DNA of 33,408 nucleotides. It comes from Chiloscyllium plagiosum. Its lineage: Eukaryota. The translations under genes and the position numbers were made by a program. The notes beneath the pieces were generated by a model, which saw nothing but the letters and a program-made list of their open reading frames with translations, was not told the origin of the DNA and ran no database searches. Positions 1-33,408 of the stretch are shown piece by piece. The stretch covers positions 1 through 33,408 of the forward strand of contig NW_025214709.1 in assembly GCF_004010195.1 (NCBI RefSeq). The letters are read 5' to 3'. Numbering within the stretch: the first letter of the stretch is position 1; each line of letters starts with the position of its first letter.

Positions 1-29
1 CCCACCCAGTCAGTTCCACATTCCCCATC

Positions 30-320
30 ACCCTGGAATGATAGAGTCATTCAGTACAGGAGACGGCCTTTGGCCCATCAAGCCTGAGCTGCTAGAAATG
101 TACCACTACCTACACCGCTCCGACTTTCCTGTAGTTGTCCCATTGTTTGAAATGCTGTGGTACGTCAAGTGCGTATTCAAGTAGTTTTTAATGGTCGTGA
201 GATTTCCAGGCAGTGAGTTCTAGAGTCCCACTACCTTCTGGGTCAAAAATGATTTTCCTCAAATCCCCTCCTGCCTTTCACCTTAAAATTATGTCCACCT
301 CGTTATTGGTTCTATGTCCT
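30..320 (-). mobile_element. Degenerate CR1-type LINE 3' end fragment
   Basis: ATAGAGTCATTCAGTACAGGAGACGGCCTTTGGCCCA... and ...CCACTACCTTCTGGGTCAAAAA...TTTCACCTTAAA resemble the minus-strand CR1 tail seen more intact at 25490-25800. Confidence 0.45.
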
Positions 321-477
321 TTCCCAAATTATTGAGCTCTAACATCATCACCTTCCAGGATTGGATTCAAACTCCTGCACCCAGGACATTTTCCGAATCT
401 CGAGCTTGTTAATCCCATGGCGTGACACTACCGCCTCTCCCTGTTTACTGTCTGCACTGCGTCCCCTGTTCCAGCTG

Positions 478-547
478 AACTGCCAGCAGCATGGGCAGAC
501 CCTCCCACGAGGACATTAGTCCCGTTCTGGTTCAGGGTCAGACCTCC
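478..547 (-). mobile_element. Remnant of CR1 ORF1 (SGNH/esterase-like C-terminal motif)
   Basis: The minus strand translates GLTLNQNGTNVLVGGSAHAAG, resembling the DGLHLN..GT..L motif of vertebrate CR1 ORF1. Confidence 0.4.
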
Positions 548-794
548 AGTTTCCCCAGAGACGGGACCTTGACAGACAGGTCTGTGTTAACTCTGAGTGC
601 CACACTCTCAGGATAGTCTCAGATTGAGCAGGGTAATGGTGGAGCTGAGGACGCTCAGCAATCAATAGTTTCGCTTCAGATCTGATCCTGAGTGTCTCTT
701 GGCTCAGCTTTCCAGTGTTGTCCCAACCATCAGTGAAACAGATGAATGGCAGACAGAACCTTAATAAAGCTACAAACTATGTTCAGGTGTGTCT

Positions 795-1246
795 TTGTGA
801 ATGTGAGCTGTGAGAGTGAATGTGAACTGTGTGACTGAGTGCGAGCTGTGTAGGTGAGTGTGAGCTGTAGGAGTGAGAGTGAGTAGTGTAGGTGAGTGTG
901 AGCTGTGAACTTGAGTGTGAGCAGGATTGGGAGTGAGCTGAGTTGGTGAGAGTGAGCTGTGTGAGTGAGTAAGCTATGTAGGTGATTGTGAGTTAAGTGA
1001 GTGTGAACTGAGTGGTGAGTGTGAGCTGAGTGAGTGTGAGATATGTAAGTCAGTGTGAGCTGAGTTGGTGCATGTGAGCTGTGTAAGTGAGTGTGAACTG
1101 TGTTGGTGAGTATCAGCTGTGAAAGTCAGTGTGTGTTGTGTTGGTGAGTGTGAGCTGTGTTGTTGAGTGTGAGCTGGGTTGGAGGTTTTGAGTTGTTGAG
1201 TGTGAGCTGGATTGGAGGTTTTGAGTGTGTTGTTGAGTGTGAGCTG
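795..1246. repeat. Low-complexity GTGA/GAGTGTGAGCTG tandem repeat running into a gap
   Basis: Repeated GAGTGTGAGCTG(T/A)G units of about 20-26 bp. Confidence 0.85.
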
Positions 1247-1746
1247 NNNNNNNNNNNNNNNNNNNNNNNNNNNNNNNNNNNNNNNNNNNNNNNNNNNNNN
1301 NNNNNNNNNNNNNNNNNNNNNNNNNNNNNNNNNNNNNNNNNNNNNNNNNNNNNNNNNNNNNNNNNNNNNNNNNNNNNNNNNNNNNNNNNNNNNNNNNNNN
1401 NNNNNNNNNNNNNNNNNNNNNNNNNNNNNNNNNNNNNNNNNNNNNNNNNNNNNNNNNNNNNNNNNNNNNNNNNNNNNNNNNNNNNNNNNNNNNNNNNNNN
1501 NNNNNNNNNNNNNNNNNNNNNNNNNNNNNNNNNNNNNNNNNNNNNNNNNNNNNNNNNNNNNNNNNNNNNNNNNNNNNNNNNNNNNNNNNNNNNNNNNNNN
1601 NNNNNNNNNNNNNNNNNNNNNNNNNNNNNNNNNNNNNNNNNNNNNNNNNNNNNNNNNNNNNNNNNNNNNNNNNNNNNNNNNNNNNNNNNNNNNNNNNNNN
1701 NNNNNNNNNNNNNNNNNNNNNNNNNNNNNNNNNNNNNNNNNNNNNN
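1247..1746. other. Assembly gap (500 N; round number, probably an arbitrary scaffolding gap)
   Basis: Run of N with different tandem repeats on each side. Confidence 0.98.
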
Positions 1747-2260
1747 CGCTCCCACCTGGTGTGTGTTAGAATGGGGGACTCGCTCCCACCTGGTCTGTGT
1801 TAGAATGGGGAACTCGCACCCTCCTGGTGTGTGTTAGAATGGGGGACTCGCTCCCACTTTGTGTGGGTTAGAATGGGGGACTCGCTCCCACCTGGTGTGG
1901 GTTAGAATGGGGGACATGCTCCCACTTTGTGTGGGATAGAATGGGGGACTCGCTCCCACCTGGTGTGGGTTAGATTGGGGGACATGCTCCCACTTTGTGT
2001 GGGATAGAATGGGGGACTCGCTCCCACCTGGTGTGGGTTAGATTGGGGGACATGCTCCCACTTTGTGTGGGATAGAATGGGGGACTCGCTCCCACCTGGT
2101 GTGGGTTAGATTGGGGGACTCACAAAGTGGGAGCAATTCCCAAAATCTAACCCCCACCAGGTGGGAGCGAGTCCCCTATTCTAACCCACACAAAGTGGGA
2201 GCGAGTGCCCCATTCTAACCCACACCAGGTGGGAGCAAGTATCCCATTCTAACCCAGACA
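1747..2260. repeat. 34-bp minisatellite (GCTCCCACCTGGTGTGGGTTAGAATGGGGGACTC) whose orientation flips at about 2121
   Basis: About 11 forward units, then about 4 reverse-complement units (…CCCCATTCTAACCCACACCAGGTGGGAGC). Confidence 0.92.
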
Positions 2261-2282
2261 GGCAGACACACACACACACAGT

Positions 2283-2593
2283 GGGTGGCACAGTGGCTCA
2301 ATTCCTGCCTTGGGCGGCTGTTCGCGTGGAGTTTGCACATCCTCCCCGTGTTTGCGTTACTTTCTCTGGGTGCTCCAGTTTCCTCCCAGAAACCAAAGAT
2401 GCGTTGGTTTGTTGAGTTGGCCATGTTAAAATTGCCCATAGTTCAGGAATGTGATGGTTCGGTGTATTAGCCTGGTGTAAATGTAGAGCAATAGGGGAAT
2501 GGGCCTGGGTGGCTTACCCTTTGCATGGTCAGTGTGGAGCTGTTGGGCCAAAGGGCCTGTTTCCACACTGTAGGGATTCTATACCATTCTATG
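2283..2593 (+). mobile_element. HE1-like tRNA-derived V-SINE with an internal deletion in the head
   Basis: GGCACAGTGGCTCA head, V-domain GTGGAGTTTGCACATCCTCCCCGTG...CTCCAGTTTCCTCCCA, CR1-type tail GGGCCTGTTTCCACACTGTAGGGATTCTA. Confidence 0.85.
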
Positions 2594-2685
2594 TCTCACA
2601 CACACACCCACACAGACAAACTGGTGAGGAGAGAAACAGACACAGTGGGGTAGTGTGAGATGTGCACACACGCACATACAGTGTA

Positions 2686-3016
2686 CGGCACAGTGGCTAG
2701 CTCTGCTGCCTCACAGCGCCAGGGACCCGGGTTCAATTTTCGTCTCGGGCGACTGTCTGTGTGGAGTTTGTACGTCCTTCCGGTGTCTGTGTGGGTTCTC
2801 CTAGGTGCTCTGGTTTCCTCCCAGAATCCAAAGATCTGCAGGTTAGGTGAATTGGCTGTGTTAAAATTGCCCATAGTTCAGGAATGTGTAGGTTATGTGT
2901 ATTAGTCTGGGGTAAATGTAGGGCAGTTGGGGAATGGGTCTGGGTGGATTACTATTTACAGGGTCGGTGTGGAGTTGTTGGGCCGAAGGGCTTGTTCTAC
3001 ACTATACTATTCTATT
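2686..3016 (+). mobile_element. HE1-like tRNA-derived V-SINE
   Basis: GGCACAGTGGCTAGCTCTGCTGCCTCACAGCGCCAGGGACCCGGGTTCAATT (A/B boxes), V-domain, tail TTGGGCCGAAGGGCTTGTT. Confidence 0.88.
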
Positions 3017-3725
3017 CCTCACATACACACTCACACAGAAAAGCTATTGAGGAGAGAGACTGACACAGTGAGGCCATGGGAGGCATAGACTCACACACAC
3101 AGGCAAACTATTGAGGAGAGAGAGTGAGAGTGAGGCAGTGGGAGACGTCCACACGCATACACAGACAAACTATTTGGAAGAGAGATTGACACAGTGAGGC
3201 AGTGGGAAATGTATACATACACACACACATAGACAAACTATTTGGGAGAGAGACTGACAATGAGGCAGTGGGAGATAGACACACTCACACACACAGACAA
3301 ACTAGTGAGGAGAGAGACCGACACAGTGAGCCAGTGGGAGTTGTACACTCACACACACAGGCAAACTAGTGAGGAGAGAGACTGACGCAGTAAGGCAGTG
3401 GGAAATGCACACTCACAAACTAGTGAGGAGAGAGACTGACACAGTGAGGCAGTGGGAGATGTACACTCACACACACAGACAAACTAGTGAGGAGAGAGAC
3501 TGACACAGTGAAGCAGAGGGAGAAGTGCACTCACAGACACAGACAAACTAGTGACCAGAGAGACTGCCACAGTGAGGCAGTGGGAGATGTACACTCACAC
3601 AGACAAACACACACACACACACACACAAACTAGTGCGGAGAAAGATTGACACAGTGAGGCAGTGGGAAATGTATACCCACAGACACACACAGACTGACAC
3701 AGTGGAATTCTGGGAAATGTACACA
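3017..3725. repeat. About 60-bp minisatellite (CACACAGACAAACTAGTGAGGAGAGAGACTGACACAGTGAGGCAGTGGGAGATGTACACT)
   Basis: About 11-12 imperfect units with variable CA length; one extra unit at 2596-2685. Confidence 0.9.
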
Positions 3726-4319
3726 TGTATCGATGAATTGTTCAAGAGATAGACAGGGACAGATGCAAGGAGGGAAGGAGAAACACCCACACAAACAGAA
3801 GGAAAGATTCCCGTTCTCATACAGAAAATAAACAAGGAGAGAGACAGATGATGAGAGTCAGATGCAGTGGGAAACTCTTGGACTTGTGTAGTTGTGTAAT
3901 TATTCCCTCGTGCATTTTGTTGCCCACAGCAGTAGAAATCATGCCAGTATTGAGAAAAATTGCCCAGTTAGTCCCACATTAAAGGCTGTTGACTCACCTT
4001 GACTAGATTTGAGATGACTGCTCAAGAATTTGTTTGTGGGTCTTATGTGAGCTCCCATTGCAATATTGAAATGCTTGGTATTGATTTTGAGGTATTCTGT
4101 CTGGGTTAATGGGATAACTTATGTTCCCAGATTTCAGGGATTTGCAAACCAAACAAGAATGGACTAAGTGACCCCAACACATGGGCTAAAGCCTTGTTGC
4201 CAAATGAATGCATAAGTCAACACATTTGGCTGATGCTCTGTTCCCCTCCAGTTTCTCTGAGTCATACCAATCACTCACTCTTGTCTGCACATCATCCTAA
4301 ACATGCAAGACTAAAAATG

Positions 4320-4712
4320 TAAGCTGGCCAGAGAACTAAGCTTCATTTCAAAACTTGAGTCCAAAACCCAAGACATGGCTCTCAGTGCAAGACTGAGGTG
4401 CTGTTCAACCGTGATAGCTGCATTTTCACATAAGCCGATTAAACCATCCGTCTGAATTAAAGACCCCGCTGTGTGATTCAGATGAGAGTTGGAGATTCTC
4501 CAGAGTGTCCTGGGTCAATACCTGTCCCTCAAACTAACATCACTGAAACAGATGTCCTAGCCATGGAATTATTTGGGAGCTTGCTCAGTACAAAACGCCT
4601 GCAGTGTTTCCCTACAGAATAATACTCATTGTTCTTCATTGTAATTCATTTGCTTTGGGATGTTTCCGAAAGATCCAGAAGGCCACTATATAAAGAAATC
4701 TTTTCTTTTTCA
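4320..4712 (+). mobile_element. Old DeuSINE (SacSINE1/AmnSINE1-like) copy
   Basis: ACTTGAGTCCAAAA..CAGTGCAAGACTGAGGTGCTG..TTAAACC..GTGTCCTGGGTCAATA..CCCTCAAACTAACATCACTGAAACAGA..GGGAGCTTGCT..GCTTTGGGATG..CTATATAAA follow the recalled Deu-domain order. Confidence 0.65.
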
Positions 4713-5071
4713 TTTTGAGCCACAGAGTAATTGTCAAGTGACAAGTTAATTCAGTCCAGCAGCACCAGAACTATCCCATCTGTAACACTCATTCCATTAA
4801 TTGAGTTTGCTATGACGAATCCCAGTTATAACCAGGTTTCAAAGACATAGCTTAAGGCTGAAATCTCTGTTGCCTCAAGACTGAAACAACTTTATTCAAT
4901 TTCACACTGCATTTATGTTTACAAAACTAGTGAATGTTTTATTCTTGCCAGACTGAAAAAGATAGACCAGTACAGTTACAGTCCATGTGTGGTCAATAAA
5001 ACTAACCACTATCACTTATGAGGGATCTTGACAATATCTTGAGAGATAAAAACAACCTCTAGAACCCTCAA

Positions 5072-6635
5072 CTGCCAGAAAGTTATGGCCTCAGGCTCCA
5101 CTCTGTAGCTTTAAGCACAAACTCTGGGACAACACTGAAGGAGTGCTGAAGTGTCAGAGAGGCAGGCTGCCCTATGATCTGATTAAAAAGTAGTGCATAC
5201 TTGAGGGGCTGCGTGGGAGGGGAGGCACTGAAGATGTGTTATGCTATCAGAAGGTTGGCACTGAGGGAGTGCCGTGCTGTCAGAGGGTCAGTGCTGAGGG
5301 ACTGCTGCATTATCGGAGGGTCAATGCTGAGGGAGTGCCGCACTGTTGGAGGGTCAATGCTGAGGGAGTGCCGCACTGTTGGAGGGTCAGTGCTGAGGGA
5401 GCGGCGCACTGTTGGAGGGTCAGTGATGAGGGAGTGTTGCATTGTCGGGGGGTCAGTGCTGAGGGAGTGCCACACTGTTGGAGGGTCAGCGCTGAGGGAG
5501 CGCCGCACTGTCAGAGGGACAGTGCTGAGGGAGCGCCGCACTGTCAGAGGGACAGTGCTGAGGGAGCGCCGCACTGTCGGAGGGTCAGTGCTGAGGGAGT
5601 GCCGCACTGTCGGAGGGTCAGCGCTGAGGGAGCGCCGCACTGTCGGAGGGTCAATGCTGAGGAAGCTGGCACTGTTGGAGAATCAATGCTGAGGAAGCGC
5701 TGGACTGTTGGAGGGTTAACTCAGAAGGAGCAGGCACTGTCAGAGGATCAGTGTTGAGAGAGCAGGCACTGTCGGAGGATCAGGGCTGAAGGAGCAGGCA
5801 CTGTTGGAGGATCAGTGCTGAGGAAGTGGGCACTATTGAAGGGTCAATGTTGAGGGAGCGGGCACTGTTGGAGTGTCAGTGCTGACGGAGTGGGCACTGT
5901 CAGAGGGTCAGTGCTGAGGGAGCACCGCACTGTCAGAGGGTCAACGCTGAGGAAGCGGGCACTGTTGGAGGGTCAGTGCTGAGGGAGTGCTGTACAATCG
6001 GAGTGTCAGTGCTGAGGGAGTGCCGCACTGTCGGAGGTTCAGTGCTGAGGGAGTGCTGTACCATCGGAGTATCAGTGCTGAGGGAGTGCCGCACTGTCGG
6101 AGGGTCAGTGCTGAGGGAGCAGGCACTGTCGGAGGGTCAGTGCTGAGGGAGTGCCGCACTGTCAGAGGGTCAGTGCTGAGGGAGCAGGCACTGTCAGAGG
6201 GTCAGCGCTGAGGGAGCAGGCACTGTCGGAGGGTCAGTGCTGAGGGAGCAGGCAATGTCAGAGGGTCAGTGCTGAGGGAGCAGGCACTGTCGGAGGGTCA
6301 ACGCTGAGGGAGTGCTGTACCATCAGTAGTGAGAGTGTGCTGTGCTGTTGGAGGGTTGGCATTGAGGCTGCATCATGCTGTCGGAGGGTCAGTGCTGAGG
6401 GAGCTGCACACTGCCAAACAATGTGTGCTGAGGGTGTGCTGTGTTGTTGGAGGGTCAGTGCTAAGAGAATATTGCTCTCTTGGAGAAGCAGTAAAGAGGG
6501 AATGCTGCACTGTCAGAAGTGCTTTCGTTTGGATAAGACATTAAACCAAGCCCTGTCCACCCTCTCAAATAGCCATGAAAGGTACTATTTTGAAGAGTGG
6601 GGCAGTTCTGCCTCTCAGATTGCAAAACCAAACTA
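5072..6635 (+). mobile_element. DeuSINE-like copy with its internal segment expanded into a minisatellite
   Basis: SINE 5' part (CAGAAAGTTATGG..CCACTC..TAAGCACAAA) lies before the array. The SINE continues after it (GGATAAGACATTAAACCAAG..CCCTCTCA..TACTATTTTGAAGAG..AGTTCT). Confidence 0.65.
5255..6517 (+). repeat. 32-33-bp minisatellite (GGGTCAGTGCTGAGGGAGTGCCGCACTGTCGGA), array 1
   Basis: Roughly 38 units, degenerate at both edges. Confidence 0.95.
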
Positions 6636-6790
6636 ATGAGCTATCGCACATTTTTCTCTTTGTTAAATACTATTTAAAATATTCTTTATCACTCAGGCTG
6701 AGTGTGGGTTTGAATGTTATGAGATTGACATGATGACGAGATCCGGCTGAATGAGCTGGAGCCGTGTTCAGATTTGCTAATGGTTTTTAT

Positions 6791-7113
6791 AGAATCCATA
6801 GTGTGGAAACAGGCCAATTGGTCCAACAGCATCACACCCAGATCCCCACCCCTACCTATCCCTGTAATCCTGCATTTTCCATGGCTAATGCACCTAATCT
6901 ACACACCCCTGAACACTATGGGTAGGTTAGCATGTTCAATACACCTAACTCGCACAAATCTGTGGACGGAAACTGGAGCATCCAGCAGAATCCCACCGCA
7001 GACACGGGGAGAACATGCAAACACCACACAGACACTTGCCCGAGGCTGGAATTGAACCTGGGTCTCTAGAGCTGTGAGGCAGCAGTGCTAACCACTGAGC
7101 CACCATGCCGCCC
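6791..7113 (-). mobile_element. HE1-like V-SINE, near full length
   Basis: The reverse complement starts GGGCGGCATGGTGGCTCAGTGGTTAGCACTGCTGCCTCACAGC...GGTTCAATTCC and ends GGCCTGTTTCCACACTATGGATTCT. Confidence 0.9.
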
Positions 7114-7179
7114 CAGTGGAAGCTCTGAGATCTGAGGAGAAGTGTATATTGAGGTGTGTGAGGTTGATGGATCGAGAGA

Positions 7180-7600
7180 AGCATATTATCCAAATGCTGA
7201 GAAATTGTCAAGCTCCAAGATGCAGAGAGATCTGGATTCCATAATGCCTAAATTGTAAAAGGTTAATGTATATGGATACCATAAGTAATAAGAAAAGTTA
7301 ACAGAATGTTATTGTATATTGCAAGGGGAGTTGAATATCAAAAGGGGGAGGTTATACTTTAGTTCTGCAGGGTATTGGTAAAACAGTGTACTGAATACTT
7401 ACTTAAGAACAATGGTACATGTGTTGAAAGCAATTCAGAGAATGTTTACCAGACTAATACCTGGAATGGATGGAAAAGTTGGAGTTTAGGCTTATATCTG
7501 CTGGAGTTTAAAAGACTCAGAGGAAACTTGATTGAAATAAATAAGATCCTGAGGGGATTAGACAGAGAAGATGTGGAAGGGATATGGGAGAATGCAGAAT
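7180..7600 (+). mobile_element. Degenerate CR1 ORF2 C-terminal fragment
   Basis: Translates in part to LYLLEFKRLRGNLIEINKILRGLDREDVE, the typical CR1 C-terminal motif. Confidence 0.75.
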
Positions 7601-7617
7601 GAGTTGGGGGTCACTGT

Positions 7618-7720
7618 TCAGTTCTGAAGAAGAGTCATACCAGACTCAAAACATTAACTTAGTTTCCTTCTCTCCACAAATGCTACCAGGCTTTTCCAGC
7701 ATTTCCACTATTTCTTACTT
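7618..7720 (+). mobile_element. Decayed Penelope-type short repeat with a degenerate minimal hammerhead motif
   Basis: AGTT-CTGAAGA-A-GAGTC-ATACCA-GACTC-AAAAC-ATT-AACT, followed by TCTCTCCACAAATGCT..TTTTCCAGCATTT. Confidence 0.6.
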
Positions 7721-7734
7721 GTATATTTAATTTC

Positions 7735-8245
7735 CCTTACAATAAGTGACAACATTCCCTATGCTTTCCTAATCACTTGCTGTACCTGCATACCAACGTT
7801 TTGTAATTCATGTACCAGGACACTCAGATCCCTTGGTACCACTGAGTTTGCAATCTTCCTCCATTTAAATAACGTGACTTTTCTATTCTTCCTGGCAAAG
7901 TGGACAAGATCACATTTTTCCACATTAGACTTCATCTGCCAGATTGTTTCTTACTCACAAAACCTGTCTATATCCCATTGCAGACTCCTTATGTCCTTAT
8001 TAGAACTTTCTCCTTTGTACCATCAGTAAAATTAACAAGCTTACATACGATCCCTTCATCCAAGTCATTGATATTCATTCAGCACTGGTTTCTGTAGCAC
8101 TCATCCAGCTACACCTTGCGAAGCTGATATTAACTCATTGGTCCCTACTCTGTTTTTTCCTGATAGCTAATCGATCTTCTATCCACACCGGGATGTTATT
8201 CCTTCCCTACCCTGTGAGCTCTTAGTTTGCGTAGTAACCTTTAAT
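7735..8245 (-). mobile_element. Degenerate CR1 RT fragment
   Basis: AACATTCC..GCTTTCCTAATCACTTGCTGTACCTGCA..CAGATCCCT..TTCATCTGCCA..CCTTCATCCAAGTCATTGATAT parallels the minus-strand CR1 at 26100-26480. Confidence 0.7.
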
Positions 8246-8259
8246 GAACTGAAAGTCAG

Positions 8260-8500
8260 GGCCTCCCTCAGTGCTTCACTGACACTGTCAGTCTGGGTCG
8301 TAGATTTAAGTCATTGCTGGACTTGAAGCCTTAATCTTCTGACTCAGAGACTTATAGTTATCTCAGCATTATCACATTGTTCGTGGGAGCTTGATGTGTG
8401 CAAATTGGCTGCTGTGTTTCTTCCCTTACAACAGTGATAATTCTTCAAAGGTTAGTTCATTGGTAACCTCAAATACTTGGGGGACAGTCTGAAAAATGCT
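8260..8500. mobile_element. DeuSINE fragments: 5' half on minus strand (8260-8350) joined to 3' half on plus strand (8360-8500)
   Basis: CTCCCTCAGTGC...GGACTTGAAGCC..CTTCTGACTCAGAG, then ATTATCACATTG..GTGGGAGCTTGATGTGTGCAAATTGGCTGCTGTGTTTC..TTACAACAGTGA. Confidence 0.65.
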
Positions 8501-8611
8501 TCTTGTTTCTGTTTTGGCACATTGTTTGAAAGTAAACAGGAAACCACTGAAATAGTCTTGTCAATCATGGTCACCTCAGGTTGTTCCAACTTTCTTTGTC
8601 TGTGTCACCAG

Positions 8612-8753
8612 ATACCATGACAACCAGGATGTCACCAGTAACTTTCTGGGAGCGATGTGGCTCATCTCAATCACCTTTTTGTCCATCGGCTATGGTGACA
8701 TGGTGCCCAACACTTACTGTGGGAAAGGTGTCTGCTTGTTGACTGGGATCATG
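8612..8753 (+). CDS. KCNN2: Internal exon of an SK-type Ca2+-activated K+ channel (KCNN2-like): turret, pore helix, selectivity filter and start of S6
   Basis: cag|A TAC CAT GAC ... ATC ATG|gtaagt, 142 nt. Encodes (R)[49 protein letters not shown] family assignment is very strong. VPNTY matches KCNN2 (mammalian KCNN1/3 have VPHTY), but orthology is not proven. Absent from the ORF track. Confidence 0.95.
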
Positions 8754-8849
8754 GTAAGTGAACCTTCGCAGTAATTTACCTGGAGGCTGCAGCTTGGGGA
8801 CTGTAATCCAGGAAGGGGCTGTGCATTCAAAGTGGGAGACAGAGAGATG

Positions 8850-9215
8850 GGAACAAGAGAAGCTTGATCAGCCCTTCAAGCCGGCTGCACCAATCAATGA
8901 GACAATGGCCCTGCTTCTGCAATCTATCGCCAAACAAAAATCCACTCCTCTTTGTTCTGATGTATTTCGTCAGCTTTTTGAGGTTACAGTTCCAGAGTTC
9001 CTGTGTGTGAAGAGGTGCTTCCTGACATCACCCTTAAATGGCCTCACTCAGATTTTATGTTTTTGCCTCCTAATAATGAATTCTCCTTATCAGAGAATGT
9101 CTTATTGAATCCTTTAATCATCTTAAACACCTCAATTAGATCATGATTTCATCCTCTGTAATCACAAGGGAATACAAGGCTAGTCTATACAACTTTTACT
9201 CTTGAATTAGCCTTC
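8850..9215 (-). mobile_element. Degenerate CR1 3' end
   Basis: CAGCCCTTCAAGCCGGCTGCACCAATCAATGAGA..TGTGTGAAGAGGTGCTTCCTGACATCACCC..TTAAACACCTCAATTAGATCA. Confidence 0.6.
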
Positions 9216-9390
9216 TTAGTGTTGATGGAATCATTTATGACTAAGAGAGCAAACTGGACCTTGCTATTCACCTCAAAGTCACTATCGCTTAATTATCTAT
9301 TTATTATTGCGATGCTGTTTGTGAGATCTGGCTGCGTATTCCCTGCATTACAATAGGGTCTGCTCTTAACGGAAGGGTTTTATAATACAT

Positions 9391-12365
9391 GGGGACCAGG
9401 GTTCAAATCCTGGCACAGCAGATGGTGGAATTTGAATTGAATAAAGAATATCTGGAATTAAGAATCTACTAATGACCATGAAACCCACATGTTTCGCTAA
9501 TGTCCTTCAGGGAAGGAAATCTGCCATCCTCTCATCATCTGGCCTACATGTGACTATAGACCCACAGCAATGTGGTTAACTCTCAACTCCCTCTAAAATG
9601 CCTAGCAAGATACTCAGTTGTATCAATTGCTACAAAGTCTCAACAAAGAAATGAAACTGGACGGATTGCCTGGCATTGATGTAGACACCAGAAAAGACAA
9701 CGCCAGAAACAGCCCTGTCAACGCTGCAAAGTCCTCCTTACTAACATCTGGGGGCTAGTGCCAAAATTGGGACAGCTGTCTCATAGATTACTCAAGCAAC
9801 AGCCTGACATCGTCATAATTACAGAATCACTACCTTAGGGCAATGCCATCATTCCTGGATATGTCCTGTTCCACCAGCAGGACAGACCCCGCAGAGGTGG
9901 TGGTGCACATAGTATATAGTGGGAGGGAGGTGCCCTGGGAGTCCTCAATATTGACTTCAGACCCCAGGAAATCTCATGGCTTCAGGTTAAACATGGGCAA
10001 GGTAACCTCCTGCTGATAACCACATACTATCCTCCCTCAGCTGATGAATCAGTACTGTTCCATTTGAACAACACTTAGAGGAAGCACTGAGGGTGGCAAG
10101 GGCACAACATGTACTCTGGGTGGGGGATTCCAACACCAAGAGTGGCTCTGCAGCAGCATTGCTGATCGAGTTGGTTGGGTCATAAAGGACATAGCTGCTT
10201 GACTGGGTCTGCATTATGATGAGGGAAGCAACAAGAGGAAAAAATATACTTGACATCATCCTTAACAATCTGCCAACTGCAAATGTATTGTAAGAATGAC
10301 CACTGCACAGTCCTTGTGGAGACAAAGTCCCACCTTCACATTGAGAATATTTCCATTGTATTGTGTGGCACTATCACCATGCTATCACCAAACGTGAGAG
10401 ACTTCGAACGGATCCAGCAACTCAAGACTGAGCATCCATGAGGCACTGTGGGCCATCAACAGCAGCAGAATTGTACTCCAGCACAATCTGTACCCTCATG
10501 GCCCGGCATATCTCCCACTCAACCAATACCTCAAGCCAGGGGATCAACCCTGGTTCTATGGAGAGTGCAGGAGGGCACACCAGGAGCAGCACCACACATA
10601 TCTAAACATGAGGTGGCAACCTAGTGAATCTATCAAACAGGACTAATTGCATACCAAAAAGCATAAGCAGCAAGTGATAGACAGAGCAAAACAACCCTGC
10701 AGCCAATGGATCAGATCTTAGCTCTGCAGTCGTGCCACATCCAGTCAGGAATGATGGTGGAAAATTAAACAGCTCACTGGAGGAAAAGGCTCCACAAATA
10801 TCCCCATCCTGAGTGATGTGGAAGCCTGCACATCAGGGCAGAAGATAAGGCTGAAGGATTTGCAACAGCCTTCAGCCAGAAATGTTGATTGGATGATCCA
10901 TTTTTGCCTCCTTCAGTGGTCCCCTGCATTACAGATACCAGTCTTCAGCCAATTCGATTCACTCCATGTGATATCAAAAAATGGTTGGAGACACCGGTTA
11001 CTGCAAAAGCGATGGGCCTTGACAACATTCTAGCGATAGTACTGAAGACTTAAGCTCCAGAGCGTGCTGCTCTCTGAGCCAAGTTCTTCCAATAAAGTTA
11101 CAATACTGACATCTACCTGACAATGTGGAAAATTGCCCAGGTACATCCTGTGCATAAAAAGCGGGGTAAATCCAAGCCAGGTAATTACTGCCCATCAATC
11201 TCTGAATTCCAGAGGTGAGGTGAGAGTGGCAACCCTTGACATCAAAGCCAGATTCGACCAAGTGTGGCATCAAGGTGCCCTAGCCAAGCTGGAAGCAGTG
11301 GGTTCTGGGGAAAATTCTCTGCTGGTTGGAGTCGTACCTGGCACATAGGAAGACGGTTGTGGTTGTTGGATGTCAGTCACCTGAACTCCAGGACACCTCT
11401 GTAGGAGTTCCTCAGGGTAATGCCCTCAGCCCAAACATCTTCAGCTGCTTCATCAATGGCTTTCCTTCCATAGTAAAGTCAGAAGGAGGGGTGTTCGCTC
11501 ATTATTGCACAATGTTCAAAACCATTTGTGACAGTCCATGTTCAAATGCAACAACATCTGGACAATATCCAGGCTTGGGCTGACAAGTGGCAGGTAACAT
11601 TTGCACAACACAAATGCCAGGTAATGACCATCTCTAATAAGAGACAATCTAATCACTGCCAATTGACATTCAATGGCATTACCATCACTGAACCCCATTA
11701 TTAACATCCTGGGGGGTTATCATTCACCAGAAACTCAATTGGACTTGCCACATAAACACAGTGGCACGAAAAGCAGGATGGGGCTGGGAATCCTGTAGCA
11801 AGTAACTCACCTCCTGACTCTCCAAAGCCTGTCCATCATCGACAAGGCACAAGTCAGGAGTGTGATGGAATACTCTCTACTTGCCTGGATGAGTGCAGCT
11901 CCAACAACACTCAGGAATGCTCAATGCCATCCAGAATAAAGCAGTCCACTTGATTGGGACCACATCCACTTCCTCCACCACCTATACTCAGTAGCAGCAG
12001 TGTGTATCATCTACAAGAGGCACTGTAGAAATTCACTAGAGATTCTTAGACAGCATCCCCAAACCCATGATCACTTCCATCCAGAAAGACAAGGGCAGCA
12101 GATACAAGGCAACACCACCCCTACAAGATCCCCTCCAAGCCACTCACCATCCTGACTTGGAAATATATCATCATTCCTTCACTGTCATTGGGTCAAGATC
12201 CTGGAACTCCCTCCCTAATCCCATACTGGGTAAACCTACAGCACTCCACCTGCAGTGGTTTAAGAAGGCAGCTCACCACCACTTTTTCAAGTGTAACTAG
12301 GGGTGGGAAATCAATGCTGAGCCAACCGGCAATGCCCACGTCCTGTAAAAGGACAAAAGAAAACT
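9391..12365 (+). mobile_element. Near-complete decayed APE-RT non-LTR retrotransposon (CR1/Jockey-group, clade unresolved) with a tRNA-like head and no ORF1
   Basis: B-box GTTCAAATCC at 9401. Endonuclease KVLLTNIWGLVPKLGQLSHRLLKQQPDIVIITES from 9728. RT motifs RVATLDIKARFDQVWHQG and GVPQGNALSPNIFSCFIN...VFAHYCT. Many stops and frameshifts, plus an internal deletion near 11200. Confidence 0.85.
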
Positions 12366-13489
12366 CTTGAGATCATGAAAGTCACTGCAGAGGTGTAGGT
12401 TTTTCTTGCCTTATTCTCTGCTCAACAAGGCAGGGATCATAAATGAGAACAGGAGTAACAAAGTAAGAAGACAAGGCGGAATTTTACTTGGTCGAGGAGC
12501 TGGACTAGTTCAAGGAGGATATTAAAAGGTGTGGCAGAGCAGTCTCATAGTGGAAGGCACTCCAGAGATTAGAGCAGGAACAGCTGAAAGTCTCTGCTAC
12601 CTGATAGTCAAATGAAAGCACTGGAAACCCTGACAACGGACAAACCCTTGGTTTCTCGCTGATCAGTTTTAGAAAGGAACCCCGCCTTTCCGCTGGGGAC
12701 TGTGAGGTGTGAGTAAATTTATCTTGGTAACATTAGCCAGTGACTCAGTGCATTCCACTGTCTACCCTGACTCCCAGGGCTATATTTGGAACAAAGCCTA
12801 TCAGCTGGGAGAGATTACCAGCGAAGGGTATCCCCTCCTCCCATTAGGGGTTCATGTTCCAGTCCACCAAGGACACACGCAGCGTGCAAAACAAGATCAG
12901 TATTGACTGTGCAGACTGGGAAAACCACAGGGTTTATTCCTCAGTCTGTGCTAAGCTAGCTGATCTCATCTGGGAGGCCTCGACAATTGCTTCATAGTAT
13001 GTTCCAGTACAGAAGGCATCCATGGTACCTGCATTGGTTCTTTATATGTTACCCAATTAGTTCCTCTTACACAGCTCAGCATTGCTTTTCCTTTCCAAGT
13101 TTTTATCCAATTTCCAGTTTCTGAAGATTCCTATTGATTCGGCTTCCACTGCCCTTTCAGGTAGTGCTCTTCAGATCACAACAATTGCTGTTTAAAAAGA
13201 AAAGCCCCTTTTCTTATGCAGTATAAATCACTGCTCCCTTTGGGATTTGGTTTCCTTACATCTGTCCTAAGCGGTAGATGGAAAGACCACATCTCTTTCT
13301 CCAGTTATGCTCAAAAAAAAAGCTTACCTTCAATTGATGTCCCAACAGCCAGTTTCTTCCTGTCTACACTATCAAACCCCCCATAACTCTGTGAATACAC
13401 TTTGACACCTTCTTATACTGAGAAAAGTAGTTTTGTTATGGAAAAACTTGCACCTCTAAGATCACTTCCTGCTCTCAGATGATCTCAAA

Positions 13490-13690
13490 TTGGACAGGTA
13501 TCATCCATTCCTCTATTGTCGCTGGGTCAAAATCCAAAATGTATGTGACAGCACAGTGGGAGCACCTGCACCATATTGGCAGTGGTTCAGGATGAAGGTT
13601 CACCACGACATTGAAAGGTCAATTTGGGATAGGCAAAGTAGGGCCGGCCTTGTTGTGCAATGCCCATATTCCAAGGTCAAATAAAGAAAC
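13490..13690 (+). mobile_element. 3' end fragment of the same LINE family as 9391-12365
   Basis: CATTCCTCTATTGTCGCTGGGTCAAAATCC..GCAGTGGTTCAGGA..TCACCAC..AATGCCCA parallels 12160-12360. Confidence 0.7.
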
Positions 13691-14114
13691 GTTACTGCCG
13701 TATAACAGGAAAAGATCATTCAGGGCTTCTTCTGTTGATTACGACCTAGTTTTCATCATCTAGTGTGGTCTGGCAGGGATGTCTGAGACCAACTGGAACT
13801 AGCGAGAAGAGATAATGTTAATTTTGGGATAATTGGGTGAGAATTTGATTGGTAGAGTTTTGGGATCAGAGAGTTGAAATAAAACTCTGACTGCAAAAGA
13901 ATGTGCCTGGATTCCATCTAACTAACATATAACCACTGGTGCTTAATGCCTGTGACTCCAGTCCAGAAACTGTCCTGCTATCAGGTGACATTAGGGATCA
14001 ATTGTGATCAAATATCTCCCATTGACACTGATCCAGATCACTTGGGTTGAGATAGTGGACAGGTACTGAAGAGAGCAGAAATGTGTTGGAGTGAAATCGA
14101 TCTGGTAGGAGATA

Positions 14115-14259
14115 GCGCAGCAGGTCAGGCAGCATCCAAGGAACAGGAAATCGACGTTTCGGGCATAAGCCCTTCTTCAGGAATGCTGAAGACCTGCTGC
14201 GCTTTTCCAGCAACACATTTTCAGCTCTGATCTCCAGCATCTGCAGTCCTCACTTTCCC
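14115..14259 (-). mobile_element. 145-bp Penelope-type non-autonomous element with a 13-bp target-site duplication
   Basis: Direct repeat CTGGTAGGAGATA at 14102-14114 and 14260-14272. Internal inverted repeat 14115-14137 / 14181-14202. Confidence 0.8.
14149..14184 (-). ncRNA. Candidate minimal type I hammerhead ribozyme
   Basis: Minus strand: CTGAAGA-A-GGGC-TTAT-GCCC-GAAAC-GTC. This has the CUGANGA core, 4-bp stem II, GAAA, palindromic ACGT helix III and a GUC cleavage triplet. Proximal stem I is weak. Confidence 0.6.
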
Positions 14260-14852
14260 CTGGTAGGAGATATCCCTACTCACCATGAATGGGGAAGGGG
14301 AGAGAGGGGCTCAATTGGTTTGGAAGAAGGTTTCATTCATGCCCCAAAATACCTTTTTGAATTCAGCAACAAACATCGAACTTCCTGTCAAAAACAGAGG
14401 TCAGAAAAGCATCTCCTTCCCCACCAACCACACCCTCAAAATTCCAGGCTGAAACTATCTGAACCAGCTGTCTGAAAAGCATGTCAGCAGTGAACAGCTG
14501 TTCCCTACGGTTGGGTAACCACAGAAATCAGACACATTTGTTCAATTAATGTGGAGAAAGATTCCACTGATCGGATTTCTCATGAAATGATACACCAGAG
14601 AAGGAGGTCATTTGACGCAACATGTTGGTGCTAGCCCTTTGAAAGACCCATTTCCCTGATGTCTGCCCACACCATATAAATCTTTACCTAATGAATCTGT
14701 CTATGCTGCCCTTTCAGCCTGCACTTTGTAATCACAACAATTTTGAGAAAGTTAACAATGCAGATTGTTATTTGATACAGCTTCTTGACCCTTAGTGCTT
14801 GATTTACATTCAGGTGATTACTGCAACATCCGAACACCTAGTCCTTCTACAC

Positions 14853-15625
14853 AGTCAGTTCAGTGCTGAGGGAGCAGGCACTATCAGAGGGTCAGTGCTG
14901 AGGGAGCGGGTTCTGTCGGAGGGTCAGTGCTGAGGGATCGGGCACTGTCAGAGGGTCAGTGCTGAGGGAGCGGGCACTGTCGGAGGGTCAGTGCTGAGGG
15001 ATCGGGCACTGTCAGAGGGTCAGTGCTGAGGGAGCGAGTACTGTCAGAGGGTCAGTGCTGAGGGAGCGCCACATTGTCGGAGGGTCAGAGGGAGCGCTGC
15101 ATTGTCGGACAGTCAGTGCTGAGGGAGCAGGCGCTGTCAGATGGTCAGTGCTGAGGGACGCCGCATTGATGGAGGGTCAGAGGGAGAGCCGCGCTGTGGA
15201 GGGTCAGTGCTGAGGGAGCACCACACTGTCGAAAGGTCGGTGCTGAGGGAGCACTGCATTGTTGGAGGGTCAAAGGGAATGCCGCACTGTCGGAAGGTCA
15301 ATGCTGAGGGACCAGACACTGTTTGAGGGTCAGTGCTGAGGGAGAGGGCACTGTCGGAGGGTCAGTGCTGAGGGAGCGGGCACTGTCAGAGGGTCAGTGC
15401 TGAGGGAACACCGCACTGTCGAAGGGTCAGTGCAGAGGGAGTGTTGCATTGTTGGAAGGTCAGTGCTGAGGGAGCAGGCGCTGTCAGACAGTCAGTGCTG
15501 AGGGAGCACGGCACTATTGGAGGATAGTGCTGAGAGAACGGGCGCTGTCGCAGAGTCAGTGCTGAGGGAGTGCCCCACTGTTGGAGGGTCAGTGCTGAGG
15601 GAGTGCAGTGTCAGAGGCAGTGCTT
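14853..15625 (+). repeat. 32-33-bp GGGTCAGTGCTGAGGGAG minisatellite, array 2
   Basis: About 24 units, same family as 5255-6517. Confidence 0.95.
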
Positions 15626-15721
15626 GATGAATGTGGCAGGACTGTAGAGCTTAAATTGGTGCCTTGCTTGGAGAATCATTTAAATCTGCAAATCACTTGC
15701 TGCTTCTGCTATTTTTCACAC

Positions 15722-18135
15722 AAGTATCCTGCGTTGTAGCATTGACTGGTTGACACCTCATTTTTCAGCATGCTTGATGTGGTACTGCTCCTGGCATACC
15801 CTGCTGCATTCTCCATTGAACTAGGGTTGATTCCCTAGCTTGATGGTAACTGTACGGTGGAACATGGTGGGCCATGAGGTTGTAGATTGTGTTGGAGTAC
15901 ATTTCTGCTGCTGCTGATGGCTAGATCTGTTCAAGGTCTGTCCCATTTAGTGTCATAATAATGCCACAAAAGACAAGGATTGGATGGAGGAGCTAGTCAG
16001 GGTTGATTAGAAGGGGAGCCTAGCAGGGAAGACAGTGGAGCAGCAATGGCAGGAGTTTCTGGGGGTAATTCAGGAGGCACAGCAGAAATTCATCCCAAGG
16101 AAGAAGAAACATACTAATGGGAGGATGAGGCAACCATGGCTGACCAGGGAAATCCGGGACAGCATTAGAGCAGTAAAAAAAGCATACAACCTGCTGACGA
16201 TGAGTGGGAAGCTAGAGGATTGGGAAGCCTTTAAAAACTGGCAGAGGACAACTGAAAAAGCAACAACAGAGGAGAAGGTGAAGGACTGTAATCACCTGAA
16301 TGTGTGATGTACTGTCTACCATTAAGAGTTAAAATAACAATCTGCATCAAGTTAAATCTCTCAAGCTAGTATATAAGATTGCAAGTTTTTTTAGATAACT
16401 AAAAGGTAATAGAGGGGCAAGAGGGGACATTGGACTGTTGGAAAAGAGGCTGGGGAAGTAGTAATGGGGAAAAAAGAAAGGGGCAGAGGAACTAAATAGT
16501 ACTTTGCATCAATATAGACACCAGTGGTATACTAGAACTTCAAAAGAGTCACGGCTGGAGATGAGTGTACTGACCATACGAAGGAGAAGACGGTGGGAAG
16601 CTGAAAGTGGATAAATCTCCTGGATGGGATGGTCATACATTAACATTATACATTAACAAACTGGATGAAGGAACTTAGGTCTTTGTTGTTAAGTTTGCAG
16701 ATGGCACAAAGATAGGTGGAGGGACAAGTAGTGTTGAGAAAACTTGGAGGCTGCAGAAAGACTTTTCAGGCTAGGAGAGAGGTGGCAGATGGAATACAAT
16801 GTGGAAAAAAGTGATGTTATGCACTCTGGTGGGAAGAATAGAGGTGTAAACTATTTTCTAAACAGGGAGTGGCTACAGAAATCTTAAGCACAAAGGGAAT
16901 TAGGAATCCTAGTTCAGGATTTTCTTAAGGTTAACCTGCAGGTTTAGTTGGTGGTTAGTAAGGCAAATACAATGTTAGCATTCATTTTGAGACGGCTAGG
17001 AGACAAGGGCAGCTGAGGCTGTATAAGGTTCTGGTCAGACTGCATTTGGAATATTGTGAGCAGTTTTGGGCTCCATATCCAAGGAAGGATGTGCTGGCCT
17101 TGGAGGAAGGCCAGAGGAGATTCACAAGAATGTTGCCAGGGATGATGGGCTCGTCATACTCCAGGTCTGTACTTGATGGAGCTTAGATGGATGAGGTGGA
17201 ATCTCATTGAAACTCACAGGATATAGAGAGGCCTGGATAGAGTGGACTTGGAAAAGATGTTTCCACTAGTAGGAGAGACTAGGACTGGAGGGCACCACCT
17301 CTGAGTGAAGGGACAGCCTTTAGAACTGAGGTGAGGAGGAATTTCTTCAACCAGAGGATGATGACTGTGAAACTCATTGCTGTAGAAGACTGTAGGAGGA
17401 GGCCAAGTCTTTAAATGTCTTTAAGACAGGGATAGATGCATTCTTGATTGGTGGAGGGGGAAGGCAGGAGAATGGGATTGAGAAACATACCAGCCGTGAT
17501 CGAATGGCAGAGCAGATTCAGTGGGCTGAATGGCCTGATTCTGCTCCTATATCTTATGGTATTCTCAATGTGAAGATAGGACTTTGTCTCACAAGGGCTG
17601 TACAATAATCTCTCCCAGCTTTCCTGTCATAGACAGATGCATCCACGGCAGGCTGTAGATGTCCAATTTCCTTTGGTAAGGATGAGATCAAGTCTTTTAT
17701 TCCCGATCCTGGTTCCCTTACCACCTGCTTTAAACTCAGTCTCGCAGCTTTGTCTCCAAGCACTCAACCGGCTTTATGAGTTGTGGTGCTGCCAAGCTGC
17801 TCTCAGTGATGGACATTGAAGCTCTCCTACCTAGATACATTCTGCCAACTTCAGTGCTTCCTCCAAGTGGTGTTCGACATGGGAGAATACTAATTCACCA
17901 GCTGGGAAGCTGGGGAGAGGCTGGTACATGAGAATCAGTGAGAGTTTCCTTCCCATGATTAACCTGATGACATGAGGCTTCCTGAGGTCCAAAGTCAATA
18001 TTGAGCACCCCATAGCAACTCCCTAAGTGCATACCACCATGCTGTCACTTGTGCTCGGTCTGACCTGCCAGTGGGACAGGACATAATTGGGGATGGTGAT
18101 CATACTGTTTGAGACATTGTCTGTAATATATGATA
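15722..18135 (-). mobile_element. Antisense fragment of the 9391-12365 LINE family (15722-15980 and 17560-18135), split by a CR1 insertion
   Basis: Both pieces are reverse complements of about 9840-10640. The reference GCCACAC..ATTCTCAATGTGAAG junction is interrupted by the CR1. Confidence 0.75.
15981..17559 (+). mobile_element. 5'-truncated, internally deleted CR1 ORF2 with 3' UTR
   Basis: EQQWQEFLGVIQEAQQKFIPRKKK..PWLTREI, VDKSPG, KFADGTKIGG, HLEYCEQFW; tail GGGCTGAATGGCCTGATTCTGCTCCTATATCTTATGGT. Confidence 0.85.
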
Positions 18136-18849
18136 CTACACCCAAATCAGTATTTGTCTAAGGCCACAGACAATGGTTATGAAAGATCAAGGGGCTGCCC
18201 TGGAACATTGTATTGTGTTAAAGGTACTATATTAATGCAAGCAAATGTTGGCAGTGAAGAACTTCGAGATGTTCTGAGCATGGGAAAGAAATTTTTTAAA
18301 TCTTTAACTTGAAAGACATCCTCAGTCAGAAAGCCAAGCAAGGCAGATGGGAAGTATTGAACTGCCTAGTTTCTGCAAGCAGTTTGCCCTCCATTTGCTG
18401 TGATTGAGGGCCGTGCAGAACTTTAAGAAGTCTCTATTGATGCATCTGCCACTCAACTAAATTAAATTCAAGGAAGGACTGCACAAGGGCTCCTCTGGGA
18501 GTTTAACACGATACATTGCCATTACAAATCTCTGGTAAGTCGCTGGGAAGTCAGGTTCAATTTGTTTTCTGGAGGGTCCTCCAAGGCTGTGTGAGGTTGG
18601 ATTAATACATTTGCGTGAAGAGATTTATTTCTCCAGAGGGTACGACTCATCTTAAAGTAAATAGGCTCAATCTGGTCTGTGCAGTCATAAAAACACTTGT
18701 TTTTAAAAACTGCCCGATGTGTCCTCCCTGAGTTCTAAATTTTAGTCACTTAAGAGTGGTTCGTTTGGGGTGGGGAATTTCCATCCGTACCAGTTGCTCC
18801 CAGTTATTCAGGTTTTGACAACACTATTCTCCTCGTGATTATTCCAGTA

Positions 18850-20140
18850 GGAGTCACTGGACAGTGAGCAGGACCAGGAACCCTGGCTGATTTCCCCTCG
18901 CTCTCTTCAATATAACGGTCAGTAGACAGTGACCAGGAGCAGGAACCCTGGCTGATTTCGCTCCCCACCTCTTCTCGAATATAGGGGTCAGTGGTCAGTG
19001 ACCAGGAGCAAGAGCCCTGGCTCTCTCTCTAATATAGGGGTCAGTGGGCAGTGACCAGGAGCAGGAACCCTGGTGGATTTCCCCCCCCTCTCACTAATAT
19101 AGGGGTCAGTGGACAGTGACCAGGAGCAAGAACCCTGGCTGATTTACCCCCTCTCTCTCTCGAATATAGGGGTCAGTGGACAGTGACCAGGAGCAAGAGC
19201 CCTGGCTGATATCCCCCCTCTCTCTAATATAGGGGTCAGTGGGCAGTGACCAGGAGCAGGTACCCTGGCTGATTTCTCCACTGTCTCTCTAATATAGGGG
19301 TCAGTGGGCAGTGACCAGGAGCAGGAACACTGGCTGATTTCTCCACTGTCTCTCTAATATAGGGGTCAGTGGGCAGTGACCAGGAGCAGGAACCCTGGCT
19401 GATTTACTCCCCACTCTTTCTCTCTAATATAGGGGTCAGTGGGCAGTGACCAGGAGCAGGAACCCTGGCTGATTCCCCCCCCCCTCTCTAATATAGGGGT
19501 CAGTGAGCAGTGACCAGGAGCAGGAACACTGGCTGATTTCCCCACTGTCTCTCTAATATAGGGGTCAGTGGGCAGTGACCAGGAGCAGGAACCCTGGCTG
19601 ATTTACTCCCCACTCTCTCTCTCTAATATGGGGTCAGTGGTCATTGACCAGGAGCAAGAGCCCTGGCTCTCTCTCTAATATAGGGGTCAGTGGGCAGTGA
19701 CCAGGAGCAGGAACCCTGGCTGATTTCCCCCCCACTCTCTCTCTCTAATATAGGGGTCAGTGGATAGTGACCAGGAGCAGGAACCCTGGCTAATTTCCCT
19801 CCCCCTCTTTCTCTCTAATATAGGGGTCAGTGGATAGTGACCAGGAGCAGGAACCCTGGCTGATTTCCCGCTCCCTCTCTCTCTAATATAGGGGTCAGTG
19901 GGCAGTGACCAGGACAGGAAACCTGGCTGAATTATTCCCCTCTCTCTCTAATATAGGGGTCAGTGGGCAGTGCCCAGGAGCAGGAACCCTGGCTGATTTC
20001 CCCTCTCTCTCTCTCTCTCTAATATAGGGGTCAGTGGGCAGTGACCAGGAGCAGGAACCCTGGCTGATTTACTCCCTCTCTAATGCAGCATTGATACAAA
20101 CACTGAGCAGGAGCAGGAACCCTGGCTGGTTTTTCCACTC
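18850..20140. repeat. About 65-bp minisatellite (TAATATAGGGGTCAGTGGGCAGTGACCAGGAGCAGGAACCCTGGCTGATTT plus a variable C/T tract)
   Basis: About 18 well-formed units plus degenerate edge units. Confidence 0.95.
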
Positions 20141-20169
20141 AGGACACAATGTAACTTCGCTCCATTTGA

Positions 20170-20480
20170 CAATAACATCTTGCATTCATATGGAGCCTTT
20201 AAAGTTTTAAAATATGCAGCAAGGTCAGAGAAAATAGGAAATTGTGCCAGATGAGGAGATTTTAGGACAAACGAACCAAAGAGTAGGTTCTAGGCACTCC
20301 TTAAAGGAGAAGTGAGAGAGATGGAGAGGTTCAGAAAGGAATTCCAGTGCTTAAGATTGAGTGGTGCAAATATGGAAACTGGGAGAAGACTCTTCTAGCG
20401 GCCAGATTTAGAAGAGTACAGATCTTTTTGAGGATTGTAGAGATGCAGGTATTGAAGGATATTGTGAGGGAGCGGCGACG
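20170..20480 (-). mobile_element. Old L2-like LINE 3' end
   Basis: TTGCATTCATATGGAGCCTTTAA..AGGAGATTTTAGGACA..TTAAAGGAGAAGTGAGAGAGATGGAGAGGTT..GGAATTCCAG; related to the flanks at 25395-25483 and 26570-26660. Confidence 0.55.
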
Positions 20481-21185
20481 GCAAGGCCACCAAGCCATTC
20501 CAACACGAGATGATGTTGGTAAAATGGAGGCATTGCTGAAATGTGAGACTGTCCAGGTCAGCATGTACAACTGGATGGGAGTCAGTGTTCCTGCTAGAAG
20601 CTCCAATCACATGCCAACGCATAGCTTAAAGCTTCCAGTAGCCACTGCCACACACAAGAACCTCTGAACTCTTTACTGTGACAAAAAAAACCCATAGGAA
20701 GGAGTTGTGCTGATGGACGGGTCGATGAGTCCTGAGGCAAATTAGGACATGAGATAGCAGGGATGATCTCAAGCTGGGACTACCTTTCCTCATACCCTCT
20801 CCCACCACCAGTGCACCACACATGTAGCTCAGTCCCTCTCCCACTTTGAGCACTTCATGTGCCAGGAAAGCTGTGAGATTTTAAAAGATATTACTGGACA
20901 CTTGCAGGCTAGACAGATGTTTAAACGCCTTCATTTCGAAGTTACTGCGTCTTCATTGCTGCCAGCTCCCGGACCTCCCATTGACTCAAATCCAATTAGA
21001 TGTTCTTGTTGTAATATGGAGATACAAAACAAGGTCTGATCAGTAAATTAATATTCCTGGCACAAATGTTCATTAATATAAGATAAGACAGTGATTCCTC
21101 TACCCACTACTTTATTTCTGTTGGTTTCTCCTCTGTAGCCTCCTTTACTCTTAGCCCCATGCATTCTGTGCAGTTCCTCGCTTCT

Positions 21186-21322
21186 TCAGTTCTGAAGAAG
21201 TCATATTGAACTTGAAATGTCAGCTCTCTTTCTCTCACCACAAGTGCTGCCAGGCCTGCTGAGTTTTTAGAGCATTTCTATTTTCATTTCAGATGTCCAG
21301 CATCCGCAATGTTTTGTTTTAA
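21186..21322 (+). mobile_element. Decayed Penelope-type short repeat with a degenerate hammerhead motif
   Basis: AGTT-CTGAAGA-AGTCATATTGAACTT-GAAATGTC-AGCT, then TGCTGCCAGGCCTGCTGAGTTTT..AGCATTTC..CAGATGTCCAGCATCCGCA. Confidence 0.6.
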
Positions 21323-21339
21323 TTAGAAGGATCTTCAGT

Positions 21340-21547
21340 CTGCATCTCACCCCGTGATGTTCCTAATCTGGGAGTGTCTGGTGGAGACAGTGTCGAGGAA
21401 GCTTTACTCTGTACCTAACCCCATGCTATCCCTATTCTAGCAGTGTTTGATGGGGACAGTGCAGAAGGAGCTTACTTTGTATGTAATCCTGTGCTATACT
21501 TGTCCTGGGACATTTGATGGGGTTGTATAGAAAGAGGCTTGCTCTGC
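21340..21547. repeat. About three degenerate copies of a ~70-bp tandem unit
   Basis: Repeating GTGTTTGATGGGGACAGTG..GGAGCTTTACTCTGTA..TAACCCC..GCTAT. Confidence 0.65.
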
Positions 21548-22406
21548 TTGAAATGATTGGAGCTGCATTACTCAACAATATGGGAAGTGGACCTCAGATA
21601 GATAGGATAGTGAAGAAGACATGAGGCCTTCAGATCAGGACACCCACTCAAATATAAGGAATCCAATTCGCAGAGCCATTAAGACAGCCAAGAACCAATA
21701 CCGATCCAAACTAGAGACCCAGACAGACACCCGGCGACTATGGCAAAGACTGAATGACATCACAGCTTCTAAAAAGAGACAGTGCAAGATAGCAGAAGAT
21801 GACACATCCCTCCCAGATCATGTCAACGTCTTCTGTGATCGCTTTGAGCAGAATTTCTGCGGAGAGGTAACACCTATTCTGACAATTCCTGACGAACCTA
21901 TCCCAACAGTCACTGCATCAGAGGTCAGATCAGTTTTCCTTTGTGTGAATCCAAGGAAAGCAATGGGACCAGACGGAGTACCAGGCCATGGACTCAGAGC
22001 ATGTGCAGACCAACTGGCAGAGATCTTCTCGGATATCTTCAACCTCTCCCTGCAGCAGGCCACTGTCCCTGCCTGTTTCAAGAGGGCAAACATCATCCCT
22101 GTGCCTAAGGAGGCTCATGCAGCATGTCTCAATGACTACCGCCCAGTGGCCCTAACTTCGGTGGTCAGGAAGTGCTTTGAAATGCTGGTCATGGCATTAA
22201 ATCAACTCCAGCCTCCCCACTACTCTAGACCCACTCCAATTTGCCTATCGGACCAATAGATCCACGTCAGATGTCATATCACTTGCCCTTCACTCCTCCC
22301 TAGACCATCTTGACACCAAGAACAGCTACGTAAGAATCCTGATCATTGACTTCAGTTCAGCCTCCAACACTATTATCCCCTCGAGACTGATTACTAAACT
22401 TAGTGA

Positions 22407-22685
22407 TTAGATTAGATTTTTTAGATTAGATTACATTACAGTGTGGAAACAGGCCCTTCGGCCCAACAAGTCCACACCGCCCCGCCGAAGCGCAACCCAC
22501 CCATACCCCTACATTTACCCCTTACCTAACACTACAGGCAATTTAACATGGTCAATTCACCTGACCTGCACAACTTTTGGATTGTGGGAGGAAACCGGAG
22601 CACCCGGAGGAAACCCACGCAGACATGGGGAGAATGTGCAAACTCCACACAGTCAGTCGCCTGAGGTGGGAATTGAACCCGGGTC
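22407..22685 (-). mobile_element. Young HE1-like V-SINE inserted in Rex1; head lost in the gap
   Basis: (TTAGA)n tail, ACAGTGTGGAAACAGGCCCTTCGGCCCAAC, GGGAGGAAACCGGAGCACCCGGAGGAAACCCAC, GGAATTGAACCCGGGTC. Confidence 0.9.
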
Positions 22686-22813
22686 NNNNNNNNNNNNNNN
22701 NNNNNNNNNNNNNNNNNNNNNNNNNNNNNNNNNNNNNNNNNNNNNNNNNNNNNNNNNNNNNNNNNNNNNNNNNNNNNNNNNNNNNNNNNNNNNNNNNNNN
22801 NNNNNNNNNNNNN
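22686..22813. other. Assembly gap (128 N)
   Basis: Run of N. Confidence 0.98.
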
Positions 22814-23438
22814 ACTAATGCCATTTACAAGTTCGCTGATGACACCACCATTGTCGGTTGAATCTCAGATAGCGGCGAAACAGACTACAGGCGGGAGATG
22901 GAAGACCTGGAAAAATGGTGCACAACCTAGCTCTCAATGCCGGCAAAACCAAAGAACTCATTGACTTTCGGCGGGATGTTACTCATGCCCCTCTACACAT
23001 TAACAGCACAGAGGAGGAACGAGTGGAGAGTGTCAAGCTCCTGGGAGTGGTCATCTACAACAAGCTTTCTTGGACTCTCCATGTGGACGCACTGGTTACA
23101 AAGACCCAACAACGTCTCTTCTTCCTCAGGCAGCTGAGGAAATTTGGCATGATGACGAATACCCTCACCAACTTTTATAGGTGCGCCATCGAGAGCATTC
23201 TGTCTGGATGTATCACTACCTGGTGTGGCAACTGTACCATTTAAGATCAGAGACGGTTACAGTGGTGAACTCAGTCCGGACAATCACAATGGCCAACCTC
23301 ACATCTATAGAATCCATCTACCAGGCCCATTGTCAAGGAAGGCTGCCAGTAATCTCAAAGAACCATCCCACCCTGGCAATGTTTTTCTAACCTCTACCAT
23401 CAGGGAGAAGGTACAGAAGCCTGAACACACGCACCAGC

Positions 23439-23853
23439 CGGTTGGAGGGTTTGAGCTATAGGGAGAGGCTGAATAGGCTTGGATGCTGAGGGGTGACCTT
23501 ATAGAGGTTTATAAAATCATGAGGGTTATGGTTAGGGTAAATAGACAAGGTCTTTTCCCTGGGGTGGGGTAATCCAGAACTAGAGGGTATAGGTTTAGGG
23601 TGAGATAGGAAAGATTTAAAAGGGACTTAAGGGGCAACATTTTCATGCAAAGGGTGGTGCGTGTATGGAATAACCTGCCAGAGAAAGTTTGGTATAGTTA
23701 CAGCATTTAAAAGGCACCTGGATGGACATATGAATAGGGAGAGTTTAGAGGAATATGGGCCAAGTGCTGGTAAATGGGACCAAATTAATTTAGGGTATCT
23801 GGTTGGCATGGATGAGTTGGACTGAAGGGTCTGTTTCCATGCTGTAGATCTCT
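23439..23853 (+). mobile_element. CR1 (HER1-like) 3' end
   Basis: GGTTGGAGGGTTTGAGCTATAGGGAGAGGCTG..GGTGACCTTATAGAGGTTTATAAAATCATG..GAAGGGTCTGTTTCCATGCTGTA; same family as 25487-26569 and 31098-31942. Confidence 0.88.
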
Positions 23854-24484
23854 AATGTCATCTCTCGCTTTGATGACAAGTTAGAAAATTTTCTAGAGAG
23901 TCCTTCGCTATTGTTTAAATTTACTTTTGAAAATGATTATGTGAAGTCACAAGAGAACAGGCTGATTTGTTGCCCCATAATTTTCAGCTTGTTTCAGGAT
24001 TATATTTTTTCAATCTTATATAAAAGTTGAAGACAGACTATGCTGTGCGACTGTTCATTATATTTTCGTAGAAATCCATCTTGTTGTGTGCCTGGAGCTC
24101 CACTAAGACGGCTGGAAATGGGAAATACTCTGGGGATTTTAAGTTTCTGATCATCATGACGTCAAATATTCTCTTGAAATCCCTCTACTCCCTTTCTTGC
24201 CTGAAGGCACAGACTTTCCTGCCATGTGACAATTTTTGTTTGTGGTATGGGACTGTTAGAGCCAAGAGGATATTTGCTCTTGAGGTCCATATGCTCTCCT
24301 GAAATGGTGTCCATGTTAATGTCCTCCAGCATGGGGCAGACACTGATTCCCCACTGTGTCCCAACCTTCGGCTGAACTCTCTTCGCTGTGTTTGGTGGAG
24401 GCACTGAGGAAAATGGTCACAGCCATCTCTCCTAGCTCAGAAAGGGCAGGCTAACCTTTGTGAGATGGTGTGGCACACTTATAA

Positions 24485-24590
24485 AAACATTTCTGCATTT
24501 ATATAGCACACTACAGGATGCTGAAAAGCTCTTCACAGCCAGTGAAGTACTTCTTGAAGTGCGGTCGCTATTATAATCTGGGAAGCAAAC
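24485..24590 (-). mobile_element. DeuSINE 3' tail fragment
   Basis: TGCATTTATATAGCAC..CTTCACAGCCAGTGAAGTACTTCTTGAAGTG. Confidence 0.55.
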
Positions 24591-24677
24591 CTTTGAAGTT
24601 GCTAGTGAGTCCTAAATGCAGAAGTGAGCCTTTGTCAATAAGAAACTAATATCCAGTGGTTCTCATCCCCTTGAGCA

Positions 24678-25036
24678 GTGATCTAATCAAGCTGTTTCAT
24701 ATGCTGAGACGTTTGGATGTGCTAGACAGAGAGAAATGATTTGCTATGGTGCTGGCATTTATAAATAAGGGAATGGAACATTTTAAATTTTGAATTAGGC
24801 CATTCGGGGCTGAAGTAAGGAAACACATTCTAACCAAAAGGATTGTGGAAACCTGGAACTAATCTCCAAAATGTGTGCAAGCTGAGGGCCAATTGGAATT
24901 GTCAGGGTTGAGATTGACAGATTTTTGTTGAGTAAAGGTTATGTTTGAAAGGCCTGGAAAGGGTGTTAAGCTCCATGATCTGGCTGAGTGGCTAGGCAAG
25001 CCTGAAGGGCTGAGTGACTTCCTCCTGTTCCTATGT
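24678..25036 (+). mobile_element. Old CR1 3' end
   Basis: GTGATCTAAT..TAGACAGAGAGAAA..AGGAAACACATT..TGTGGAAACCTGGAACT..GAAGGGCTGAGTGACTTCCTCCTGTTCCTATG. Confidence 0.6.
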
Positions 25037-25486
25037 CACAACAAAATTTGAATTAGATCCCTTTTGCATTTTTACTTGCCCTGAAATCCAGATTCCCAGT
25101 GAATCTTTGGGCCTGAAATACCAGTGAGCGTTTCACTGACTTTCCAAAAGAAACCTGAATGACTCTGGTGCAGTTGCAGCTTCCCTCTGGCCACCAACTG
25201 CTTTGGGCATGTAAACAATCTGGGTTAGCGTTAGGCAATAAGGCAGGGTTATCAAACATGACAGAATTGAAATTATTAACATTTTTCATGTCAGTGCCAG
25301 GTTGGATGATTGTTGAGCCTGTCCAATTTTCACAACTACCCATCCCATAACAATCACAGTCCTGAGAGAGTCAAAGAATAACTACAATTCATATCTCTGT
25401 GATGCATTTAGTGGTGAAAAATATCCCAAGGGGCTTCATGGAGATGTTATCAAACAAAATGACAACAAGCCACATAAGGAGATGTA

Positions 25487-26569
25487 CAGTCATCGAGTCA
25501 TAGAGATGTACAGCACGGAAACAGACCCTTTGGACCAACCCGTCCATGCCAACCAAATATCCCAACTCAATCTAGTCCCACCTGACACACCTGGCCCATA
25601 TCCTTCCAAACCCTTCCTAGTCATACACCCATTCACATGCCTTTTAAATGTTGCAATTGTACCAGCCTCAACCATTTCCTCTGGCAGCTCGTTCCATACA
25701 CGTACCACCCTCTGTGTGAAAAAATTGAACCTTTGGTCTCTTTTATATCTTTCCCCTCTCACCCTAAACCTACGCCCTCTAGTTCTGGACTCCCCCTCCC
25801 CAGGGAAAAGACTTTGTTCCACACTCACTATCCATGCTCCTCATCATTTTATAAACTCTATAAAGTCACCCTTCAGCATCCGATGCTCCAGGGAAAACAG
25901 CCCCAGCCTGTTCAGCCTCTCCCTATAGCTCAAATCCTCCAACTCTGGCAACATCCATATCAATCTTTTCAAGTTTCACAACATCCTTCCGATAGGAAGG
26001 AGACCAGAATTGCATGCAATATTCCAAAAGTGGCCTAGCCAATGTCCTGTACAGCCGCAGCATGACCTCCCAACTCCTGTACTCAATTCTCTGACCAATA
26101 AAGGAAAGCATACCAAACACAGCCTTCACTATCCTATCTACCTGCGACTCCACTTTCAAGGAGCTATGAACCTGCACTCCAAGGTCTCTTTGTTCAGCAA
26201 CACTCCCTAGGATCTGACCATTAAGTGTATAAGTCCTGCTAAGATTTGCTTTCCCAAAATGCTGCACCTTGGGTTTATCTAAATTAAACTCCATCTGCCA
26301 CTCCTCAGTCCATTGGCCCATCTGATCAAGATCCCATTGTAAACTGAGGTAACCTTCTTTGCTATCCACCACTCCTCCAATTTTGGTGTCATCTGCAAAC
26401 TTACTAACTGTACCTCTTATGCTCACATCCAAATCATTTATGTAAATGACAAAAAGTAGTGGATCCAGCACCAATCCTTGTGGCACTCCACTGGTCACAG
26501 GCCTCCAGTCTGAAAAACATCCCTCCACCACCACCCTCTGTCTTCTACCTTTGAGCCAGTTCTGTATCC
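25487..26569 (-). mobile_element. Relatively young 5'-truncated CR1 (HER1-like), inserted into an L2-like fragment
   Basis: WIQNWLKGRRQRVVV..SGVPQGLVLDPLLFVIYINDLD..KFADDTKIGG..RPLLEYCMQFWSP; TCTATGAC-type tail. The flanks rejoin as CCACATAAGGAGAT|ATCAGGACA. Confidence 0.92.
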
Positions 26570-27013
26570 AGATATCAGGACAGAGAGCTATTAGAACATC
26601 TTCAAGGAGGAGGGAGAGACTGAGAGGAATAGGGAGGAATTTCCACATCCGAGGGACAGACAGCTGCATGCATGACCCTCAATGCAGGCTGTGAACCTTT
26701 ATCTCAGGCTCAGTCACAGTACTCAGGAAAGGAAGCGAAGAAGTTTAAGGAATTATTAAAGCATTTGACGTCACTGTCAAGCAGGGCAGATAAATCCTTT
26801 GTTTAATATTTCATGTATTAAAAAATGAGTTTGATGCAGAGCAAGGGATCATCTGTAATTCTCACAGAACTCAGAGGGTCTTTGTGAGAGAGACATCTGG
26901 CTCATAACCTCTATAATCCTGGAAGGAATTTCATAGACTGACCATCACTGAGAGTGCAGTGCCTTCAAATTCTGGTGAGGGATTACTTTTCACAGTTTTA
27001 CTCCCTGCCAAAA

Positions 27014-28110
27014 ACACTGACTCTCACTGGGGTACAGGGTCCCACACACACACTGACTCTCACTGGGGTACGGCATCCCACACACACACTGACTCTCACT
27101 GGGGTACAGGGTCCCACACACACACTGACTTTCACTGGGGTACGGCATCCCACACACACACTGACTCTCACTGGGGTACAGGGTCCCAAACACAAACTGA
27201 CTTTCACTGGGGTACGGCATCCCACATTCACACTGACTCTCACTGGTGTACGGGGTCCCATACACACACTGACTCTCACTGGGGTACGGTTCCCACATTC
27301 ACACTGACTCTCACTGGGGTACAGGGTCCCACACACACACTGACTCTCACTGGGGTACAGGGTCCCACACACAAACTGACTTTCACTGGGGTACGGCATT
27401 CCACACACACACTGACTCTCACTGGTGTACGGGGTCCCATACACACACTGACTCTCACTGGGGTACAGGGTCCCACACACACACTGACTTTCACTGGGGT
27501 ATGGGGTCCCACACACACACTGACTCTCACTGGGGTACAGGGTCCCACACACACACTGACTCTCACTGGGGTATGGGGTCCCACACACACACTGACTCTC
27601 ACTGGGGTACAGGGTCCCACACACACACTGACTCTCACTGGGGTATGGGTTCCCACACACACACTGACTCTCAATGGGGTACAGGGTCCCACTCACACAC
27701 TGACTCTCAATGGGGTACAGGTCCCACAAACACACTGACTCATGGGGTCTCACACACACTGAGTCTCACTGGGGTACAGGTCCCATACACACACGGACCC
27801 TCACTGTGGTTCCTACATACTGACTCTCACGAGGGTAAATATTCCACTCTCACTGACTCACTGGGATATGGCTCCCCCAGACTCTGAGTCTTACTGGGAT
27901 ATGGTTCCCTCATATACTGACTCTCACTCAGGTGAGGATCCCACACTCACTGATTCTCACTCGGATATGGCTCCCACACACTCTGACTCTCACTGGGATA
28001 CAAATCCCACACACACAATGACTCACTGGGTTATCGTTCCACACACACTGATAATCACTGGGGTACAGTTCCACACACATTTACTGTCACTGGGATACAG
28101 TCTCACACTC
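27014..28110. repeat. 36-bp minisatellite (CACTGACTCTCACTGGGGTACAGGGTCCCACACACA)
   Basis: About 20 homogeneous units, then about 10 progressively decayed units. Confidence 0.95.
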
Positions 28111-28545
28111 ACTATCCAGCACTTCACTCTGTTATTCTCCATGTGAAAGAAACACATTCATAGAATTATTCTTCCAGTCATGTGATCCTCATGATGCCTG
28201 AGTTCAATCCGTGAGTTGTGTTGAGATCTGAGTTAATGCAGACGGGTGTCAACAAGGGAATTATCTGAATGATTTAGAACCTGTTATTAAAAATCTCATA
28301 CAATCTGTCAGTGAATTATCAAAGATTAATACTGTCGTACTCACTGCTTGGCTGACAGTGGGCCCCTCAGGGACTGGCAGTGAGGCTACAGTGACGGATT
28401 GTTTGGACACATTCAGCAGTTTATAATCCTGTTCGGAGAACTTAACCTGTCTATATATTTTAAATTTATTTTTGTTCCTTCCCTTCTTTGGTTCTTCCCA
28501 TCAGTTACCCATCACTGGGTGAGACAGCAGGCAACAAGTTCAGAG

Positions 28546-28996
28546 ACATTTGCTACTCCTTTCTTTCTTGCTCTCTTTCCCTGTTATACTCTTGTCCTCT
28601 GGTTTCTCTCTGTCTCTTTCCTCCTTGCTCTCTCCTCTCTTTCCTTCCTGTTATATTCTGATTCTCCTGCACCTTTCTTTGCCTTTTTCTCTCTTCATTC
28701 ACACTGGCTGTTTATTCCCTCTTGCTCTTTCAAACTGTCTCTCTTTTTCTCTTCCTCACCTGTCTGCCTGACTTTCTTCCTCCCCTTTACTTTCTTTCTG
28801 TTCCTCCTTTTTCCAACAAATCTTTCACTCCCTCTCCTCTCCAATGGAATTTGTCTCCTTCCATTCATATGCATGTTTTTTTCTCTCCCTCTTTCTATGT
28901 CTGTTAGTTTATTTCTCTCTCCATTCTCTGTCTGTGTTTCTGTCACAATCACCTTTCTCTTTTACTCTTTCACTGCTCCCTTCCTGTCCTTCACAG
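28546..28996 (+). repeat. Polypyrimidine low-complexity tract ending in a strong CAG acceptor-like site
   Basis: C/T-rich; only one AG (28906) before TTCCTGTCCTTCACAG ending at 28996. Confidence 0.75.
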
Positions 28997-29178
28997 ATTG
29001 TCAAATCATTATCACAGATACCCTGGTTGGGTGTGTGTGTGTGTGTGTAAATGTGAATTTGGACTCTGATTGGGAACCTGTTAGAGGGGCAGTGGAGATT
29101 TTGTCTTATCCCTGATGCTTGTCCTGTTTTACATCAGTGTTTACTCTCCAGGAAAACAGCTTGTTTACTTTTGAGAAG

Positions 29179-30014
<836 letters not shown>

Positions 30015-30194
30015 TAGCCTCTGTGAATGGTTGTCATTCATCAGTATACACAGGTACTGCGGTGAATTGCTGTGGAAATCAAACTCCTGGACTGGATTGC
30101 CAAATGGACCAGCAAGTTAGTGAATTGTTGGAAATTTTTCTGCCAGTGAGGTCAGAGTATTGGTTGTTATTCCTCATGCCATTCTGAGTTTCAA

Positions 30195-32305
30195 AGTTTC
30201 AAGAACATTGTGGCGACAAGAGCACATCAAAGGCTGTGAATTCTGTGGTGAGTAACTCACCTTCTGACTTCCTAATTCCTGGGACTGGCAGCTTAATGTT
30301 CCAGGATACAAATCCTACAGGAAGAACAGAAAGGGAGGCAAAAGAGGAGGGGGAGTAGCGTTTTTGATAAGGGATAGCATTTCAGCTGTGCTGAGGGAGG
30401 ATATTCCCGAAAATAGATCCAGGAAAGTTAGTTGGGAAGAACTGAGAAATAAGGGATGATCACCTTATTGGGATTGTATTATAAACCCCTTAATAGTTAG
30501 TGGGAAATTGAGAAACAAACTGGTAAGGAGATCTCAGTTATCTGTAAGAAAAATAGGGTGGTTATGGTAGGGGATTTTAAGTTCCCAAGCACAGACTGAG
30601 ACTGCCATAGTATTAAGGGTTTAGATGGAGAGGAATTTGTTAAGTATGTACAAGACAATTTTACTGATTCAGTATGTGGATGTACCTACTAGAGAAGGTG
30701 CAAAACTTGACCTACTCTTGGGAAATAAGGCAGGGCAGGTGACTGAGGTGTCAGTGGGGGAGGACTTTGGGGCCAGCGACCATAATTCTATTCGTTTTAA
30801 TATCGTGATGGAAAAGGATAGACCAGATCTAAAAGTTGAAGTTCTAAATTGGAGAAAGGCCAATTTTAATGGTATTAGGCAAGAACTTTCAAAAGCTGAT
30901 TAGAGGCAGATGTTCACAGGTAAAGGGACGGGGGAGATACTAAACCAGTATTTTGCATCAGTATTTACTGTGGAAAAGGACATGGAAGATGTAGAATATA
31001 GGGAATTAGATAGTGACATCTTGAAAAATGTCCATATTACAGAGGAGGAAGTCTAGATGTCCTGAAATGCACAAAAGTGGATAAATCCCCAGGATCCGGG
31101 ATCTTGATCAGATGGGTCAATGGGCTGAGGAGTGGCAGATGGAGTTTAATTTAGATAAATGCGAGGTGCTGCACTTTGGGAAAGCAAATCTGAGCAGGAT
31201 TTACAAACTTAATGGTAAGGTCCTAGGGAGTGTTGCTGAACAAAGAAACCTTAGAGTGCAGGTTCATAGCTCCTTGAAAGTGGAGTTGCAGGTAGATAGG
31301 ATAGTGAAGAAGGCGTTTGGTATGCTTTCCTTTATTGGTCAGAGAATTGAGTACAGGAGTTGGGAGATCATGTTGCGGCTGTACAGGACATTGGTTAGGC
31401 CACTTTTGGAATATTGCATGCAATTCTGGTCTCCTTCCTATTGCAAGGATGTTGTGAAACTTGAAAAGATTCAGAAAAGATTTATATGGATGTTCCCAGG
31501 GTTGGAGGGGTTCAAGTATAGGGAGAGGTTGAATAGGTTGGGGCTGTTTCCCTGGAGCATCGGAGGCTGAGGGCGGTGACCTTATAGAGGTTTATAAAAT
31601 CATGAGGAGCATGGATAGGGTAAATAGACAAGGTTTTTTTCCTCGGTTGGGGGAGTCCAGAATTAGAGGGCAAAGGTTTAGGGTGAGAGGGCAAAGATAT
31701 AAAGGAAACCTAAGGGGCAACTTTTTCATGCAGAGGTGGTGCGTGTGTGGAATGGGCTGTCAGAGGCTAGTACAATTGCAACATTTATAAGGCATGTGGA
31801 TGAGTATACGAATAGGAAGGATTTGGAGGAATATGGGCCGGGTGCTGGCAAGTGAGACTAGATTGGGTTGGGATATCTGGTTGGCATGGACGAGTTGGAC
31901 CGAAGGGTCTGTTTCTGTGCTGTATGACTCTATGACTATGACTACCAGTAACAAGGCATAAATCAGGAGGGTGATGGAATACTCCCTGCTTGCTTGGATG
32001 GATGCAGCTTCAACAACACTCAAGATGCTTGGCACTGTCCAGGACATAACAGCCCAGCTGGTTGGCTCCACATCCACAAGTATCCACTACCACCACCTCG
32101 AAGAACAATGGCAGCAGATAAATGGGAACACCACCCCCTGCAAGTTCCCCACTGAGCCACTCACCATCCTGACTTGGAAATACTTTGCTGTTCCTTCATT
32201 GTTGATGGTTCAAACTCCTAGAACTACCTCTCTCCCCGTGTACCTATATCCCAAGGACTGCAGCGATTCAAGAAATGCTGACCCAGCCAGTGATGCCCTG
32301 AAAAA
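30195..32305 (+). mobile_element. 3' fragment of the 9391-12365 LINE family (30195-30280 and 31943-32305), split by a CR1
   Basis: GAGTAACTCACCTTCTGACT | ACAAGGCATAAATCAGGAGGGTGATGGAATACTC matches the contiguous sequence at 11800-11880. Confidence 0.75.
30281..31942 (+). mobile_element. CR1 (HER1-like) ORF2 with endonuclease, large internal deletions and an intact 3' end
   Basis: DWQLNVPGY..GGGVA, QYVDVPTREGAKLDLLLGN..GASDHNSIRF, VDKSPG joined to DLDQMGQWAEEWQMEFN..; tail CTATGACTCTATGACTATGAC. Confidence 0.92.
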
Positions 32306-33087
32306 TAACTCAGCATCTCCATACTGATTTAAGGTCCTCCTTTTTATATATTTAAGATATGGCTTTTAATCATTATTTGCTAACTTTTGCTAGTCCCCTT
32401 GGACACCTCCCCAAGTGCTTGTTCGTCCTGCATGATTCTGGCCAGTGAGCTTTGGCAGGCAGTTTGACCACAGAGGGCATCACAGGCGAAGTCCCATCTT
32501 ACCTTTTCTCTTACATGTTCTACAATTTGTTTAGGAATCAGGAGCAGTCTGATAGTGCCTACATTCTAACTCAACAAAACCTTCACTGTGTCTGGATGAT
32601 GGTCCTTCTCCGAATAGGACATGTGAAACATCTCGGAGGATTGGCCAGTTATCGGATTGAATATGTGACAATGAGAGGATTACTTCTCCTGCCCTTGAGC
32701 TGCCTTACTGCTGTCAAAACAGGATGTCTGCTAGCTGCCAGAGTGTGGGGGTGTCTGACACAAGGTCACGCTGACATGCTTGCAGCAGTGCTGTAGTTTT
32801 CCATACCTGTCTAAATCAGCTGTGTGTTAATCCTGTTGGGCTGGACAGGGAGGACATGGTGGTGGTGGTGGGGTTGTAAAACAGGGGTAGCAAGATCTCA
32901 CTAGTTCATTCACTTGTTCCTTGGAGTTTCTGAGGTGCGTCATCAAAGTCGAATGGTCACAGTGGGCTCAGGAATTATATCATGTCATACACACACTATT
33001 GCTCAGCCACATTAGGCTTAAGGCCCACCTGTAAGCCTCTGTTTTCACTTTGCCAGCCATCTTTTTCAAAAGAAGCAAAAATTAAGA

Positions 33088-33408
33088 CAAAATTGCATTT
33101 ATATAGCACCATTGACTACCTCACAATGCCCCAAAGCACTTCACTTTTGATGGGTTGCCACTGTAGGAATAAAAGAAATACAGGAACCAATGTGTACGCT
33201 GCAAAATAACTTGCACTAACAATACTGGACAAACGTAGACCCAACTCACAACAGTGTGGTGCTCCCTCAGCACAGACCCTCCGACAGGGCCCACTCCCTC
33301 AGCACTGACCCTCCGACAGTGCCCACTCCCTTAGCACTGACCCTCCGACAGCGCCCACTCCCTCAGCACTGACCCTGTGACAGTGCCCACTCCCTCAGCA
33401 CTGACCCT
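33088..33408 (-). mobile_element. Antisense DeuSINE tail followed by minisatellite array 3 (32-bp unit), truncated by the window end
   Basis: TTGCATTTATATAGCACC..CCCAAAGCACTT, then repeated CACTCCCTCAGCACTGACCCTCCGACAGTGCC from about 33255. Confidence 0.8.

What the first reader, a model, noticed from the sequence alone, without database searches (positions are those of the whole stretch)
14102..14272. Tiny mobile element carrying a minimal hammerhead ribozyme, with a clean 13-bp target-site duplication
Seen: 145 bp sit between exact CTGGTAGGAGATA direct repeats. The minus strand reads CUGAAGA-A-GGGC(UUAU)GCCC-GAAAC-GUC, with predicted cleavage between 14153 and 14152. This lies at the apex of a ~22-bp imperfect hairpin (14115-14137 with 14181-14202). 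Established: minimal hammerheads with palindromic helix III occur in Penelope-like element repeats and can act as dimers, and an extra nucleotide between A9 and G10.1 is tolerated in natural hammerheads. Inference: a recently mobile, non-coding, retrozyme/SINE-like unit mobilised in trans by a Penelope RT. It is antisense to KCNN.
Basis: partly seen in the sequence, partly recalled or inferred. Interest (0 to 1): 0.7.

Follow-up and report, generated by a model that had tools for sequence, protein, structure and literature searches.

The report
Two-armed Penelope retrotransposon end stub
This 145-base insert is a real, recent insertion, but it is two back-to-back scraps of the end repeat of a very common Penelope-type jumping gene, likely written from both cut DNA strands and likely a dead end rather than a self-spreading ribozyme element.

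Summary
The 13-mer occurs only twice in the window, the minimal hammerhead motif is as described, and two related organisms carry the empty site (3 of 3 runs).

The SINE/retrozyme reading does not hold. The insert is two head-to-head pieces of the pseudo-LTR (pLTR) of an RT + GIY-YIG Penelope-like element, likely Neptune clade. The genome has 98,057 exact hits to the motif, about one per window. This copy's central junction is unique, so the unit did not re-amplify. The 'hairpin' is only the overlap of the two arms and is predicted to block ribozyme helix I.

Of 83 TSD-bounded two-armed copies, 73 pair a short end (~m94) with a long end (~m130). None pairs like with like, and 10 have one off-site end, as this copy does. 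This fits two-strand priming at two fixed RT start sites (inferred).

The layout is in print, and this scan has reported it before on this and other genomes. Interest is low; the one-short/one-long rule is the only testable lead.

The parts
14102..14114 (+). Left copy of the target-site duplication (13 bp; possibly 14 bp with 14101)
   Evidence: single copy in empty-site contigs X13, X15, X17
14115..14184 (-). Arm 1: pLTR positions m1-m71 (m1 = 14184; m counts along the 204-nt unit L028:1575-1778). It ends about 23 nt short of the usual short end (~m94)
   Evidence: 70 of 71 positions aligned to the pLTR of L091, 1 substitution and 1 deleted base; ends of sister copies
14149..14184 (-). Minimal type I hammerhead motif: helix I 14184-14181 with 14152-14149, core CUGAAGA 14180-14174, extra A 14173, stem II 14172-14161, GAAA 14160-14157, palindrome ACGU 14157-14154, predicted cut 14153/14152
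   Evidence: sequence; matches the min-HHR features in PMC4209133
14185..14190 (-). 6-nt filler TTCAGC, equal to the last 6 nt before the short end; likely an aborted re-start of reverse transcription
   Evidence: 5 of 6 genome-wide hits of the longer short-end/m1 junction are head-to-tail repeats of the unit; the mechanism is inferred
14191..14259 (+). Arm 2: pLTR positions m60-~m130 in the opposite orientation, ending at the usual long end (with the ~36-nt tail); no hammerhead
   Evidence: 67 of 67 identical to the L091 pLTR; BLAST m60-130 at 14191-14261
14260..14272 (+). Right copy of the target-site duplication; its first 2 bases also match the element end
8612..8753 (+). Host exon upstream of the intron (K+ channel pore; KCNN by recall)
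   Evidence: PF07885 E 1.1e-9; AG/GT edges
29889..30000 (+). Next recognised host exon (end approximate); no Pfam hit
   Evidence: translation, AG/GT edges, 0 Pfam families

Best explanation
The insert is two head-to-head fragments of the pseudo-LTR of an abundant RT + GIY-YIG Penelope-like element, likely Neptune clade, likely made in one abortive insertion and predicted to be unable to move again. Proposed steps: (1) inferred: the element's endonuclease cuts both target strands about 13-14 nt apart, which gives the TSD. (2) Inferred: each free 3' end primes reverse transcription on element RNA, one at the long start site (~m130, bottom strand) and one normally at the short site (~m94; here off-site at m71, with one shared base). 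(3) Inferred: the top-strand cDNA ran through the hammerhead to m1, the likely RNA 5' end at an initiator-like TCATTCC, re-started at the short site for 6 nt, and was joined to the bottom-strand cDNA at m60. Shown: the TSD, the empty site, the identity of both arms, the unique junction, the two end positions and their one-of-each pairing. The hammerhead is a passenger of the pLTR, and the host intron is transcribed from the other strand.
For: The unit runs on into a Penelope-type ORF start and is preceded by a constant 3' UTR in many copies (20,399 exact UTR/m1 junctions). L092 holds, in broken frames, RVT_1 (E 6e-8), GIY-YIG (E 0.0017, below the Pfam cut-off), a CX4CxxC linker and then pLTR m1-97. 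98,057 motif hits, control 1; 0.92 expected per window. Unique junction. 3' ends of 30 unselected incidental arms: 12 at m90-100 and 11 at m124-137. Two-armed TSD-bounded inserts: 73 of 83 short+long, 0 short+short, 0 long+long. In the set picked only by motif order on contig C1: 16 of 19, with 0 like-with-like. 30 of 51 same-subfamily copies start within a few bases of m1 with no UTR upstream (counted by eye; 16 loci of other subfamilies left out because the UTR reference does not match them). In vitro, a Poseidon PLE cuts and extends both strands and starts RT at two internal sites that bound the tail (PMC11167929). Empty site in 3 of 3 runs of other organisms.
Against: No intact ORF of this family was found: of 11 long loci fetched, all that I could see are broken, truncated or interrupted by N, and part of that output was cut. 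The GIY-YIG hit is below the gathering score. This copy breaks the family rule at one end (m71, not ~m94). The RNA 5' end at m1 is inferred from copy boundaries only; RNA run X22 showed no pile-up of starts or ends (single-cell polyA, about 2% read). In vitro, PAc showed no difference in start site between strands, which neither shows nor excludes one-of-each pairing. The arms disagree at 9 of 108 subfamily-diagnostic sites (7 of 41 inserts), so one RNA molecule cannot explain every insert.
Confidence: 0.85

Rival explanations
1. A non-autonomous retrozyme/SINE-like unit with its own transcript, self-cleaved as a dimer and moved in trans by a PLE RT.
For: Non-coding, has a min-HHR and a TSD. 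Partial tandems of the unit exist (L028, L032, L201-L205). Animal retrozymes derive from pLTRs (bioRxiv 10.64898/2026.07.22.740005), and pLTRs can move other sequence in trans (PMC3846280).
Against: Unique junction; junctions differ between copies. Single HHR and no array. 0 of 30 incidental arms start in m26-45, around the cut at m32/33. Both arms are >=97% identical to the pLTR of an ORF-bearing copy.
Confidence: 0.06
2. One cDNA folded back or self-primed (or an antisense template was used), and the endonuclease then resolved the hairpin with a ~36-nt offset, giving one tailed and one untailed end.
For: Proposed in print: self-priming (PMC3846280) and EN-mediated resolution of the tail (PMC8557442). 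It explains one-of-each ends directly. The arms share subfamily sites at 99 of 108, against 51% when shuffled.
Against: 7 of 41 inserts have discordant arms, two of them at two linked sites; about 3 discordant sites would be expected from private mutation (my estimate from 113 private changes in 4,205 sites). Arms often stop at different places with a gap or filler, as here (m1 and m60). In vitro the tail ends are RT start sites.
Confidence: 0.07
3. A longer insertion that was later deleted or recombined down to a solo remnant, or an insertion kept because it regulates the host gene.
For: Solo pLTRs from deletion are described. The copy seems present in three more samples of the same organism label.
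Against: Intact TSD, near-zero divergence, lineage-specific, about 5.3 kb from the nearest recognised exon, HHR antisense. The second contig of the locus (L002) has a CpG change that breaks the ACGU palindrome (14155). No RNA reads on the flanks were seen (shallow).
Confidence: 0.02

Closest known systems
Insertion unit of endonuclease-positive Penelope-like elements: pLTR, adjacent inverted 5'-truncated copy, one-sided 30-40 bp tail, TSD (Adineta Pen2a, PMC3846280; Craig 2021, PMC8557442)
   Same: Head-to-head inverted pLTR, tail on one end only, TSD, Inr-like motif in the pLTR, RT followed by GIY-YIG.
   Different: No ORF is left here; TSDs in this family are mostly 13-16 bp against 8-10 bp in the Adineta examples. 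The papers say the tail is 'optionally' or 'often' one-sided; here 0 of 83 two-armed inserts have like ends.
Neptune clade PLEs (CX2-5CxxC linker upstream of GIY-YIG)
   Same: CX4CxxC linker, C-x2-C inside the GIY-YIG core, RT before EN, HHR in the pLTR.
   Different: No microsatellite targeting at this site or in the TSDs listed. No tree was built, so Nematis is not formally excluded.
Minimal hammerheads of metazoan PLEs (Cervera and de la Pena 2014, PMC4209133)
   Same: Extra nucleotide between 9 and 10.1, G10.1-C11.1 pair, palindromic 15.2-16.2, short helix I, mostly single dispersed copies, some close pairs on opposite strands.
   Different: Stem II is only 4 bp. About 98,000 exact hits here, against about 4,000 (coelacanth) and 9,000 (Xenopus) called remarkable there (different search methods).
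Poseidon PAc of Anolis in vitro (Frangieh 2024, PMC11167929)
   Same: Two internal RT start sites that bound the tail; both strands cut and extended; HHR not needed for insertion.
   Different: Different clade; that paper does not report paired ends within one product (main text read).
Non-LTR retrozymes (bioRxiv 10.64898/2026.07.22.740005)
   Same: pLTR-derived, non-coding, type I HHR.
   Different: Defined by at least two tandem units with complete HHRs; this insert has one HHR and an inverted arm.

Membership tests
EN+ Penelope-like element (fragment of) | Sequence is the pLTR of an element with RT followed by GIY-YIG | tested here: met
   L092: RVT_1 E 6e-8, GIY-YIG E 0.0017 (below cut-off), then 3' UTR and pLTR m1-97; window arms match the L091 pLTR
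EN+ Penelope-like element (fragment of) | Inverted 5'-truncated pLTR copy and 30-40 bp tail at one end | tested here: met
   Ends at ~m94 and ~m130; window arm 2 carries the tail
EN+ Penelope-like element (fragment of) | True TSD with an empty orthologous site | tested here: met
EN+ Penelope-like element (fragment of) | Intact active master copy | tested here: inconclusive
   None seen among 11 long loci; many N gaps and the output was cut
Neptune clade | CX2-5CxxC linker upstream of a C-terminal GIY-YIG | tested here: met
   L091 and L092; definition from PMC8557442 passages
Neptune clade | RT groups with Neptune in a tree | not tested
   No reference sequences were fetched
Minimal PLE hammerhead | Core, extra nucleotide 9/10.1, stem II, palindromic helix III | tested here: met
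   Between subfamilies loop II (TTAT, TCAT, TTTT, CTGT, TAAT) and N7 vary while the GGGC/GCCC stem stays; other families in the loci have other paired stems and an AGCU palindrome (the search fixed the core, so core conservation was not tested independently)
Minimal PLE hammerhead | Self-cleavage as monomer or dimer | not testable with these tools
   Folding predicts helix I unformed (p ~0.001) and unstable in isolation (+1.4 kcal/mol)
Non-LTR retrozyme | At least two tandem units with complete HHRs | tested here: not met
   One HHR of this family in the window
Non-LTR retrozyme | Circular RNA or unit boundaries at the cleavage site | tested here: inconclusive
   0 of 30 incidental arms start in m26-45; polyA RNA run gave no start/end pile-up; no RNase R data
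SINE-like unit | The unit itself is amplified with constant internal structure | tested here: not met
   Junction unique to this site; the commonest similar junction has 45 hits

The most novel reading that the evidence does not exclude
Penelope-like elements insert by obligate asymmetric twin priming: the two cut target strands always use different fixed RT start sites about 36 nt apart, RT can re-start at the short site after reaching the RNA 5' end, and this produces the inverted pLTR, the one-sided tail and the partial tandems. The ~98,000 hammerhead-bearing stubs in this genome are then a fossil record of that step, and the paired-end rule can be tested at once in the existing PAc in vitro system.
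Probability: 0.55. Interest if true: 0.5.

Novelty: new member of a known kind. Interest (0 to 1): 0.2.

Why it matters
The single insert is ordinary: about one such motif is expected per window of this genome, and it is probably neutral. It is a clean lineage marker (filled in organism A, empty in B and C). The family-level numbers matter more. How PLEs form inverted pLTRs and tails is called undefined in PMC8557442, and the one-short/one-long rule (0 of 83 like-with-like) gives a sharp prediction for a published in vitro assay. About 10^5 minimal hammerhead motifs is also well above the vertebrate counts quoted in PMC4209133.

Tried and rejected
Rfam scans found no hammerhead model hit. This is not evidence against, since minimal forms lack helix III.

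The standard junction was tested as a possible amplifying unit and rejected: only 45 hits. A ~95-nt circular monomer was considered and rejected: only 6 hits of its junction.

A 204-nt monomer was considered from L028 and rejected: the join to m1 falls at variable places in the ORF start, and loci L031-L060 were selected for that join.

No RNA holder was listed. RNA run X22 gave 575 reads on the repeat only, 98% running on unlike the flanks; X23 gave none. Neither says anything about this locus.

Filled alleles in X4, X6 and X7 cover only 24-27 bases of the insert, below the tool's 31-base bridging rule, and the lists were cut, so fixation in organism A is not shown.

One RNA versus two RNAs could not be separated: 92% arm concordance against 88% when shuffled within haplotype. 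One search was a first pass with duplicate pairs and is superseded.

A few of the 83 rows (for example L037 210/146 and L145, 11-bp TSDs) may be chance pairings; they sit in the 'other' class and were kept. Groups A and D (37 rows) were selected with queries that favour a long end on one arm; without them it is 39 of 46 short+long and 0 like-with-like.

No protein homologue search, tree or fold was run. Paper searches for a shark-specific report and for a twin-priming or structural account of PLE insertion found none in this library, which lacks most subscription papers.

Full report
1. Observation. The 13-mer CTGGTAGGAGATA lies at 14102 and 14260 and nowhere else in the window, with 145 bp between. 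The minus strand carries the minimal hammerhead as described, with the cut predicted between 14153 and 14152. Rfam does not score it. Stem II is predicted to form; helix I (4 bp with a U-U mismatch) is not, p about 0.001, because the long hairpin takes its 5' strand. The insert lies in an intron between + strand exons at 8612-8753 and 29889-~30000 of a K+ channel gene (the name KCNN is recalled), so the hammerhead strand is antisense.

2. It is a true, young insertion. Contigs from organism B (X13, X15; two studies) and organism C (X17) join 14100 directly to 14259 with at least 132 bases on each side, a skip of 158 = 145 + 13 (3 of 3 such runs laid). Their flanks differ by about 2% (20 in ~1,040 bases, X13) and 3% (20 in ~675, X17). 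Three other samples labelled organism A show filled junctions, but with only 24-27 insert bases each. A second contig of the own assembly (L002) holds the same site with a CpG change that breaks the ACGU palindrome.

3. What the insert is made of. A search of the own genome gave 1,879 candidates, 40 scored. With a 204-nt unit from L028 as ruler (m1-m204), the window insert reads, on the hammerhead strand: TSD, inverted m130-m60, six bases TTCAGC, m1-m71, TSD. Downstream of m204 the unit continues into a Penelope-type ORF start, and upstream of m1 many copies have a constant 3' UTR (20,399 exact junctions). L092 holds, in broken frames, RVT_1 (E 6e-8), a CX4CxxC linker, GIY-YIG (E 0.0017, below cut-off), the UTR and m1-97. 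By the linker criterion in PMC8557442 (passages) this is Neptune-like and not Penelope/Poseidon. The window arms match the pLTR of ORF-bearing L091 at 67 of 67 bases, and at 70 aligned bases with one substitution and one gap. The unit is therefore the pLTR of an autonomous-type element. No intact ORF was seen among 11 long loci.

4. Abundance and uniqueness. The motif pattern has 98,057 exact hits (reverse control 1), or 0.92 per 33.4 kb. It spans several subfamilies, duplicate contigs inflate it slightly, and decayed copies are missed. The window's own junction has 2 hits, both this site, and the commonest similar junction has 45. Each two-armed insert thus looks built afresh, which argues against a SINE-like unit. 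Between subfamilies loop II and N7 vary while stem II stays paired, and another family uses a different stem and an AGCU palindrome (85 motifs in 67 loci). That fits selection on the motif in master elements, not in this copy.

5. End rules. Among 30 unselected incidental arms, 12 end at m90-100 and 11 at m124-137. The ~36-nt gap equals the PLE tail, whose two ends are RT start sites in vitro (PMC11167929). Of 83 two-armed inserts with a TSD, 73 have one short and one long end, none has two alike, and 10 have one off-site end. In the set picked only by motif order it is 16 of 19 with none alike, where independent choice would give about half. The window copy is of the off-site kind (m71). 30 of 51 same-subfamily copies begin at about m1 with no UTR (by eye, 16 loci of other subfamilies left out). 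m1 is the A of an initiator-like TCATTCC and the first base of helix I; D. virilis Penelope has an Inr-type internal promoter (PMC2377424, passages). The 6-nt filler equals the short end, and 5 of 6 genome-wide hits of that junction are head-to-tail repeats, which suggests re-starting at the short site. Arms share subfamily sites at 99 of 108 (51% shuffled; 88% shuffled within haplotype), with 7 of 41 inserts discordant: mostly one source, sometimes two templates.

6. Mechanism. The most likely route (0.85 for the identity as a dead pLTR stub; the priming steps are inferred) is a staggered two-strand cut, priming from both 3' ends at the two start sites, run-off at the RNA 5' end, a brief re-start, then head-to-head joining and repair. 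The copy lacks the short start site on arm 1 and everything downstream of the long site on arm 2, so it is predicted not to be a template. PAc needed about 55 nt beyond its distal start site and did not need its hammerhead. Rivals are a trans-mobilised retrozyme (0.06), fold-back with endonuclease resolution (0.07), and deletion remnant or host function (0.02).

7. What is known. Inverted pLTR, one-sided tail and TSD are described in PMC3846280 (passages; lead from earlier finding e1-9172571) and PMC8557442 (passages). Dispersed single min-HHRs from truncated PLEs, and close pairs on opposite strands, are in PMC4209133 (parts 1-2 of 4, results and discussion), which also reports no cleavage for a monomer and low cleavage for dimers. 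The retrozyme preprint (parts 1-3 of 5; supplements closed, and they may list the one cartilaginous fish family) defines retrozymes by tandem units. PMC11167929: parts 1-2 of 4 read (main text; supplement not read). PMC6155905: passages only. Searches found no shark-specific or twin-priming account in this library. This scan has noted the same stubs and the same end rule many times; my searches came before those look-ups, and those notes are not independent support.

8. Verdict. Observation confirmed; interpretation partly supported. New member of a known kind; interest 0.2. Most novel reading: obligate asymmetric twin priming, probability 0.55, interest 0.5 if true.

Noticed in passing
window 21189-21320 (+): A decayed pLTR of another Penelope-like family: degenerate hammerhead core at 21192 and 78% identity to m52-114 at 21245-21308; no clear TSD.
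   Followed up: partly
L202 and L203, upstream of the central match: Two or three head-to-tail repeats of about m51-m95, each ending at the short site: reiterative re-starting of reverse transcription.
   Followed up: no
L091:~1030 and L061-L090, just past m204: A GTGAGT donor-like site lies about 10 nt past m204 in the ORF start; D. virilis Penelope has an intron near its start. Not tested for splicing.
   Followed up: no
L091, L092, L100 ORF N-terminal part: A long Thr/Pro/Ser-rich low-complexity insert between the N-terminal domain and RT, variable between copies.
   Followed up: no
L124, L071: Two-armed inserts whose arms differ at two linked subfamily sites (m43, m47): best cases for two different RNA templates.
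   Followed up: partly
G000:C5:81293499-81293928: Six exact hits of the pattern at 40-120 bp spacing: a possible short tandem array derived from the ORF start.
   Followed up: no
loci L102-L199: A second hammerhead family with stem II GGAG/CTCC and an AGCU palindrome (3 motifs) and one with AGCA/TGCT.
   Followed up: no
window 21606-23241 (+), 25926-26678 (-), 31085-31567 (+): Fragments that look like LINE reverse transcriptase by eye; not scanned.
   Followed up: no
window 5244-6517, 14860-15624, 18848-20140, 27014-28115: Minisatellite arrays of about 33, 65 and 72 bp period in the same gene; two arrays share one unit.
   Followed up: no
L002 = G000:C35206; L018 and L020: The assembly holds some loci twice (allelic or duplicate contigs), which slightly inflates copy counts.
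   Followed up: yes
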